Shown here: positions 1-35,211 of the stretch, piece after piece | How positions within the stretch are numbered: position 1 is the first letter of the stretch | How the letters are laid out: the number at the start of each line of letters is the position of its first letter | Source of the DNA: a virus | Lineage: Duplodnaviria; Heunggongvirae; Uroviricota; Caudoviricetes | Virus record (IMG/VR): IMGVR_UViG_2703718792_000017 | Location: 1 to 35,211 of that record | Reading direction: 5' to 3' (one strand) | DNA length: 35,211 nt | Notes under the pieces: generated by a model | What the model was told of the DNA's origin: nothing | What the model saw: the letters and a program-made list of their open reading frames with translations, nothing else | Databases searched by the model: none | Program-made: the position numbers and the translations under genes

Positions 1-1254
1 ATGCTGGAACAAATGGGCATTGCCGCGAAGCAAGCCTCGTATAAATTAGCGCAACTCTCCAGCCGCGAAAAAAATCGTGTGCTGGAAAAAATCGCCGATG
101 AACTGGAAGCACAAAGCGAAAGTATCCTCAACGCTAACGCGCAGGATGTTGCAGACGCGCGTGCCAATGGCCTTAGCGAAGCGATGCTTGACCGTCTGGC
201 ACTGACGCCCGCACGGCTGAAAGACATTGCCGACGATGTGCGCCAGGTGTGCAATCTCGCCGATCCGGTAGGGCAGGTAATCGATGGCGGCGTACTGGAC
301 AGCGGCCTGCGTCTTGAGCGTCGTCGCGTACCGCTGGGGGTGATTGGCGTGATTTATGAAGCGCGCCCGAACGTGACGGTTGATGTTGCTTCCCTGTGCC
401 TGAAAACCGGTAACGCGGTGATCCTGCGCGGCGGCAAAGAAACCTGTCGCACTAACGCTGCAACGGTAGCGGTGATTCAGGACGCCCTGAAATCCTGCGG
501 CTTACCGGCGGGTGCCGTGCAGGCAATTGATAATCCTGACCGTGCGCTGGTCAGTGAAATGCTGCGTATGGATAAATACATCGACATGCTGATCCCGCGC
601 GGTGGGGCTGGTTTGCATAAACTGTGCCGCGAGCAGTCGACAATCCCGGTGATCACAGGCGGTATAGGCGTATGCCATATTTACGTTGATGAAAGCGCAG
701 AGATCGCTGAAGCATTAAAAGTGATCGTCAACGCGAAAACTCAGCGACCGAGCACATGTAATACGGTAGAAACGTTGCTGGTAAATAAAAACATCGCAGA
801 TAGCTTCCTGCCCGCATTAAGCAAACAAATGGCGGAAAGCGGCGTGACGTTACACGCTGATGCAGCCGCGCTGGCGCAGTTGCAGGCAGGCCCCGCGAAG
901 GTGGTGGCTGTTAAAGCCGAAGAGTATGACGATGAGTTTCTGTCATTAGATTTGAACGTCAAAATCGTTAGCGATCTGGATGACGCCATTGCCCATATTC
1001 GTGAACACGGCACGCAACACTCCGATGCGATCCTGACCCGCGATATGCGCAACGCCCAGCGTTTTGTTAACGAAGTGGATTCCTCCGCTGTTTACGTTAA
1101 CGCCTCTACGCGTTTTACCGACGGCGGCCAGTTTGGACTGGGGGCGGAAGTTGCGGTAAGCACACAAAAACTCCACGCGCGCGGCCCAATGGGGCTGGAA
1201 GCACTGACCACTTATAAGTGGATCGGCATTGGTGATTACACCATTCGTGCGTAA
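1..1254 (+). CDS. proA: gamma-glutamyl phosphate reductase ProA, complete 417 aa
   Basis: Full-length translation recognised as enterobacterial ProA ([16 protein letters not shown]... to ...[12 protein letters not shown]); ATG at 1, stop at 1252-1254. Confidence 0.95.
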
Positions 1255-1368
1255 ATAAAACCGGGTGATGCAAAAGTAGCCATTTGATTCACAAGGCCAT
1301 TGACGCATCGCCCGGTTAGTTTTAACCTTGTCCACCGTGATTCACGTTCGTGAACATGTCCTTTCAGG

Positions 1369-1444
1369 GCCGATATAGCTCAGTTGGTAGAGCAGCGCAT
1401 TCGTAATGCGAAGGTCGTAGGTTCGACTCCTATTATCGGCACCA
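1369..1444 (+). tRNA. thrW: tRNA-Thr (anticodon CGT), prophage integration target
   Basis: 76-nt sequence GCCGATATAGCTCAGTTGGTAGAGCAGCGCATTCGTAATGCGAAGGTCGTAGGTTCGACTCCTATTATCGGCACCA with cloverleaf features, CGT anticodon loop and encoded CCA; an integrase gene ends 15 bp downstream. Confidence 0.93.
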
Positions 1445-1458
1445 TTTAAATCAATAAG

Positions 1459-2622
1459 TTACACATCATTAGTACCTTCCTTATTTTTTGACTGGGACGA
1501 ATTTGGGACCGATGGGTTCAGGATCGAGTCTATTTGCCGTGCGTGTTCGGTAAGGTGATTAGGTGCAAGGTGAGCATATCGACGAACCATTTCGATAGAC
1601 TCCCAGCCTCCCATTTCCTGTAACACTGACAACGGGACTCCGGCTTGAACCAGCCAACTTGCCCAGGTGTGTCTCAAGTCGTGAAATCTGAAATCATCAA
1701 TGCCAGCCCATCTCAGCGCCGCTTTCCAGGCTGTGTTTGCGTCATACCGCATCTTCCTTACTGTTGGCGCTTTCGTTCCGTCTGGTTTGGTACAGCTTTC
1801 CTTGTACACAAATACCCAACGGTGATGATTCCCGATTTGTTTTTTCAAAACGCGACATGCAGTATCATTCAGCGCAACGCCGATTGCGCGGTTTGATTTA
1901 CTCTCTTCCGGGTTTATCCATGCCACCCGGCGCTGCATATCTATTTGTTGCCATTCAAGGTTGATGATGTTCGAGCGTCTTAAGCCTGTTGCCAGTGCAA
2001 ATTCAACAACAGACTTTAATGGCTCCGGACATTCATCAATCAGCCTTTGTGCTTCATGGGGCTCCAGCCAGCGGATCCGTTTATTCTTTGGTTGAGGCAC
2101 TTTAATAATTGGTGCCTTATCCAGCATTTTCCATTCACGCTCTGCGGCTCTTAGTAGGGCCTTTATAAATGAAAGATGCGTAGCCTTCGTTGCAACGGAC
2201 GCTGGTTTTGGCGTGTATTCTGGAACAGGTTTCCCTTTTTTTCTGCATGCTTCTGCCCTGAGTTTCCAGTTTTCCTCATGACGCCGGTTCGTCATTTTCT
2301 GCATTGCTGAATAAATTTTTGATTCAGTAATGTCTCTTAGTTGCATTCCTGCGAAATGTTGAAGCCAGAATCCGATCCGGCTTTTGTCATCGTCCAGTGA
2401 TTTTTTATGTGCTTTCTCTTCAAGCCACCTGACACACGCTTCCTCGAACGTTATATCAGGTATTTCACCAAGTTTGCTGACCCGCCATGCTTCAGCCTTT
2501 AGCTTGTCATGGAGTTCTGTCGCCTGCCTTTTGTCCTTTGTTCCAAGAGACTGTTTAAATCTTTTACCGTTCGGCAATGTGAAACTGGCGTACCATATTT
2601 CACCTCTGCGGAAGAGTGACAT
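1459..2622 (-). CDS. int: Phage integrase, tyrosine recombinase
   Basis: 387-aa ORF; C-terminal catalytic region with HDLRHTWAS ... VRRYAHL (R-H-R-Y signature); located directly beside the tRNA. Confidence 0.9.
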
Positions 2623-2849
2623 TTTCTTTCCTCTGTTATGCCATCACCCGCGCTCACCTGGACAGTATGCAGCGGAGACTGAAGAGCCGCAATGCAGGCT
2701 TGTCGTGTTGTGAGGTAAGGAGATTTATTCTTAGTGGGATCTTTGCGTGTTGCCTGAAGACGCCCTGTGCGTATCCAGTTAATGGCAGTCGGTCTGGATA
2801 TCTTGAGAAAATGACAGGCCTCATCGAGTGTGAGGCTGTATGGCTCCAT
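2499..2849 (-). CDS. xis: Excisionase-like DNA-binding protein (Xis)
   Basis: Internal Met of ORF 2499..2933 begins [31 protein letters not shown] (winged-helix excisionase-like). ATG at 2847-2849 overlaps the upstream stop (TAATG). The 3' end overlaps int by about 124 nt, so the exact stop is uncertain. Confidence 0.55.
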
Positions 2850-3154
2850 TATTTCACCTCTTGCTGTGACATTGTTGAAAAATGGATACCAGCTCGTTGC
2901 TGCCAGACGATCCAACCGAGAGTCATATCCCATGCCATGTATTCGTTATCGCCGTTTTTTGCTCTCCGACGATCTACTAAGTCACCGAAACGCTTTTCCA
3001 TGAATAATTCATAAGCTTCGCGTTCATCTGGTTCTACTTCCAGAGATAGGAGTGCGATTTCATAAGCACGGCGCTCAATATCGTCTCGCACGTCAAGGCT
3101 GCTGATACGCTCTTTAATTTCTTTAATCAGTTCTTTGTCGGTAAAAGTGGTCAT
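2849..3154 (-). CDS. Hypothetical phage early protein, 101 aa, acidic
   Basis: ORF in the leftward early operon, tightly packed with neighbours; no recognisable domain. Confidence 0.55.
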   Translation of the reverse strand: MTTFTDKELIKEIKERISSLDVRDDIERRAYEIALLSLEVEPDEREAYELFMEKRFGDLVDRRRAKNGDNEYMAWDMTLGWIVWQQRAGIHFSTMSQQEVK

Positions 3155-3516
3155 TATGCTCCAGCCTCCGGTGCTTTTGGCATTACTGCCCAGTGAGTGA
3201 TATTGACGTTTTCAAGGATCCCGACCTGAAATGTCCACTGCCATTCTCCGGTTTCTTTTTGTCCCCAGGTGTACCAGAGAGAACGCCAGCCAATTAGCCA
3301 GCCTTCTCCGTTAGCATCGAATAACAAAACACTTTCATTTGCTGGTGGCAGTTCAGTTGACACTGGTATTACTTTGTTTTCCTGTGCTGCACATTTAGCT
3401 TCAAGCGCATCGAATTTACGCACCAGGTATTCAGCATCTGTTTCATTTACTTTCAGATCTCGCGGTACACATCTCCCACGAAGAAACCCTTCCATTTCGA
3501 AAACATTCATGCGCAT
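3154..3516 (-). CDS. Hypothetical phage early protein, 120 aa, Trp-rich
   Basis: ORF in the leftward early operon, overlaps the upstream gene by 10 nt; no recognisable domain. Confidence 0.55.
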   Translation of the reverse strand: MRMNVFEMEGFLRGRCVPRDLKVNETDAEYLVRKFDALEAKCAAQENKVIPVSTELPPANESVLLFDANGEGWLIGWRSLWYTWGQKETGEWQWTFQVGILENVNITHWAVMPKAPEAGA

Positions 3517-4070
3517 TTGCGTAACTCCGATAACTCGTTAAAGCGTTCCATAAACATCCCGTAGGCATGGCCCGGTGCCAGTGGAATCACGTTGAACATC
3601 TCTGTTGCCGGGATACCTTCCAGTACAGGCCAGAAAGAGCCATCATCAAGCCCGAGATCGCGGCGTTCGGTTGCCAGCATGATGAGATCGGCATATTTCA
3701 CGGGCGTACTCATAACTGGGGGTAACCCGTATTTCTCACGGATTACGGCGTCTATTTTTTCTTCCATTTGTTTATAGTCAGGAAGAAGGCGTTTCAGTGG
3801 TGCGGGAATGTCCTGGCAATACGCTTCTGTTGCATCATGCATTAACGCTTCAAAAGCAAATTCCTGCGGCACCAGCTGGCTGCAAAGAACCGCATGTTGG
3901 GCGACGCTGTAGAAGTGCGAAAGATGACCGGCAAAGCGACAGATATTTGAAAGGGAAACCGCGATATCGTTAATATCGATGTCGTCTTTATTTATCCTGT
4001 CATAATAAAAATGCTTCCCGGAAAAAGTTTTAATAAATGACATTTTGTTCTCCACGTATATGCGCTGCAC
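3507..4070 (-). CDS. yfdR: HD-domain phosphohydrolase, YfdR-like
   Basis: 187 aa; N-terminus MSFIKTFSGKHFYYD and HD-domain metal ligands (GHLSHFYSVAQH ... LMHDATEAY); resembles CPS-53 prophage YfdR. Confidence 0.75.
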   Translation of the reverse strand: MQRIYVENKMSFIKTFSGKHFYYDRINKDDIDINDIAVSLSNICRFAGHLSHFYSVAQHAVLCSQLVPQEFAFEALMHDATEAYCQDIPAPLKRLLPDYKQMEEKIDAVIREKYGLPPVMSTPVKYADLIMLATERRDLGLDDGSFWPVLEGIPATEMFNVIPLAPGHAYGMFMERFNELSELRKCA

Positions 4071-4170
4071 CGCGCTGAATTCTGGTAAAAAGAATCCCTC
4101 ACCATCCGGCGATTATTGAGTAAATTACGTTTCCATAAATGCCCCCGCAGGGGCATTTGCAGTAATGAAA

Positions 4171-4995
4171 TCAGGCGGTGAAAGTACCAATAAAGGTTTC
4201 TACTTTGCTGTCCTTGAATTTCTCAACAAGCAGATCACGAAATTCGTTAGCCATTTCTTCCTGCACCGCCTCCAGCTGAATAATGCGCAGAACCAGTACA
4301 GGACGATCGCCAGTGATAATACTGAGGCGTAATTTAAACGGACGTTCTTTCAGACCTTCAAACGGAACGCATTTAAATTCAAATGCCACTGGCATAATGT
4401 CTTTGGTCTTCGCTTCGACAGACTCCATCAGGGAGCGTTTGCCGCTGAAGTCATTATCTTCAAAATCAGCGGTCTGGTTTGCTTCAATCGTGATTTTACG
4501 GACAGCCGCAGCCGCTTTTGTTGCCTGAATAGCGTCACCATTAGCATCAAAGCCCACAAGATAGTCGGCCCAGTCTTCAATCCATTCTGCCAGTGACTTC
4601 TGGGAGTTACGCTCGCCGTTAACAGACAACAGAGCAGAGAACGGTGCTGTCTTTTTCAGTTTGAGTGTGGCGGTGTTATCTGCGTGACCTGGTTCATCAA
4701 TAGTACCCAGGTTAAGCACACTGACGGCACGCATATTATCAGCATCGATAAAGCAGTGGGTGCCTTCATCTGCAAGATCTTTAGAATAACGGGTAAAGTC
4801 ATCGATGCTGGCAGTGGAAAGCGCACCACGGAAACGGAAGCGATTTAAATTAAATTTTTCCAGATCATGAATGCGGAAATTCTCAGGCAATGCCACAGCA
4901 TCGGCACCAATCTTACTGATAATTTCATTAACACCCTGAGCAGAAATAAGGGCATGGATTTGATTAATTGCGGTTGCGTCTAAGTTCTGAGACAT
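4171..4995 (-). CDS. yfdQ: YfdQ-like protein (DUF2303 family)
   Basis: 274-aa ORF recognised as YfdQ-like; GAGGA ribosome-binding site upstream of the ATG at 4993-4995. Confidence 0.7.
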
Positions 4996-5060
4996 AATAA
5001 GTCCTCACTATATAAAGATATTCAGTGATGAGATAAATAATCAGTTAATTAAAAACGATA

Positions 5061-5423
5061 TTAACGACCTGCTGCGCGGAGTTTTCCGTCAGGTTCACCG
5101 GCAAGAGTCAGTAACTGTCCCTGGTCTTCCTGCAGAATAGTCAGGCGACCACCGCGATTGACATACATCGGCGTTTCGGTAGTGTCTTCTTCGGAAATTT
5201 TCCCGCGGTTAGTCGGGCGAACATATGAGAGTTTGTGTTTGATTTTCACACGGTTCTCATCAAATGGTTCGATTTCCAGGTTGAGTGAGACCTTACCTTT
5301 GGTTTTCGTGTTCATCACACCGGAAGCGACTTCACTGAGAACTGCGCCGATTTTGGTTTCAAATACGCCGCCGTCCAGCTCCCCGATAAATGCCTGCACA
5401 TCAGTACTGCGTTCGCTAGCCAT
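5061..5423 (-). CDS. Hypothetical protein, YfdP-like, 120 aa
   Basis: Internal Met (MASERSTDVQAFIGELDGG...) preceded by GAGGAG 7 nt upstream. The 77-codon upstream extension of the ORF is not protein-like. Confidence 0.6.
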   Translation of the reverse strand: MASERSTDVQAFIGELDGGVFETKIGAVLSEVASGVMNTKTKGKVSLNLEIEPFDENRVKIKHKLSYVRPTNRGKISEEDTTETPMYVNRGGRLTILQEDQGQLLTLAGEPDGKLRAAGR

Positions 5424-6267
5424 TTTGCTGCTCCTCATCATATCGACCCTGCAAGGCCGATTAGTTTCTCCACAAAACAGAGAAGAACACCTGCGGTGGC
5501 TGCCGCCCGGATGGATTGGGTTATGAGCCCGTCGTCCGGTGATGCTCTTCTCTGTTTTGTAAAAAGAGCGGTACCAGCCGGAAGCAAGTGTACAAACTGG
5601 TACCGCCAAAGCAGTGGCTGTTGTGGTGGGGTTGTCACTCAGGCGTATGGTCAACCTGACAATCCGGTGTCCTCAACGGGGAAAGAGTAACCCCGCCATA
5701 CTTACCGCCGCGCCATTTCGCGGATTACCACAACGCTGAGAGCACTTAGCCAGTTACGGCACCACACTTTGTCGCGGCTCCATAAATACCCTCATCGTTG
5801 CACCCTGGTCTCTTCCCAGGCGTCAAACCGGATCGCCACGCTGGTTAGGCGTCTTATCAGCATCATCATTGACTTGCACATTCCGGCTACCTGGTTTGTT
5901 TGCCCGAGCAAGGAGTGGATTGTCCCCTTTAACGTCCCCAGACCGCTAACGACGCATGTGCCATACGCCGTGTTACAATAAAATGTTCGGTATTAGTTAC
6001 CAAAGAGACGATTACTCTTATGGTTGAATGTAATACCCCTGTTGAATATTTTCTTGTGTACTATTTGTTTTTCCTATATAACGAATTGGTTGTTTTGTTT
6101 ACATAATAAGAAGTTTTTTTAAATAAGTTTACATTGTTTTGTCTTGCTATTTTTCAAAATTCAAGAACAATGAATTGTCGCTATCGGTAATTATTCTTTA
6201 TGAAATTTTATAAATAACTCCCTGCTTTTGAGTTTTGTACGCAGTGTTTTTAGTTGTCGAGGACATA

Positions 6268-6477
6268 ATGGATAATCAAAATACTCCTGTTTTTGATGTA
6301 TGTGGTTGGTACTGTGTGCCAGTTAAAGATCATAATTCAGTTATAGTTCAACTGTCCTGCAAACAACCACCATTTGAATCTGATAAAATTATCGAAAGTC
6401 CAATATATTCTTTTCCCATAAAAGAAATACCAAATCTCATAAATACATTACAAAACATTTATGAAGAAAATAATTGA
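6268..6477 (+). CDS. Small AT-rich moron protein of unknown function, 69 aa
   Basis: ATG at 6268 with GAGGA 5 nt upstream; preceded by a very AT-rich promoter-like region and followed by an intrinsic terminator; base composition far below neighbouring phage genes. Confidence 0.55.
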   Translation: MDNQNTPVFDVCGWYCVPVKDHNSVIVQLSCKQPPFESDKIIESPIYSFPIKEIPNLINTLQNIYEENN

Positions 6478-6500
6478 TTATAAATCCAGTTCAAAAGTGA

Positions 6501-6527
6501 AGCGTCCATTTGGGCGCTTTTTTATTT
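6501..6527 (+). terminator. Rho-independent terminator downstream of the small moron gene
   Basis: Hairpin AGCGTCCA-TTT-GGGCGCT followed by TTTTTATTT. Confidence 0.55.
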
Positions 6528-6596
6528 ACGAATCATTCCGGTCTTCGTATGCCCCGGACGGCTACTTCGTGGGCGTCCTGCCTGTTCGATATCTTA

Positions 6597-6619
6597 TGTA
6601 GGTACATTATGTACCTACA
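6597..6619. promoter_or_regulatory. 23-bp perfect palindrome, operator-like site
   Basis: TGTAGGTACAT-T-ATGTACCTACA, followed by a third GGTACAT half-site at 6621-6627; shares the GGTACA half-site with the cI-cro operator. Confidence 0.45.
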
Positions 6620-6636
6620 GGGTACATTGTCAAGTA

Positions 6637-6660
6637 TAAAAAAACCTGCCGAAGCAGGTT
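6637..6660 (-). terminator. Rho-independent terminator of the cI transcript
   Basis: On the minus strand: AACCTGC-TTCG-GCAGGTT hairpin followed by a T7 run, immediately 3' of cI. Confidence 0.65.
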
Positions 6661-6672
6661 CATAGACATTGA

Positions 6673-7347
6673 TCAGGCTTTAATTTTGTATCTTCTTGGT
6701 TTTCCTGAGAAAATAACTGTACCAATGATAGAGCAATTACCGTTTATCTTAATGTAAGGCTCAGGCCAGTTGGGGTTTAATGCTTTGAGATAACGCTGTG
6801 TCCCGTCTTCTATCAACCTTTTGAAGGTGGTTTCACCTGTATCGTGCATCAATGCAATAACGTCATCGCCGTGGCAGGCTGGTACTTCTGGATCGACAAA
6901 AATCATGTCTCCCGGACGGTACTCATCAATCATTGAATCACCAATCACCCTCAATATATAAGTCATTTCGCCACAGGGTACAGGGCAGGGATACGTTTCT
7001 GTTGTGCTCAAATCAACCTCAGAATAGCCAACTTCTTTCCATGCTCCGGCCTGTACCCATGATATGACAGGGACTAACGTTATTTTTTTATTAGTGATTG
7101 AAACATCAGGTTTTTTTGTGATGTTCGTTGTCTGGTGTTCTTGATCAAGCCATCCGACAGGCAGGTCGAAACATTTTTCGATGTGCCGTGCCATGCTGTC
7201 ACCGATATTTTTAGTAGCGCCATCCCCCATAAACCTGCTGGTCTGGGTAGGCTCGCGATCAATCATGGTGGCAAAGGATGAATTTCCGCCAACACCATCT
7301 CTCAGTTTTCTGGCGTTAGACCGCCGGATGTCATGGATTGTTTTCAT
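6673..7347 (-). CDS. CI-like prophage repressor (HTH plus S24 LexA-type peptidase domain)
   Basis: 224 aa; N-terminal HTH, Ala-Gly cleavage site (QAGAW), S24 catalytic Ser in GDSM and Lys in FKRL; divergent from a cro-like gene. Confidence 0.88.
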   Translation of the reverse strand: MKTIHDIRRSNARKLRDGVGGNSSFATMIDREPTQTSRFMGDGATKNIGDSMARHIEKCFDLPVGWLDQEHQTTNITKKPDVSITNKKITLVPVISWVQAGAWKEVGYSEVDLSTTETYPCPVPCGEMTYILRVIGDSMIDEYRPGDMIFVDPEVPACHGDDVIALMHDTGETTFKRLIEDGTQRYLKALNPNWPEPYIKINGNCSIIGTVIFSGKPRRYKIKA

Positions 7348-7363
7348 AACGAAATTAAAACCT

Positions 7364-7382
7364 TTGTACCGATAAGGTACAA
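7364..7382. promoter_or_regulatory. Operator palindrome in the cI-cro divergent promoter region
   Basis: TTGTACC-GATAA-GGTACAA (perfect 7-5-7 inverted repeat) in the 90-bp cI/cro intergenic region; a further AGGTACATG half-site at 7425-7433. Confidence 0.6.
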
Positions 7383-7437
7383 GTATCTTGAAGGTTCATC
7401 TCAATCATGTAGTATGTATACTGGAGGTACATGTTGT

Positions 7438-7638
7438 ATGAAAGCGTATTGGGACTCTTTAACCAAAGAACAGCAGGGCGAGTTGGCCGGAAAAGTTGGC
7501 TCAACACCTGGCTACTTACGGCTGGTTTTCAATGGTTATAAAAAAGCCAGTTTTGTGCTGGCTAAAAAACTTGAGCAATGCACGTCAAGTGCAATTACGA
7601 AATCTGACTTAAGACCGGATATCTATCCGAAAGATTAA
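7438..7638 (+). CDS. Cro-like HTH regulator, 66 aa
   Basis: ATG at 7438 with GGAGG 10 nt upstream; MKAYWDSLTKEQQGELAGKVGSTPGYLRLV has a Cro/CI-type HTH; divergent from cI. Confidence 0.75.
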   Translation: MKAYWDSLTKEQQGELAGKVGSTPGYLRLVFNGYKKASFVLAKKLEQCTSSAITKSDLRPDIYPKD

Positions 7639-7669
7639 CAGAACACCTTCAATTTTTAACCACAGAACG

Positions 7670-8233
7670 ATGAGGCTAACCGTGGGTAAGCATCACTGGA
7701 AAGTAGAAAAACAGCCTGAGTGGTACGTGAAAGCTGTCAGAAAAACTATCGCGGCGTTGCCGGGTGGTTACGCTGAAGCGGCTGACTGGCTTGATGTAAC
7801 AGAGAATGCTTTATTCAACCGCCTTCGTGCAGATGGTGATCAGATTTTCCCGTTGGGATGGGCAATGATTTTACAGCGCGCGGCTGGCACTCACTACATT
7901 GCGGATGCTGTCGCACAGTCTGCTGGTGGGGTGTTTGTATCGCTTCCTGAAATTGAGGAAGTAGAGAACGCCGATATAAACCAGCGCCTGCTGGAAGTCA
8001 TCGAACAGATCGGGAGTTACTCAAAGCAGATTCGTTCGGCAATCGAAGATGGGGTAGTGGAGCCACATGAGCAGACAGCAATTAATGATGAGTTGTATCT
8101 GTCAATTTCGAAGCTCCAGGAGCATGCAGCACTGGTCTACAAAATCTTTTGCGCTCCAGAAAAGAGTGACGCCCGCGAGTGTGCAGCTCCGGGCGTCGTG
8201 GCGTTTTGTGTCTGTGGAGAAACTAACGCATGA
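7670..8233 (+). CDS. Hypothetical early regulatory protein in the CII position (possible CII/YdaT-like)
   Basis: 187-aa ORF immediately downstream of cro. Start could instead be GTG 7682, which has GAGG upstream. Function is inferred from position only. Confidence 0.5.
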   Translation: MRLTVGKHHWKVEKQPEWYVKAVRKTIAALPGGYAEAADWLDVTENALFNRLRADGDQIFPLGWAMILQRAAGTHYIADAVAQSAGGVFVSLPEIEEVENADINQRLLEVIEQIGSYSKQIRSAIEDGVVEPHEQTAINDELYLSISKLQEHAALVYKIFCAPEKSDARECAAPGVVAFCVCGETNA

Positions 8234-8378
8234 ACAGTTTAACGGCAAATAACCGTTTGTCGCAACAGCTGGTGGTCAGTGCCGCTGAACACCTGTTGTT
8301 ACGGCGTGAATGCAGATTACCAAATCACCTGGCTGTAAGTAACCACAGAGAACTTTACCTGACTGTGGGGGGCGAGTT

Positions 8379-8558
8379 GTGCAGGAACTTAACCGCTGGT
8401 TTCGTGACGGAAGAGGGCTCTATGTTCATGTTATTCGTTGGGAACCAGAAACACAGCGTGTTATCTATCTTCGCAAAGACTACCCGCATGAGTGCTTTAG
8501 TCCTTTGTGGAAATTCAGGCGTGATTTTGTTGAGTGTGATGGACCACCAACACATTGA
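8379..8558 (+). CDS. Possible small protein, 59 aa, GTG start, absent from the ORF track
   Basis: Frame-0 ORF VQELNRWFRDGRGLYVHVIRWEPETQRVIYLRKDYPHECFSPLWKFRRDFVECDGPPTH reads as protein-like, with a G-rich ribosome-binding site upstream; falls below the 60-aa track cut-off. Confidence 0.3.
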   Translation: MQELNRWFRDGRGLYVHVIRWEPETQRVIYLRKDYPHECFSPLWKFRRDFVECDGPPTH

Positions 8559-8644
8559 TTCTGCCATTCCGGGACGTTACACTGTTCAGGCACCTTATAA
8601 AACGGGTGCCGGGCGTGGAAACCCGGAATTCACCAAAGCGCACA

Positions 8645-8668
8645 ACCGCGCTCTTGCGGTTTTTTTGT
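8645..8668 (+). terminator. Putative intrinsic terminator (tR1-like) upstream of rha
   Basis: Short ACCGC-GCTCTT-GCGGT hairpin followed by a T7 run; lies inside the non-coding 5' part of the long ORF 8230..9381. Confidence 0.4.
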
Positions 8669-8835
8669 GTCATGAGCAGCATTACGCCCAAATTATGGTG
8701 GGGCGTGCAGGGCCAACTTCGGTTGGGCCGGGTTCTTTGGTGACCGGTATTTCCACCCCTGTACGTCTCACCACCAATAAGGTCGTGGAAAGCCTTGGTG
8801 GTGAGTTATTAAAAATCACCAAAGAGGCTGCCATC

Positions 8836-9381
8836 ATGGCTACGATCCCAACCCTCACTCAACCTGAAATTGCCATCGTTGATGGTCAGGCTGTTACTTC
8901 ATCCCTAGCTGTTGCCAACTTCTTCTCCAAACGTCATGACGATGTACTGAAAAAGATCCGCACGCTTGAATGCTCAGCATCATTCACTGCCCGCAATTTT
9001 TCGGTGAGTGATTACACTGATTGCACAGGACGCAAACTTCCTTGCTACCAAATCACACGCGACGGTTTTGCGTTTCTTGCTATGGGTTTCACGGGTAAAC
9101 GTGCTGCCCAGTTCAAAGAGGCATATATCAATGCCTTTAACCAGATGGAGAAACAGCTTTCAAAGCCCTCTGTACCGAGCGACGTTGCACATAACGCCAG
9201 CGTTCTCTATTCCTACATTTCATCAATTCATCAGGCCTGGTTGCAGCAGCTTTATCCCATGCTGGAAAAAGCTGAATCACCGCTGGCAGTAAGTCTGTAT
9301 GACCGAATTAACGATGCGGCATTTCTTGCCCGTCTTATTCATTCGTCGCTGAACTCTTCAGAGGTAAGGGGGCGCAAATGA
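8836..9381 (+). CDS. Rha-family phage regulatory protein
   Basis: Internal ATG at 8836 with AAAGAGG upstream; MATIPTLTQPEIAIVDGQAVTSSLAVANFFSKRHDDVLKKIR is typical of the Rha N-terminal domain. Confidence 0.78.
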   Translation: MATIPTLTQPEIAIVDGQAVTSSLAVANFFSKRHDDVLKKIRTLECSASFTARNFSVSDYTDCTGRKLPCYQITRDGFAFLAMGFTGKRAAQFKEAYINAFNQMEKQLSKPSVPSDVAHNASVLYSYISSIHQAWLQQLYPMLEKAESPLAVSLYDRINDAAFLARLIHSSLNSSEVRGRK

Positions 9382-9602
9382 TCCGAAATATTTTCAAACG
9401 GTTTACCAATCAGACTTTCCGTTGTCCTCGTCCGGGTCAGTGGTACACCACGCCTGCAGGGCATGTTCTACGTGTTAGCCTGGTTGACCGTGAATGTCAG
9501 AAGGTGATTTGTGAACCGCTGGGCCGTAATTACCGCGTCAGTATGCCGCTTATAGCCTTTCGCTCCGGAAAAAACATGAAGCATCTCGGAGGTGCAGCAT
9601 GA
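9378..9602 (+). CDS. Hypothetical small phage protein, 74 aa
   Basis: ATGA overlap with the rha stop; G-rich ribosome-binding site; ends overlapping the next gene. Confidence 0.55.
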   Translation: MIRNIFKRFTNQTFRCPRPGQWYTTPAGHVLRVSLVDRECQKVICEPLGRNYRVSMPLIAFRSGKNMKHLGGAA

Positions 9603-10417
9603 GTATGGAGCTGATGGTTAAAGCGATGAAAATTCGAGTGGGTAATCCATTGCGAAAACTGGTTCTGATCAAGCTGGCTGATAATGCCAGCGATCAGGGG
9701 GAGTGCTGGCCCAGCTATCAGCATATTGCTGACCAGTGCGAGATTAGCAAACGTTCTGTGATGAATCATATTGCGGCCCTTTGTGAGTCCGGGCTGGTAA
9801 AAAAAGTCACCCGGAAAGGTGAAAAAGGTAACTCAAGTAATATCTATCTCCTTCATCTGGATGGTGCAGGAGATTCACTAGGGGGTAGTGCAAATAATTC
9901 ACTATCTGGTGCAGCAAATTCACCATGTAGTGCAGGAGTTGCATCAGGGGGTAGTGCAGGAGATTCACCCAGAACCAGTCACTCTTTTGAACCAGTCAAA
10001 GAATCAGTCAATGAACCAATAGCTGTTGGTGCATCAGTTGATGAGTCCGTGCGAGTTCGTTCAAACCGACCGGAATACTCTCCGGAGTTTGAGCAGGCAT
10101 GGCTGGCATATCCCAAACGTGCTGGTGGCAATTCAAAATCTGCAGCCTTCAAAGCCTGGAAAGCCCGTTTGAATGAGGGGGTAAACCCCGAAACCATGCT
10201 GGAAGGTGTGAAACGCTACGCGGGCTGGGTATCTGCGATGGGTAACAGCGGCACACAATTTGTGAAACAGGCTGTCACGTTCTTTGGTCCGGATCGTCAT
10301 TTCGAAGAATCCTGGGAAGTTCCTGCGGTATCTGCAGCCAGACGCGAGGACCCGTACTTCAAAGCCAGTTACGACAACGTGGACTACAGCCAGATCCCGG
10401 CAGGATTCAGGGGGTGA
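9599..10417 (+). CDS. Replication initiator, O-like (N-terminal winged HTH, internal iteron-encoded linker)
   Basis: GGAGG 7 nt upstream of ATG; HTH N-terminus; Gly/Ser/Ala-rich repeat region encoded by the iterons; C-terminal AWLAYPKRAGG...FFGP motif typical of phage replication proteins. Confidence 0.7.
   Translation: MSMELMVKAMKIRVGNPLRKLVLIKLADNASDQGECWPSYQHIADQCEISKRSVMNHIAALCESGLVKKVTRKGEKGNSSNIYLLHLDGAGDSLGGSANNSLSGAANSPCSAGVASGGSAGDSPRTSHSFEPVKESVNEPIAVGASVDESVRVRSNRPEYSPEFEQAWLAYPKRAGGNSKSAAFKAWKARLNEGVNPETMLEGVKRYAGWVSAMGNSGTQFVKQAVTFFGPDRHFEESWEVPAVSAARREDPYFKASYDNVDYSQIPAGFRG
9864..10010. repeat. Putative origin of replication: five about 21-bp iterons plus three GAAyCAGTCA repeats inside the O-like gene
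   Basis: GTGCAnnAnATTCAC-type units starting at 9864, 9888, 9909, 9930 and 9955; GAACCAGTCA at 9972 and 9989, GAATCAGTCA at 10001. Confidence 0.6.
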
Positions 10418-10419
10418 TC

Positions 10420-10908
10420 ATGAGTCTTTTGAATGACGTTCAGAAATTCATTGAAGCCCATCCGGGGTGTACTTCCGCAGACATTGCGGATGCTTTTGCA
10501 GATTACTCACGGCAGCGCGTTCTGCAGTCAGCAAGCAAGTTACGTCAGAGTGGGCGTGTGGCTCACCGTTGTGAAGGAGATACACGCAGACATTTCCCGC
10601 GCCTGACTGATAGAGCGCAGGAGCCGGAACCACAACCAGTTCGTGAAACCAGACCTGTGCGCAATTTCTATGTCGGCACTAACGATCCCCGGGTGATTTT
10701 ATGCCTGACCCGCCAGGCTGAAGAACTGGAGTCGAGGGGGTTATACCGTCGTGCTGCAACGGTGTGGATGGCGGCATTCCGTGAAAGTCACTCCCAGCCA
10801 GAACGAAACAACTTTCTGGCGCGTCGTGAGCTGTGCTTACGGAAAAGCAGCAAGCGCGCTGTATCGGGTGATGAATGGTATCTGTCAGGGAATTACGTGG
10901 GGGCTTAA
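10420..10908 (+). CDS. Hypothetical regulator, possible PerC/ANR-like motif
   Basis: ATG 6 nt after a GGGGG ribosome-binding site; motif AEELESRGLYRRAATVWMAA resembles the PerC/ANR-family signature (from memory, unverified). Confidence 0.5.
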   Translation: MSLLNDVQKFIEAHPGCTSADIADAFADYSRQRVLQSASKLRQSGRVAHRCEGDTRRHFPRLTDRAQEPEPQPVRETRPVRNFYVGTNDPRVILCLTRQAEELESRGLYRRAATVWMAAFRESHSQPERNNFLARRELCLRKSSKRAVSGDEWYLSGNYVGA

Positions 10909-11234
10909 TGACGACGTTAACTCAATGCCAGCAGCAGGTGCTGGATATGCTGATTTCTTACCAGCAAGAACGTGGCTTTCCGCCAACCAATCAGGAGGTG
11001 GCAACCATGCTGGGATACCGTTCGGTGAATGCAGCGGTGGAGCATCTTCGCGCACTGGAGAAAAAAGGCGTCATCACGATAAAGCGTGGCGTGGCCCGGG
11101 GGATAACGCTTCATACCGCGGTGAAGGACGACGACAGCGAGGCGGTCGGGATTATCCGCTCACTGCTTGCCGGTGAGGAAAACGCCAGGCTGCGTGCAAC
11201 CCACTGGTTACATAAGAGGGGTATGAAAGTATGA
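10908..11234 (+). CDS. LexA N-terminal DNA-binding-domain-like protein, no peptidase domain
   Basis: MTTLTQCQQQVLDMLISYQQERGFPPTNQEVATMLGYRSVNAAVEHLRALEKKGVITIKRGVARGI matches the LexA winged-helix DNA-binding domain; TAATG overlap with the upstream gene. Confidence 0.65.
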   Translation: MTTLTQCQQQVLDMLISYQQERGFPPTNQEVATMLGYRSVNAAVEHLRALEKKGVITIKRGVARGITLHTAVKDDDSEAVGIIRSLLAGEENARLRATHWLHKRGMKV

Positions 11235-11620
11235 AGCTGATTCTGCCTTTTCCGCCCAGCGTGAACACGTACTGGCGACACCCCAACAAAGGGGCGTTTG
11301 CAGGTAAGAGCCTGATAAGCGAGGCGGGGCGAAAATTCCAGAGCGCGGCGTGTGCAGCAATAGTTGAACAGTTACGTCGTCTGCCGAAACCAACGTCGGC
11401 ACCTGCTTCTGTGGAGATCGTGTTATTTCCTCCGGATAACCGGATCCGCGATCTGGACAACTATAACAAGGCGCTGTTTGACGCCCTGACCCACGCGGGG
11501 GTGTGGGAAGACGACAGTCAGGTGAAAAGAATGCTGGTGGAGTGGGGACCGGTTATCCCGGAAGGGAAGGTCGAGATCACTATCAGTAAGTACGAGAAAA
11601 CGGCGGGTGCAGCCGCCTGA
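11231..11620 (+). CDS. rusA: Holliday junction resolvase RusA
   Basis: 129 aa with the RusA-conserved region DLDNYNKALFDALTHAGVWEDDSQV; ATGA overlap with the upstream gene. Confidence 0.88.
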   Translation: MKLILPFPPSVNTYWRHPNKGAFAGKSLISEAGRKFQSAACAAIVEQLRRLPKPTSAPASVEIVLFPPDNRIRDLDNYNKALFDALTHAGVWEDDSQVKRMLVEWGPVIPEGKVEITISKYEKTAGAAA

Positions 11621-11639
11621 TCAAGAGGAGAAACGAAGT

Positions 11640-12437
11640 ATGAATAATCTGATGGTCATTGATGGTATTGAAGTTCGTCGTGATGCTTATGGGCGTTACA
11701 GCCTGAACGATCTGCACAGGGCTGCCGGTTCTCTGGATAAGCATAAGCCTGCATTCTGGCTCCGCAATGAGCAAACTGAACGTTTAATAAGCGAGTTGCA
11801 GATTTGCAACTCGGTCAATATAGAGCCAGTTAACGTTATTCGTGGCGGAAATAACCAGGGGACGTATGTCTGCAAAGAACTGGTGTATGCCTATGCAATG
11901 TGGATCAGCCCGTCATTCCATCTGAAGGTGATCCGTACTTTCGACATGGTAACCAGCGCACCGGAAAAATTATCCGGACAGGCTGCTGACAAGATGCAGG
12001 CTGGTGTGATTCTGCTGGACTTTATGCGCCGGGAATTAAACCTGTCTAACTCTTCAGTGCTTGGTGCCTGTCAGAAGCTTCAGGAGGCTGTTGGCTTACC
12101 GAATCTGGCACCGCGCTATGCCATTGATGCTCCTGCTGACGCGCCTGATGGCTCAAGTCGCCCGACACTGTCACTGAGTGCACTGCTGAAACAGTATGGT
12201 ATCTGCCTGACGGCTAATCAGGCATATCACCAGATGGCGAAGCTGGGGATCGTTGAACAACGCGAACGATACAGCCGTACCTCGATTAACAACATCAAAA
12301 AATTCTGGTCGCTGACAGCGAAAGGCTGCATGTTCGGCAAGAACATCACCAGTCCCGCAAATCCGCGCGAGACGCAGCCGCATTTCTTCGAATCCCGATT
12401 CCCTGAGCTGTTAAAGCTGCTCGATACCGTTCATTGA
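11640..12437 (+). CDS. KilA-N domain protein (antirepressor-like)
   Basis: ATG at 11640 with GAGGAG upstream; N-terminal KilA-N signature (YSLNDLHRAAG...KPAFWLRNEQT...YAMWISPSFHLKV). Confidence 0.75.
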   Translation: MNNLMVIDGIEVRRDAYGRYSLNDLHRAAGSLDKHKPAFWLRNEQTERLISELQICNSVNIEPVNVIRGGNNQGTYVCKELVYAYAMWISPSFHLKVIRTFDMVTSAPEKLSGQAADKMQAGVILLDFMRRELNLSNSSVLGACQKLQEAVGLPNLAPRYAIDAPADAPDGSSRPTLSLSALLKQYGICLTANQAYHQMAKLGIVEQRERYSRTSINNIKKFWSLTAKGCMFGKNITSPANPRETQPHFFESRFPELLKLLDTVH

Positions 12438-12438
12438 G

Positions 12439-13434
12439 GTGACTGTGAGAGCACTACTGACCCCTGAAATTGCCCCGCGTATGGGGATCGTATTGTTCAG
12501 ACCTGGTTCAGAGCTGATGCCCCTGTTTATGCAGGGGCGTGTCCTGCTGGAGCCTGAGCCGGAACGTTATTCATCTTTCGCCAGCGGTGCCGTTCCGGCG
12601 GCATCACAACCGCTGGCGGATGATCCTGCCGTTCGGGCCGTGTTCCGCAATGAGGCAGTGATCCGTCGTGCTGGTGGCGTGGAATGTCTTGAAAGCTGGT
12701 TACTTCGTGAAAAAGGCTGCCAGTGGCCTCATTCCGACTGGCACAGCGAGAACATGACCACAATGCGACACGCTCCGGGCGCAATCCGTCTGTGCTGGCA
12801 CTGCGATAACCAGCTGCGCGATCAGTTCACGGAACGGCTGGAGTCAATGGCAACGGATAACTGTGCCCGCTGGGTGTTGTCTGTTGTGCGTCGGGATCTC
12901 GGTTTTGATGACAGTCACGTTGTGACAATGCCGGAACTGTGCTGGTGGCTGATTCGTAATGACCTGGCGGATGCCTTACCGGAAAGTGCAGCCCGTAAGG
13001 CACTGAGATTACCAAAGCCTGTTGTGCCGTCTGTCACCCGGGAAAGTGGCCTTGTGCCTTCGGTTCCTGCCACCAGCATCATCCAGGATAAGGCAAAAAA
13101 GGTGCTGGCGCTGAAAGTGGATCCGGAGTCGCCGGACTCTTTTATGTTACGCCCAAAACGTCGCCGCTGGGTTAACGAAAAGTACACGCGTTGGGTTAAG
13201 ACGCAGCCGTGCGCATGTTGTGGAAAACCTGCTGATGATCCCCACCACCTGATAGGTCACGGTCAGGGTGGAATGGGTACAAAAGCGCATGACCTCTTTG
13301 TGTTGCCTTTGTGCAGAAAGCATCACGACGAGCTGCATGCGGATACCGTGGCATTTGAAGAGATGTATGGCTCCCAGCTGGAGCTGATATTTCGTTTTAT
13401 CGATCGTGCGCTGGCAATTGGCGTGCTGGCCTGA
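12439..13434 (+). CDS. DUF968-like protein with C-terminal Cys/His zinc-binding cluster
   Basis: 331 aa; C-terminal CACCGKPADDPHHLIGHGQG...LPLCRKHHDELH is characteristic of the DUF968/YdfU-like proteins of lambdoid nin regions. Start at GTG 12439, or alternatively ATG 12478. Confidence 0.65.
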   Translation: MTVRALLTPEIAPRMGIVLFRPGSELMPLFMQGRVLLEPEPERYSSFASGAVPAASQPLADDPAVRAVFRNEAVIRRAGGVECLESWLLREKGCQWPHSDWHSENMTTMRHAPGAIRLCWHCDNQLRDQFTERLESMATDNCARWVLSVVRRDLGFDDSHVVTMPELCWWLIRNDLADALPESAARKALRLPKPVVPSVTRESGLVPSVPATSIIQDKAKKVLALKVDPESPDSFMLRPKRRRWVNEKYTRWVKTQPCACCGKPADDPHHLIGHGQGGMGTKAHDLFVLPLCRKHHDELHADTVAFEEMYGSQLELIFRFIDRALAIGVLA

Positions 13435-13451
13435 TTTTGTGGAGAAAGTTG

Positions 13452-13793
13452 ATGCGTGATATGTATGAAGTGATGGATCGTTGGGGGGCTTGGGCTGCTT
13501 CAGACAATAGCGGAGTGGACTGGCAACCGGTAGCCGCTGGCTTCAAGGGGCTTTTACCTCATGGCAAAAAGTCCCGGATTCAGTGTGATGATGACGAAGG
13601 CATTATGATAGACAGTTGTGTGGCTCGGTTGCGTAAATATAGGCCTGAAGAATATGAGCTGATAATCGCACATTTTGTTATTGGGGTTTCGCTCCGTACA
13701 ATTGCAAAGAAGCGGAAATGCTCAGATGGTACGATCAGAAAGGAATTGCAAACTGCTTTAGGTTTTATTGATGGTGTTCTGAGAATGGTTTAA
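13452..13793 (+). CDS. Late-gene antitermination protein Q (QuuD/phage-21-like family)
   Basis: MRDMYEVMDRWGAWAA...WQPVAAGFKGLLP...CDDDEGIMIDSCVARL...CSDGTIRKELQTALGFIDGVL matches the Q antiterminator family; ATG at 13452 with GGAGAAAG upstream. Confidence 0.82.
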   Translation: MRDMYEVMDRWGAWAASDNSGVDWQPVAAGFKGLLPHGKKSRIQCDDDEGIMIDSCVARLRKYRPEEYELIIAHFVIGVSLRTIAKKRKCSDGTIRKELQTALGFIDGVLRMV

Positions 13794-13802
13794 GAGTGCT
13801 AA

Positions 13803-13833
13803 CCCAAGCTTGGATTACTTCCCAAGCTTGGAT
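13803..13833. repeat. Two copies of the 13-mer CCCAAGCTTGGAT, each containing the 10-bp palindrome CCAAGCTTGG
   Basis: Copies at 13803-13815 and 13821-13833, directly 3' of Q and overlapping the stop and last codons of the convergent membrane-protein gene. Confidence 0.6.
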
Positions 13834-14354
13834 AATGCAGATTTTTTACGCTTATTTAATGTTTTTCGTGTTTTTATTAACCCTTCAAAATCAATGACTT
13901 CCTTTACTCCTAGTAAAACAGGGATTAATGAGTATAGTGAAAAAACCAAAGCACAAACAACGAATTTACTTATAGTATGAATGTGCTGTTGAACAAAAGA
14001 GGACTCATTGCCAAGGCTAATCAATGCCACAAAAATTATTATCGAAATTTGTAGCGTAAGCATGAATAATGTTGCCCGGCTTTTTTCTTTAATAAGCCTT
14101 GTTAACCTTCTTTGTTCATTGCGAGATAAATCCTCAGCAACGTTTTTTTGGGTTTCAGATAACTTATGAAACAGGGTTGCGCTACTTGCAATTGGTAAGA
14201 TGAGGATAGTTAATACGCCCCAAGGAATGGATGTTAAAATGATGTACTTATTGGCGATAAACCAGGCTGTAGACATAAGCAATACTACAACAACCAAGTG
14301 GAATGCTCTACTTGGTTGTTGGTAGGATATGCACTTAGCAGCCTCTCTATTCAT
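13815..14354 (-). CDS. Integral membrane protein with 4 predicted TM helices, 179 aa; second gene of the antisense moron operon
   Basis: Hydrophobic segments near residues 19-34, 38-61, 94-114 and 128-150; basic C-terminal tail; start ATG overlaps the upstream gene's stop (ATGAATAG); low GC. Confidence 0.7.
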   Translation of the reverse strand: MNREAAKCISYQQPSRAFHLVVVVLLMSTAWFIANKYIILTSIPWGVLTILILPIASSATLFHKLSETQKNVAEDLSRNEQRRLTRLIKEKSRATLFMLTLQISIIIFVALISLGNESSFVQQHIHTISKFVVCALVFSLYSLIPVLLGVKEVIDFEGLIKTRKTLNKRKKSALSKLGK

Positions 14355-15378
14355 CGGTCTCTTCTATTTCTCCATTGTTGATCAGAGCGACCATCCAATC
14401 ATGCATTTGGCCATATAGTTCATGTTCATCAATTAAGCTATTGTAAGTTGTGAGTTTAACAGTATTCCATAAACGAATCTCTTTACCAGTTAAACGCGTC
14501 CCACCAACCATTTCAACAACGACGTCATCATCCGGGTAGTGTCTGGTAGCGTCAACAAGATTTCTTAACATCCTTTCTCCTGAATCAGAAGTTTTCCTCT
14601 TGTATGTGATTTTCAGCGTTACTTCAAGATTAGCGTCATCAAGACAATCTTCAAGCTTGCTACTACGTAAGAAGCTTTCCCATTTCTCTGCTAACATAGC
14701 TTTAAGGAGTTCAGAGGCAGTTCCTGCGGGAACCCAGCCTGGGCTTTTGCTTCCTTGACTAAATTCGTTAACGGCAGTTACAGGGGCACCTATAGAAACT
14801 GATTTTACAGGTCGTTTTAGAACTTCCTCAATGATCTCTTCTTTGGGCTTATCGGAAACTTTTAAGATGTTTTCTGCGCCTAAGTAATTGCTTAAAGAGC
14901 CAAGTAACCATTTCAGATGTGTTTCAAGTTCTCTTGTTGTAAGAGATCTGGATTGCATTACTACGATGCTGTTACCAAATACACCGAAATAAAGAATTGA
15001 ATCTATAAACTCACGCACAACCTGTTCCCTCTCTGTGCGTGCTTCTTCAGCTTCTTCAACAGTCATTTTAGAAAGTTCATCTGATGTTACGGATCTTATT
15101 TCATAAGATTCAGCATCATTTTTAAGCTGTATATAGCGTTGAGAATGGCCTGGTTCGAAGGCAACAAGCTGGCAAAACAGCATTCCCTGGAACTCTTCAT
15201 GTTTATTAATTAATCGGAATAAGTCTTCCTCTCCTGGGTTGACCATTTCCTTGCGAGAATCTGCTTTAGTGTGTTTTTTGAGCAGCTCCATTAGCATCGA
15301 CTGGAGCGTCTTTGACACACCTGACATTGTGACTTCTTTATAGATTATTTTTTTAGTTTTGATTTCACGCTTGCTCAT
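14347..15378 (-). CDS. Soluble protein of unknown function, 343 aa; first gene of the antisense moron operon
   Basis: Start taken as the ATG giving MSKREIK (upstream in-frame starts are TTG or too close to the predicted promoter); no recognised domain; low GC; translationally coupled to the downstream membrane protein. Confidence 0.7.
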   Translation of the reverse strand: MSKREIKTKKIIYKEVTMSGVSKTLQSMLMELLKKHTKADSRKEMVNPGEEDLFRLINKHEEFQGMLFCQLVAFEPGHSQRYIQLKNDAESYEIRSVTSDELSKMTVEEAEEARTEREQVVREFIDSILYFGVFGNSIVVMQSRSLTTRELETHLKWLLGSLSNYLGAENILKVSDKPKEEIIEEVLKRPVKSVSIGAPVTAVNEFSQGSKSPGWVPAGTASELLKAMLAEKWESFLRSSKLEDCLDDANLEVTLKITYKRKTSDSGERMLRNLVDATRHYPDDDVVVEMVGGTRLTGKEIRLWNTVKLTTYNSLIDEHELYGQMHDWMVALINNGEIEETDE

Positions 15379-15411
15379 CTTATTTTTCCATAAATACATA
15401 GGATTAAGCTG

Positions 15412-15440
15412 AATATACAAAAGCGCTAACGCGTACGCAA
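15412..15440 (-). promoter_or_regulatory. Putative sigma70 promoter of the antisense moron operon
   Basis: On the minus strand: -35 TTGCGT, 17-bp spacer, -10 TATATT, about 35 nt upstream of the ATG. Confidence 0.4.
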
Positions 15441-15485
15441 AAATTATTGTATCGTGTTAAGAGTGGTTACTTCGCCACACAGCTT

Positions 15486-15515
15486 AAACCCGCCATTGAG
15501 CGGGTTTTGTCGTTT
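15486..15515 (+). terminator. Intrinsic terminator upstream of the holin, possible tR' analogue
   Basis: AAACCCGC-CATTGA-GCGGGTTT hairpin followed by TTTTGTCGTTT on the plus strand. Confidence 0.5.
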
Positions 15516-15659
15516 CTGGGCCTTGGTATTCGTTGGGCTTGGTCTATCTAGTACTTATCCATTGGCTCGGCTTCTTTTACGTTTCCGCTTCTGATTTGCG
15601 GTTCGTGGTACTCCCTCAATTTGCACCTCCTGTATCGGCGAGGTGAGAGATAACTACAA

Positions 15660-15986
15660 ATGCCTCATAACCCAAATACCTGGCTGGAGTTGGTCCAGAG
15701 CTGGTGGCGTGGAGACACACCGCTGGGCGCAGTGATTATGTCGATCGTTATGGCTGGCTTGCGCATTGCCTATTTTGGCGGTGGTGGTGGCTGGAAGCGA
15801 AAAACGCTCGAGATTTTGCTCTGTGGCGCTTTGACGCTGACCTTTGCATCCGCTCTTGAGTATGTCGGATGGCCTAAATCGCTTTCTGTAGCCATTGGTG
15901 GCGGTGTTGGGCTGATCGGTGTCGATGCTATTCGTGGGGCTGCAATGCGAGTAATCGGTAACAAATTTGGTAGCACGAAGGAGTAA
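15660..15986 (+). CDS. Holin, lambda S family
   Basis: 108 aa with 3 TM segments and a charged C-terminus; alignable by eye to lambda S (..AYLRGRYNGGAF.. versus ..LRIAYFGGGGGW..; IGTDSIGSLIKRFAAKKAG versus IGVDAIRGAAMRVIGNKFG). Confidence 0.82.
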   Translation: MPHNPNTWLELVQSWWRGDTPLGAVIMSIVMAGLRIAYFGGGGGWKRKTLEILLCGALTLTFASALEYVGWPKSLSVAIGGGVGLIGVDAIRGAAMRVIGNKFGSTKE

Positions 15987-15989
15987 TTT

Positions 15990-16466
15990 ATGCAGGCACT
16001 AAATTCCCAGCGTAAAGCTTTCCTCGATATGGTGGCATGGTCAGAAGGAACGGATAACGGGCGACAACCGACACGTAACCACGGTTATGACGTTATTGTC
16101 GGTGGTGAACTGTTTACTGATTACTCCGATCATCCTCGCAAACTTGTCACGCTAAACCCGAAACTCAAATCAACAGCCGCCGGACGTTACCAGCTTCTTT
16201 CCCGTTGGTGGGATGCCTACCGCAAGCAGCTAGGGCTGAAAGACTTCTCTCCCAGAAGCCAGGACTCCGTGGCATTACAGCAGATTAAAGAGCGTGGCGC
16301 TTTAACGATGATTGATCGCGGTGATATCCGTCAGGCTATCGACCGTTGCAGCAATATCTGGGCGTCGCTACCTGGTGCAGGTTACGGTCAGTATGAACAT
16401 AAAATCGGTGACCTGATTTCCCGGTTTAAAGAGGCTGGTGGGGTGGTAAATGAAGTTGAGCTATAA
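15990..16466 (+). CDS. R: Endolysin, lambda R-type lytic transglycosylase
   Basis: Near-identity over most of its length to lambda R as recalled (NSQRKAFLDMVAWSEGTDNGRQPTRNHGYDVIVGGELFTDYSDHPRKLVTLNPKLKST...). Confidence 0.93.
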   Translation: MQALNSQRKAFLDMVAWSEGTDNGRQPTRNHGYDVIVGGELFTDYSDHPRKLVTLNPKLKSTAAGRYQLLSRWWDAYRKQLGLKDFSPRSQDSVALQQIKERGALTMIDRGDIRQAIDRCSNIWASLPGAGYGQYEHKIGDLISRFKEAGGVVNEVEL

Positions 16467-16842
16467 GCTGGTTATCGCTGCATTCTTCTTTACCGTCATC
16501 GGTTCTTTCATCTGGTCTGCCAACCACTACTACAGCAAATATCAGCGCGAAAAGAAACGTGCTGATGAGACTGTACGAAATGCTGAATCAGCAACAGCCA
16601 TTACCAATAACGTCCTGCAATCACTACAAATCTTCAATACAGTTCTGGAGGCTAACCAGCATGCAAAACAGCAGATCGCACTGGAGTCACAGAGAACCCA
16701 GGAAGATATCAAAATGGTCATTGCGGATGATGACTGTGCTTCACGTCCTGTGCCTGTTGCCGCTGCTGATCGGTTGCGGAAGTACGCGGACAGTTTACGT
16801 GAGCACTCCGGTGGCACCACTGCCAGCCAGCCTGACTTCTGA
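16450..16842 (+). CDS. Rz-like inner-membrane spanin (i-spanin)
   Basis: N-terminal TM segment followed by a coiled-coil-like region; position after the endolysin; WSANHYYSKYQ resembles lambda Rz WAVNHYRDNA. Confidence 0.78.
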   Translation: MKLSYKLVIAAFFFTVIGSFIWSANHYYSKYQREKKRADETVRNAESATAITNNVLQSLQIFNTVLEANQHAKQQIALESQRTQEDIKMVIADDDCASRPVPVAAADRLRKYADSLREHSGGTTASQPDF

Positions 16843-17002
16843 TACTCCTGTACCGTTTATACCCAATCCGCTGACGTATGGTGCCAGTCTGGAGTTGAAT
16901 GTGAGTCTGTTGTCAGCGTTGGGACAATGCAATATTGACAAAGCGGGGATTAGAAAGATAGAGGCGAACCGGTCAGGTAGAAATGAATCATACTCAAAGT
17001 GA
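16727..17002 (+). CDS. Rz1-like outer-membrane lipoprotein spanin (o-spanin), overlapping Rz in the +1 frame
   Basis: MMTVLHVLCLLPLLIGCGS: signal peptide with lipobox LIGC; Pro-rich mature region; starts inside Rz and extends beyond it. Confidence 0.7.
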   Translation: MMTVLHVLCLLPLLIGCGSTRTVYVSTPVAPLPASLTSDTPVPFIPNPLTYGASLELNVSLLSALGQCNIDKAGIRKIEANRSGRNESYSK

Positions 17003-17076
17003 AGCGGAAAAGGTATGTGGCACAAACTGATGCTACCATAATTACAGACTGATGACTTGTGGAATGAAACATGTTG

Positions 17077-17644
17077 AACCTCCTTAATTGATGTTATTCG
17101 AGTGAGGAAGGCATTCTGTCCTTCTATAGTGTCAAGTAAATCAAACGGGAGGCTTGTCCAACGTGTTGGACAAACCTCTCCTATCAGTGAGTTGTATTGA
17201 TCTCGACTCTTCAAAGAATTAATTACTGCGTAGATGAAGAAGGTTTACTACGAATGAAGGCGGCTATTTCGCTGGTTTCTTCATTGGAGTACATATGCCC
17301 CCACGAATCCCGAAAGTCTGCCGCGTTCGCGGCTGCCGCAATACCACTACTGACCCGTGTTAAACCTCCTTAATTGATGTTATTCGAGTGAGGAAGGCAT
17401 TCTGCAGTCCTATACTGTCCAGTAAATCAAACAGGAGGCTTGTTTCACGTGTGAGACAAGCCTCCCCATTAGTGAGTTGTATTGATCTCGACTCTTCAAA
17501 GAATTCATTACTGGGTAGATGAAAATAGTTTCACTATGAATGGAGGAGGCTATGTCGGTGGCTTCTTCATTGGAGTACATATGCCCCCACGAATCCCAAA
17601 AGCCTGCCGTGTTCGCGGCTGCCACTCTACAACCACAGACCCGT
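17077..17644. repeat. Imperfect tandem duplication, 2 x about 284 bp, spanning the promoter and 5' end of the HNH endonuclease gene
   Basis: Copy 1 at about 17077-17360 and copy 2 at about 17361-17644 share about 90% identity by eye (AACCTCCTTAATTGATGTTATTCGAGTGAGGAAGGCATTCTG... CATTGGAGTACATATGCCCCCACGAATCCC...). Confidence 0.75.
17294..17362 (+). pseudogene. Truncated duplicate of the HNH endonuclease 5' end (22 codons, then stop)
   Basis: ATG CCC CCA CGA ATC CCG ... encodes MPPRIPKVCRVRGCRNTTTDPC then stop; it is the copy-1 counterpart of the intact HNH gene start. Confidence 0.5.
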
Positions 17645-17931
17645 CAGGCTATTGCGAAAGCCACAAAGGCGAAGGCTGGAAGCAATACAAGCCGGGCCAG
17701 TCTCGTCATCAGCGCGGTTATGGTTCGAAGTGGGACGGTATCCGCGAGCGCGTCCTGAAGCGTGACAAAGGTTTATGTCAGTCATGTCTGCATGCTGGTG
17801 TGGTGCGTGAGGCGAAAACCGTTGACCACATCGTTCCTAAAGCGCATGGTGGCACTGATGCCGACAGTAATCTGCAGAGTCTGTGCTGGCCCTGCCATAA
17901 GGCGAAGACGGCCCGTGAACGGTTAAAGTGA
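17581..17931 (+). CDS. HNH endonuclease (terminase-associated)
   Basis: Zinc-binding CxxC...CxxC motifs and HNH catalytic region (VDHIVPKAHGGTDADSNLQSLCWPCHKAKT); GGAG 5 nt upstream; the upstream extension in the ORF track is not conserved between the repeat copies. Confidence 0.85.
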   Translation: MPPRIPKACRVRGCHSTTTDPSGYCESHKGEGWKQYKPGQSRHQRGYGSKWDGIRERVLKRDKGLCQSCLHAGVVREAKTVDHIVPKAHGGTDADSNLQSLCWPCHKAKTARERLK

Positions 17932-17946
17932 TAATAATTCTCAACT

Positions 17947-18008
17947 GTATGTGGGGGAGGGGCGGGTCAAATCCCTGTGACCTGACGTCTTCCGGACTGC
18001 CCGCCCCA
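17947..18008. other. GC-rich inverted repeat followed by a T7 run between HNH and TerS: candidate cos/packaging site or terminator
   Basis: GGGGCGGG (17949-17956) pairs with CCCGCCCC (17990-17997); inner GGTCA/TGACC; then ATCGTTTTTTTAT; GGGCGG is reminiscent of the lambda cosN start. Confidence 0.3.
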
Positions 18009-18057
18009 TCGTTTTTTTATACCCGCGAAAAATGAAATTTAACCAGGAGTGCCGCAT

Positions 18058-18552
18058 ATGGCTGGAACGGCGGGGCGTTCCGGGCGTCGCCCCAAGCCAA
18101 CGGCGCGCAAGGCGCTGGCCGGAAACCCCGGCAAGCGAGCCCTGAATAAAGATGAACCTGTTTTTACGCCCATCAAAGGTGTTGAGCCACCGGAGTGGTT
18201 CGCAGAAGAAAATCTCCCTCTCGCCACGATCATGTGGCAACTGACAACCAAAGAACTCTGCGGTCAGGGCCTGTTGTGCGTGACTGACCTCGCGGTGCTT
18301 GAGCGGTGGTGCGTGGCCTATGAGTTCTGGCGACGTGCCGTGAAAAATATTGCCATACAGGGCAACACCATCACCGGTGCAATGGGCGGCAGGGTCAAAA
18401 ATCCGGAGCTGACCGCCAAAAAAGAACAGGAGTCCGAGATGAGCAGCACGGGGGCAATGCTCGGACTCGACCCCAGCAGCCGCCAGCGTCTGATTGGCCT
18501 GGCGGGGCAGAAGAAAGCCACTAACCCGTTTCTGAAAATCATCGAGTCATGA
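18058..18552 (+). CDS. Terminase small subunit (P27 family)
   Basis: [34 protein letters not shown] is typical of P27-family TerS; AGGAG 8 nt upstream of the ATG at 18058. Confidence 0.85.
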
Positions 18553-20282
18553 GCCGGAAATCTTACCCCAACGTAAATGCTGCCAATCAGTATGCCCGTG
18601 ATGTTGTGCGCGGAAAGATTGTGGCCTGCCAGTTTGTGATTCAGGCCTGCCAGCGCCATCTTGATGACCTGATGGCGGAAAAAAGTAAGTCGTTTCGTTA
18701 CCGCTTCGACAAGGACCTGGCTGAACGGGCCGCCAAATTTATTCAGCTGTTGCCGCACACCAAGGGTGAGTGGGCATTCAAGAGGATGCCCATCACGCTG
18801 GAGCCGTGGCAGCTATTTGTGGTCTGCTGTGCGTTTGGCTGGGTCAATAAAGGGTCCCGGCTGCGCCGCTTCCGGGAGGTGTATACCGAAATCCCCCGTA
18901 AGAACGGCAAATCGGCAATCTCTGCCGGTGTTGCCCTGTATTGTTTTGCCTGTGATAACGAGTTTGGCGCGGAAGTGTATTCCGGTGCCACGACAGAGAA
19001 ACAGGCGTGGGAAGTCTTTCGCCCGGCGCGACTGATGTGTAAACGCACACCCATGCTGACGGAAGCGTTCGGGATTGAGGTTAACGCCTCAAACATGAAT
19101 CGTCCGGAGGATGGCGCGCGGTTTGAACCGCTGATCGGTAACCCCGGTGATGGTTCATCACCCCACTGTGCGGTGGTGGATGAATATCACGAGCACGCCA
19201 CCGATGCGCTTTACACCACGATGCTTACCGGGATGGGGGCGCGACGTCAGCCACTGATGTGGGCCATTACTACTGCCGGGTACAACATTGAGGGGCCGTG
19301 CTACGACAAGCGACGGGAAGTTATCGAGATGCTCAACGGGTCGGTACCCAACGATGAACTGTTCGGGATCATCTATACCGTTGACGAAGGCGATGACTGG
19401 ACCGACCCGCAGGTGCTGGAAAAAGCTAACCCGAATATTGGCGTGTCGGTTTATCGCGAATTTTTGTTAAGTCAGCAGCAGCGTGCGAAAAATAACGCCC
19501 GTCTGGCAAACGTCTTTAAAACAAAACACCTCAATATCTGGGTGTCGGCGCGTTCGGCGTATTTCAACCTGGTGAGCTGGCAGAGCTGCGAGGATAAATC
19601 ACTGACCCTTGAGCAGTTCGAGGGGCAGCCGTGCATTCTGGCCTTTGACCTGGCCCGTAAGCTGGATATGAACAGCATGGCGCGACTTTATACCCGCGAG
19701 ATTGACGGTAAAACGCATTACTACAGTGTGGCCCCGCGTTTCTGGGTACCGTATGACACGGTGTACAGCGTCGAGAAAAATGAAGATCGCCGGACAGCCG
19801 AACGCTTTCAGAAATGGGTGAAAATGGGCGTTCTGACCGTTACCGATGGTGCGGAGGTGGATTATCGCTACATCCTCGAAGAGGCCAAAGCGGCGAACAA
19901 AATCAGCCCGGTCAGTGAGTCACCTATCGACCCCTTCGGGGCGACCGGGCTGTCACATGACCTTGCTGATGAAGACCTGAACCCCGTCACCATCATTCAG
20001 AACTACACCAACATGTCCGATCCGATGAAAGAGCTGGAAGCGGCGATTGAATCGGGGCGCTTTCATCATGACGGCAATCCCATCATGACCTGGTGTATCG
20101 GCAACGTGGTCGGCAAAACCATTCCGGGTAACGATGATGTGGTGAAGCCCGTCAAGGAGCAGGCGGAAAACAAAATCGATGGTGCAGTTGCGCTGATTAT
20201 GGCGGTTGGCAGAGCCATGCTGTACGAGAAAGAAGACACGCTGTCTGATCACATTGAGTCCTACGGGATCCGCTCGCTTTAA
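18549..20282 (+). CDS. Terminase large subunit
   Basis: 577 aa; Walker A-like IPRKNGKS; conserved ATPase and nuclease regions; ATGA overlap with TerS. Confidence 0.93.
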
Positions 20283-20293
20283 CTGAGGTAATT

Positions 20294-20476
20294 ATGATCA
20301 TGCTGATTCTCGCGCCTCTGGTGGGCGTGCTGGGTGCGCTTTTGCTGGCGTATGGTGCCTGGCTGATTTATCCCCCGGCGGGTTTTGTTGTTGCCGGGGC
20401 GCTGTGCCTGTTCTGGTCGTGGCTGGTGGCGCGATATCTCGACCGTACACAGTCGTCTGTCGGCGGAGGTAAATAG
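20294..20476 (+). CDS. Small membrane protein, 60 aa, 2 predicted TM helices
   Basis: GAGG ribosome-binding site; hydrophobic segments [23 protein letters not shown] and [16 protein letters not shown]; sits between terL and the portal gene. Confidence 0.45.
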
Positions 20477-21717
20477 TGTTCTTTTCGGGATTATTTCAAC
20501 GAAAAAGTGACGCACCGGTGACCACGCCAGCAGAGCTGGCGGATGCCATCGGGCTGTCGTATGACACCTATACCGGAAAGCAGATCAGCAGTCAGCGGGC
20601 CATGCGACTGACGGCGGTTTTTTCCTGCGTCAGAGTGCTGGCAGAGTCGGTCGGGATGTTGCCCTGCAATCTGTATCACCTGAACGGTAGCCTGAAGCAG
20701 AGAGCCACCGGCGAACGTCTGCATAAGCTGATCTCCACGCATCCCAATGGCTATATGACGCCGCAGGAGTTCTGGGAGCTGGTGGTCACCTGTCTGTGCC
20801 TGAGGGGAAACTTTTACGCCTACAAAGTGAAAGCATTTGGCGAAGTGGCTGAACTGCTGCCCGTCGATCCCGGCTGTGTGGTACCGAAGCTTAACAGTAG
20901 CTGGGAACCGGTCTATCAGGTCACATTTCCGGATGGCTCCACGGATGTACTGAGCCAGGAGGATATCTGGCATGTGCGTACGCTGACGCTGGACGGACTG
21001 GTGGGGCTGAATCCCATCGCCTATGCCCGCGAGGCAATATCGCTGGCGGCAGCGACCGAAGAGCACGGGGCCAGACTGTTCAGCAATGGTGCGGTGACGT
21101 CGGGTGTGTTGCGTACAGAGCAGACGCTGTCAGATCAGGCTTACGAGCGCCTGAAGAAAGATTTTGAGGAGCGTCACACCGGGCTTGGCAATGCTCACCG
21201 CCCGATGATCCTTGAGATGGGGCTGGACTGGAAGTCGATGGCGCTGAACGCCGAGGACAGCCAGTTCCTGGAAACCCGCAAGTTTCAGCTTGAAGAAATC
21301 TGTCGTCTGTTCCGGGTGCCATTGCACATGGTGCAGAACACCGATCGCGCCACCTTCAACAATATCGAAGAGCTGGGGCTGGGATTTATCAACTATTCAC
21401 TGGTGCCGTATCTGACCCGCATTGAGCAGCGGATCAACACCGGACTGGTACGAAAAAGTAAGCAGGGCGTTTATTACGCCAAATTTAACGCCGGGGCCTT
21501 ACTGCGCGGGGATATGAAGTCCCGTTTTGAAGCCTACGCTACCGGGATCAACTGGGGAATTTACTCTCCCAATGACTGCCGCGACCTGGAAGATATGAAT
21601 CCGCGTCCCGGTGGTGATGTCTATCTCACACCGATGAACATGACCACGAAACCCTCCGATGGCAGTAAAGCCGGTAAGCAGAAGGATAACGCCAATGCAG
21701 ACGAAACAACGTCTTGA
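20476..21717 (+). CDS. Portal protein (HK97 family)
   Basis: GTG start with GGAGG 9 nt upstream; conserved portal-family sequence features. Confidence 0.88.
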   Translation: MFFSGLFQRKSDAPVTTPAELADAIGLSYDTYTGKQISSQRAMRLTAVFSCVRVLAESVGMLPCNLYHLNGSLKQRATGERLHKLISTHPNGYMTPQEFWELVVTCLCLRGNFYAYKVKAFGEVAELLPVDPGCVVPKLNSSWEPVYQVTFPDGSTDVLSQEDIWHVRTLTLDGLVGLNPIAYAREAISLAAATEEHGARLFSNGAVTSGVLRTEQTLSDQAYERLKKDFEERHTGLGNAHRPMILEMGLDWKSMALNAEDSQFLETRKFQLEEICRLFRVPLHMVQNTDRATFNNIEELGLGFINYSLVPYLTRIEQRINTGLVRKSKQGVYYAKFNAGALLRGDMKSRFEAYATGINWGIYSPNDCRDLEDMNPRPGGDVYLTPMNMTTKPSDGSKAGKQKDNANADETTS

Positions 21718-22345
21718 TGTACCGCTGAGTCTGAAATCTGTCAGTGACTCCGGTGAGTTTGAAGGGTATGGCTCCGTCTTTGGTGTAAAGGACAGCCACG
21801 ATGATGTGGTGATGTCAGGGGCATTTGCCGCTTCCCTGCGGACGTGGAGTGACAGAAAAGCGTTACCTGCGCTGCTCTGGCAGCACCGCATGGATGAGCC
21901 CATCGGTGTTTACACCGAAATGAAGGAAGACGATGTCGGGCTTTACGTCAGGGGGCGGTTGCTCATTGATGATGATCCCCTCGCAAAACGCGCACATGCA
22001 CACATGAAGGCCGGTTCGTTAACCGGCCTTTCTATTGGGTACGTCCTGAAAGACTGGGAATACGACCGGAGCAAAGAAGCCTTTCTGCTGAAAGAAATCG
22101 ACCTCTGGGAAGTCAGCCTGGTGACGTTCCCGTCTAACGACGAGGCGCGGATCAGCGACGTCAAGAACGCACTGGCCCGCGGGGAAATCCCCGAACAGAA
22201 AAAAATCGAAAGAGTCCTGCGTGATGTCGGACTCTCCCGTACCCAGGCCAAAGCATTCATGGCCGGGGGCTATGGCGCACTGTCCCTGCGCGACGCTGAG
22301 GATGTGGGCTCTGCACTGAATGCACTGAAAAATCTGAACTTCTAA
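21695..22345 (+). CDS. Prohead protease (HK97 family, S78)
   Basis: Internal ATG at 21695 with AAGGA upstream; prohead protease-like sequence; sits between portal and capsid genes. Confidence 0.82.
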   Translation: MQTKQRLDVPLSLKSVSDSGEFEGYGSVFGVKDSHDDVVMSGAFAASLRTWSDRKALPALLWQHRMDEPIGVYTEMKEDDVGLYVRGRLLIDDDPLAKRAHAHMKAGSLTGLSIGYVLKDWEYDRSKEAFLLKEIDLWEVSLVTFPSNDEARISDVKNALARGEIPEQKKIERVLRDVGLSRTQAKAFMAGGYGALSLRDAEDVGSALNALKNLNF

Positions 22346-22359
22346 TCAGGAGAAATACG

Positions 22360-23565
22360 ATGGCGGTTGATATTAAAGATGTCGAACAGGTCGCGCAGGA
22401 GCTGCAGCAGAAGTTTGACGACTTCAAAGCAAAGAACGACAAGCGCGTGGATGCGATTGAGCAGGAAAAAGGCAAACTTGCCGGGCAGGTGGAAACCCTG
22501 AACGGGAAACTCAGCGAGCTGGAAAACCTCAAAAGCGATCTTGAAAAAGAGCTGCTTGAGCTGAAACGTCCGGCAGGTGGTGCGCAAAATAAACTGGCCA
22601 CCGAGCATAAAGAAGCGTTTGTGGGCTTCCTGCGTAAAGGCCGTGAAGATGGTCTGCGCGATCTGGAGCGCAAGGCATTACAGGTGGGCACCGATGAAGA
22701 CGGCGGCTATGCCGTGCCGGAAGCACTGGATCGCAACATTCTCACCCTGCTGAAAGATGAAGTGGTGATGCGCCAGGAAGCCACGGTGATCACCGTTGGT
22801 GGTTCCGACTACAAAAAACTGGTGAATCTGGGCGGCACGGCTTCCGGATGGGTTGGCGAGACTGACGCGCGCTCCCAGACTGCCACCTCAAAACTGGGCC
22901 TGATTGAACCTTTCATGGGGGAAATCTACGGTAACCCGCAGGCCACCCAGAAAATGCTGGATGATGCCTTTTTCAACGTGGAAGCATGGATCAACAGCGA
23001 GCTGGCAACCGAATTTGCCGAACAGGAAGAAATTGCCTTTACTACCGGCGATGGTACCAAGAAGCCGAAAGGGTTCCTGGCGTATGAATCCACGGATGAA
23101 ACCGATAAGGTCCGGGCGTTCGGCAAACTTCAGCATATTGTATCCGGCGAAGCGACGGCGGTGACCGCAGACGCCATTATCAAACTGATTTACACGCTGC
23201 GTAAGGCACACCGCACTGGCGCGAAGTTCATGATGAACAACAACAGCCTGTTTGCCATCCGTCTGCTTAAAGACAGCGAGGGTAACTATCTGTGGCGTCC
23301 GGGGCTGGAACTGGGGCAGCCGTCCTCTCTGGCGGGTTACGGTATCGCTGAAAACGAACAGATGCCGGATATCGCCGCTGATGCGAAAGCCATTGCATTT
23401 GGTAACTTCAAACGGGGTTACACCATCGTTGACCGTATCGGCACCCGCATTCTGCGTGACCCGTACACCAATAAACCGTTTGTCGGTTTTTATACCACCA
23501 AGCGCACCGGCGGGATGTTGGTCGATTCGCAGGCCATCAAACTGCTGAAGATTGCAGCGGCGTAA
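22360..23565 (+). CDS. Major capsid protein (HK97 family) with N-terminal delta/scaffold domain
   Basis: 401 aa; coiled-coil N-terminal roughly 100 aa followed by an HK97-fold capsid region; AGGAG ribosome-binding site. Confidence 0.9.
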   Translation: MAVDIKDVEQVAQELQQKFDDFKAKNDKRVDAIEQEKGKLAGQVETLNGKLSELENLKSDLEKELLELKRPAGGAQNKLATEHKEAFVGFLRKGREDGLRDLERKALQVGTDEDGGYAVPEALDRNILTLLKDEVVMRQEATVITVGGSDYKKLVNLGGTASGWVGETDARSQTATSKLGLIEPFMGEIYGNPQATQKMLDDAFFNVEAWINSELATEFAEQEEIAFTTGDGTKKPKGFLAYESTDETDKVRAFGKLQHIVSGEATAVTADAIIKLIYTLRKAHRTGAKFMMNNNSLFAIRLLKDSEGNYLWRPGLELGQPSSLAGYGIAENEQMPDIAADAKAIAFGNFKRGYTIVDRIGTRILRDPYTNKPFVGFYTTKRTGGMLVDSQAIKLLKIAAA

Positions 23566-23572
23566 TCACTCA

Positions 23573-23592
23573 GGGGCGCGGAACCGCGCCCC
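23573..23592 (+). other. GC-rich stem-loop immediately after the capsid gene (attenuator or stability element)
   Basis: GGGGCGCG-GAAC-CGCGCCCC perfect 8-bp stem; the downstream tract is only weakly U-rich. Confidence 0.4.
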
Positions 23593-23614
23593 CTGTTCTG
23601 ACGGGTGAAGAATC

Positions 23615-23815
23615 ATGATCCTGAAACAAGATCTGAAATGGTCACCGGACGGTATGCGTGTTGAGGTCATTCGGGCCGGTGAGTATGACGACGGGGAACT
23701 TCCTGCCCGGGTGCAGGAGATTGCACTTCAGGCCGGGTTAGCAGAGCGCGGAATCAGTGCAAAAAGCAGTAAAGCGGCAAAAGAGAAAAAAGCCACGACC
23801 AGTAAAGAGGGCTGA
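23615..23815 (+). CDS. Hypothetical small head-module protein, 66 aa
   Basis: ORF between the capsid and connector genes; Lys-rich C-terminus. Confidence 0.45.
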   Translation: MILKQDLKWSPDGMRVEVIRAGEYDDGELPARVQEIALQAGLAERGISAKSSKAAKEKKATTSKEG

Positions 23816-23817
23816 GT

Positions 23818-24141
23818 ATGCTTCTGACAATGGAAGAGATTAAAGCCCAACTCCGGCTGGATGAGGATTTCGATGCTGATGACCGCCATCTGCAACTGCT
23901 GGCCTGTGCGGCACAAAAGCGGACGGAAACGTATCTGAACCGGAAGCTCTATGCACCGGATGAAACCATTCCGGACAGCGATCCGGACGGGCTGCACCTG
24001 CCGGATGATATTCGTCTGGGGATGCTGATGCTTATCAGCCATTTTTACGAAAACCGCTCGTCGGTTACGGAAGTGGAGAAACTCGACATGCCGCAGAGTT
24101 TTGGCTGGCTTGTCGGCCCGTACAGGTACTTTCCGCAATGA
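23818..24141 (+). CDS. Head-tail connector protein (gp6-like)
   Basis: MLLTMEEIKAQLRLDEDFDADD...ISHFYENRSSV pattern typical of the family; AGAGGG ribosome-binding site. Confidence 0.72.
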   Translation: MLLTMEEIKAQLRLDEDFDADDRHLQLLACAAQKRTETYLNRKLYAPDETIPDSDPDGLHLPDDIRLGMLMLISHFYENRSSVTEVEKLDMPQSFGWLVGPYRYFPQ

Positions 24142-24548
24142 AAATTCGTCAGGCGCAGACCAGCGCAACCTACATTCTGCCGGACCCCGGTGAACTGAAT
24201 AAACGCGTCCTGATCCGCCAGCGGGTGGATATGCCCGCGGATAACTTTGGCGTGGAGCCTCAATACCCGGTTACGTTCCGGACATGGGCGAAGGTTATCC
24301 AGACCAGTGCCACCACCTGGCAGGAAACCGCGCAGACCGGGGACGCCATCACCCATTACATCACCATTCGTTACCGCCGGGGGATCACTGCTGATTATGA
24401 GGTGGTCTGTGATGACAGTGTGTACCGGGTGAAACGTCAGCGTGATCTGAACGGGGCGCGGCGCTTTCTGCTGCTGGAGTGTACGGAGCTGGGCGAATGT
24501 AGGCAGAGTCACGGAGGCAGCAATGGCGACTCCCTTTTTTCACGTTGA
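24138..24548 (+). CDS. Head closure / head-tail adaptor protein
   Basis: Position and size match; YRVKRQRDLNGARRFLLLEC pattern; 26-bp overlap with the next gene. Confidence 0.62.
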   Translation: MKIRQAQTSATYILPDPGELNKRVLIRQRVDMPADNFGVEPQYPVTFRTWAKVIQTSATTWQETAQTGDAITHYITIRYRRGITADYEVVCDDSVYRVKRQRDLNGARRFLLLECTELGECRQSHGGSNGDSLFSR

Positions 24549-25029
24549 TGTTCAGCAGCCCGCCGAGATGCGCTTTAACCGCGCCCGTGTCCGGCGGGCG
24601 TTTGTCACGATTGGGCAGCGTCATATGCGTGATGCCCGTCGGCTGGTGATGCGCCGTGCGCGGTCGGCACCAGGTGAAAACCCCGGTTATCAGACCGGAC
24701 GCTTGGCTCGTTCGATTGGTTATATGGTGCCGAGAGCCAGTAAAAAGCGAGCCGGTTTTATGACACGCATTGCCCCTAACCAGCGCAACGGGAAGGGGAA
24801 CCGGATGATCTCTGGTGACTTCTATCCGGCATTTCTGTTTTTTGGTGTCCGGGGAGGAGCAAAACGTCGTCGTAGTCATCATCGTGGTGCATCCGGTGGC
24901 AGCGGCTGGCGACTGGCTCCACGTAATAACTTCATGGTGGAAACTCTTGAAAAGAACCGCAGCTGGACACGCTATTTTCTGGCGCGGGAATTGCGTAAAT
25001 CACTGAAGCCGGAGCGACGACACAGATGA
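24523..25029 (+). CDS. HK97 gp10-family tail-component protein
   Basis: GGAGG ribosome-binding site; basic protein, family assigned by position and motif recollection. Confidence 0.6.
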   Translation: MATPFFHVDVQQPAEMRFNRARVRRAFVTIGQRHMRDARRLVMRRARSAPGENPGYQTGRLARSIGYMVPRASKKRAGFMTRIAPNQRNGKGNRMISGDFYPAFLFFGVRGGAKRRRSHHRGASGGSGWRLAPRNNFMVETLEKNRSWTRYFLARELRKSLKPERRHR

Positions 25030-25586
25030 AACTGACGCCTGTTATTGCTGCGCTGCGTGCCCGCTGCCCGTATTTTGAAAACCGGGTGGCAGGCGCGGCA
25101 CAGTTCAAAAATCTGCCGGAGGTCGGAAAGCTGAGACTCCCGGCGGCGTATGTGGTACCGGGTGATGACTCTCCGGGAGAAAACAAAAGCCAGACCGACT
25201 ACTGGCAGGAGCTGAAAGAGGGCTTCTCCGTGGTTGTCATACTAAGTAACGGGCGTGATGAGCGCGGTCAGTTTGCCTCGTATGATGTGGTGGACGATGT
25301 CCGGCAGATGCTCTTTAAGGCCTTGCTGGGCTGGAACCCGGAAGCGTGCGGTAACCCGATTACCTATGACGGCGGCACGCTGCTGGATCTGAATCGTCAT
25401 GAGCTGATTTATCAGTTCGATTTTTCGGTCATCAGCGAGCTGACTGAAGACGATACCCGCCAGCAGGATGATCTGAACAGTCTGGATGAACTGCAAACGC
25501 TGGCGATTGATGTTGATTATCTCGAGCCCGGTAACGGGCCTGACGGCGATATCGAACATCACACCGAAATAACCCTTCCTTCCTGA
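25026..25586 (+). CDS. Tail terminator / tail completion-like protein
   Basis: ORF immediately upstream of the sheath gene in the Mu-like tail module; ATGA overlap with the previous gene. Confidence 0.55.
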   Translation: MKLTPVIAALRARCPYFENRVAGAAQFKNLPEVGKLRLPAAYVVPGDDSPGENKSQTDYWQELKEGFSVVVILSNGRDERGQFASYDVVDDVRQMLFKALLGWNPEACGNPITYDGGTLLDLNRHELIYQFDFSVISELTEDDTRQQDDLNSLDELQTLAIDVDYLEPGNGPDGDIEHHTEITLPS

Positions 25587-25594
25587 GGATCCTC

Positions 25595-25765
25595 ATGTTT
25601 GTCAAACCTGTTAAAGGGCGGTCAGTTCCTGACCCTGCCCGCGGCGACCTTTTGCCCGCCGAAGGGCGAAATGTTGACGAGAACAACTACTGGCTGCGCC
25701 GTGAAGTAGCGGGTGATATCCGGCGCGTGAATAAAAAGGTGAACACCGATGACGATAAGCTTTAA
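25595..25765 (+). CDS. Small Mu-like tail-module protein, 56 aa (DUF2635-like), absent from the ORF track
   Basis: ATG at 25595 with GAGGA 6 nt upstream; MFVKPVKGRSVPDPARGDLLPAEGRNVDENNYWLRREVAGDIRRV; its 3' end overlaps the sheath start. Confidence 0.5.
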   Translation: MFVKPVKGRSVPDPARGDLLPAEGRNVDENNYWLRREVAGDIRRVNKKVNTDDDKL

Positions 25766-27245
25766 CACCATTCCGTCGAATACGCTGGTTCCGCTGTTTT
25801 ATGCGGAAATGGATAATCAGGCGGCGAATACTGCACAGGACAGCGGAGCATCGCTGCTGATTGGTCATGCCAATAACGGTGCAGAGATTGTTGCCAACAG
25901 TCTGGTACTGATGCCGTCGGCAGACTATGCACGCCATATTTGTGGTGTGGGAAGTCAGCTGGCGCGTATGGTCGAGGCTTATCGCCAGACCGACCCGTTT
26001 GGCGAGCTGTATGTGATTGCCGTTCCTGAATCCACGGGCGCGGCGGCAACGGTTACGCTGACGGTGACCGGCGCGGCAACCGAAACCGGCACGGTGAATG
26101 TTTATGTGGGACGTACCCGCGTGCAGGCACCGGTGACCAACGGCGATAACGTTGCGACGATTGCCAGCAGTATCCAGGATGCCATCAATGCCGTTCCGAC
26201 CCTGCCGTTTACTGCCTCATCTTCGGCAGGCGTGGTCACACTGACCGCGCGTCATAAGGGGCTTTGCGGGAATGAAATTCCTGTCAGCCTCAATTACTAC
26301 GGCTTTGGTGGGGGCGAAGTGCTGCCAGCGGGCGTACAGATTGCCGTGGCGACGGGTACCGCCGGAACGGGTGCTCCGGTTCTCACCGGCGCGGTGGCTG
26401 CAATGGCGGATGAGCCGTTTGATTATATCGGCCTGCCGTTCAACGACACGGCCTCCGTTAACACGCTGGTGACCGAGATGAACGATACCAGCGGTCGCTG
26501 GAGCTATGCGCGTCAGCTGTATGGTCATGTGTATACGGCAAAGATCGGCACGCTGTCAGAACTGGTGACCGCAGGTGACCAGTTTAACCAGCAGCACATT
26601 ACCCTGGCGGGGTACGAAAAAGAGACCCAGACGCCTGCCGACGAGCTGGCGGCAAGCCGTACCGCCCGCGCAGCGGTGTTTATCCGCAACGATCCGGCAC
26701 GTCCCACGCAGACCGGTGAGCTGGTGGGTATGCTGCCTGCGCCGAAGGGGAAACGGTTCACGATGACCGAACAACAGACCCTGCTGTCTCATGGCGTGGC
26801 AACGGCGTATGTCGAAAGCGGGGTACTACGCATTCAGCGTGATGTCACCACGTACAGGAAAAACGCTTACGGGGTTGCGGATAACAGTTACCTCGACAGT
26901 GAGACGCTGCATACCAGCGCGTATGTACTGCGCAAACTGAAATCCGTCATTACCAGTAAGTACGGGCGTCACAAGCTTGCCAGTGACGGTACCCGCTTTG
27001 GTCCCGGTCAGGCGATTGTCACCCCGGCGGTGATCAAAGGGGAACTGCTGGCAACCTACCGTCAGCTTGAGCGTGCGGGGATCGTGGAAAACTACGAACT
27101 GTTTAAGCAGTACCTGGTTGTGGAGCGTGATGCCAGCGATCCGAACCGCCTGAACACGCTGTTCCCGCCTGACTATGTTAACCAGCTGCGTGTCTTTGCC
27201 GTGGTTAATCAGTTCCGTCTTCAGTATTCAGAGGAGTCTGCATAA
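25749..27245 (+). CDS. Tail sheath protein (Mu gpL-like)
   Basis: 498-aa ORF followed by the tube gene; sheath-family sequence character. Confidence 0.88.
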   Translation: MTISFNTIPSNTLVPLFYAEMDNQAANTAQDSGASLLIGHANNGAEIVANSLVLMPSADYARHICGVGSQLARMVEAYRQTDPFGELYVIAVPESTGAAATVTLTVTGAATETGTVNVYVGRTRVQAPVTNGDNVATIASSIQDAINAVPTLPFTASSSAGVVTLTARHKGLCGNEIPVSLNYYGFGGGEVLPAGVQIAVATGTAGTGAPVLTGAVAAMADEPFDYIGLPFNDTASVNTLVTEMNDTSGRWSYARQLYGHVYTAKIGTLSELVTAGDQFNQQHITLAGYEKETQTPADELAASRTARAAVFIRNDPARPTQTGELVGMLPAPKGKRFTMTEQQTLLSHGVATAYVESGVLRIQRDVTTYRKNAYGVADNSYLDSETLHTSAYVLRKLKSVITSKYGRHKLASDGTRFGPGQAIVTPAVIKGELLATYRQLERAGIVENYELFKQYLVVERDASDPNRLNTLFPPDYVNQLRVFAVVNQFRLQYSEESA

Positions 27246-27601
27246 TGGCCCGTATCGGGGGAACCTGTTATTTCAAAATTGACGGTCAGCAGCTATCGCT
27301 GACCGGCGGCATTGAGGTGCCCATGAACAGGACGGTCAATGATGACATCATCGGCCTGGACGGTTCAGTGGACCGCAAGGAAACTCACCGTGCGCCTTAT
27401 GTCAAAGGGACCTTCAAGGTGCCGAAGAATTTTCCGGTGAGCAAAATCACCTCGTCTGATGAGATGACCATCACTGCCGAGCTGGCGAACGGTCAGGTCT
27501 ATGTATTGTCGTCCGCCTGGCTGCACGGAGAAGCGAACCATAATGCCGAAGAAGGCACGGTTGATCTTGAGTTCCACGGTGAAGAAGGGGATTACCAGTA
27601 A
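27245..27601 (+). CDS. Tail tube protein (Mu gpM-like)
   Basis: 118 aa directly after the sheath gene; ATAATG start overlap. Confidence 0.82.
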   Translation: MARIGGTCYFKIDGQQLSLTGGIEVPMNRTVNDDIIGLDGSVDRKETHRAPYVKGTFKVPKNFPVSKITSSDEMTITAELANGQVYVLSSAWLHGEANHNAEEGTVDLEFHGEEGDYQ

Positions 27602-27870
27602 TGAAAGAGCTTGAGTTAAAGAAACCGATTATCGCTCATGGTGAGACACTCTCCGTACTGGAGTTTGATGAACCCACCGGGAAGGATGTCCGCGAGCTGG
27701 GGTATCCCTACCAGATGAATCAGGATGAGTCCGTCAGACTTCTGGCGCATGTGGTGTCGAAATACATTGTGCGGCTGGCGAAAGTGCCGCAAAGCTCTGT
27801 CGACCAGATGTCTCCGGCAGATCTGAATGCAGCGGCGTGGCTTGTGGCTGGTTTTTTCCTCCAGGCCTGA
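27601..27870 (+). CDS. Tail assembly chaperone, short form
   Basis: 89 aa between the tube and tape measure genes; carries a slippery site near its 3' end. Confidence 0.72.
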   Translation: MKELELKKPIIAHGETLSVLEFDEPTGKDVRELGYPYQMNQDESVRLLAHVVSKYIVRLAKVPQSSVDQMSPADLNAAAWLVAGFFLQA

Positions 27871-28019
27871 CGGCTGAATACCTCACTGATCGCTTCTTTG
27901 ACTGCGCCAGCTACTGGCGCATTAATCCCTTCGAATTGCTGAATATGCCGATCAGTGAAATTCCCTTGCTGGTCAGTCAGGCAAACAGGATAGAGCAGGA
28001 GAAACGCACACATGGCTGA
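27852..28019 (+). CDS. -1 frameshift extension of the tail assembly chaperone (long form = 27601..27857 joined to 27858..28019)
   Basis: Slippery heptamer T_TTT_TTC at 27852-27858; the -1 frame stays open to 28019 (...FFPPGLTAEYLTDRFFDCASYWRINPFELL...), ending at the tape measure start. Confidence 0.6.
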   Translation, partial: FFPPGLTAEYLTDRFFDCASYWRINPFELLNMPISEIPLLVSQANRIEQEKRTHG

Positions 28020-29847
28020 ATTTGAGCTTAAGGCGTTGATCACCGGTGTCGACAGGCTTTCTCCCGCGCTGTCGAAAATGCAAAAGAAAATCCGGGGATT
28101 TAAACGCCAGGCGGAAGAAGCGTCACAGGGTGGGCTGGCGCTTGGTGGCGGACTGGCAGCGGGTCTGACGCTTTCCCTGAAATCTTATGCCGATCAGGAA
28201 AACGCCGCCACCGGGCTGAAAGTCGCCATGATGGATGCGAACGGCGAGGTCGGAAAGAGCTTTCAGGACATCAATAAACTGGCTATTGGCCTGGGTAACC
28301 AGCTACCCGGTACAACGGCTGATTTCCAGAACATGATGCAGATGCTGGTGCGTCAGGGGATCCCGGCAGAAAACATTCTTGGCGGTGTGGGTAAAGCGAC
28401 AGCTTATCTTGCGGTACAACTGAAAAAAACACCGGAAGCGGCTGCTGAGTTTGCTGCAAAGATGCAGGATGCTACCGGAACGGCGTCAGAAGACATGATG
28501 GGGCTGTTCGACACTATCCAGAAGGCGTTTTATCTGGGTGTTGACGATACCAACATGTTGTCCTTCTTCACTAAAACCAGCTCTGTTCTGAAGATGGTGA
28601 ACAAGGACGGTCTTCAGGCTGCACAGAGCCTTGCCCCCATCAGCGTCATGATGGATCAGATGGGGATGAACGGGGAGTCGGCAGGTAACGCCCTGCGAAA
28701 AGTTATCCAGTCCGGATTAAGCGTTAAGAAAATCAGGGACGTCAATAAAATCATGGCCCGCCAGAAACTCGGGGTACAGCTCGATTTTACTGACGGCAAA
28801 GGAAGTTTTGGCGGTCTTGATAACATGTTCAGGCAACTGGCAAAGCTGCGAAAACTGACCGACGTTAAGCGAACAGGTGTACTTAAGGCAATATTTGGTG
28901 ATGATGCCGAAACCCTTCAGGTGGTCAATGCACTAATCGATAAAGGAAAGGATGGCTACGATCAGATCCAGCAGAAGATGAATAAACAGGCCAGCCTGAA
29001 TAAACGTGTTCAGGCCCAGCTTGGTACGCTGTCCAACCTGTGGGAGGCAATGACGGGGACCGCAACTAACGGCCTTGCGGCTATTGGCGGCGCATTTTCT
29101 GGTGACGCCAAAAATATCACGCAATGGCTGGGGGAGTTAGGGGAAAAATTCACGAAGTTTGCGGATGAAAATCCCCGGGTTATTCGCGGCGTCGTCGGGC
29201 TTGCTGCCGGTCTTGCGATTCTGAAACTGGGATTGATGGGCGTTGGCGGTGCCATCAGTATTGTCAGCAGGATCATGTCGATGACGCCGATTGGAATGAT
29301 TGCGACGGCGATAGCCCTGGCTGCGGGATTAATTATCACTAACTGGGATGTTGTCGGACCTTATTTCAAGAAGCTCTGGGAAACCATTGGTCCTTATTTT
29401 GAGGCTGGCCGGGAACTTCTGAAGAAGGTTTTTGCCTGGTCGCCGCTGGGGATGGTAATCAATAACTGGGGACCGGTTGTTAAGTGGTTTCAGGATATGT
29501 GGGACAAACTGAAGCCAATTATTGAGTGGTTTACCGACAGTTCCGGTGACACGGTCGATGCCATTAACTCTGCGCAGTGGGGCGCGGGTGCTTATGATGC
29601 TTATGGGACGGGAATACCGGCACGGGGATACACACCTTATCAGGCGGTAGATCCGGCTCAGTCAAACAACGCCTCCGGTGCCACAGGCCCGAATCCCTTC
29701 ATGATTAACAAAGCTTCTGCGCCAAAAGTTGATGGTGAGATCAAGGTCTCTTTTGTGAATTCGCCTCCGGGTATGCGGGTTATGGAAACGCGATCCAGCG
29801 GTTTTGATGTCAGCCATGATGTTGGCTATACGCGCTTTGGCAGGTAA
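28012..29847 (+). CDS. Tail tape measure protein
   Basis: 611 aa; alpha-helical N-terminal half, hydrophobic Gly/Ala-rich segment, Trp-rich repeats (NWDVVGPYFKKLWE, NNWGPVVKWFQDMWDKL). Confidence 0.88.
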   Translation: MAEFELKALITGVDRLSPALSKMQKKIRGFKRQAEEASQGGLALGGGLAAGLTLSLKSYADQENAATGLKVAMMDANGEVGKSFQDINKLAIGLGNQLPGTTADFQNMMQMLVRQGIPAENILGGVGKATAYLAVQLKKTPEAAAEFAAKMQDATGTASEDMMGLFDTIQKAFYLGVDDTNMLSFFTKTSSVLKMVNKDGLQAAQSLAPISVMMDQMGMNGESAGNALRKVIQSGLSVKKIRDVNKIMARQKLGVQLDFTDGKGSFGGLDNMFRQLAKLRKLTDVKRTGVLKAIFGDDAETLQVVNALIDKGKDGYDQIQQKMNKQASLNKRVQAQLGTLSNLWEAMTGTATNGLAAIGGAFSGDAKNITQWLGELGEKFTKFADENPRVIRGVVGLAAGLAILKLGLMGVGGAISIVSRIMSMTPIGMIATAIALAAGLIITNWDVVGPYFKKLWETIGPYFEAGRELLKKVFAWSPLGMVINNWGPVVKWFQDMWDKLKPIIEWFTDSSGDTVDAINSAQWGAGAYDAYGTGIPARGYTPYQAVDPAQSNNASGATGPNPFMINKASAPKVDGEIKVSFVNSPPGMRVMETRSSGFDVSHDVGYTRFGR

Positions 29848-29907
29848 TGAAAAATTAATCTGTTAATGAGTCCCACTCCGGTGGGATTTTTTATGTACGG
29901 AGTTTAT

Positions 29908-31236
29908 ATGACGTGGAAAGACAGACTTCAGGACGCGTCATTTCGCGGTGTGCCGTTTAAGGTTGAAGAAGAAAGTGCGGGAACCGGTCGTCGTGTGGAA
30001 ACGCACGAATACCCGAACCGCGACAAACCCTATACCGAAGACCTGGGGAAAATCACTTTCCGCCCGTCCATCACAGCTTATGTGGTGGGAGATGACTGCT
30101 TTGACCAGCGCGATCGCCTGATTGACGCGCTGAATAAACCCGGTCCCGGCACGCTTGTCCATCCGACTTACGGTGAGCTGAAAGTCTGTGTTGACGGGGA
30201 AGTTCGGGTCAGCACATCGAAGAGTGAAGGGCGTATTGTCCGCTTTGACCTGAAGTTTGTCGAAGCGGGAGAACTCTCTTACCCCACTTCAGGTGCGGCG
30301 ACGGCGCAGACGCTGATGTCATCCTGTTCTGCACTGGATGACTGCATCAGTGACAGCTTCAGTGGTTTCAGTATCGATAGCGTGGCAGATTTTGTGCAGA
30401 ACGACGTCGTCGGTAATGCCAGCACAATGCTTGGGTATGTTTCTGATGCGATGAAAGTGGTGGATTCTGCCGTATCGGATGCCGCCAGGCTGTTGCAGGG
30501 GGATATCTCGGTACTTCTGCCGCCACCATCGTCAGGCAAAAATTTCGTTGAGCAGGTGCAGAAAATGTGGCGTACCGGGAAACGCCTTTATGGTAACGCC
30601 AGCGACCTGGTCACCATGATCAAAACGCTTTCCGGTGTCAGCCTCGGCAGCGATCTGCAACCGCGCGGCGTCTGGAAAACGGACAGTAAAACTACCGCCA
30701 CGGCGACGCAGCAGCGTAACGTGGTTGCCAGCACCCTTCGTACGACCGCAATCAGCGAAGCGGCGTATGCCGTCACACGATTGCCTGCGCCCACAACTTC
30801 CGCGGTGATGCAGAATGCCACAGTAGGGCAGTCAACAACACCCGCGCAGAGCACCGGCTGGCCTTCTGTCACGCATCCGGCACTGAACAATGCACCGGCG
30901 GTGAAAAACACGGTTGACCTGCCAACGTGGGAAGAACTGACCGACATTCGCGACACACTGAATACGGCAATTGATAAGGAGTTGTCCCGTACAACCAGTG
31001 ATGCGCTGTTTCTGGCGCTGCGCCGGGTGAAAGCAGATCTGAATGCGGATATCAACACGCGCCTTGAACAGTCTGCACGGATCATTCAGCGCACGCCGGA
31101 TGAGGTTTTACCCGCGCTGGTGCTGGCGGCGACCTGGTTTGATAACGCGGCGCGTGACGCGGACATTATCCGGCGTAATGCCATTACGCATCCCGGCTTT
31201 GTGCCGGTGATCCCTCTGAAGGTGCCAGTGCAATGA
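29908..31236 (+). CDS. Mu gpN-like tail protein (DNA circularisation protein family)
   Basis: ATG at 29908 with GGAG upstream (MTWKDRLQDASFRGVPFKVEEES...); follows the tape measure gene as in Mu. Confidence 0.78.
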   Translation: MTWKDRLQDASFRGVPFKVEEESAGTGRRVETHEYPNRDKPYTEDLGKITFRPSITAYVVGDDCFDQRDRLIDALNKPGPGTLVHPTYGELKVCVDGEVRVSTSKSEGRIVRFDLKFVEAGELSYPTSGAATAQTLMSSCSALDDCISDSFSGFSIDSVADFVQNDVVGNASTMLGYVSDAMKVVDSAVSDAARLLQGDISVLLPPPSSGKNFVEQVQKMWRTGKRLYGNASDLVTMIKTLSGVSLGSDLQPRGVWKTDSKTTATATQQRNVVASTLRTTAISEAAYAVTRLPAPTTSAVMQNATVGQSTTPAQSTGWPSVTHPALNNAPAVKNTVDLPTWEELTDIRDTLNTAIDKELSRTTSDALFLALRRVKADLNADINTRLEQSARIIQRTPDEVLPALVLAATWFDNAARDADIIRRNAITHPGFVPVIPLKVPVQ

Positions 31237-32312
31237 ACGACAATGTCACGCTACGGGTAAATGGCCGGGAGTGGAATGGCTGGACATCGGTGCGCATCGG
31301 TGCCGGTATTGAACGGCTGGCGCGGGATTTCAGTGTGGAGATCACTCACCAATGGCCGGGAGATGAGGGTATCACCACGCTTCAGCCGCGCATTAAAAAC
31401 GGTTCAAAAGTGGAAGTGCTGATTGGTGATGAGCTGGTGATCACCGGCTGGGTGGAGGCGACTCCCGTTCGTTACGATGCCCGTTCGGTCAGCACCGGTA
31501 TTGCCGGACGTAGTCTGACGGCTGACCTGATTGACTGTGCAGCCGAACCGACACAGTTTAACGGACGCTCGCTGGTGCAGATTGCGCAGGCGCTTGCTGC
31601 GCCTTTCGGCATTGAGGTGGTGAACAGCGGTGCGCCGTCGGGTGTTATTCCTGATGTTCAGCCTGATCACGGTGAAACGGTGATTGAGGTAATCAACAAA
31701 ATACTCGGTCAGCAGCAGGCGCTGGCTTACGACGACCCGCACGGCAGGCTGGTGATTGGCGGTATTGGCTCAACGCGGGCACATACCGCGCTGGTACTTG
31801 GGGAAAACATCCTTTCCTGTGATACGGAGAAGAGTATCCGGGAGCGGTTTTCTGTTTACCAGGTGGCGGGGCAGCGTGCCGGAAACGACGATGATTTCGG
31901 TGAGGCCACCACCACCGCGCTGCGGGCCCGCACAGAGGACGCATTTATTGCCCGTTACCGTCCGATGTATATCAGGCAGACAGGGCAGGCCACGGGGGCA
32001 GGCTGTATTGCGCGTGCTGACTTTGAAGCCCGAAAACAGGCGGCGCGGACGGATGAAACCACCTATGTGGTGCAGGGCTGGCGACAGGGTAACGGTACGC
32101 TGTGGCAGCCCAACCAGCGGGTGATTGTCTTCGATCCGGTCTGTGGTTTCGACAATACCGAACTGCTTGTCTCGGAAGTCACGTTTACTCAGGACCAGAA
32201 CGGCACCCTGACGGAAATCCGTGTCGGCCCGCCTGATGCTTATCTGCCTGAACCCGAAGCCCCCGGCGCGCGGAAAAAGAAAAAAGCCAGAGTACAGGAG
32301 GACCCGTTCTGA
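31233..32312 (+). CDS. Mu gpP-like baseplate hub protein
   Basis: 359 aa; ATGA overlap; position and size match the Mu-like baseplate cluster. Confidence 0.8.
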   Translation: MNDNVTLRVNGREWNGWTSVRIGAGIERLARDFSVEITHQWPGDEGITTLQPRIKNGSKVEVLIGDELVITGWVEATPVRYDARSVSTGIAGRSLTADLIDCAAEPTQFNGRSLVQIAQALAAPFGIEVVNSGAPSGVIPDVQPDHGETVIEVINKILGQQQALAYDDPHGRLVIGGIGSTRAHTALVLGENILSCDTEKSIRERFSVYQVAGQRAGNDDDFGEATTTALRARTEDAFIARYRPMYIRQTGQATGAGCIARADFEARKQAARTDETTYVVQGWRQGNGTLWQPNQRVIVFDPVCGFDNTELLVSEVTFTQDQNGTLTEIRVGPPDAYLPEPEAPGARKKKKARVQEDPF

Positions 32313-32860
32313 TGAGGACGATTGAAGCCATGCAGCGACAACTTCTCGGCCTGATTGGGCGGGCAGTGGTGAAAAGCATCAGTGCCGCCACGAAATGTCA
32401 GACCGTGGATGTGTCCCTGATTGCCGGTGAACCCAAAGCCGGGGTTGAACATCTTGAACCCTACGGTTTTACCGCAAGGGCAAACAGCGGTGCGGAAGCG
32501 GTGGTGTTGTTTCCGGATGGCGACCGTTCTCATGCGGTGGTTGTTACGGTGTCGGACCGGCGCTACCGCCTGAAAGGGCTGCAAACGGGTGAGGTGGCTG
32601 TCTATGACGATCAGGGGCAGTCTGTGACGCTGACCCGGGAGGGGATCGTGGTGGACGGTGCAGGGAAAACGATCACGTTTCGCAATGCACCTGAAGCACG
32701 TTTTGAAATGGATCTGGAAGTGACCGGACAGGTGAAAGACCTGTGCGACTCCGGCGGCACCACCATGTCAGCGATGCGGCTTGCCTATAACGGGCATCGT
32801 CACAGAGAGAACGGTCAGGGCAGTAACACCGACAAACCTGATAAAGCGATGGAGGCATGA
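32312..32860 (+). CDS. Baseplate assembly protein V (spike, Mu gp45-like)
   Basis: 182 aa; gpV-like region VDVSLIAGEPKAGVEHLEPYGFTARANSGAEAVVLFPDGDRSHAVVV. Confidence 0.78.
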   Translation: MRTIEAMQRQLLGLIGRAVVKSISAATKCQTVDVSLIAGEPKAGVEHLEPYGFTARANSGAEAVVLFPDGDRSHAVVVTVSDRRYRLKGLQTGEVAVYDDQGQSVTLTREGIVVDGAGKTITFRNAPEARFEMDLEVTGQVKDLCDSGGTTMSAMRLAYNGHRHRENGQGSNTDKPDKAMEA

Positions 32861-33285
32861 TGGAACTGTGGCTGACGGTGAACGGTAAACGCACCTGCGC
32901 CAGCGCACCGCTGGATCCGCTGACCCGCGCCGTGGTGATTTCCCTGTTCACCTGGCGGCGGGCGGAGCCTGATGACAATGCCGACGTCCCGATGGGATGG
33001 TGGGGGGATACCTGGCCTGCGGTACAGAATGACCGTTACGGCTCCCGACTGTGGTTGCTTCAGCGCAGCAAACTGACCAATCAGCTGGTGCAGACGGTAA
33101 GGGGATATATCCGCGAATGCCTGCAATGGATGACTGATGACGGCGTGGTGTCCCGTATTGATCTGGATATCCGCCGCACCGGGATTAATGAGCTGGGTAA
33201 CAGTATCACCCTCTGGCGTCGTGATGGACCAGTAATGATTTCTTTTGATGATCTGTGGAGTGCGATAACGCATGGCGGACAGTGA
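32857..33285 (+). CDS. GP46-family baseplate protein (Mu gp46-like)
   Basis: 142 aa; ATGA overlap; matches the family in size and position. Confidence 0.75.
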   Translation: MMELWLTVNGKRTCASAPLDPLTRAVVISLFTWRRAEPDDNADVPMGWWGDTWPAVQNDRYGSRLWLLQRSKLTNQLVQTVRGYIRECLQWMTDDGVVSRIDLDIRRTGINELGNSITLWRRDGPVMISFDDLWSAITHGGQ

Positions 33286-34330
33286 ATTTCAGCGCCCGAC
33301 GCTGGCAGAAAATATCAGTATGCTCCGTAACGATTTATTCGCCAGGCTGGACGTCAGCGACACGCTCCGGCGCATGGATGAAGACGTGCGGGCAAAGGTG
33401 TATGCGGCGGCGCTGCATACGGTCTACGGTTACATCGATTATCTGGCAATGAATATGCTGCCTGACCTGTGCGATGAGTCCTGGCTGGCGCGACATGCTG
33501 CGATGAAACGGTGTCCGCGCAAGGGGGCCACGGTTGCCAGCGGGTATATGCGCTGGGAAGGTGTCAGCGATGGCCTGAAGGTGACTGCCGGGAGTGTTAT
33601 TCAGCGCGATGACCTGGTGCAGTACACGACAACTGACGATGCAATCAGCTCCGGTGGTGTCCTGCGCGTGCCGATCGCCTGCTCAAGTGCAGGTGCGGTC
33701 GGTAACGCTGACGACGGTACGGCATTAATCCTGGTCACGCCGGTGAATGGTCTGCCGTCTTCCGGTGTGGCTGACACCCTGACAGGCGGATTTGATACTG
33801 AAGAGCTGGAAACGTGGCGCGCCCGCGTCATTGAGCGGTATTACTGGACGCCGCAGGGCGGGGCTGACGGGGACTATGTCGTCTGGGCTAAAGAAGTGCC
33901 TGGCATTACCCGCGCATGGACATACCGACACTGGATGGGAACGGGGACTGTCGGTGTGATGATTGCCAGCAGTGACCTGATTAATCCCATTCCGGAAGAA
34001 TCAACGGAAACGGCGGCAAGACAACATATCGGGCCACTGGCCCCGGTGGCAGGCTCTGATTTGTATGTGTTCAGGCCGGTGGCACATACGGTGGATTTTC
34101 ATATCCGTGTGACGCCGGACACACCGGAAATACGGGCTGCCATCACCGCGGAGTTGCGTTCGTTCCTGCTGCGTGATGGTTATCCGCAGGGAGAACTGAA
34201 GGTGTCACGTATCAGTGAAGCGATTTCCGGTGCGAACGGGGAATACAGCCATCAGTTGCTTGCACCGGCGGACAATATCACCATTGCGAAAAATGAACTG
34301 GCGGTTCTGGGGGCGATTTCATGGACGTGA
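33272..34330 (+). CDS. Baseplate J-like protein (Mu gp47-like)
   Basis: 352 aa; matches the family in position and size. Confidence 0.8.
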
Positions 34331-34905
34331 CAAACGATGATTACATCCGTCTGTTGTCAGCACTGTTGCCGCCCGGTCCGGCGTGGTCAGCCAGCGATCC
34401 GGCGATTGCCGGTGCGGCACCGTCATTAACCCGTGTTCATCAGCGTGCGGATGCCCTGATGCAGGAGCTGGATCCGCGCACCACCACCGAACTGATAAAC
34501 CGCTGGGAGCGTCTGTGCGGCCTGCCGGATGAATGTATTCCGGCAGGGACACAGACCCTTCGCCAGCGTCAGCAACGGCTGGATGCGAAGGTTAACCTGG
34601 CGGGCGGCATCAATGAGGATTTTTACCTTGCGCAGCTTGCTGCCCTGGGCAGACCAGACGCCACCATCACGCGATACGACAAAAGCACGTTCACCTGCTC
34701 ATCTGCCTGTACTGACGCGGTGAATGCGCCGGAATGGCGGTATTACTGGCAGGTCAACATGCCAGCCGCCACCAACACCACCTGGATGACATGTGGCGAT
34801 CCCTGTGATTCCGCGCTGCGCTTCTGGGGGGACACCGTTGTCGAGTGTGTTCTTAACAAACTCTGCCCGTCGCATACCTATGTGATTTTTAAATATCCGG
34901 AGTAA
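34321..34905 (+). CDS. Mu gp48-like tail protein (DUF2313/YmfQ-like)
   Basis: 194 aa; Cys-rich C-terminus; lies immediately upstream of the tail fibre gene. Confidence 0.75.
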
Positions 34906-34908
34906 TCC

Positions 34909-35211
34909 ATGCATCGTATAGACACGAAAACCGCGCAGAAGGATAAGTTCGGCGCGGGTAAGAACGGTTTTACCCGTGGTAACCCCCAGACCGGCACGCC
35001 TGCCACCGATCTGGATGATGACTACTTTGACATGTTGCAGGAGGAGCTTTGCAGCGTTGTGGAGGCATCCGGTGCCAGCCTGGAGAAGGGGCGGCATGAC
35101 CAGCTGCTTACCGCGCTTCGTGCGCTGCTGTTAAGCCGCAAGAATCCGTTTGGCGATATCAAATCGGATGGCACGGTGAAAACAGCTCTCGAAAACCTTG
35201 GTTTGGGAGAA
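34909..35211 (+). CDS. Tail fibre protein, N-terminal fragment (3' end truncated by the window)
   Basis: [47 protein letters not shown] is the conserved tail-fibre N-terminal region; the ORF is open to the window end. Confidence 0.75.

Follow-up and report, generated by a model that had tools for sequence, protein, structure and literature searches.

Analysis of a 35,211-nt stretch of DNA (hereafter the window), representing a lambdoid prophage of E. coli, revealed an optional cassette of 588 bp whose single recognised gene codes for a 69-aa protein. We assign this protein, through intermediate sequences and profile comparisons, to the BssS (YceP) family, as a divergent and C-terminally shortened member. 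The cassette has several features of a moron, and in our view the evidence makes it an evenly balanced proposition that it carries a conversion gene, expressed in the lysogen, which shifts the biofilm formation and signalling of the host.

Structure and location of the cassette

The integration site of the prophage is the tRNA-Thr(CGU) gene (1369-1444), which is followed, on the − strand, by the integrase ORF (1459-2622), yfdR (3507-4070), yfdQ/DUF2303 (4171-4995) and yfdP (5061-5426). The left flank of the slot occupied by the cassette is formed by a GC-rich, unannotated region, the leader of the leftward early operon (5427..5984, − strand). On the other side of the slot lies a gene encoding a cI-like repressor of the ymfK type, with HTH and Peptidase_S24 domains (6673..7347, − strand), past which a cro-like gene, ymfL and a Rha-type gene are found on the + strand.

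The limits of the cassette (5985..6572, + strand) were defined by comparison with cassette-less prophages having the same flanks. In the case of one empty-site locus (L009), which shares yfdP, the GC-rich leader and ymfK with the window, homology ends at approx. position 5984 and restarts at approx. 6573, with about 21 nt in place of the cassette. A query composed of the joined flanks identified the junction in about 562 E. coli genomes, while 30 carry the cassette; the sampled matches with an uninterrupted junction are 395-406 nt long and correspond to the empty site. The full cassette is uncommon, occurring in 30 of the 5426 complete E. coli genomes searched, and it was also present in 10 IMG/VR contigs. 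These comparisons show, at the level of sequence, where the cassette begins and ends and that it is optional. The original prediction of a self-contained unit of sharply deviant composition was well founded: the cassette is a discrete block, carries its own terminator and is found in some prophages but missing from others that are otherwise collinear with them; its GC content is 31.5%, compared with 51.7% for the whole window.

Within the cassette we distinguished (i) an AT-rich upstream tract containing a candidate promoter (5985..6267, + strand; 28.6% GC), (ii) the 69-codon ORF (6268-6477, + strand; 29.0% GC, GC3 15.7%), which starts with ATG and whose product is recorded in RefSeq as a "hypothetical protein" (WP_021559686.1), and (iii) an intrinsic terminator (6499..6529, + strand) composed of a 9-bp stem, a 4-nt loop and a T run. 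A Shine-Dalgarno sequence, GAGGA (6259-6263), is located 4 nt ahead of the start codon, inside a conserved 5′ region of 47 nt (6221..6267, + strand); in divergent copies of the gene it reads GGAGG. The ORF, its ribosome-binding site and the terminator were all found as predicted. The terminator hairpin (6499-6520) has a calculated dG of −14.6 kcal/mol (z −3.2) on the + strand, and the same hairpin is weak on the − strand (−9.5, z −1.3). A segment at the right flank (6526..6588, strand unspecified) is common to prophages in which an 83-aa BssS-like gene fills this slot; four of them (L015, L030, L034 and L047) showed 88-91% identity to the window in blastn from 6526-6529 onwards. In two loci with such an 83-aa gene and a ymfK-type repressor (L031 and L036), homology to the window restarts at 6529, just past the terminator.

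The upstream tract had been described as AT-rich and promoter-like. The first part of this description holds, and the second could not be separated from base composition. In a consensus scan, the + strand ahead of the ORF yielded no sigma-70 site. The candidate promoter, TTGAAT (6024-6029) and TATTTT (6047-6052) with a 17-nt spacer, gave the third-best position-weight score in the window, a value that was equalled in 162 of 500 (32%) shuffles of the AT-rich tract. It is contained in a block of 72 nt (5985-6056), 71 of which are identical in a plasmid-borne copy of the cassette (L028), where the approx. 80 nt that follow (6057-6135) are far more diverged. The score is thus matched by shuffled sequences, yet the block has been kept in a diverged copy, so that a promoter at 6024-6052 is plausible and its conservation suggestive. 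Searches of the region 5300-6750 for RNA elements in Rfam, at the gathering threshold and at E up to 5, gave chance-level matches only. A 32-codon ORF for a hydrophobic peptide (6024-6122) was considered as a type I toxin and rejected, since compensating indels shift its frame in L028.

The 69-codon ORF ends 195 nt from the stop codon of cI, and the two genes lie on opposite strands in convergent orientation. The interval contains the terminator of the cI-like gene (6642..6661, read from 6661 to 6642 on the − strand; dG −11.6, z −4.5) and the best promoter-like site of the window, TTGACA (6633-6628) and CATAAT (6611-6606) with a 16-nt spacer on the − strand, which ranked first in a weight-matrix scan of approx. 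352,000 scored positions. A perfect 11-nt palindrome (6597-6619) and three GGTACAW operator-like repeats overlap this site, and three further copies of GGTACAW are located between cI and cro; together the two clusters account for six of the 11 copies that the window contains. We read the site and its repeats (6597..6633, − strand) as the putative leftward early promoter with its operators (pL/oL). Since this promoter, the operators and the cI terminator separate the ORF from cI, the cassette appears to lie inside the leftward early leader, in antisense orientation.

This arrangement does not agree with the proposed placement of the gene in a rexAB/sieB-type slot beside cI, because the gene is on the other strand, beyond the cI terminator and the leftward promoter. 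The likeness to lambda rexAB and to sieB of lambda and P22 extends to the general neighbourhood of the immunity region. The rexAB genes of lambda are co-transcribed with cI and lie between cI and pL, whereas the gene in the window is on the strand opposite cI, which has its own terminator, and is not co-transcribed with it. The sieB gene codes for a membrane protein and is sense to the early-left operon; the gene analyzed here is antisense to it and its product contains no hydrophobic segment. Comparison of this product with RexAB and SieB revealed neither membrane segments nor homology, nor a PADLOC match. The cassette is closer to the lambdoid "morons" described by Hendrix and colleagues (e.g. 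bor and lom of lambda), with which it shares the character of an independent unit, deviant composition, its own terminator and a presence/absence pattern. It differs from them in its unusual placement, antisense in the early-left leader, and in that its promoter and its expression in the lysogen are proposed.

Coding capacity and affiliation to the BssS family

The length of the ORF is within chance: a stop-free run of 81 codons arose in 269 of 3000 (9%) shuffles of the cassette. Its status as a gene emerges from comparison with copies of approx. 78% DNA identity, which occur outside phages, in chromosomal and IncF-plasmid islands. All 69 codons are retained in these copies, with no indels and 41-46 substitutions between the two lineages. 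In a comparison with 41 differences, the changes at codon positions 1, 2 and 3 numbered 12, 6 and 23, respectively (chi-square 10.9, p about 0.004), and dN/dS between the prophage and island lineages was 0.12-0.19. The constant length at such DNA divergence, the bias towards third positions and these dN/dS values show, as far as sequence comparison can, that the ORF is a genuine gene and is subject to purifying selection. The original prediction had allowed that the ORF, if not conserved, would be spurious; it proved to be conserved.

A second set of copies, 97% identical, was found in a prophage remnant residing on IncFIB/FIC plasmids (15 of Salmonella and one of E. coli), which is 90.5% identical to positions 5414-6613 of the window. 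In the remnant L028 the identity is 98.1% for the ORF, 100% for the 47-nt 5′ region, 88.6% for the AT-rich tract and 86.6% for the leader.

The island copies are located after genes encoding a two-partner-secretion (TPS) protein, an HMW1C-type glycosyltransferase, a DUF2919 protein and a LuxR-type regulator, and their DNA similarity to the cassette is limited to the ORF and the 47 nt upstream. These islands thus encode a glycosylated adhesin system of the HMW1/EtpA type together with a LuxR-type regulator, which is a context of surface adhesion. The position of the divergent copies after a giant two-partner-secretion protein raised the possibility of an orphan contact-dependent-inhibition immunity gene. 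This was rejected, because the next gene encodes an HMW1C-type adhesin glycosyltransferase (the system being HMW1/EtpA-like and not CdiA), and no toxin-tip fragment precedes the ORF.

The same comparisons bear on the possibility that the cassette acts as DNA or RNA (a roadblock, an antisense element or an H-NS-bound insulator in the leader), or is a decaying hitch-hiker, the ORF being incidental. The antisense position in the early-left leader, an ORF length within chance and an AT-rich composition favouring H-NS binding would fit such an explanation. We nevertheless consider it highly improbable, in view of the purifying selection at the protein level, the restriction of conservation outside phages to the ORF and 47 nt, and the weakness of the terminator hairpin in the leftward direction.

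Standard searches did not place the protein in any family. It had no match in Pfam, NCBIfam or PADLOC and no significant one in PHROG. The Pfam BssS profile (PF13991, cut-off 27 bits) detected neither the 69-aa protein nor its approx. 77%-identical relative P0002, even at E up to 10; NCBIfam NF008958 did not match the protein, and phrog_10846, the phage BssS family, gave a weak match (E 0.31). A word-indexed search of 5.8 billion proteins returned relatives from E. coli only. When a profile of the 69-aa group was compared with 1.84 billion representative sequences, two proteins of 84-85 aa, P0007 (E 7e-6) and P0010 (E 3.4e-4), were matched over nearly the full length. One of these bridging proteins, P0007, and its relative P0013 scored 31.6 and 27.9 bits, respectively, with the Pfam BssS profile, i.e. 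above the cut-off.

The link was examined with hhalign, using two BssS-family sets (6 and 16 sequences) from which every member of the 69-aa group was excluded. They comprised E. coli K-12 BssS, WAQ79492.1 of Salmonella phage F1055, WAK44842.1 of Pseudomonas phage PseuP_224, IMG/VR relatives and the bridging proteins. The 69-aa group, a shallow query alignment (Neff about 1.2), aligned with these sets over 62-63 columns with a probability of 97% and E about 9e-11; against the single E. coli BssS sequence it gave nothing. The N-terminal G-W motif that is invariant in the family (G15, W16) is matched by G13 and W14, and the Leu conserved in the C-terminal helix (L64, likewise invariant) by L61. 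The remote homology search suggested for the 69-aa product therefore led to the BssS family. As the protein itself has no Pfam, NCBIfam or significant PHROG match, this affiliation rests on intermediates and profile-profile scores. No further relatives were revealed by tblastn of the protein against 50,697 phage records, by pattern scans in which alignments A4 and A1 were run on species genomes and A4 on viral contigs, or by a word-indexed protein search with P0007, which recovered P0007 itself only.

The protein and chromosomal E. coli BssS are both small, acidic and cytoplasmic (pI 4.4 and 4.8, respectively), and have the N-terminal G-W motif and the core in common. They differ in length (69 vs 84 aa), in the GC content of their genes (29% vs 45%) and in location, since bssS is a core chromosomal gene, whereas the gene described here is prophage- or plasmid-borne. 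The 69-aa protein has a charge of about −5, a GRAVY value of −0.34 and no hydrophobic segment; BssS and its phage homologues are likewise acidic. Three cysteines (C12, C16 and C31) are specific to the 69-aa group. The last approx. 15 residues of the family, including an SGD-like motif and a terminal His, are absent from the 69-aa protein, which stops at residue 69; this His (H84) is invariant in the 16 of 16 family members compared. With this tail missing, the 69-aa protein may act differently from BssS.

The phage-borne members of the family (phrog_10846, "unknown function"; e.g. WAQ79492.1 of F1055 and WP_001422786.1, a "bssS family protein" in RefSeq) occupy the same niche, as small + strand genes located 3′ of a cI-like repressor. 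Unlike the protein of the window they are full-length (81-85 aa) and score 62-67 bits with the Pfam BssS profile, and the best local match between the two kinds of protein is 35% identity over 37 residues. The BssS-like gene of F1055 abuts the GC-rich leader directly, without the 280-bp AT-rich tract seen in the window.

The loss of the tail could also mean that the 69-aa form antagonises the BssS of the host, having kept the core fold and any partner or dimer contacts. We regard this as very unlikely: the argument is purely inferential, the oligomerisation of BssS is undocumented in the literature consulted, and full-length 83-aa forms occupy the same slot elsewhere, which indicates that truncation is not required for the role in phages.

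An AF2 model built from a six-sequence alignment (pLDDT 76) predicts a small beta-sheet followed by a C-terminal helix. A first model (pLDDT 67) gave no significant Foldseek match in the PDB, a structure search of BFVD gave none at E below 0.001, and we found no solved structure of BssS. The pLDDT 76 model resembles beta-sheet-plus-helix nucleic-acid-binding folds of the PUR-repeat, PC4 and Whirly-like types, at a sequence identity of 7-10% only, and COMM domains match it nearly as well. The small folds matched are domains that work as dimers. A net charge of about −5 disfavours nucleic-acid binding, and the model points, with low confidence, to a likely protein-binding or dimerising module.

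These properties also bear on the suggestion that the cassette encodes a superinfection-exclusion, anti-defence or small-toxin function expressed from the prophage. Genes of this kind are common near cI, and the gene analyzed here lies near cI, is small, and has an acidic product and a horizontally mobile distribution. A transposon-screen preprint contains an unverified remark that bssS insertions are depleted under phage challenge (bioRxiv 10.1101/2025.12.01.691526). However, the protein has no PADLOC match and, unlike SieB and RexB, no membrane segment; the gene has no neighbouring partner or antitoxin-like gene and is not co-transcribed with cI; and the frame shift of the upstream hydrophobic ORF in a related copy indicates that no toxin is conserved there. 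The sole homology of the protein is to BssS, and we consider a function of this type quite unlikely.

Association of BssS-family genes with phage repressors

BssS-family genes are recurrently placed next to cI. In all four GenBank phages in which we found one, the gene is located beside cI or cro, and the gene of the bridging protein P0007 lies approx. 600 bp from a CI-type repressor gene and cro, in convergent orientation. Searches with the F1055 and PseuP_224 proteins identified 23 IMG/VR loci, of which 20 possess a cI-like ORF. This ORF is situated 3′ of the BssS-family gene, at a distance of up to 700 bp, in 18 loci, 14 of which have it on the opposite strand (raw counts from loci that are partly non-independent). 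Of the five repressor queries used, four were the top match at one or more of these 18 loci. The name "bssS family protein" is used by RefSeq in 13 E. coli genomes, and in the one prophage examined, which is differently organised, the gene is approx. 400 bp from a LexA-family repressor gene. In phage F1055, a mini-protein resembling the ClpX zinc finger is encoded between the BssS-like gene and cI.

Such a distribution would fit a protein that tunes the lysis-lysogeny switch of the phage and does not convert host behaviour; it might influence how stable the repressor is, how readily the prophage is induced or how lysogeny is established. The neighbourhood of cI or cro recurs with several repressor types, from enterobacteria to Pseudomonas, and the ClpX zinc-finger-like neighbour in F1055 hints at a theme of protein stability. 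We still find this explanation unlikely, for several reasons: (i) cargo genes expressed in lysogens commonly gather in the immunity region, which makes position alone weak evidence, (ii) the cassette is missing from the majority of prophages that have the same ymfK switch, so that it is dispensable for the switch, (iii) copies are also present outside phages, on adhesin islands, and (iv) no DinI-like gene lies alongside. DinI is encoded by the chromosomal neighbour of bssS, and a link with it was considered and rejected, as neither the window nor any of 28 phage loci carrying BssS contains a DinI-like ORF.

A broader proposal would reverse the usual perspective on the family, making it primarily immunity-region cargo that couples host signalling (indole, AI-2, stress) to lysis-lysogeny or phage resistance, with chromosomal bssS as a domesticated form and the 69-aa protein as a specialised antagonist. 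At present this seems distinctly unlikely.

Proposed role in the lysogen and its significance

Returning to the reading that we prefer, that of a lysogen-expressed conversion gene, we infer promoter use, expression, the mode of protein binding and the phenotype as follows. In the lysogen, cI would turn off the leftward promoter, and transcription of the cassette could then start in its AT-rich upstream tract, possibly at the candidate promoter at 6024-6052, with the cassette terminator stopping the transcript short of cI. The 69-aa protein would bind a host protein, either acting as chromosomal BssS does or interfering with BssS, and as a result the biofilm formation, motility and indole/AI-2 signalling of the lysogen would be shifted. 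Upon induction, leftward early transcription would run antisense through the cassette and silence it. In E. coli, AT-rich DNA is a frequent target of silencing by H-NS, and the cassette gene could therefore be mostly off.

To our knowledge, no molecular mechanism has been established for BssS, and the statement that the protein works like BssS consequently predicts a phenotype and not a mechanism. As regards the phenotype, passages in the literature relate that bssS (yceP) mutants have low intracellular indole and overproduce biofilm (PMC1899176), that bssS is induced by stress (PMC1899176, PMC3646849, summarising Domka et al. 2006), and that loss of bssS weakens colonisation resistance in the mouse gut (PMC3646849).

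The cassette does not represent a novel type of system; what it carries is a divergent, tail-less variant within a known family. BssS has come into wide use as a marker "biofilm gene", and a divergent relative of it travels as a discrete prophage and plasmid cassette, while full-length relatives adjoin repressors in many lineages. "Hypothetical proteins" of E. coli and Salmonella IncF plasmids can now be assigned to this family, and the natural variants with and without the C-terminal tail provide material for dissecting the action of BssS. The most useful by-product of the analysis is the tie between BssS-family genes and phage repressors. If the proposed role is correct, the cassette would offer a concrete and testable case of prophages changing the community behaviour of their hosts.

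The leader of the leftward operon and its relatives

The leftward promoter is separated from yfdP by a GC-rich leader (5427–5984, 560 nt; transcribed from the minus strand), which has carried no annotation to date, and of which 80% or more is found in no fewer than 1150 complete genomes of E. coli. The core of the leader (approx. 5628–5750, minus strand) is nearly identical to the segment of the E. coli K-12 prophage Qin that borders the sRNA DicF immediately on its 5′ side. At the position occupied by DicF in Qin, the window has an unlike sequence, which gave no match to the Rfam DicF model and which ends in a 13-bp hairpin (5607→5568, minus strand) followed by UCUUUUU (U run 5567→5561). This sequence could represent a variant sRNA placed at the DicF position. 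The overall fold of the leader is unremarkable (z-score of −0.9).

A homologue of the leader, with 73% DNA identity to window positions 5461–5746, was found in Salmonella phage F1055 (locus L015). It is overlaid by an ORF (3419–3991, plus strand) annotated as a 190-aa "hypothetical protein". Since the predicted product is rich in Arg, Cys and Ser, is unlike a protein in sequence, and found no match in a Pfam search, this ORF is probably a spurious call over non-coding, RNA-like DNA.

The leader, the cassette and part of the operator also occur together as a prophage remnant (locus positions 4129–5346 of L028 and L029) on IncFIB/FIC plasmids of Salmonella and E. coli, with 90.5% identity to window positions 5414–6613. 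The remnant has as near neighbours an excisionase gene and a gene that encodes the binding subunit of an AB5 toxin of the subtilase family.

Features of the 69-aa protein group

Three cysteines (C12, C16 and C31) are invariant within the 69-aa group and occur in none of the other BssS-family sequences compared. H22 is common, outside this group, only to the bridging proteins, the profile-search intermediates that link it to BssS. A metal site or a disulfide specific to the 69-aa subgroup is possible.

Divergent copies of the gene were identified in adhesin islands (L003, L004 and L005; approx. 1–5260) of E. coli, located on IncF plasmids and in the chromosome. There they accompany the genes for an HMW1/EtpA-like two-partner-secretion adhesin, a DUF2919 protein, a LuxR-type regulator and an HMW1C-type glycosyltransferase, to which RefSeq gives the wrong name "cobalt ABC transporter permease". 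IS21 and IS66 elements lie on the flanks of the entire island.

Further elements near the immunity regions

Two RNA elements recognized by Rfam, isrK (8590–8666, plus strand; 67.9 bits) and the C4 antisense RNA (8691–8778, plus strand; 83.6 bits), lie back to back within a 383-aa ORF (8230–9381), which, in a near-identical prophage, is listed by RefSeq as a regulator of the Rha family. In a second relative the same region holds two separate genes, one for a DUF4222 protein and the other a Rha gene of reduced length. It may thus be that the 383-aa ORF is called too long at its N-terminal end, where it would run over an RNA-based module for antirepressor control.

In phage F1055, a gene for a 61-aa protein (L015 4328–4513, minus strand) is located between the BssS-like gene and cI, and, counted from the leftward promoter, seems to come first. 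A C4 zinc finger of the ClpX type (Pfam zf-C4_ClpX, 40 bits) makes up nearly all of its product, which could act as a mimic or competitor of ClpX.

Follow-up and report, generated by a model that had tools for sequence, protein, structure and literature searches.

Locus and limits of the leader

The analysed window is a stretch of 35,211 nt. Positions 5425–5987 of it, read from the minus strand, are an untranslated leader; it belongs to the PL operon in a lambdoid prophage of the cdtI/mEp460/SfV type. A promoter scan located the PL-type early-left promoter, TTGACA-16-CATAAT, at 6606–6633 on the minus strand (11 of 12 matches). It overlaps palindromic operators, and the terminator of cI lies just upstream of it. 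The Pfam scan identified cI itself, an S24 peptidase repressor, at 6673–7347. At the other end of the leader the first gene of the operon (5061–5423, minus strand, from the ORF list) encodes a YfdP-like protein of 120 aa without a Pfam match. This gene lies outside the RNA element and sets its 3' limit; the start of the leader given in the preliminary description needs a small correction, as the gene starts at 5423 and not at 5424. Relatives carry the same leader ahead of differing first genes, for example RdgC in phage F1055.

The leader is composed of four shuffling RNA modules, here called C, B, the 58-nt small RNA and I1. The conserved non-coding element stops at ca. 5987. The AT-rich sequence at 5988–6600 is an insertion absent from phage cdtI, in which an equivalent PL promoter is situated ca. 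45 nt upstream of module C. The insertion includes a plus-strand ORF (6235–6477) and a hairpin (6499–6520), and these ca. 600 bp between PL and the leader may lower the transcription of the leader in the present prophage. Of the gap of about 800 bp without a convincing ORF that had been described earlier, the part 5424–6000 has no ORF with a Pfam match.

A small hairpin with a conserved UGCAG loop was predicted by folding at 5442–5461 (minus strand), 3' of the conserved string UGGAGAAAC (5472–5464) and 5' of the Shine-Dalgarno sequence GAGGAG (5436–5431). Read by eye, without a formal count, the loop (U/G)UGCAG(A/G) is kept in relatives on differing stem sequences.

The search with Rfam covariance models, proposed earlier as a check, matched no relevant family either in the whole window at gathering thresholds or in 5300–6300 at E ≤ 10; the only two matches, CC0196 and the hairpin ribozyme, were at chance level. 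None of modules B, C and I1 is in Rfam. No tRNA was found in 5300–6300 by Rfam at E ≤ 10, nor by ARAGORN in the region, the sole tRNA of the window being tRNA-Thr at 1369–1444 (ARAGORN and the Rfam tRNA model).

Inverted repeats and folding

Both perfect inverted repeats of the preliminary description were recovered. ACAAAACAGAGAAGA at 5472–5486 pairs with TCTTCTCTGTTTTGT at 5546–5560, and GCGGTACCAG at 5568–5577 with CTGGTACCGC at 5597–5606. The first repeat extends to 25 nt at 84% pairing (5472–5496 / 5536–5560). By chance, 577 nt would be expected to hold 1.6e-4 perfect 15-mer repeats and 0.017 perfect 10-mer repeats with a loop of at most 30 nt, and both repeats are far above chance. They are not nested, as had been stated, but lie side by side, and they are read on the minus strand.

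Folding of both strands, also proposed earlier, gave z = -4.6 for the minus and z = -3.2 for the plus strand of 5425–5990. On the minus strand, the first hairpin (5466–5565) had a folding energy of -51 kcal/mol (z = -8.3) and the second (5556–5619) of -21.5 kcal/mol (z = -2.75). The idea of a structured RNA was upheld by the homologues, which, far from lacking covariation, showed compensatory changes in three modules: the covariation is strong in B and I1, and some is present in C.

Modules C and B

Module C (5735–5987, minus strand) was delimited by homology and covariation as a conserved structured leader domain of ca. 250 nt that ends at the boundary string GUGCUCUCAGC. It is 82% identical to the segment directly 5' of tRNA-Arg in phiV10-type phages and 77% identical to the trnI–ban spacer of P1. 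RNAalifold predicted 35 pairs from 37 sequences, seven of them with compensatory changes.

Module B (5620–5734, minus strand; ca. 115 nt), recognized by homology to Qin and by covariation, is pseudoknotted. Its stems are H1 (5734–5727 / 5627–5620), H2 (5723–5719 / 5712–5708), H3 (5701–5696 / 5650–5645), H4 (5695–5691 / 5681–5677) and H5 (5665–5657 / 5637–5629), all on the minus strand. Among 77 distinct homologues 95% of the cells pair, and 11 pairs include double changes, a result reached by none of 500 shuffles; slid controls pair at 35–55%. The minus-strand reading is fixed by the G.U pairs of this module, which are abundant on that reading only.

Module B is ca. 90% identical to the segment just 5' of DicF in prophage Qin: positions 5734–5612 of the window align to 3107–2985 of the Qin sequence (L003), in which DicF comes next at 2975–2924. 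Module B, which the stem GUUGUGGU/ACCACAAC closes, thereby corresponds by homology to the 5' portion of the DicF precursor of 190 nt in Qin. More widely, sequence comparison identifies part of the leader as homologous to the ydfC–dicB (dicF) region of Qin and to the segment annotated as "dicF-like region" in the ban operon of P1. The module B structure is found beside DicF in most E. coli genomes.

The probable small RNA

The suggestion that the region may encode a small RNA very probably holds, with the second repeat and its U-run placed exactly in the DicF slot of Qin. The predicted small RNA of 58 nt (5561–5618, minus strand) was recognized by fold, homology and synteny. Directly 3' of the GUUGUGGU/ACCACAAC stem there is a 12-nt single-stranded stretch, followed by a 13-bp hairpin and U5. 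The seed GCCACUGCUUU (5618–5608) is left largely unpaired by the fold; the hairpin (5607–5566) includes the second repeat, and the U5 tail (5565–5561) was read from the sequence, all three on the minus strand. The 13-bp stem (-21.5 kcal/mol) followed by CUCUUUUU has the form of an intrinsic terminator, which a simple terminator scan missed because its loop is longer than 8 nt. A hairpin with U5–7 is kept in 48 of the 56 distinct relatives, with differing stem sequences.

The 5' arm of the hairpin matches DicF at 20 of 21 positions (UUUGGCGGUACCAGUUUGUAC vs UUUGGCGGUAUCAGUUU-UAC). The DicF model RF00039, which gave 76.7 bits with Qin and with phage 640R1, had no match at the gathering score in the window or at E ≤ 10 in 5300–6300. 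The RybB model RF00110 had no match at E ≤ 10 in 5300–6300 either, and local alignment with RybB covered only 11 nt. What ties the RNA to these families is synteny together with partial identity. A long-range duplex for RNase III on either side of module B and the small RNA, on the pattern of CCGUGCGCU and AGCGCACG-GG in Qin, was considered and rejected for this phage, only 7 bp being possible in the window.

The seed GCCACUGCUUU is identical to nucleotides 1–11 of RybB at all 11 positions. RybB, MicV and VrrA have the common motif CRCUGCUUUU and repress OmpA and OmpC; nine of the ten motif positions, as present in the RybB 5' seed GCCACUGCUUUU, are also found in the phage RNA. The perfect complement of seed nucleotides 1–8, GCAGUGGC, is present in the 5' UTR of ompC (-48 to -41) and in the coding region of ompA (+25 to +32). 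The duplex energies were -20.3 kcal/mol for ompC and -24.8 kcal/mol for ompA; 2.9 and 0.3% of the shuffled 16-mers, respectively, gave duplexes at least as stable. This 8-nt complementarity follows automatically from the identity of the seed and is therefore not independent evidence. In the relative from Citrobacter the seed is replaced by UCCCAUUGCUUU, with 8 of 11 nucleotides matching, so that the exact identity with RybB could be a lineage-specific accident of three bases. No RNase E consensus that would make a RybB-like 5' end adjoins the seed.

Other relatives carry other seeds in the same position. In SfIV the same hairpin scaffold is combined with the seed of RprA (14/14 positions), and in a further relative (L250) the slot holds the whole 3' domain of RprA. 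According to published papers, UGCUGUGUGUAGUC is a sequence of RprA and not of ArcZ.

Among 5426 complete E. coli genomes, 1392 carry the small RNA, in every case without annotation. No earlier description turned up in full-text literature searches with strings of the small RNA, module B and I1, or in searches for phage RNAs resembling RybB or RprA. HnrS, a multicopy small RNA of EHEC prophages with up to nine copies per genome, was considered and set aside as a different RNA with a late-gene location.

The I1 element

The first repeat forms the I1 element (5472–5560, minus strand; fold and covariation). Its base stem of 20 bp (5560–5541 / 5491–5472) closes a three-way junction from which two hairpins extend, all on the minus strand. 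The stem of hairpin A is formed by 5539–5535 and 5510–5506, and its apex (5534–5518) reads CGACGGGCUCAUAACCC; hairpin B covers 5505–5493. In 55 distinct homologues 95.7% of the cells pair and 11 pairs have double changes. The number of double-change cells is 95 vs 31 in shuffles (reached by 0/500), and slid controls pair at 41–53%.

The apex matches the anticodon arm of E. coli tRNAfMet at 16 of 17 positions (CGaCGGGCUCAUAACCC vs CGuCGGGCUCAUAACCC), and in both three G-C pairs close a 7-nt CUCAUAA loop. It is nearly invariant among the homologues, many relatives also having a conserved mismatch within the stem. Whichever ORF comes first, I1 always lies between its ribosome-binding site and the terminator. 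The same apex, of 21 nt, is also found on other stems in three unrelated contexts (L163, L238 and L190), and this recurrence suggests that the function is carried by the apex itself. That the initiator-tRNA anticodon-arm mimic functions through the machinery recognizing tRNAfMet is considered unlikely; if it does, it may, for example, divert an anticodon nuclease of the VapC type as a decoy, or bind the 30S P site/IF3 or MetRS as a ligand.

Interpretation of the leader

The leader is built of independently exchangeable RNA modules supported by covariation. As a whole it is probably a cassette for producing a small RNA, of the same type as the DicF locus, within the repressor-controlled PL operon, read from the minus strand. 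DicF is derived from the polycistronic dicB transcript, from which RNase III produces a 190-nt and RNase E a 53-nt form. By homology with the dicBF operon, part of the transcripts would end at the small-RNA terminator once PL is derepressed, while those reading through would be cut by RNase III within long duplexes, the 20-bp I1 stem being an obvious candidate substrate. Trimming by RNase E or RNase III would then free the small RNA. To judge from its seed, the small RNA would pair, probably with Hfq, at RybB target sites such as those in ompC and ompA, and this pairing would reduce the synthesis of porins and receptors during prophage induction or infection.

A more extensive reading of the same leader is quite possible, although it is given slightly less than an even chance. 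It sees the leader as a modular RNA payload released by temperate phages on PL derepression, the slot holding interchangeable mimics of the seeds of host core small RNAs by which host regulons would be taken over, in the present case the synthesis of porins and receptors. The seeds mimicked differ by phage, RybB in the window and RprA or DicF in sister phages.

Four other explanations were weighed against these readings. A cis-acting antiterminator RNA of the HK022 put type, as had been proposed in the preliminary description, or of the boxA/Nus type, would modify RNA polymerase, allowing read-through of the small-RNA terminator and suppressing Rho on the long untranslated leader. Some read-through is indeed required by an intrinsic terminator between PL and the early genes, and modules C and B, upstream of this terminator, are kept behind repressor-controlled promoters both in lambdoid phages and in P1. 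The premise that an N-like gene is missing agrees with the outcome of scanning the neighbouring ORFs against Pfam, by which no N-like protein was found among them. However, the PL–nun interval of HK022, which holds putL, gave only chance-level matches with the leader (E at least 1.4; blastn, word size 7), and the two repeats cannot be put-like because one is the terminator hairpin and the other lies downstream of the terminator. As to a lambda-type nut site, the leader has only weak boxA-like strings, the tested ORFs have no N-like Pfam match, and the UGCAG-loop hairpin is not boxB-like. The boundary strings GUGCUCUCAGC in the window and AUGCUCUUUCC in Trabulsiella resemble the boxA consensus, but the resemblance covers just 5–7 nt and is too weak to build on, and one copy lies hidden within the stem of I1. 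In Qin, moreover, the counterpart of module B has no role on record other than as a segment of a precursor that is processed, and antitermination is on the whole improbable. Slightly better placed, but still doubtful, is a cis-regulatory leader in which I1 and the UGCAG hairpin control the translation of the first gene or the stability of the mRNA; its models are the tRNA-mimic operator of thrS and the RNase III hairpin of the lambda N leader. The constant position of I1 after the terminator and ahead of the first ribosome-binding site, its strong covariation and its tRNAfMet-like apex agree with such a role, whereas the variable downstream gene argues against gene-specific autoregulation, and the occurrence of the apex on other stems in L163, L238 and L190 also speaks against it.

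The leader could also be evolutionary debris, a mosaic of decayed tRNA genes, small-RNA genes and recombination scars in a hot spot of cassette exchange that serves for nothing but spacing. The mosaic architecture fits this, three unrelated cassettes being found between the same GUUGUGGU/ACCACAAC arms; in phiV10 a tRNA-Arg begins at the same point, phage F1055 has a T-arm-like remnant upstream, and the I1 apex could be a fragment of tRNAfMet. Debris would not preserve pairing, however, and the pairing in B, I1 and C is kept by compensatory changes in Escherichia, Citrobacter, Erwinia, Izhakiella, Trabulsiella, Salmonella and Actinobacillus phages; this reading is accordingly disfavoured and regarded as very improbable. 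Still less credible is a protein-coding region, either with real small ORFs (one of 66 aa on the minus strand at 5438–5638 and hypothetical ones on the plus strand) or as a decayed remnant. ORFs of 64–122 aa do occur on both strands, several deposited phage genomes have hypothetical proteins annotated in the region, and some relatives have AGGAGG-N8-AUG within the terminator loop. Yet the ORFs of the region had no Pfam match, the NCBI pipeline made no annotation in the top-scoring E. coli matches listed, and homologues differ in length by +1, +2, +4, +26 and +31 nt, which are not multiples of three; the length of the U-run shifts the frame, and the substitutions are compensatory for RNA pairing. 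The tiny ORF that in relatives starts with AGGAGG..AUGUUCU in the terminator loop was rejected as a candidate; the window lacks this start, and Izhakiella does not keep the frame.

DicF has so far been regarded as an oddity peculiar to a single cryptic prophage. The present locus suggests that it fills one slot of a widespread system of exchangeable cassettes in lambdoid and P1-like early operons, and that the slot can hold the exact targeting end of host small RNAs of the envelope-stress or general-stress response. The version with the RybB seed stands unannotated in a quarter of complete E. coli genomes. If it is active, prophage induction would rewire the synthesis of outer-membrane proteins, among them phage receptors, entry routes of antibiotics and immune targets, and small-RNA interactome data from pathogenic strains would need re-reading. 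New are also three conserved RNA structures absent from Rfam, including the mimic of the initiator-tRNA anticodon arm.

Comparison with known systems

The putL and putR elements of HK022 resemble the present leader in being structured early-leader RNAs of a lambdoid phage without an N-type antiterminator. They are, however, promoter-proximal twin stem-loops, whereas the repeats of the window are a terminator and a downstream hairpin, and the leader has no sequence similarity to the PL–nun interval of HK022. In the leader of lambda N, nutL and an RNase III-sensitive hairpin precede N, and T7 has RNase III processing signals of its own type. With these the leader shares a long hairpin that separates the early promoter from the first ribosome-binding site, and the 20-bp stem of I1 has the length of an RNase III substrate. 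Unlike the lambda N leader, the window has neither boxB nor N, and its stem forms the base of a three-way junction whose apex is tRNA-like. Of the initiator tRNA only the anticodon arm is copied in I1, and no cloverleaf was detected with ARAGORN or the Rfam tRNA model.

With RybB the phage RNA shares the first 11 nt, of which the first 8 are complementary to ompC and ompA, whereas body and terminator are unrelated. RybB also has its own sigmaE promoter, while the phage RNA is inside the PL operon and its 5' end would need processing. IpeX of the cryptic prophage DLP12 is another prophage RNA that is processed from a longer transcript and lowers OmpC; it differs from the phage small RNA in locus, sequence and proposed mechanism.

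The ban leader of P1 and P7 has a homologue of module B (75–81% identity) and a terminator hairpin directly behind a repressor-controlled promoter, which in P1 is the C1-controlled Pban; the locus is annotated as "dicF-like region". It also has a module C homologue after trnI, structured modules alternating with tRNAs. In P1 the H1 closing stem and I1 are lacking, and the hairpin has no RybB, RprA or DicF seed.

The dicF locus of Qin differs from the window in the 5' region of DicF pairing with ftsZ, UUUCUGGUGACG vs GCCACUGCUUU, and in the 3' half and the loop of the hairpin, and the window is not recognized by the DicF model of Rfam. Downstream, a Qin-type cassette stands in place of I1, and upstream ydfABC in place of module C. 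The two loci are alike in having a repressor-controlled leftward operon, a module B of ca. 90% identity directly upstream and a small RNA ended by a terminator, and each is located within a long non-coding stretch (ca. 560 nt) ahead of the next gene.

Genomic context of the leader

The window is a lambdoid prophage. Besides an S24-type cI (6673–7347, minus strand) and a cro-like gene, it has a cII of the CP76 type, and isrK and C4 RNAs lie in its antirepressor region. The PL-type promoter TTGACA-16-CATAAT was located at 6633–6606 (minus strand). The first gene of the leftward operon is YfdP-like (5423–5061, minus strand), and DUF2303, HD-domain and DUF551 genes come after it. Phage cdtI is 98% identical to the window over 5424–5987 and its leader starts ca. 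45 nt downstream of PL, so the AT-rich block 5988–6600, between PL and the leader, is an insertion. This block (27–33% G+C), missing from cdtI and most matching genomes, carries an 80-aa ORF without Pfam hit (6235–6477, plus strand) and a terminator-like hairpin (6499–6520); it resembles a moron, and less of the transcription from PL may reach the leader because of it.

Elsewhere in the window, Rfam matches were found for the Hfq-binding RNA isrK (8590–8666, 67.9 bits) and the C4 antisense RNA (8691–8778, 83.6 bits). Both fall within a mechanically listed 383-aa ORF (8230–9381), which suggests a P1/Gifsy-type RNA-controlled antirepressor module to the right of cII. The tRNA-Thr (CGU) gene near the left end (1369–1444) probably marks the prophage attachment site.

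Inverted repeats and modular order

Both inverted repeats of the preliminary description are present in the leader, the untranslated start of the early-left operon (5425–5987). The first (5472–5486 / 5546–5560) is a perfect 15-mer extending to 25 nt at 84%, the second (5568–5577 / 5597–5606) a perfect 10-mer, with chance expectations in 577 nt of 1.6e-4 and 0.017, respectively. They had been described as nested, but lie side by side. The G+C content of the leader interval is 52–56%, against 27% in the adjoining block 6000–6300. The fold of 5425–5990 reached z = -4.6 on the minus and z = -3.2 on the plus strand, and that of the first repeat alone -51 kcal/mol (z = -8.3).

The order of the leader was derived by comparing the window with mEp460, SfIV, Qin, F1055, pPE4 and P1/P7. 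On the minus strand, module C (5987–5735; 3' boundary GUGCUCUCAGC) precedes module B, whose closing stem pairs GUUGUGGU (5734–5727) with ACCACAAC (5627–5620). A single unpaired A separates this stem from the seed GCCACUGCUUU (5618–5608) of a putative small RNA, continued by a 13-bp hairpin (5607–5566) and the U-run CUCUUUUU. Next come the element I1 (5560–5472), the conserved string UGGAGAAAC (5472–5464) and a small UGCAG-loop hairpin (5461–5442); a Shine-Dalgarno sequence and, at 5423, the ATG complete the leader. The string UGGAGAAAC and the loop (U/G)UGCAG(A/G) are kept across relatives with differing stems and downstream genes. In mEp460 and SfIV the closing stem is kept, each time around a wholly different sequence of ca. 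100 nt, and in phiV10-type phages a tRNA-Arg follows module C at the same point, its 5' end GUGGCAUUAGC replacing the stem; the leader thus consists of successive cassettes that can be swapped.

Module C and tRNA-Arg form a leftward unit between terminase and portal genes in the phiV10-type phages (loci L005 and L002), and module C lies after tRNA-Ile2 and before ban in P1 (L004). The structured modules and tRNA genes have the boundary sequence CUCAGCGUU|GUGG in common.

Conserved RNA structures

The suggestion of a structured RNA was supported by pairing kept through compensatory changes in homologues of module B, I1 and part of module C. Module B, with five helices including a pseudoknot, had 95.0% of cells paired in 77 distinct sequences from phages of Escherichia, Shigella, Citrobacter, Trabulsiella, Erwinia, Izhakiella, Salmonella and Actinobacillus and from P1/P7, and 11 pairs changed on both sides (shuffle mean 5.0, 11 reached by 0/500; slid registers 35–55% paired). 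I1, a 20-bp stem with a three-way junction, had 95.7% of cells paired in 55 distinct sequences and also 11 pairs changed on both sides; double-change cells numbered 95 against 31 in shuffles (reached by 0/500), and slid registers were 41–53% paired. The shuffles ignore phylogeny, and these numbers are therefore strong indications, not probabilities; the collections were gathered by sequence patterns fixing the module B cores and the I1 apex, which inflates conservation there. In module C, RNAalifold predicted 35 pairs from 37 sequences, seven of them with changes on both sides, all confined to two hairpins; the remainder is nearly invariant and thus uninformative. Several module B pairs are mostly G.U (three pairs in 42, 49 and 53 sequences). 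Since the opposite strand would have A.C mismatches there, the RNA must be the one read from the window's minus strand.

I1 is built on the first repeat, which forms its base stem; one position of this stem is a conserved mismatch in 30 of the 55 relatives. Its 20 bp fit the length of an RNase III substrate. The I1 apex CGACGGGCUCAUAACCC (5534–5518) matches the E. coli initiator tRNA anticodon arm at 16 of 17 positions, and has its CUCAUAA loop closed by three G-C pairs (local alignment score 29, maximum 26 in 2000 shuffles); the tRNA sequence was verified against all 5426 E. coli genomes. In three other IMG/VR contigs (L163, L238, L190), the same 21-nt tRNAfMet-like apex GACGGGCUCAUAACCCAAUCC is placed on other closing stems in unrelated contexts.

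A candidate small RNA with a host seed

Read on the minus strand, the second repeat forms a 13-bp hairpin followed by U5, and by its sequence it is the predicted terminator of the small RNA. Such a stem (at least 7 bp, before I1, ending at most 3 nt from a run of 5–7 U) is present in 48 of 56 distinct relatives, with varying stem sequences (GGCGGUACC, CUGGCGGCC, GCGGCAUCU, UGCCCAUCA and others). With its U-run it occupies the slot after module B that DicF holds in Qin, and the region very probably encodes a small RNA, as had been proposed.

The opening GCCACUGCUUU is identical to nt 1–11 of the published RybB sequence. It agrees at 9 of 10 positions with CRCUGCUUUU, a motif common to RybB, MicV and VrrA that was re-selected from random libraries and directs OmpA/OmpC repression, and perfect complements of seed nt 1–8 are present in E. 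coli ompC (-48 to -41) and ompA (+25 to +32). SfIV and many metagenomic phages have nearly the same hairpin with UGCUGUGUGUAGUC, a 14/14 match to RprA, and in some loci (e.g. L250) the whole RprA 3' domain fills the slot. That one scaffold carries two different seeds, each identical to a known functional host seed, is the main argument against an accidental match; against it stands a Citrobacter relative with 8/11 at the seed position. In the collected loci, a biased sample, the slot held DicF in 85, the RybB seed in 71 and the RprA seed in 52 cases, the RybB seed following either module B or another cassette. The RybB-seed RNA (at least 80% coverage) was found in 1392 of the 5426 genomes and annotated in none; a 2025 review of phage small RNAs has no counterpart, and targeted literature searches found no prior description.

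Several relatives, including Salmonella phage F1055 (L009), L036, L038, L040 and several IMG/VR loci, have AGGAGG-N8-AUG/GUG-UUCU in the terminator loop, and a short frame from this start would cross the 3' arm and U-run into I1. Such an ORF was rejected, as the frame is not kept in Izhakiella and the start is missing from the window.

Antitermination and proposed mechanism

No N-like protein was found among the YfdP-like, DUF2303, HD-domain and DUF551 genes of the leftward operon, and an antitermination element of the HK022 put type had been considered instead. The HK022 nun–cI interval has no similarity to the leader and both repeats are misplaced for a put element, which argues against it. 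Module C or B may act in cis as an antiterminator, or the boundary strings in a boxA-like way, but neither reading has support. Modular architecture, strand, structures, terminator form, DicF-precursor homology and seed identities are established at the level of sequence comparison. By analogy with Qin, part of the transcription would terminate at the small-RNA hairpin and part read through into the early genes, and RNase III and RNase E would process the leader transcript. Judged from the seed, the small RNA would repress omp mRNAs on induction in an Hfq-dependent manner.

Relationship to DicF and P1

The 577-nt query had matches in 4751 of the 5426 complete E. coli genomes, most of it in only 1146, and no annotated feature was found at the top-scoring matches listed. 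Matches to the leader break into separate blocks. One of these (5612/5628–5734) matches E. coli K-12 between ydfC and dicB, where it is transcribed immediately before the DicF gene located by Rfam. In the published dicBF operon, RNase III produces a 190-nt DicF species with its 5' end ca. 137 nt upstream of mature DicF, and RNase E a 53-nt form; by position and this processing, the block corresponds to the 5' part of the 190-nt precursor.

In Qin (L003, minus strand), a sequence ahead of the closing stem, CCGUGCGCU (3108–3125), is complementary to AGCGCACG-GG, which lies past the DicF terminator (2870–2890). A long-range duplex is thereby placed where, according to the published work, RNase III cuts to give the 190-nt species. 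Actinobacillus phage pPE4 (L010, 1600–1790) has a DicF-like small RNA (seed, hairpin, U-run) tandemly duplicated behind module B, followed by a Qin-type downstream cassette.

In P1 and P7, the C1-controlled Pban promoter is directly followed by a 75–81% identical counterpart of this block and by a terminator hairpin; the P1 record annotates the two as "dicF-like region". The small RNA of the window gives no hit with the Rfam model of DicF; its hairpin 5' arm is identical to that of DicF at 20 of 21 positions, whereas the 5' single-stranded part differs. Judged from these homologies, the locus is a DicF-type prophage small-RNA locus. Its predicted small RNA with the RybB seed is previously unreported, and three of its conserved RNA structures are absent from Rfam.

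Follow-up and report, generated by a model that had tools for sequence, protein, structure and literature searches.

A perfect palindrome at the probable center of the OL/PL operator-promoter region in an e14/SfV-type lambdoid prophage

The locus described here raises the question of why a 23-bp perfect palindrome should carry the half-sites of the cI-cro operators while standing outside the cI-cro switch. It lies in a window of 35,211 nt (IMG/VR record IMGVR_UViG_2703718792_000017, positions 1 to 35,211), by which we mean the whole stretch of DNA analyzed. This window is a lambdoid prophage, and its immunity region is that of e14, SfV, SfIV, cdtI, Ayreon, and Stx2c phages. The initial annotation had offered two explanations for the palindrome, i.e., a distal operator (an OL analogue for long-range repressor looping) or the site of a different dimeric protein. 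Our analysis indicates that the palindrome is very probably the center of the OL/PL region of an e14/SfV-type lambdoid prophage and that its perfect symmetry is private to this copy and probably templated.

Palindrome, leftward promoter, and candidate operators

The palindrome reads TGTAGGTACAT-T-ATGTACCTACA. Its arms (6597 to 6607 and 6609 to 6619) are 11 nt each, 100% complementary, and separated by 1 nt, and a third GGTACAT half-site follows at 6621 to 6627; on both points the initial annotation proved accurate, as it did for the same core in the cI-cro operator at 7364 to 7382. The 23-mer is unique in the window, even at 3 mismatches, and was matched in 0 of 100 dinucleotide-preserving shuffles. 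For GGTACA, 23 copies were counted in the window where 11.4 would be expected, and 9 of these copies are located within 6601 to 7431. The spacing had been regarded as different from that of the cI-cro operator, and this applies to the arms with respect to each other (7-1-7), but not to the right arm and the third half-site, which together form a site (OL1) of exactly the same 7-5-7 arrangement. A second cI-cro operator, adjoining cro, and a promoter overlapping the palindrome had been missed in the earlier reading. The positions of these and the surrounding features are listed in Table 1.

Table 1. Features of the immunity region and the leftward promoter in the window
Feature	Position	Strand	Description
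Conserved ~60-nt PL leader	6529-6588	-	Covarying stem-loop: stem 6558-6554 with 6541-6537, 12-nt loop
OL2 (candidate, weak here)	6589-6607		ATATCTT-ATGTA-GGTACAT
23-bp perfect palindrome	6597-6619		Inner half-site and 4 spacer bp from each of OL2 and OL1
PL-like sigma-70 promoter	6606-6633	-	TTGACA 6633-6628, 16-bp spacer, CATAAT 6611-6606
OL1 (candidate operator)	6609-6627		19 bp, 7-5-7, ATGTACC-TACAG-GGTACAT
Intrinsic terminator of cI	6635-6661	-	Stem 6661-6642, then T run
cI-type repressor gene, YmfK/CohE-like	6673-7347	-	ORF, 224 aa; LexA/lambda-CI-like autocleavage C-terminal domain
OR operator adjoining cI	7364-7382		TTGTACC-GATAA-GGTACAA, 21.7 bits
Candidate third, weak OR operator	7381-7399		AAGTATC-TTGAA-GGTTCAT, over likely PR -35
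OR operator adjoining cro	7414-7432		ATGTATA-CTGGA-GGTACAT, 23.6 bits
cro-like gene, YmfT	7438-7638	+	66 aa, YdaS-family helix-turn-helix; RefSeq ymfT
CII-like gene (YmfL)	7670-8233

We searched the window with the motif TGTAY-N7-RTACA, derived from the two cI-cro sites, and found exactly three occurrences (6610 to 6626, 7365 to 7381, and 7415 to 7431), where 0.05 were expected. Furthermore, a position matrix was trained on the OR sites of relatives alone, with the window and all OL sites left out. This matrix placed OL1 first among 35,193 positions with 25.5 bits, above both OR sites. The fourth-best score in the window (14.3 bits) belongs to the candidate third OR operator, which is invariant in relatives, a conservation that is ambiguous because the -35 lies inside it. 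Among relatives, the OR operator adjoining cI keeps its half-sites with a variable spacer, and the one adjoining cro shares bases with both the likely PR -10 and the ribosome-binding site of cro; the PR hexamers (TTGAAG, 7388 to 7393, and TAGTAT, 7410 to 7415) were assigned by eye and lie under the threshold of our promoter scan. The operator consensus proposed for the immunity group is WTGTAYC-N5-GRTACAW.

The left arm of the palindrome contributes the half-site GGTACAT (6601 to 6607), the proximal half of a second candidate operator, OL2. This half is invariant in relatives, and the distal half is degenerate here. OL2 scores 4.2 bits in the window (rank 8 of 35,193) and 14 to 16 bits in most relatives. 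OL1 and OL2 are separated by a 1-bp gap and are 20 bp apart from center to center, both distances being invariant among relatives.

The palindrome and both candidate operators coincide with a leftward promoter, PL, that matches 11 of 12 consensus positions and is the sole sigma-70 match of at least 11/12 on both strands of the window, against 0.37 expected under a first-order Markov model. OL1 takes up the spacer between the hexamers together with the first 3 nt of the -10, and OL2 reaches from the last 2 nt of the -10 across the predicted start site, which is likely an A at about position 6599, inside the palindrome. The center of the palindrome is the 1-bp gap within the -10 hexamer. Indeed, one half-site ends with the CAT of this hexamer, the gap supplies its A, and the next half-site begins with its AT, and this construction forces a 15-bp quasi-palindrome, GGTACAT-W-ATGTACC. 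The overlap of the palindrome with the -35 and -10 of a near-consensus promoter points to an operator-promoter of the early-left operon.

The position and direction of PL are in keeping with this assignment. The palindrome had been placed between two convergent terminators, which we confirmed (plus strand, 6499 to 6520; minus strand, 6661 to 6642). The minus-strand terminator is that of cI and abuts the PL -35, so that PL begins directly after its T run and points away from cI into the early-left genes. A terminator is annotated at the same place in SfV and Ayreon. The GenBank record of Ayreon annotates a promoter at the homologous place, and the record of SfV annotates the terminator and a cI-cro "putative operator region" and nothing more. 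The homologous promoter faces co-directional genes in relatives, namely orf33 in SfV, ymfJ in e14, and the first early-left genes of the phages EPP-1 and yong2. In e14 of K-12, the predicted start corresponds by calculation to about 1,202,185 on the minus strand.

Conservation of the layout and its repressor companion

The arrangement is not peculiar to the window. In about 170 related loci from Enterobacterales of at least 14 genera, TTGACA, the half-sites, and the 1-bp gap are kept, and the 5-bp spacers vary freely. After these 170 pooled loci were reduced to 100 unique sequences, the -35, half-sites, and gap retained 1.85 to 2.0 bits per position (about 1.9 for the OL1 half-sites), whereas the two 5-bp spacers retained 0.67 and 0.78 (about 0.7 for that of OL1) and comprised 38 (OL1) and 28 distinct sequences; in this pooled set half-site conservation is partly forced by the pattern used for collection, a bias from which a set selected by cI is free. 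In the latter, viral loci picked by cI protein identity alone, the site was present in 80 of 80, with the OL1 spacer as the least conserved stretch. TTGACA and CATAAT were essentially invariant in the 100 unique sequences. Only the inner 7 bp of each palindrome arm are conserved among relatives.

The initial annotation had suggested searching other genomes for joint occurrence of the site and this repressor type, and such searches found the two together in every untruncated locus. When viral contigs were searched with the 15-bp core GGTACATWATGTACC and 120 matches were examined, the layout was present in 83, and a cI DNA-binding domain of 81 to 95% identity accompanied it in 77 of these 83, with a contig end truncating the remaining 6; none of the 37 matches without the layout had such a cI. 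In species genomes (one per species), the layout was found 20 times, and cI ended about 50 bp upstream in all 20. These species genomes represent Escherichia, Serratia, Rahnella, Erwinia, Klebsiella, Enterobacter, Leclercia, Kluyvera, Atlantibacter, Trabulsiella, Phytobacter, Pseudocitrobacter, Limnobaculum, and Entomohabitans, in addition to three assemblies with odd labels. All relatives with the layout have the same half-site.

The association extends to more distant repressors. The DNA-binding domain of the window repressor is 76% identical to that of Hafnia phage yong2 and 69% identical to that of Edwardsiella phage EPP-1. In both phages, TTGACA-ATGTACC-N5-GRTACAT-A-ATGTACY-N5-GAWACR stands immediately behind the cI terminator, and matching 7-5-7 sites are found at the cI-cro region. 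In Pseudomonas phages with a DNA-binding domain 59% identical, TGTAC-N7-GTACA is present at OR and another arrangement follows cI. Since the layout is conserved and stands beside this repressor type in every untruncated locus, we conclude that it very probably represents the OL/PL region of the e14/SfV immunity group.

The repressor itself is named ymfK, LexA family protein, in RefSeq. Residues 93 to 212 match Pfam Peptidase_S24 (E, 1.3e-26), and the C-terminal domain matches the lambda CI C-terminal-domain structures 1f39, 1kca, and 3bdn (E, ~1e-9).

With these results, the two explanations first proposed can be weighed. The idea of an OL analogue is right in kind, as the site is built from the half-sites of the cI-cro operators and has a constant repressor companion, but it does not stand as a distal site mainly for looping, as the site overlaps the -35 and -10 of a leftward promoter. 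A promoter-less auxiliary operator that tightens repression by long-range looping with OR would account for half-sites that are the same as those at OR, for a distance of 755 to 805 bp between OL1 and the OR operators, and for a repressor C-terminal domain homologous to the octamerization domain of lambda CI. The coincidence with the sole near-consensus promoter of the window argues against it, as do promoter hexamers that are as conserved as the half-sites and the co-directional early genes in relatives; we therefore regard this explanation as very improbable. Looping between OL and OR over this distance is plausible by analogy with lambda and could occur in addition, but it is unnecessary to explain the site. 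As for a different dimeric protein reading the 11-1-11 palindrome, this proposal is not supported, given the location of the outer 4 bp of each arm in freely varying spacers and the absence of the 23-mer from every other sequence searched.

The most serious of the rivals concerns the 15-bp core GGTACAT-W-ATGTACC. This 7-1-7 core might be a binding site in its own right, e.g., for Cro or a second regulator, so that control of PL would differ from that of PR, a reading to which we assign a low probability. OL1 and the adjacent inverted half-site are kept in every relative, the gap is always exactly 1 bp, and the half-site is retained even in loci with a replaced distal half of OL2 (L128, L145, L156, L163, L185, and L191); besides, GTAC is self-complementary, so that a half-site is in principle readable in either orientation. 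On the other side, the arrangement is absent from the cI-cro region of the phage and its relatives, where Cro must act, and no additional candidate regulator accompanies the site. Part of the invariance can also be accounted for by the -10 hexamer (CAT-A-AT), together with a half-strength cooperative OL2. Moreover, most relatives keep a half-site-like distal half (GAAACAA, GGAACAG, or GATACAC) behind a freely varying 5-bp spacer, and a recognizable distal half behind such a spacer is the signature of a 7-5-7 site. On the OR-trained matrix the 7-1-7 register scores -48.9 bits, a value which means that it is not 7-5-7 and which leaves other registers untouched. There is a low probability, too, that Cro, or a repressor subunit that bridges dimers, reads the core in a second binding register; in that case the leftward promoter would have a control logic unlike that of the cI-cro switch.

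Two 7-5-7 operators on PL thus remain the preferred description, with some latitude regarding OL2. Its distal half is absent in several lineages while the proximal half-site stays invariant, and, given this loss and the weakness of OL2 here, there may be one operator and a half-site rather than two full operators. We also considered whether a super-consensus OL1 compensates for a weak OL2; this was rejected, as the scores of OL1 and OL2 correlate positively over 77 unique pairs (Spearman, +0.32), i.e., there is no trade-off.

Origin of the perfect symmetry

Although the core is general, the perfect palindrome is not. The arms around the gap are 5 to 8 nt long in 97 of the 100 unique relatives, compared with 11 in the window and 13 in locus L175. 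We found no exact copy of the 23-mer in IMG/VR, in 185,579 species genomes, or in 5,426 complete E. coli genomes; among the last, the best match over 66 bp was 97%. The nearest relative, E. coli 377323_2f, shows only 4 differences from the window over 5600 to 9800, and 3 of the 4 (6613, 6617, and 6618) fall in a 6-bp stretch of the right arm. This region reads ATGTGCC-TGTAG in 377323_2f and ATGTACC-TACAG in the window. Each of the three substitutions creates complementarity to the unchanged left arm. The spacer TGTAG is common to other members of the lineage, implying that the allele of the window is the derived one.

Because the clustered changes all raise complementarity, we ascribe them to template switching: the three substitutions most likely arose in one event correcting a quasi-palindrome, with gene conversion from an unsampled allele as a possible alternative source. 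Template switching that corrects quasi-palindromes is a well-established source of mutations, and templated mutation of this kind was reportedly described by Ripley in 1982 and in later work from the Lovett laboratory. The present case resembles it in the clustering of substitutions within 6 bp, in the perfecting of an inverted repeat that had been imperfect, and in a background that is otherwise nearly identical (4 differences in 4.2 kb), but differs from it in that two natural alleles were compared here rather than a mutation event observed. The substitutions also restored the consensus GTAC core of the half-site in OL1, which scores 14.1 bits in 377323_2f and 25.5 bits in the window, and this restoration could explain the persistence of the allele. 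We therefore regard the perfect symmetry as a by-product rather than a recognition element.

We find it extremely improbable that the palindrome works at the level of DNA or RNA structure, be it as a cruciform, as a hairpin for termination or processing, or as a site of recombination or attachment, or that it is a host LexA box. Its perfect 11-bp arms and its location between two terminators in a mosaic-prone place would suit such a role. Nevertheless, the perfect form was found in none of the other sequences searched, the outer arm bases are unconstrained in relatives, and the mosaic joints lie about 70 to 150 nt further downstream rather than at the palindrome. Furthermore, with the predicted start inside the palindrome, the PL transcript would not contain the palindrome. 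The individual candidates of this kind were rejected. A LexA box (CTGT-N8-ACAG) is not formed, since on the minus strand (CTGTAGGTACATAATG) ACAG does not occur at the distance that such a box demands, and the CTGT falls in a spacer that is variable among relatives. An intrinsic terminator is not formed either, since the center is 1 nt, no T run follows on either strand, and the palindrome did not appear in the terminator scan. No Rfam match was obtained at the palindrome at E values up to 1.

Early-left region and comparison with known systems

Downstream of PL, the leader is conserved across genera, and the sequence beyond it is mosaic. The leader contains a stem-loop in which 96.7% of cells pair, against 58% or less in slid controls, and two-sided changes occur in 48 cells compared with 12.2 in shuffles, none of 500 shuffles reaching the observed value. 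The single-sequence fold of the window leader was no better than that of shuffles (z = -0.39), and the evidence for the hairpin is thus comparative. In many relatives, the leader hairpin is followed by a perfect rrn-type boxA, GCTCTTTAACAA, on the PL strand, which has decayed to CACTTTTGAAC in the window. Downstream of PR, no convincing second leader hairpin or consensus boxA was found, the only candidate being ACTCTTTAACCA inside cro (7454 to 7465).

In this window the conserved leader is followed by an inserted cargo gene ("moron") on the opposite strand and then by yfdP-, yfdQ-, and yfdR-like genes on the minus strand, left of PL; the predicted PL transcript therefore has to cross the inserted gene antisense to get to the early genes, a point that counts against the model. 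The cargo gene is AT-rich (ORF at 6268 to 6477), is absent from SfV and Ayreon, and owns the plus-strand terminator-like hairpin mentioned above. Farther left, 5440 to 5990 is a highly structured non-coding stretch; phage P1 carries the first ~180 nt of it as well, between trnI and ban.

The closest counterparts are e14 (between ymfK/cohE and ymfJ), SfV, SfIV, cdtI, Ayreon, and Stx2c phages, whose repressors are 97.8 to 100% identical in phage records. They share the layout TTGACA-ATGTACC-N5-GATACAT-A-ATGTACC after the same terminator. They differ from the window in having GATACAT and different spacers, which give an imperfect palindrome with arms of 5 to 8 nt, in the better distal half of OL2 (GAAACAA), and in lacking the opposite-strand cargo gene.

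As in the OL1-OL2-OL3/PL region of lambda, the candidate operators share the consensus of the OR operators and overlap a strong leftward early promoter beyond cI, adjacent candidate sites are separated by about two helical turns, a distance that would suit pairwise cooperativity, and the repressor C-terminal domain is homologous to that of lambda CI. Derepression after RecA-stimulated CI autocleavage would be a further likeness, assumed here by analogy. In contrast to lambda, the operators here are 19 bp (7-5-7, with a GTAC core) instead of 17 bp, one strong site and one weaker site take the place of three, and OL1 lies inside the -35/-10 spacer. PL follows directly after the cI terminator with no rexA or rexB between, and OL is about 0.75 kb from OR; the OL-OR distance in lambda is about 2.3 to 2.4 kb. 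No N gene has been recognized in this phage group (PMC3851460).

On the basis of these comparisons, we infer that the region would work as follows. The strong leftward promoter (TTGACA-16-CATAAT) would drive the early-left operon, with the two putative 19-bp operators, 1 bp apart, sitting on it. In the lysogen, CI dimers would bind OL1 and, cooperatively, the weaker OL2 two helical turns away, thereby blocking RNA polymerase, and RecA-stimulated autocleavage of CI would release PL. Cro presumably acts through the same sites as CI. In the literature that was reachable, we found no binding, footprint, or start-site data on this immunity type, and that on the SPC32H repressor had no bearing on the operator. 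Expression data from E. coli K-12 are nevertheless suggestive. In a dam mutant, ymfJ was the most up-regulated transcript, alongside the SOS genes recN, recX, and yebG (PMC11741368), and ymfJ belongs to the YmfT iModulon together with intE, xisE, sulA, and recN (PMC12132413). A rise of ymfJ with SOS genes is what one would expect if its promoter were under the control of an SOS-cleavable repressor.

The region is an ordinary lambdoid feature and leaves the understanding of lambdoid switches unchanged. Annotation in the records examined had so far been confined to the cI-cro operator region or a predicted promoter. A putative operator consensus and early-left promoter are now defined for a very common immunity group of Enterobacterales, to which e14 of K-12, Shigella phages that convert serotype, and phages carrying cdt or Stx2c belong. 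The palindrome, besides, appears to be a clean natural example of a multi-base templated mutation perfecting a quasi-palindrome, and the proposed operators on PL may provide a testable explanation for the SOS-like behavior of ymfJ in K-12.

The PL leader and the adjoining hairpin-boxA arrangement

We compared the leader of the transcript from PL, the predicted leftward early promoter, among related loci. Across many genera, this leader of about 60 nt was retained, and the sequence 3' of it was mosaic. Its 5-bp stem was paired in 96.7% of the cells in the comparison of relatives, and two-sided changes occurred in 48 cells, versus about 12 in shuffles. Compensatory variants were abundant (CCTGG/CCAGG, CCGGT/ACCGG, CCCCA/TGGGG, and TCCGG/CCGGA, among others), while the 12-nt loop, GGCRTAYGAAGW, was conserved. 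No match to the leader was found in Rfam.

A hairpin (GCGCCC-N4-GGACGC) followed by GCTCTTTAACAA was found on the PL strand, 3' of the leader, in 70 of the 170 pooled relatives, a count that takes in the degenerate copies found in the window's lineage. The GCTCTTTAACAA of the relatives is the exact boxA consensus of rrn operons, in which the hairpin likewise precedes boxA; in the window, boxA has decayed to CACTTTTGAAC. An N gene is reportedly absent from this phage group (PMC3851460), and the hairpin-boxA element could be an antitermination site using host factors only. The hairpin pairs more strongly on the strand opposite PL, with G-U there versus C-A on the PL strand, and on that opposite strand it is a canonical terminator.

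A boxA-like sequence, ACTCTTTAACCA, was also located on the PR transcript, within the first codons of cro. It may be a chance match, because seven matches at this level were found in the window versus 2.4 expected.

Features of the window and of related phages
Feature	Position	Strand	Evidence or location
PL transcript leader, ~60 nt	6529-6588	minus	conservation among relatives
Leader stem, 5 bp	6558-6554 with 6541-6537	minus	compensatory changes
Hairpin and boxA position	6489-6520	minus	comparison with loci L018, L006, L104, L121 and others showing the arrangement
Candidate third OR operator, weak (AAGTATC-TTGAA-GGTTCAT)	7381-7399		matrix score 14.3 bits, window rank 4
tRNA-Gly (anticodon CCC), Hafnia phage yong2	L083 2867-2940		within PL leader
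vB_Pae_CF3a regions compared	L085 1900-2000 and 2820-2895		cI-cro region and downstream of cI
boxA-like ACTCTTTAACCA	7454-7465	plus	boxA matching, 10/12 positions
GC-rich stretch, ~550 nt	5440-5990	minus	between inserted gene and yfdP-like gene
AT-rich insertion	6060-6527		comparison with phages SfV and Ayreon
69-aa ORF in insertion	6268-6477	opposite to PL strand	ends at plus-strand terminator 6499-6520
C4 target sites, weak match	8577-8629	plus	Rfam
isrK-like RNA	8590-8666	plus	Rfam, 67.9 bits
C4 antisense RNA	8691-8778	plus	Rfam, 83.6 bits

Predicted operators in the window and its relatives

The predicted repressor operator OL1 (6609-6627) scores 25.5 bits in the window versus 14.1 bits at the homologous position in the closest relatives, L086 (E. 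coli 377323_2f) and L003, where one half-site is damaged to ATGTGCC (GGCACAT on the other strand). A weak site that may be a third OR operator adjoins the operator at 7364-7382 and lies on top of the likely PR -35 element. In Hafnia phage yong2, the tRNA-Gly separates the operators from the first early-left gene. Pseudomonas phage vB_Pae_CF3a, whose repressor DNA-binding domain is 59% identical to that of the window, has two sites in its cI-cro region that clearly fit TGTAC-N7-GTACA, plus a third that is degenerate; downstream of cI there are two CTGTATATACA palindromes instead.

Early-left insertion, structured stretch, and antisense RNAs

The 69-aa ORF of the AT-rich insertion had no match in Pfam or NCBIfam, and the PL transcript must pass through it in antisense. 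At least 80% of window positions 5600 to 7700, which span the insertion, was covered in only 29 of 5,426 complete E. coli genomes.

The GC-rich stretch lacks a convincing ORF and gave no match in Rfam. It folds at -220 kcal/mol versus -188 in shuffles (z = -4.6), with stems of 25 bp and 13 bp. Its counterpart comes directly after PL in Ayreon and locus L138. Over the first ~180 nt of the window's stretch, identity is 77% to unannotated sequence lying between trnI and ban in phage P1/P7. A tRNA-Arg annotation underlies the match in an O157 typing phage.

The isrK-like, C4, and C4 target matches all fall within the 5' part of a 383-aa ORF (8230-9381) labeled as a Rha family regulator in RefSeq, and this ORF is therefore probably over-extended. 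Given these RNA matches (8577-8778), the phage probably also has an antisense-RNA immunity layer of the P1 type.

Follow-up and report, generated by a model that had tools for sequence, protein, structure and literature searches.

An antisense gene pair between antiterminator Q and holin of a tailed phage as a candidate RexAB-type abortive-infection module

The 35,211 nucleotides of IMGVR_UViG_2703718792_000017, the tailed-phage record of an Escherichia coli prophage, analyzed over their full length (the window), carry two genes between the antiterminator Q gene and the holin gene that run antisense to the late genes, and the locus raises the question of what such a pair does in this position. 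The initial annotation read it as a RexA/RexB-like abortive-infection module, a reading that now receives computational support from the predicted fold of the first protein (A), the topology of the second (B), their pairing and their genomic context. With moderate confidence, we place A/B in a new family (727 clusters at 50% identity) of RexAB-type abortive-infection modules distinct from lambda RexA/RexB, whose function we infer from these features.

The annotated arrangement of the two genes is borne out by the open reading frames, the strand and the flanking genes. Gene A (14347 to 15378, minus strand) encodes a soluble, acidic protein of 343 amino acids (39.2 kDa, pI 5.3) from an ATG; the frame stays open up to a TTG at 15420, and the ATG is taken as the start because the N-termini of homologues align with it. 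Gene B (13815 to 14354, minus strand) encodes a basic protein of 179 amino acids (20.2 kDa, pI 10.2) with four predicted transmembrane (TM) helices and both termini in the cytoplasm (N-in/C-in). The 8-nt overlap described earlier is present (ATGAATAG, 14347 to 14354, minus strand) and sets the stop codon of A within the start region of B, which implies translational coupling and a fixed stoichiometry; in all loci the two genes overlap by at most 32 nt or are separated by at most 31 nt, and coupling is thus conserved. The dN/dS values (0.04 to 0.06 for A, 0.07 to 0.39 for B), together with full-length homologues of both proteins in many genera, establish A and B as real genes under purifying selection. 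The module is AT-rich, as had been claimed, with a GC fraction of 0.385 (A, 0.398; B, 0.357) versus 0.517 for the window, of which it forms the lowest-GC 1.56-kb stretch.

The slot that holds the pair has two well-defined edges. On the left, the Q gene (13437 to 13793, plus strand), annotated as antiterminator Q in 99%-identical records, ends with its stop at 13793 and converges with B across a 21-nt spacer. On the right, an intrinsic terminator (15486 to 15507, plus strand; 8-bp stem with 5 GC pairs and a T-run) sits upstream of holin within a conserved backbone segment (about 15411 to 15650) that is common to more than 1000 Escherichia coli genomes as well as SfII, SfIV and phiP27, and Shiga-toxin 2a (Stx2a) phages share sequence with the window up to 15508. 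This terminator is probably tR', an inferred assignment that goes together with a late promoter pR' in the segment. Given the Q stop and the bounds of the backbone segment, the module lies outside the late operon, upstream of the region that probably holds the late promoter and terminator. The cI gene of the window lies at 6673 to 7347, away from the pair.

For the sigma-70-like promoter reported upstream of A (15412 to 15440, minus strand), the hexamers are present as described (-35 TTGCGT at 15440 to 15435, a 17-nt spacer and -10 TATATT at 15417 to 15412), while the resemblance to consensus is limited to 8/12 positions (3/6 in the -35), below the threshold of the consensus scan, which accounts for the absence of this candidate from the scan output. 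The hexamers and the 64-nt leader are near-identical upstream of A in Escherichia, Phytobacter and Pantoea, even though synonymous sites of A are saturated. The -35 falls in the palindrome GCGTACGC, which also occurs in phages with other cargo and may therefore make the -35 part of the backbone. The 5' leader of gene A (15379 to 15411, minus strand), conserved in the three genera, has a weak Shine-Dalgarno sequence (TGGAAAAATAAG) ahead of the ATG. No promoter common to all loci was found to accompany the module; the upstream DNA is conserved among the Q-holin-slot loci only.

The pair is widely distributed among Gammaproteobacteria, extending over many Enterobacterales genera and phages of Pseudomonas, Marinobacter and Acinetobacter. 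Pairing is obligate: a coupled B lies downstream of A in 25/25 loci analyzed, and the divergence of the two proteins co-varies across these 25 loci (r = 0.89; Mantel, 0/2000). Phage genes are present in every context inspected, and the pair was seen in prophage cargo positions only. As is characteristic of Rex-like systems, its genes are neighbors in the same orientation and are inherited together on temperate phages or prophages. The pair is present in just 14 of 5,426 complete E. coli genomes and is also carried by Stx2a-converting phages of E. coli O157:H7. It fills the Q-holin slot in Escherichia, Pantoea, Serratia, Franconibacter and SfIV; elsewhere this slot contains the PADLOC candidate PDC-M53 (in SfII) or another set of three genes (in E. 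coli PSUO2), in agreement with the proposal that it is a cargo position.

Other members of the family are located closer to where lambda would predict. The slot directly downstream of cI is the lambda rexAB position, and the pair occupies it, on the same strand as cI, in Providencia prophages and Acinetobacter phage phi1_092021; it is also found beside a cI-like repressor in Microbulbifer, and at the margin of a tail-gene cluster in Xenorhabdus. This adjacency to cI, typical though not universal for Rex-like systems, is absent in the window: lambda rexAB lies in the immunity region, whereas the window pair, with its 8-nt overlap, lies between Q and holin on the strand opposite to the late genes. 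The Rex-like pairs of Sbash, Butters and Rubeelu likewise deviate from the cI-adjacent location. Taken by itself, position offers circumstantial support for a role in defence. Two disrupted loci are relevant here, one with A split by ISVsa5 and B intact, and the SfIV locus with A intact and B cut by IS1 after TM3, with the loss of TM4 and the conserved C-terminal helix; such single-gene losses fit a Rex logic in which neither protein is toxic alone. An Acinetobacter phage homologue (33% identity) was labelled 'DefenseFinder protein' by its depositors, and literature searches by protein accession and PHROG number found nothing on the family.

The initial annotation could assign no domain to A, and searches of Pfam, NCBIfam and PADLOC likewise detected none. 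It had proposed to examine both proteins by structure and with defence-system HMMs, and it is the structure that was informative: the predicted A model resembles RexA and RdgC, with a split globular domain and an inserted beta-sheet/helix domain, the two-domain fold of the RexA/RdgC structural superfamily. The model is of moderate confidence (pLDDT 72; 49 to 66 in the central domain). The match to RdgC (PDB 2OWL) is much weaker than that to RexA, and RdgC is a stand-alone chromosomal or phage recombination-associated DNA-binding protein that, unlike A, has no membrane partner. A is proposed to be an infection sensor or activator. Its pI is acidic at 5.3 and that of lambda RexA basic at 8.6, and non-specific DNA binding, a property of the RexA homodimer, may for this reason not be shared by the two proteins.

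At the sequence level, the relationship disappears. PADLOC models, including those for Rex, were silent on both proteins: A gave no match at E≤1 to Pfam RexA PF15969 or PADLOC PDLC02339, none of 140 family members matched Pfam RexA, and B matched neither RexB PF15968 nor PDLC02340. Profile comparison with hhalign returned probabilities of 0.5% for a 140-sequence A profile against a 28-sequence RexA profile and 1.3% for the B profile against lambda RexB; single-sequence versus profile comparison to RexA/RexB found nothing, and the A-family HMM did not recover 8TWQ from the PDB sequences. The same Pfam and PADLOC models scored lambda RexA at 1e-97 (PF15969) and 9e-110 (PDLC02339) and lambda RexB at 9e-92 (PF15968) and 9e-61 (PDLC02340). 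With these controls working, the profile, HMM, Pfam and PADLOC searches found no sequence-level homology to RexA/RexB. The likeness to lambda RexAB (PDB 8TWQ) includes the predicted fold of A and the topology of B, which has four TM helices and N-in/C-in orientation like RexB and Sbash gp31. Both proteins are longer than their lambda counterparts (343 versus 279 amino acids for A, 179 versus 144 for B).

The four TM helices and basic tail attributed to B are well founded. Hydropathy peaks at residues 17 to 35, 38 to 56, 96 to 114 and 132 to 150, and the lysine and arginine residues number 3, 9 and 10 on the N-terminus, central loop and C-terminal tail and 0 on each of the two remaining loops; the AlphaFold2 helices span residues 16 to 37, 46 to 72, 78 to 114 and 125 to 178. 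Hydropathy, the positive-inside pattern and the AlphaFold2 model together predict the four TM segments and cytoplasmic termini expected of Rex-like partners. Small four-TM proteins are common, and fold searches, which included BFVD, returned no significant match for B (best E, 0.03). The B profile connects to distant partners with hhalign probabilities of 97.6% and 88.8%. We propose B as the membrane effector of the module, an analogue of RexB.

The conserved residues of B across 25 partners lie on the cytoplasmic side and fall into two regions. The first is the TM2-TM3 loop (residues 63 to 94; 14073 to 14168, minus strand), in which K64, E80, R82, R83, L84 and K91 are family-wide and which is the most conserved part of the protein. 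The second is a basic C-terminal helix (residues 151 to 179; 13818 to 13904, minus strand) with conserved E152, F156, R163, K168 and L174. Lambda RexB, 35 residues shorter, ends four residues past its last hydrophobic segment and has no such helix. By analogy with Sbash gp31, in which the central cytoplasmic loop is the conserved, mutation-sensitive part and the substitutions R70A and D73A abolish defence (PMC6426596), the TM2-TM3 loop is proposed to be the site of contact with A. A 165-amino-acid Sbash protein, not confirmed as gp31, ranks among the top structural neighbors of B, with TM scores of 0.56/0.60 at a non-significant E of 0.39.

A similar gene pairing recurs in the actinobacteriophage pairs Sbash gp30/gp31, CarolAnn gp44/gp43 and Butters gp30/gp31, which likewise combine a cytosolic RexA-like protein with a small four-TM protein and are expressed from prophages in heterotypic defence. 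These pairs have no sequence similarity to A/B, and Sbash gp30 carries DUF4747, to which the A family has no match. A further parallel is PDC-M53 (SfII_50/SfII_49), which in SfII occupies the identical place, antisense and bounded by Q and the conserved late-promoter segment, and has the same architecture, a 340-amino-acid soluble protein with a 194-amino-acid multi-TM protein. In sequence the two are unrelated: the A profile gave an hhalign probability of 1.4% against SfII_50, and A/B had no match to the PDC-M53A/B HMMs, which scored SfII_50 at 2e-32 and SfII_49 at 3e-54. Relatives of PDC-M53A in IMG/VR and GenBank phages were identical SfII-type copies only, with no profile bridge between RexA and the A family, and single-sequence hhalign bridging through PDC-M53A was also negative.

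These features suggest how the module might operate. In a lysogen, the pair would be transcribed leftward from its own promoter, outside and antisense to the Q-dependent late operon, with translational coupling setting the A:B ratio. A, a cytoplasmic and probably dimeric protein of RexA/RdgC fold, would sense an infection-specific cue, which might be a phage protein or a nucleoprotein intermediate of replication or recombination. Once activated, it may engage the cytoplasmic face of B through loop residues E80, R82, R83 and L84 and the basic C-terminal helix, and B, a four-TM and probably oligomeric inner-membrane protein, would then open or otherwise perturb the membrane. The resulting loss of membrane potential and ATP would arrest the cell and abort the infection. 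A more specific version, in which A/B found a Rex-type branch of more than 700 clusters (50% identity) mechanistically unlike lambda Rex, with an acidic sensor, a protein rather than DNA trigger, and an oligomeric B channel gated via the loop with invariant E80 and RR82-83 together with the additional basic helix at the C-terminus, is a tentative and rather doubtful extension.

Among the alternatives, a Rex-fold pair without a defence function fares best, though we think it unlikely: A, as a RexA/RdgC-like protein that binds DNA or nucleoprotein, would act on the switch between lysis and lysogeny, on recombination or on replication of the prophage that carries it, and B would tether or regulate A at the membrane. 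In lambda, RexA biases the bistable switch without requiring RexB (PMC11077077), RdgC as the other fold relative is recombination associated, and the cI-adjacent position in Providencia, Acinetobacter and Microbulbifer would suit a modulator. In Escherichia, Pantoea, Serratia and Franconibacter, however, the immunity region is distant from the pair, whose slot there alternates between unrelated cargos, and in Xenorhabdus the pair lies at the tail-cluster margin; its rarity in E. coli and its replacement by other cargo in related phages indicate that it is dispensable for the phage cycle. Moreover, B is strictly co-inherited, whereas the switch role of RexA needs no RexB.

Reversed logic, with A a toxic antiviral effector that membrane-bound B sequesters until infection, is described for mycobacteriophage Butters gp30/gp31 in the discussion of PMC12894663 and would be equally compatible with a coupled gene pair, and yet appears improbable for A/B, since an intact A beside a truncated B, as in SfIV, should be deleterious (a single case, in which the SfIV A may be inactive) and domain searches detected no nuclease or other toxic domain in A. 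Somewhat less probable again is superinfection exclusion of the Sie/Imm kind, in which B would block DNA entry at the inner membrane with A as an accessory and no abortive component. Injection is often blocked by small prophage proteins with several TM segments, sieB adjoins the pair in Providencia prophages, and any exclusion function would be in keeping with the prophage cargo positions; against this, Sie/Imm proteins are not known to need a 343-amino-acid cytoplasmic RexA-fold partner, and the conserved residues of B are cytoplasmic rather than periplasmic, which argues for intracellular signalling. A lysis-timing accessory, consisting of an antiholin- or holin-like membrane protein and a regulator, would suit a small multi-TM B beside the holin gene and is very improbable, because the two genes are encoded on the opposite strand and sit upstream of the segment with the late promoter and terminator, lie elsewhere beside cI or tail genes far from lysis genes, and are missing or replaced by other cargo in related phages that keep the same lysis genes.

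The most conserved block of A (residues 142 to 157, QSRSLTTRELETHLKW; 14908 to 14955, minus strand) contains the Rx4H motif RELETH (residues 149 to 154), which is conserved among close relatives (≥36% identity). Across 140 relatives, E152 (137/140) and W157 (134/140) are family-wide; position 154 is His in 97 and Tyr in 43, R149 is Arg in 79, and the alignment has no conserved stretch of 7 to 10 columns. RELETH had been considered compatible with a HEPN RNase, a reading in which it would be catalytic and which the data leave scarcely credible, given the His-to-Tyr change in 43/140 relatives and the alpha/beta fold of A where HEPN calls for an invariant Rx4-6H and an all-alpha-helical fold.

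To our knowledge, how RexA activates RexB has had no answer some 70 years after Benzer's rII experiments. If the mechanistically distinct branch proposed above holds, the switching of a RexA-like sensor to a RexB-like channel would become directly testable; the family is deep and strictly paired, which suits co-evolution analysis and complex modelling of the sensor-effector interface, and its occurrence in E. coli gives access to the best genetics and phage panels. Under that same extension, its presence in Stx2a phages of O157:H7 would also give the pair a part in the competition between phages within this pathogen. Only five RexAB-like systems are counted as described (PMC12894663), and the pair would add a sixth lineage, unrecognizable by sequence; that Pfam, NCBIfam and PADLOC miss the family reveals a blind spot in defence-system censuses. 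In P27/SfII-like lambdoid phages, the interval from Q to the late promoter emerges as an exchange point for alternative antisense cargos of two or three genes. Since one of these cargos at least is a defence candidate, the interval should be useful for finding further systems.

The validated system RexABpp (PP_5643/PP_5644) of Pseudomonas putida prophage P1 (Sci Rep 2026, PMC12894663) invites comparison. RexApp was linked to RexA by HHpred at 98%, a sequence link that the A family does not have; growth arrest upon overexpression of the A component depends on the B component, and RexBpp has four TM helices and N-in/C-in topology, as does B. Termini derived from the published primers (RexApp start, HRTATFV; RexBpp end, LYYLGYKLQE; the supplementary primers conflict near the rexApp 3' end) matched none of the A/B family proteins and loci compared, and primer-derived 25-mers had zero matches in IMG/VR and JGI metagenomes, both results being subject to possible transcription errors in the primer strings. 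The 'LYYLG' tail of RexBpp matches SfII_49 (PADLOC PDC-M53B), which suggests that RexABpp is more likely a relative of PDC-M53.

The two minus-strand open reading frames (ORFs) lie exactly where the initial annotation placed them. Gene A (14347-15378) encodes 343 aa counted from the ATG at which the N termini of its homologues align, with an open frame that extends to a TTG at 15420, and gene B (13815-14354) encodes 179 aa. The proposed 8-nt overlap between them is present in the sequence as ATGAATAG. The end of the antiterminator gene Q (13437-13793) is 21 nt from the B stop, and on the other side lies the holin gene (15660-15986, plus strand), followed by lysozyme and Rz genes on the same strand. 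The low GC content suggested for the module is borne out (0.385 versus 0.517 for the window and 0.52 to 0.54 for the flanks) and is the minimum of the entire 35-kb window. Comparisons with orthologues from Phytobacter, Pantoea, Serratia, and Providencia, in which synonymous sites are saturated, indicate purifying selection on both A (dN/dS, 0.04 to 0.06) and B (0.07 to 0.39). A 13-nt direct repeat, CCCAAGCTTGGAT, which includes the 10-bp palindrome CCAAGCTTGG, occurs in the spacer between the Q and B stops (13803-13815) and within the last codons of B (13821-13833; KLGK), and may be a recombination-junction scar left by cargo insertion.

The A-B pair is obligate. In 25 of 25 loci analysed, with A identity down to 32%, A is followed by an ORF of 161 to 225 aa, at a spacing that ranges from a 32-nt overlap to a 31-nt gap, and every one of these partner ORFs has four hydrophobic segments. 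Homology of distant partners to B was recovered by hhalign (97.6% and 88.8%). Pairwise divergences of A and B co-vary (r, 0.89; Mantel test, 0 of 2,000 permutations), so the two genes travel as a single unit without partner swapping.

Four hydropathy peaks (17-35, 38-56, 96-114, and 132-150) agree with the four transmembrane (TM) helices predicted for B. Basic charge is confined to the N terminus, central loop, and C-tail (3, 9, and 10 K+R residues, versus 0 and 0 in the other loops), which indicates an N-in/C-in topology, as reported for lambda RexB, the actinobacteriophage Rex-like protein Sbash gp31, and RexBpp of Pseudomonas putida prophage P1. Residues conserved family-wide fall in the cytoplasmic TM2-TM3 loop (K64, E80, R82, R83, L84, and K91) and the basic C-terminal helix (E152, F156, R163, K168, and L174), and P44, W45, and P54 are conserved in the periplasmic turn. 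[quoted passage not shown] A fold search with B returned no significant structural neighbours; the fourth-ranked was a 165-aa Sbash protein, whose identity with gp31 is unconfirmed (TM, 0.56/0.60; E, 0.39).

The relationship between A and RexA is detectable at the fold level only. When alignments of 140 A sequences and 28 RexA sequences were compared profile to profile, the probability was 0.5%, the A family HMM did not recover 8TWQ (listed under lambda RexA/RexB) among PDB sequences, and none of the 140 A members matched Pfam RexA. The two proteins also differ in length (343 versus 279 aa) and charge (A is acidic, with a pI of 5.3 versus 8.6). No credible match for A or B was found in Pfam, NCBIfam, or PADLOC, and the lack of a match carries weight, as both lambda proteins, RexA and RexB, score strongly in Pfam (1e-97 and 9e-92) and PADLOC (9e-110 and 9e-61). 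The only two PHROG matches (phrog_3482 and phrog_16807) are of unknown function, both proteins are hypothetical in every public record, and a literature search on their accessions and PHROG numbers found no mention of them. The pair thus falls outside the RexA and RexB families by sequence and shares the fold, topology, pairing, and prophage-cargo setting of the Rex-like class, for which reasons we regard it as a Rex-like variant, in keeping with the main reading of the initial annotation. On balance, A-B is probably a RexAB-type sensor and membrane-effector exclusion module of a new sequence family, for which we infer the exclusion function, its trigger, A-B contact, and channel activity.

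Two copies disrupted by insertion sequences bear on the mode of action. In Shigella phage SfIV (L047, 3501-4324), IS1 cuts the B homologue after TM3, at 108 aa, and A is intact; in E. coli OkiPb01677 (L048, 2248-4617), ISVsa5 splits A into 223 and 122 aa and B is intact. These anecdotal cases, one for each gene, fit a system in which neither protein is harmful alone, as in lambda Rex, and argue weakly against a toxin-antitoxin pair or a dependency of the type seen in the actinobacteriophage Butters pair.

Of 5,426 complete E. coli genomes, 14 carry a near-identical module. So do the Stx2a-converting phages Stx2a_1447 and Stx2a_WGPS2 (O157:H7), in which it lies behind the same Q allele as in the window and upstream of the methylase/tRNA/stx2 region. 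By word-indexed search, 28 clusters were recovered for A and 15 for B; an exhaustive search with an HMM built from the A alignment yielded 727 clusters (50% identity; E ≤ 1e-3), or 233 at E ≤ 1e-30. In species-representative genomes and phage records, members are spread over many Enterobacterales (Phytobacter, Erwinia, Pantoea, Serratia, Enterobacter, Franconibacter, Xenorhabdus, Proteus, Providencia, Morganella, Rosenbergiella, and Acerihabitans); others come from Pseudomonas, Marinobacter, Oceanospirillum, Chromohalobacter, Microbulbifer, a Methylococcaceae MAG, a Ureibacillus MAG, five Acinetobacter phages, Escherichia phage Perceval, and SfIV. A 4.8-kb contig of a MAG labelled Actinomycetes (L022, 284-1877) carries a B partner nearly identical to that of Franconibacter; it is probably mis-binned enterobacterial phage DNA and therefore does not count toward an actinobacterial distribution.

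The pair recurs in two genomic slots. The first, antisense between Q and holin, is occupied in the window, the Stx2a phages, Pantoea, Serratia, Franconibacter, and SfIV, whose backbones differ in holin family. The second, directly 3′ of a CI-type repressor, on its strand and before the early-left genes, is the location of lambda rexA-rexB, and is occupied in three Providencia prophages (adjoining sieB), Acinetobacter phage phi1_092021, and probably Proteus. In phi1_092021 (L046, 4001-5508), one small ORF separates the pair from the upstream repressor gene, and the A homologue (33% identity) was labelled "DefenseFinder protein" by its depositors, with no system named. The Microbulbifer pair adjoins a repressor/cro pair, and the Xenorhabdus pair lies at the margin of a tail-gene cluster. 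The window's own "rex slot", directly 3′ of its CI-type repressor gene (6673-7347, minus strand), is a second low-GC island (<0.42; 5655-6672). No ORF in it reaches 90 aa, the largest being 80 aa on the opposite strand, and the island is either a non-coding element or a remnant of decayed cargo.

Relatives carry different antisense cargo in the first slot, so the segment from Q to the late-promoter/terminator region (13794-15420) behaves as a cargo exchange point, including for defence candidates. In E. coli PSUO2 (L028, 1103-2969) it holds a trio with products of 363 aa, a STAS-like DUF4325 protein, and a single-TM protein of 153 aa with no PADLOC match. In Shigella phage SfII (L029, 845-2459) it holds a 340-aa protein and a 194-aa multi-TM protein that match the PADLOC candidate PDC-M53A/B (2e-32 and 3e-54). 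RexABpp (PP_5643/PP_5644) appears from partial sequence to belong to the PDC-M53 family, because the C terminus of the experimentally validated RexBpp deduced from primers (...LYYLGYKLQE; PMC12894663 supplement) shares the LYYLG motif with the end of SfII_49 (PDC-M53B; L029, 845-1429; ...GLYYLGNRIHMNY), and there is agreement in sizes and N-terminal fragments as well. The passages of PMC12894663 consulted do not contain this link. The primer-derived RexABpp termini matched none of the A/B family members gathered. If RexABpp is a PDC-M53 member, the A-B family would be a separate, experimentally untouched lineage, and one slot would alternate two unrelated Rex-type pairs. Franconibacter and Pantoea prophages also have Acb2/Tad1-hairpin-like (anti-CBASS/anti-Thoeris sponge-like) genes near the lysis cassette, and a HicB-like antitoxin adjoins the Franconibacter A-B pair (cargo near the lysis cassette in relatives, L003, 4028-4321 and 7075-7482; L031, 4741-5007).

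The promoter proposed for the module, TTGCGT-17-TATATT, is found at 15440-15412; it matches 8 of 12 consensus positions, which is why a consensus scan did not report it. A 64-nt leader and both hexamers are near-identical 5′ of A in Escherichia, Phytobacter, and Pantoea, with dS within A of at least 2. Since phages that carry other cargo also contain the GCGTACGC palindrome of this conserved sequence, the conservation may reflect the backbone's own promoter. In the Q-holin slot, the module abuts a backbone segment (about 15411-15650) that is common to >1,000 E. coli genomes, SfII, SfIV, and phiP27. Within it, a plus-strand element (15421-15508) comprising the GCGTACGC palindrome, the AAGAGTGGTTAC block, and a strong terminator (15486-15507) is common to phages with different cargo, the Stx2a phages sharing sequence up to 15508, and probably combines the Q-dependent late promoter with a short leader RNA and tR'. 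The segment would thus be the late promoter/terminator region, which would place the module outside the late operon. The candidate -35 hexamer falls within the palindrome, and divergent, overlapping promoters would result.

Rfam gathering-score matches on the plus strand identified an isrK Hfq-binding RNA (8590-8666) and then a C4 antisense RNA (8691-8778), the P1/P7-type antirepressor control element, upstream of an antirepressor-like ORF. A tRNA gene near the left end of the window (1369-1441, plus strand), also a gathering-score match, may be the attachment site.

What the first reader, a model, noticed from the sequence alone, without database searches (positions are those of the whole stretch)
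17077..17644. 284-bp tandem duplication duplicating the HNH endonuclease promoter and 5' end, each copy with its own palindromic hairpin
Two roughly 90%-identical tandem copies precede and enter the HNH gene. Copy 1 ends in a 22-codon truncated duplicate of the HNH start (17294-17362). Each copy carries a GC-rich hairpin built on a CACGTG-type core, but with different base-pair partners: TTGTCCAA-CGTG-TTGGACAA at 17154-17173 in copy 1, and GGAGGCTTGT ... ACAAGCCTCC at 17434-17465 in copy 2. The element sits between the lysis genes and the packaging module, where packaging signals and late regulatory sites usually lie.
Basis: seen in the sequence. Interest (0 to 1): 0.5.

Follow-up and report, generated by a model that had tools for sequence, protein, structure and literature searches.

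The report
Duplicated podovirus-promoter cassette in a prophage
The 286-bp tandem duplication is real but is a rare variant, and the unit it copies carries, on the opposite strand, a hairpin, promoter and ribosome-binding site of the kind used by virulent SP6/K1-5-type phages, aimed at a tiny gene inside a temperate E. coli prophage, so that gene should be switched on only when such a phage infects.

Summary
The duplication is genuine: 17072-17357 and 17358-17644, period 286, 86% identity. It is a minority allele. Nineteen of 489 module-bearing complete E. coli genomes and 6 of 90 IMG/VR contigs carry it, all with one identical junction. That argues for a single illegitimate recombination event and against an assembly artefact.

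Neither strand has a sigma-70-like promoter, and the phage uses Q antitermination.

The unit makes sense on the minus strand. It reads as a terminator-like hairpin, then a 23-bp SP6/K1-5-type phage RNA-polymerase promoter, then an invariant 52-nt leader with AAGGAGGT, then ATG of a 40-codon ORF (17072->16950). Copy 1 matches the promoter at 22/23; the commonest allele elsewhere is 23/23 identical to a K1-5 promoter. The copy 1 hairpin is 27/27 identical to a hairpin of Proteus podovirus PmP19.

The ORF's C-terminal half shows 8 synonymous to 1 non-synonymous polymorphisms where it overlaps the Rz1 tail. Copy 2 lost the ATG at the junction and has promoter changes at invariant positions.

The window encodes no matching polymerase. 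The best inference is a cassette fired by a superinfecting podovirus, possibly for exclusion. The duplication itself is probably neutral. Nothing here has been tested experimentally.

The parts
17072..17357 (.). Copy 1 of the 286-bp unit. It spans the whole divergent intergenic region, from the first base of the small ORF's start codon to the HNH ribosome-binding site, plus HNH codons 1-21.
   Evidence: TRF and the repeat finder; BLAST of copy 1 against copy 2 gives 86.8%. Its parts are 98-100% identical to different single-copy alleles: the left 100 nt to L183/L107 and unit positions 170-240 to SfIV.
17358..17644 (.). Copy 2 of the unit, continuous with the intact HNH gene. The junction lies at 17357/17358, with 1 nt (T) of microhomology.
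   Evidence: The junction is identical in all two-copy loci.
17149..17178 (-). Copy 1 hairpin: a 13-bp stem and 4-nt loop, followed on the minus strand by CCGUUUGAUUUAC. It looks like a Rho-independent terminator and belongs to the PP1/PmP19-type hairpin allele.
   Evidence: Flagged as terminator-like on the minus strand. It is 27/27 identical to Proteus phage PmP19 and 27/28 to Pectobacterium phage PP1, in both cases on the sense strand between genes. Covariation favours the minus sense.
17119..17141 (-). Copy 1 SP6/K1-5-type single-subunit RNA-polymerase promoter, ATTTACTTGACACTATAGAAGGA (-17 to +6), with the predicted +1 G at 17124.
   Evidence: It has 1 mismatch to the K1-5 promoter at 12580, at -10 G>T, a variant also present in 2 of K1-5's own 12 sites. 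It has 0 mismatches to the degenerate SP6/K1-5 consensus, with a chance expectation of 0.00.
17073..17123 (-). Leader with Shine-Dalgarno AAGGAGGT (17085->17078), lying 5 nt before the ATG. It falls inside the most conserved block of the module, which runs from just downstream of the promoter to the start codon.
   Evidence: Alignment of 38 unique alleles; sequence.
16950..17072 (-). A 40-codon ORF, MFHSTSHQSVIMVASVCATYLFRFTLSMIHFYLTGSPLSF, antisense to the 3' tail of Rz1. Its stop codon sits at the left boundary of the module.
   Evidence: The ORF is open at 40 codons in all 23 distinct alleles recovered. In the overlap with Rz1 there are 9 polymorphisms: 8 synonymous and 1 non-synonymous in this frame, 0 synonymous and 9 non-synonymous in the Rz1 frame. 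The N-terminal 22 codons are unconstrained, with pN 0.32 and pS 0.19. Boundary. Database relatives are only sporadic hypothetical proteins.
17434..17465 (-). Copy 2 hairpin with 15-nt arms, of the K1-5-type allele (GTCTCAC..GTGA(A/G)AC).
   Evidence: Similar hairpins lie just before the K1-5 promoters at 6020 and 14590.
17405..17427 (-). Copy 2 degenerate promoter, ATTTACTGGACAGTATAGGACTG, with 5 mismatches. One is -5 C>G, a position invariant in all 21 K1-5 and SP6 sites.
17356..17371 (-). Copy 2 retains the Shine-Dalgarno sequence (17371->17364), but the start codon reads ACG (17358->17356) because the junction cuts inside the ATG. This copy therefore has no ORF.
   Evidence: In the E. coli XH993-type copy 2 the Shine-Dalgarno sequence has also decayed, from AAGGAGGT to ACGGAGCT.
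17295..17363 (+). Truncated duplicate of the HNH start: 21 HNH codons, then Cys, then TAA, with its own GGAG ribosome-binding site.
   Evidence: In other two-copy loci this fragment carries unique non-synonymous changes, MLPRTSK....
17581..17931 (+). Intact HNH endonuclease gene (116 aa), followed by the probable cos region and then the P27-family TerS and TerL genes.
   Evidence: Pfam and PHROG hits; RefSeq annotation of homologous loci.
16730..17002 (+). Rz1 (o-spanin, LysC-like). Its last 12 or so codons read into the inserted module and differ from those of relatives that lack the module.
   Evidence: PGAP annotation of L001; alignment with L052/L068.

Best explanation
SHOWN. The window is an SfV/SfIV-like lambdoid prophage of E. 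coli integrated at proA-thrW. Compared with close relatives in which Rz1 stops about 30 nt before the HNH gene, it carries an inserted module of roughly 0.6 kb (about 0.3 kb in single-copy relatives) between Rz1 and HNH. The finding is a head-to-tail duplication of the central 286 bp of that module. One illegitimate recombination event joined HNH nucleotide 63 to the first base of the start codon of a leftward 40-codon ORF. The duplication is inherited and rare. Its two copies have since diverged mainly by exchange with other alleles of the module.

On the minus strand each unit carries a cassette of the type found between genes of SP6/K1-5-like podoviruses (Autographiviridae, Molineuxvirinae). 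It consists of a terminator-like hairpin, a 23-bp phage RNA-polymerase promoter, a 52-nt leader with a strong Shine-Dalgarno sequence, and an ATG. Copy 1 keeps all of these and the ORF. Copy 2 has lost the ATG and has promoter changes at invariant positions. Only copy 2 is followed by the intact HNH gene.

INFERRED. Neither strand shows a host-type promoter, and the hairpin would stop leftward host transcription. The small ORF should therefore be silent in the lysogen and during the prophage's own lytic growth. It should be transcribed strongly only when an infecting K1-5/SP6-like phage supplies its polymerase. In most relatives the iss/bor gene lies 350 nt further on in the same orientation and would be transcribed too. 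The most likely use is a prophage device triggered by superinfection, such as exclusion or abortive infection through the small, moderately hydrophobic protein. The duplication itself is most likely a selectively neutral by-product. Each copy stays intact only in the half that adjoins a working gene.
For: Duplication. The junction is the same in 19 complete E. coli genomes and 6 IMG/VR contigs, and no locus has three copies. Mosaic divergence between the copies.

Inserted module: alignment with L052/L068. Only a minority of HNH-bearing relatives have it.

Promoter. K1-5 has 12 sites and SP6 has 9 sites of this 23-mer class, all on the coding strand. Of 99 module units, 57 are 23/23 identical to the K1-5 site at 12580 and 9, including window copy 1, are 22/23. 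In IMG/VR the exact 21-mer occurs only in K1-5-like contigs of about 44 kb and in this module. Chance expectation in the window is 0.00. An SfIV-type allele instead has the SP6-specific bases at -12 to -10.

Hairpin. It is 27/27 identical to PmP19 and 27/28 to PP1, on the sense strand. K1-5 has similar hairpins directly before promoters. Pairing is better conserved on the minus strand.

Small ORF. The Shine-Dalgarno sequence and ATG are invariant. It is 40 codons in all alleles. The overlap with Rz1 shows 8 synonymous to 1 non-synonymous polymorphisms, against 0 to 9 for Rz1.

Other points. There is no sigma-70 promoter. No ORF of 800 aa or more exists in the window, so it encodes no cognate polymerase. 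The ATG is lost from copy 2, and its promoter (all two-copy loci) and Shine-Dalgarno (XH993 type) have decayed. iss/bor lies downstream in the same orientation in 48 of 76 loci, 42 of them with the perfect promoter.
Against: There are no expression data. Recognition of the promoter by any polymerase is inferred from sequence alone.

About one third of the units carry changes at positions invariant in natural promoters: -5 in 18 units, -3 in 8 and -2 in 7. Many alleles may therefore be dead.

The N-terminal half of the ORF evolves without constraint. The protein has no characterised relative and is only borderline hydrophobic. The 9 polymorphisms are few and not phylogenetically independent.

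The leader shows no significant similarity to K1-5 leaders. The right half of the module, the ORF and HNH have no podovirus homologue.

The different hairpin alleles may reflect separate imports from different podoviruses rather than compensatory evolution in place.

No paper describing such a cassette was found, but the library is incomplete.
Confidence: 0.55

Rival explanations
1. Fossil. The hairpin and promoter are a non-functional scar of an old recombination between a lambdoid phage and an SP6/K1-5-like phage. The small ORF is accidental, and both the module and its duplication are neutral passengers.
For: One third of units have mutations at invariant promoter positions. The N-terminal half of the ORF is unconstrained. 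No homologue or family exists for the ORF. Only the hairpin and promoter are shared with podoviruses. The duplication and collapse recombinants such as L132 show that the region tolerates rearrangement.
Against: The 47 nt from promoter to ATG are almost invariant, while the flanks differ by 10-15%. Fifty-seven of 99 units keep a perfect 23-mer. In the overlap with Rz1, 8 of 9 polymorphisms are synonymous in the ORF frame and all 9 are non-synonymous in Rz1. The ATG-less copy 2 is where the Shine-Dalgarno sequence (in the XH993 type) and the promoter have decayed. Two promoter specificity classes, K1-5-type and SP6-type, and two hairpin classes match different natural podoviruses.
Confidence: 0.3
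2. The unit holds the promoter and 5' control region of the HNH gene. The hairpins act on the + strand, as RNA in the late transcript or as DNA sites for late regulation or packaging, and the duplication doubles these signals.
For: The unit lies directly upstream of HNH and includes its ribosome-binding site. The + strand of copy 2 folds with z = -4.3. Relatives often have a + strand terminator just before the HNH ribosome-binding site, so the position is a regulatory one.
Against: No sigma-70-like promoter exists. Q antitermination is present. In the commonest allele the + strand hairpin has two A.C mismatches that are G.U pairs on the other strand. The predicted + strand helix H1 is broken in the commonest allele. 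Copy 1 folds no better than shuffles on the + strand, with z = -1.9. The probable cos site is downstream of HNH, not here. The module is absent from most phages with the same HNH-terminase genes.
Confidence: 0.07
3. In two-copy phages the copy 2 promoter and the copy 1 hairpin delimit a new leftward RNA of about 250 nt. It would be antisense to the duplicated HNH leader and start, and could act in trans on the true HNH mRNA, which is 86-90% complementary.
For: The geometry fits: promoter +1 at 17410, hairpin 17178-17149, and the intervening sequence is antisense to the HNH 5' fragment and leader.
Against: The copy 2 promoter has -5 C>G and other changes in every two-copy locus. It would in any case need a podovirus polymerase. 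T7-type polymerases often read through host-type hairpins (established knowledge). The variant is rare, at 4-7%.
Confidence: 0.04
4. The palindrome is an operator for a dimeric DNA-binding protein, for example a P2 Ogr-type TGT-N12-ACA activator site, and the paired changes reflect altered half-site specificity.
For: The core reads TGT-N12-ACA and is nearly a perfect palindrome.
Against: The two copies in one phage carry different half-sites. The strand asymmetry of G.U against A.C is not expected for a DNA site. No Ogr/Delta-type regulator was seen among the proteins scanned, and the phage is Q-regulated. The same hairpins occur in podoviruses that lack such regulators.
Confidence: 0.03
5. 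The duplication is an assembly artefact.
For: None found.
Against: The copies differ at 14% of positions. The identical junction occurs in 19 independent complete genomes and 6 viral contigs.
Confidence: 0.01

Closest known systems
Promoters and hairpin-promoter junctions of SP6/K1-5-like podoviruses (Autographiviridae, Molineuxvirinae: Zindervirus SP6, Vectrevirus K1-5)
   Same: The 23-bp promoter is the same: 23/23 to K1-5 in the commonest allele, 22/23 in window copy 1, and the SfIV allele carries the SP6-type -12 to -10 bases. The hairpin sits a few nucleotides upstream, as before the K1-5 promoters at 6020 and 14590. The hairpin sequence is identical or nearly so to those of PmP19 and PP1.
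   Different: It sits in a temperate lambdoid prophage that encodes no single-subunit RNA polymerase, and it occurs once per genome. It points against the surrounding late operon and drives a 40-codon ORF with no podovirus homologue.
Lambdoid 'morons' in the slot after Rz/Rz1, such as lambda bor and its homologue iss
   Same: It is an extra, leftward-oriented insert at the same genome position, absent from close relatives. In 48 of 76 loci it lies immediately upstream of an iss/bor gene in the same orientation.
   Different: From general knowledge, morons have a host-type promoter and are expressed from the prophage. Here no sigma-70-like promoter is detectable, and the promoter belongs to another phage's polymerase.
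Elements switched on by another phage's transcription machinery: satellite P4 promoters activated by helper P2 Ogr, PICI activation by helper late regulators, and the engineered phage-promoter-triggered suicide cassette of Lactococcus (Djordjevic et al. 1997). All are recalled from memory and were not checked here.
   Same: The logic is the same: a resident element keeps a gene silent until an incoming phage supplies the specific transcription factor or polymerase.
   Different: Here the trigger would be a complete foreign RNA polymerase recognising its own promoter. The resident element is a full temperate prophage rather than a satellite. No effector function is known.
Promoter-early stem-loop (PeSL) cassettes of T4-type phages (Arbiol et al. 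2010, from memory)
   Same: Both are short stem-loop plus promoter units that flank variable genes and mark recombination joints. The module alleles are mosaic, and the hairpin and promoter alleles match different donor phages.
   Different: PeSLs use the host polymerase and lie within one phage family. This cassette crosses from virulent podoviruses into temperate siphovirus- or myovirus-like prophages.
Ordinary tandem segmental duplication by illegitimate recombination
   Same: There are two head-to-tail copies, 1 nt of microhomology at the junction, one truncated gene fragment, and later decay of the redundant parts.
   Different: Nothing unusual, except that divergence between the copies comes largely from allelic exchange.

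Membership tests
Tandem (segmental) duplication | Two adjacent head-to-tail copies significantly more alike than chance | tested here: met
   TRF score 878, period 286, 86% matches; BLAST of copy 1 against copy 2 gives 86.8% over 287 nt.
Tandem (segmental) duplication | Present in independent assemblies with a defined junction, so not an artefact | tested here: met
   The junction is identical in 19 complete E. coli genomes and 6 IMG/VR contigs.
SP6/K1-5-type single-subunit RNA-polymerase promoter | Match to the -17 to +6 consensus derived from the phages' own sites | tested here: met
   Copy 1 matches at 22/23 and has 0 mismatches to ATTTASKKGACACTATAGAAG. The commonest allele matches at 23/23. 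Chance expectation is 0.00.
SP6/K1-5-type single-subunit RNA-polymerase promoter | Invariant positions -9 to -2 and +1 G intact | tested here: inconclusive
   Met for copy 1 and for 66 of 99 units. Not met for copy 2 (-5 C>G) and for 33 of 99 units, which have changes at -5, -3 or -2.
SP6/K1-5-type single-subunit RNA-polymerase promoter | Cognate polymerase encoded by the same genome | tested here: not met
   No ORF of 800 aa or more exists in the window, and SfIV-type genomes of 37-40 kb have none annotated. The site therefore works like such a promoter but is not part of a podovirus genome.
SP6/K1-5-type single-subunit RNA-polymerase promoter | Specific initiation by the polymerase at +1 | not testable with these tools
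   This needs in vitro transcription or 5'-end mapping in infected lysogens.
Rho-independent terminator (minus strand) | G+C-rich stem-loop followed by a U-rich tract | tested here: inconclusive
   Copy 1 is flagged: 13 pairs, tail CCGTTTGATT. Copy 2 is not flagged by the simple scan, though its tail is UGUUUGAUUU. The U-tract is interrupted and overlaps the promoter.
Rho-independent terminator (minus strand) | Helix maintained by evolution on the transcribed strand | tested here: met
   Of the cells, 90.5% are paired on the minus strand and 83.3% on the plus strand. Three pairs show changes on both sides. Four to five pairs vary between G.U and G.C only in the minus sense. The minus strand is more stable in 14 of 15 alleles. 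Caveat: alleles may have been imported rather than evolved in place.
   No sites were found in 16400-18200 on either strand. The best position-weight score was below the shuffle median.
Moron (autonomous insert in a phage late region) | Extra DNA absent from otherwise near-identical relatives | tested here: met
   L052 and L068 are almost identical through Rz1 up to window position ~16951. Their Rz1 tail then differs, and Rz1 stops about 30 nt before the HNH ATG.
Moron (autonomous insert in a phage late region) | Own host-type promoter and expression from the repressed prophage | tested here: not met
   No sigma-70-like promoter is present. Expression was not testable.
Protein-coding small gene (40-codon ORF) | Strong ribosome-binding site, conserved length and purifying selection | tested here: inconclusive
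   AAGGAGGT-N5-ATG is invariant and the ORF is 40 codons in all alleles. The C-terminal half shows 8 synonymous to 1 non-synonymous changes, but in the N-terminal half pN exceeds pS.
Abortive-infection or superinfection-exclusion system | Reduces the yield of a specific infecting phage | not testable with these tools
   Only the trigger-like architecture is seen. The PADLOC library was not searched with the 40-aa ORF, and general protein searches gave no named relative.

The most novel reading that the evidence does not exclude
A temperate E. coli/Shigella prophage carries a natural 'pET-like' trap: a host-polymerase terminator, then the promoter of a virulent SP6/K1-5-type phage, then a strong ribosome-binding site and a small effector gene. 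In most relatives iss/bor lies downstream as well. The invading phage's own RNA polymerase would switch on a prophage-encoded exclusion or abortive-infection function. The different promoter alleles (K1-5-type, SP6-type) and hairpin alleles would track different podoviruses. This would be a way of sensing phage infection by promoter specificity of the invader's polymerase, which I could not find described.
Probability: 0.3. Interest if true: 0.85.

Novelty: new variant of a known kind. Interest (0 to 1): 0.62.

Why it matters
The duplication on its own is an ordinary, rare structural variant. What it copies is not ordinary. About 9% of complete E. coli genomes (489 of 5426) carry, inside a lambdoid prophage, a promoter that matches the promoters of virulent K1-5/SP6-type phages base for base. 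It is preceded by those phages' characteristic hairpin and followed by an invariant leader and a constrained small ORF.

If the cassette is active, it is a simple and specific sensor of infection by one phage group. K1-5/K1E-like phages are candidates for therapy against K1 E. coli, so the cassette could affect their host range. It would also add a new trigger principle to phage-defence biology.

If it is a fossil, it still documents DNA flow from virulent podoviruses into temperate phages. Either outcome can be tested directly with existing phages, commercial SP6 polymerase and simple lysogen mutants.

Tried and rejected
(1) Known RNA families. Rfam at gathering and at E<=10 gave nothing real in 16950-18100, only chance snoRNA and miRNA hits.

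(2) Plus-strand leader structure. Copy 2 folds with z = -4.3 but copy 1 only with z = -1.9. The alifold helices other than the main hairpin are broken in the commonest allele.

(3) An N-terminal extension of HNH or an upstream ORF on the + strand. Indels between alleles break the frame.

(4) A P2 Ogr-type TGT-N12-ACA activator site. The phage is Q-regulated, and the two copies have different half-sites.

(5) Sigma-70 promoters on either strand, including a weak TTTACT-16-CAGAAT candidate. This turned out to be part of the podovirus promoter.

(6) A minus-strand sRNA ending at the hairpin. No promoter lies upstream of it.

(7) The hairpin as terminator of a leftward gene to its right. No such gene exists, even in the L111-type context.

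(8) The minus-strand two-gene moron at 13815-15420 as the target of leftward transcription. It is present in only 1 of 51 module loci.

(9) Homology of the leader to the K1-5 capsid-gene leader. The score of 25 against a shuffle 95% level of 23 is not significant.

(10) Podovirus homologues of HNH, the small ORF, Rz/Rz1 or the right half of the module. None were found.

(11) A near-identical single-copy sibling of the window, to date the event. The best relatives are only 94-97% identical in the flanks.

(12) Literature. No description of this intergenic region or of podovirus promoters in prophages was found.
Full report
OBSERVATION. The tandem duplication is real. Tandem Repeats Finder reports one array at 17072-17644, with period 286, 2.0 copies and 86% matches. 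The repeat finder gives three collinear blocks spaced 285-286 bp. Copy 1 is 17072-17357 and copy 2 is 17358-17644.

Copy 1 ends in a 22-codon ORF (17295-17363) that repeats the first 21 codons of the HNH gene. The intact HNH gene is 17581-17931. Only small corrections are needed: 286 rather than 284 bp, 86-87% rather than about 90% identity, and a start at 17072.

CONTEXT. The window starts with E. coli proA and tRNA-Thr(CGU) at 100% identity to E. coli, followed by an integrase. The element is a lambdoid prophage of the SfV/SfIV type. It has a Q antiterminator (13437-13793, Pfam 1e-45), then holin, endolysin, Rz and Rz1, then HNH, P27-family TerS and TerL. In such phages the late genes are read from one Q-modified transcript; this is established knowledge for lambdoid phages.

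HOW COMMON, AND ONE ORIGIN. A junction-spanning 80-nt probe finds the start of the module in 489 of 5426 complete E. coli genomes. Only 19 of these cover the junction. Among 90 IMG/VR contigs holding the module, 6 have two copies and none has three.

Every two-copy locus has the same junction...GACCCGTG|TT(G/A)AA(G/C)CTCC, with one base of microhomology. This indicates a single illegitimate recombination event that has since been inherited and moved by recombination. It is not an assembly artefact and not a recurrent event.

The 14% difference between the window's copies is largely allelic exchange. Different 48-nt stretches of copy 1 are 98-100% identical to different single-copy alleles, L183/L107 on the left and SfIV on the right. 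Most of copy 2 is 100% identical to L107/L183.

THE UNIT IS PART OF AN INSERTED MODULE. Only a minority of phages with this HNH-terminase block have the sequence upstream of HNH. Others have unrelated DNA, often a + strand terminator abutting the HNH ribosome-binding site. Relatives L052 and L068 are almost identical to the window through Rz1 up to about 16951. Their Rz1 tail then differs, and Rz1 stops some 30 nt before the HNH ATG. The module therefore extends from about 16952 to about 28 nt before the HNH start, which in this window lies beyond the second copy. It always follows this Rz1 end, even where an iss/bor moron has been inserted further left.

NO HNH PROMOTER. The consensus scan finds no sigma-70-like site on either strand in 16400-18200. 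My own weight-matrix scan gives a best score of 8.1 against a shuffle median of 9.1. Rfam finds nothing.

THE HAIRPIN BELONGS TO THE MINUS STRAND. Across 12 distinct hairpin alleles, the 14-pair helix forms standard pairs in 90.5% of cells as minus-strand RNA and in 83.3% as plus-strand RNA. Pairs 4-29 and 5-28 are G.U or G.C in 12/12 alleles in the minus sense but mismatched in 8-9/12 in the plus sense. Three pairs change on both sides. In 14 of 15 alleles the minus-sense fold is more stable by 2.5-11 kcal/mol; the window's copy 2 is the single exception. On the minus strand the stem is followed by (C)UGUUUGAUUUAC, and copy 1 is flagged as terminator-like.

THE KEY RESULT. A sensitive search with the module found a 27/27 match of the copy 1 hairpin in the virulent Proteus phage PmP19. 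There it lies on the sense strand between two genes. Searching the minus-strand segment with a loose threshold returned 148 phage records, 581 places in all. The non-module records listed are SP6/K1-5-like podoviruses of about 44 kb (Escherichia, Klebsiella, Vectrevirus, Salmonella, Pectobacterium), with several places per genome.

Directly after the hairpin the minus strand reads ATTTACTTGACACTATAGAAGGA (17141->17119). K1-5 has 12 sites of this class and SP6 has 9. All are on the coding strand. The K1-5 consensus is ATTTACTGGACACTATAGAAG and the SP6 consensus is ATTTAGGTGACACTATAGAAG. The SP6 sequence is the one used as the SP6 promoter in well over a hundred papers in the library.

Window copy 1 differs from the K1-5 site at 12580 at one position, -10 G>T, which also varies among K1-5's own sites. 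Among 99 module units, 57 are identical to that K1-5 site over all 23 bases. Eight SfIV-type units carry the SP6-specific GGT at -12 to -10. The degenerate consensus matches copy 1 with no mismatch, with 0.00 matches expected by chance. In IMG/VR the exact 21-mer occurs only at the promoter positions of K1-5-like phages and in this prophage module.

K1-5 itself has similar hairpins (GTCTCAC..GTGAGAC) immediately before its promoters at 6020 and 14590. That is the hairpin type of the window's copy 2. PP1 and PmP19 have the copy 1 type.

DOWNSTREAM OF THE PROMOTER. The predicted +1 is G 17124 on the minus strand. A 52-nt leader follows, ending in AAGGAGGT-N5-ATG. The block from just after the promoter to the ATG is the most conserved stretch of the whole module in 38 unique alleles, while the flanks vary.

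The ATG opens a 40-codon ORF (17072->16950) that is open and 40 codons long in all 23 distinct alleles recovered. Its stop codon lies at the left edge of the module. Where it overlaps the Rz1 tail, 9 polymorphic changes are 8 synonymous and 1 non-synonymous in the ORF frame, but 0 synonymous and 9 non-synonymous for Rz1. Seven of them fall on the ORF's third codon positions. The N-terminal 22 codons are not constrained, with pN 0.32 and pS 0.19. The protein is moderately hydrophobic and has only sporadic hypothetical relatives.

The window has no ORF of 800 aa or more, so it encodes no single-subunit polymerase. In 48 of 76 module loci with enough flank, an iss/bor gene lies 350 nt further on in the same orientation, and 42 of these have the perfect promoter. 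The window itself lacks iss.

WHAT THE DUPLICATION DID. The left breakpoint lies inside the ORF's start codon. Copy 2 therefore has the hairpin, promoter, leader and Shine-Dalgarno sequence, but ACG in place of ATG. Its promoter carries -5 C>G, a position invariant in all 21 natural sites, plus changes at +2, +4, +5 and +6. All other two-copy loci also have -5 G in copy 2, and in the E. coli XH993 type the Shine-Dalgarno sequence has decayed as well. Conversely, the HNH fragment of copy 1 is a dead end and in other loci carries unique non-synonymous changes. Each copy thus stays intact only in the half that adjoins a working gene. This is what a neutral duplication of a divergent control region should look like. 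It also supports, indirectly, the idea that the leftward signals are under selection when an ORF follows them.

MECHANISM (INFERRED). A host-polymerase terminator, then a promoter recognised only by a foreign phage polymerase, then a strong ribosome-binding site: this layout keeps a gene silent until an SP6/K1-5-like phage infects, and then expresses it strongly. T7-type polymerases are highly active and specific for their own promoters (established knowledge). The simplest purpose is a prophage function directed against the superinfecting phage, carried out by the small protein. Nothing shows what that protein does.

The main rival is that the cassette is a fossil of recombination with a podovirus. 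One third of units have changes at invariant promoter positions, half of the ORF is unconstrained, and only the hairpin and promoter are shared with podoviruses. I put the functional reading at about 0.3-0.4 and the fossil at about 0.3. The structural description is much more secure, at roughly 0.9.

COMPARISON WITH KNOWN SYSTEMS. The promoter and hairpin work like those of Molineuxvirinae, but the element is not part of such a genome because it lacks the polymerase. The position and orientation are those of lambdoid morons such as bor/iss, but the defining host-type promoter is missing. The logic resembles satellites switched on by helper regulators and an engineered phage-triggered suicide cassette; both comparisons are from memory. 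I found no paper describing podovirus promoters in temperate prophages, though the library is incomplete.

VERDICT. The duplication is a rare, probably neutral variant. The duplicated unit is an unexpected and testable feature.

Noticed in passing
L002 1077-1900 and 48 of 76 module-bearing IMG/VR loci: In most relatives an iss/bor lipoprotein gene lies 350 nt downstream of the cassette leader in the same leftward orientation, and 42 of these 48 have the perfect K1-5-type promoter. A fragment of the Rz1 3' end is retained between iss and the cassette. The window itself lacks iss.
   Followed up: partly
window 16952-17002: The last 12 or so codons of Rz1 are encoded by the inserted module and differ from those of module-less relatives. 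All 9 polymorphisms there change the Rz1 protein, so this tail seems unconstrained.
   Followed up: yes
window 17553-17580, with L111, L018, L025 and many loci: The 28 nt before the HNH ATG (CGGTGGCTTCTTCATTGGAGTACAT) resemble the right arm and T-tract of + strand intrinsic terminators that directly precede the HNH ribosome-binding site in many relatives. The right joint of the module seems to lie inside an ancestral terminator.
   Followed up: partly
window 13815-15420 (minus strand): A two-gene leftward moron (179 aa and 357 aa; PHROGs 16807 and 3482, unknown function) sits between Q and the holin. It was found in only 1 of 51 related loci.
   Followed up: partly
window 8590-8778: Rfam finds isrK (67.9 bits) and C4 antisense RNA (83.6 bits) side by side, inside or next to the ORF at 8230-9381. 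This is a P1/P7-type c4-like antisense immunity element in a lambdoid prophage.
   Followed up: no
window 10414-11234 and 12439-13434: The nin-type region encodes a PerC-like activator, a 119-aa protein consisting mainly of a LexA-type DNA-binding domain, and a DUF968/HNHc_6 protein. The last is a second HNH-type nuclease in the prophage.
   Followed up: no
K1-5 (L213) about 5990-6020, 8390-8420 and 14555-14580; PP1 (L212) 401-428; PmP19 (L210) 1501-1527: Closely similar short hairpins (GTCTCAC-N4-GTGAGAC or GTCCAAC-N2-GTTGGAC) recur between genes of Molineuxvirinae phages of Escherichia, Klebsiella, Proteus and Pectobacterium, often just before phage promoters. In K1-5 and PP1 they are flanked by TATACTCAAGG...CCTTTATGA. 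Their role (terminator or RNase III site) was not established here.
   Followed up: partly
window 17935-18050: A G+C-rich stretch (GTGGGGGAGGGGCGGGTCAAATCCC...CCCGCCCCATCG followed by a T-run) lies between HNH and TerS. It is the probable cos region, since the SfIV record ends within the homologous stretch.
   Followed up: no
L132 (IMG/VR 2695420643_000016) and L136-type loci: Some single-copy alleles combine a copy-1-type Shine-Dalgarno/ATG region with a copy-2-type (-5 G) promoter and hairpin. This is what a collapse of the duplication by recombination between its copies would produce.
   Followed up: partly
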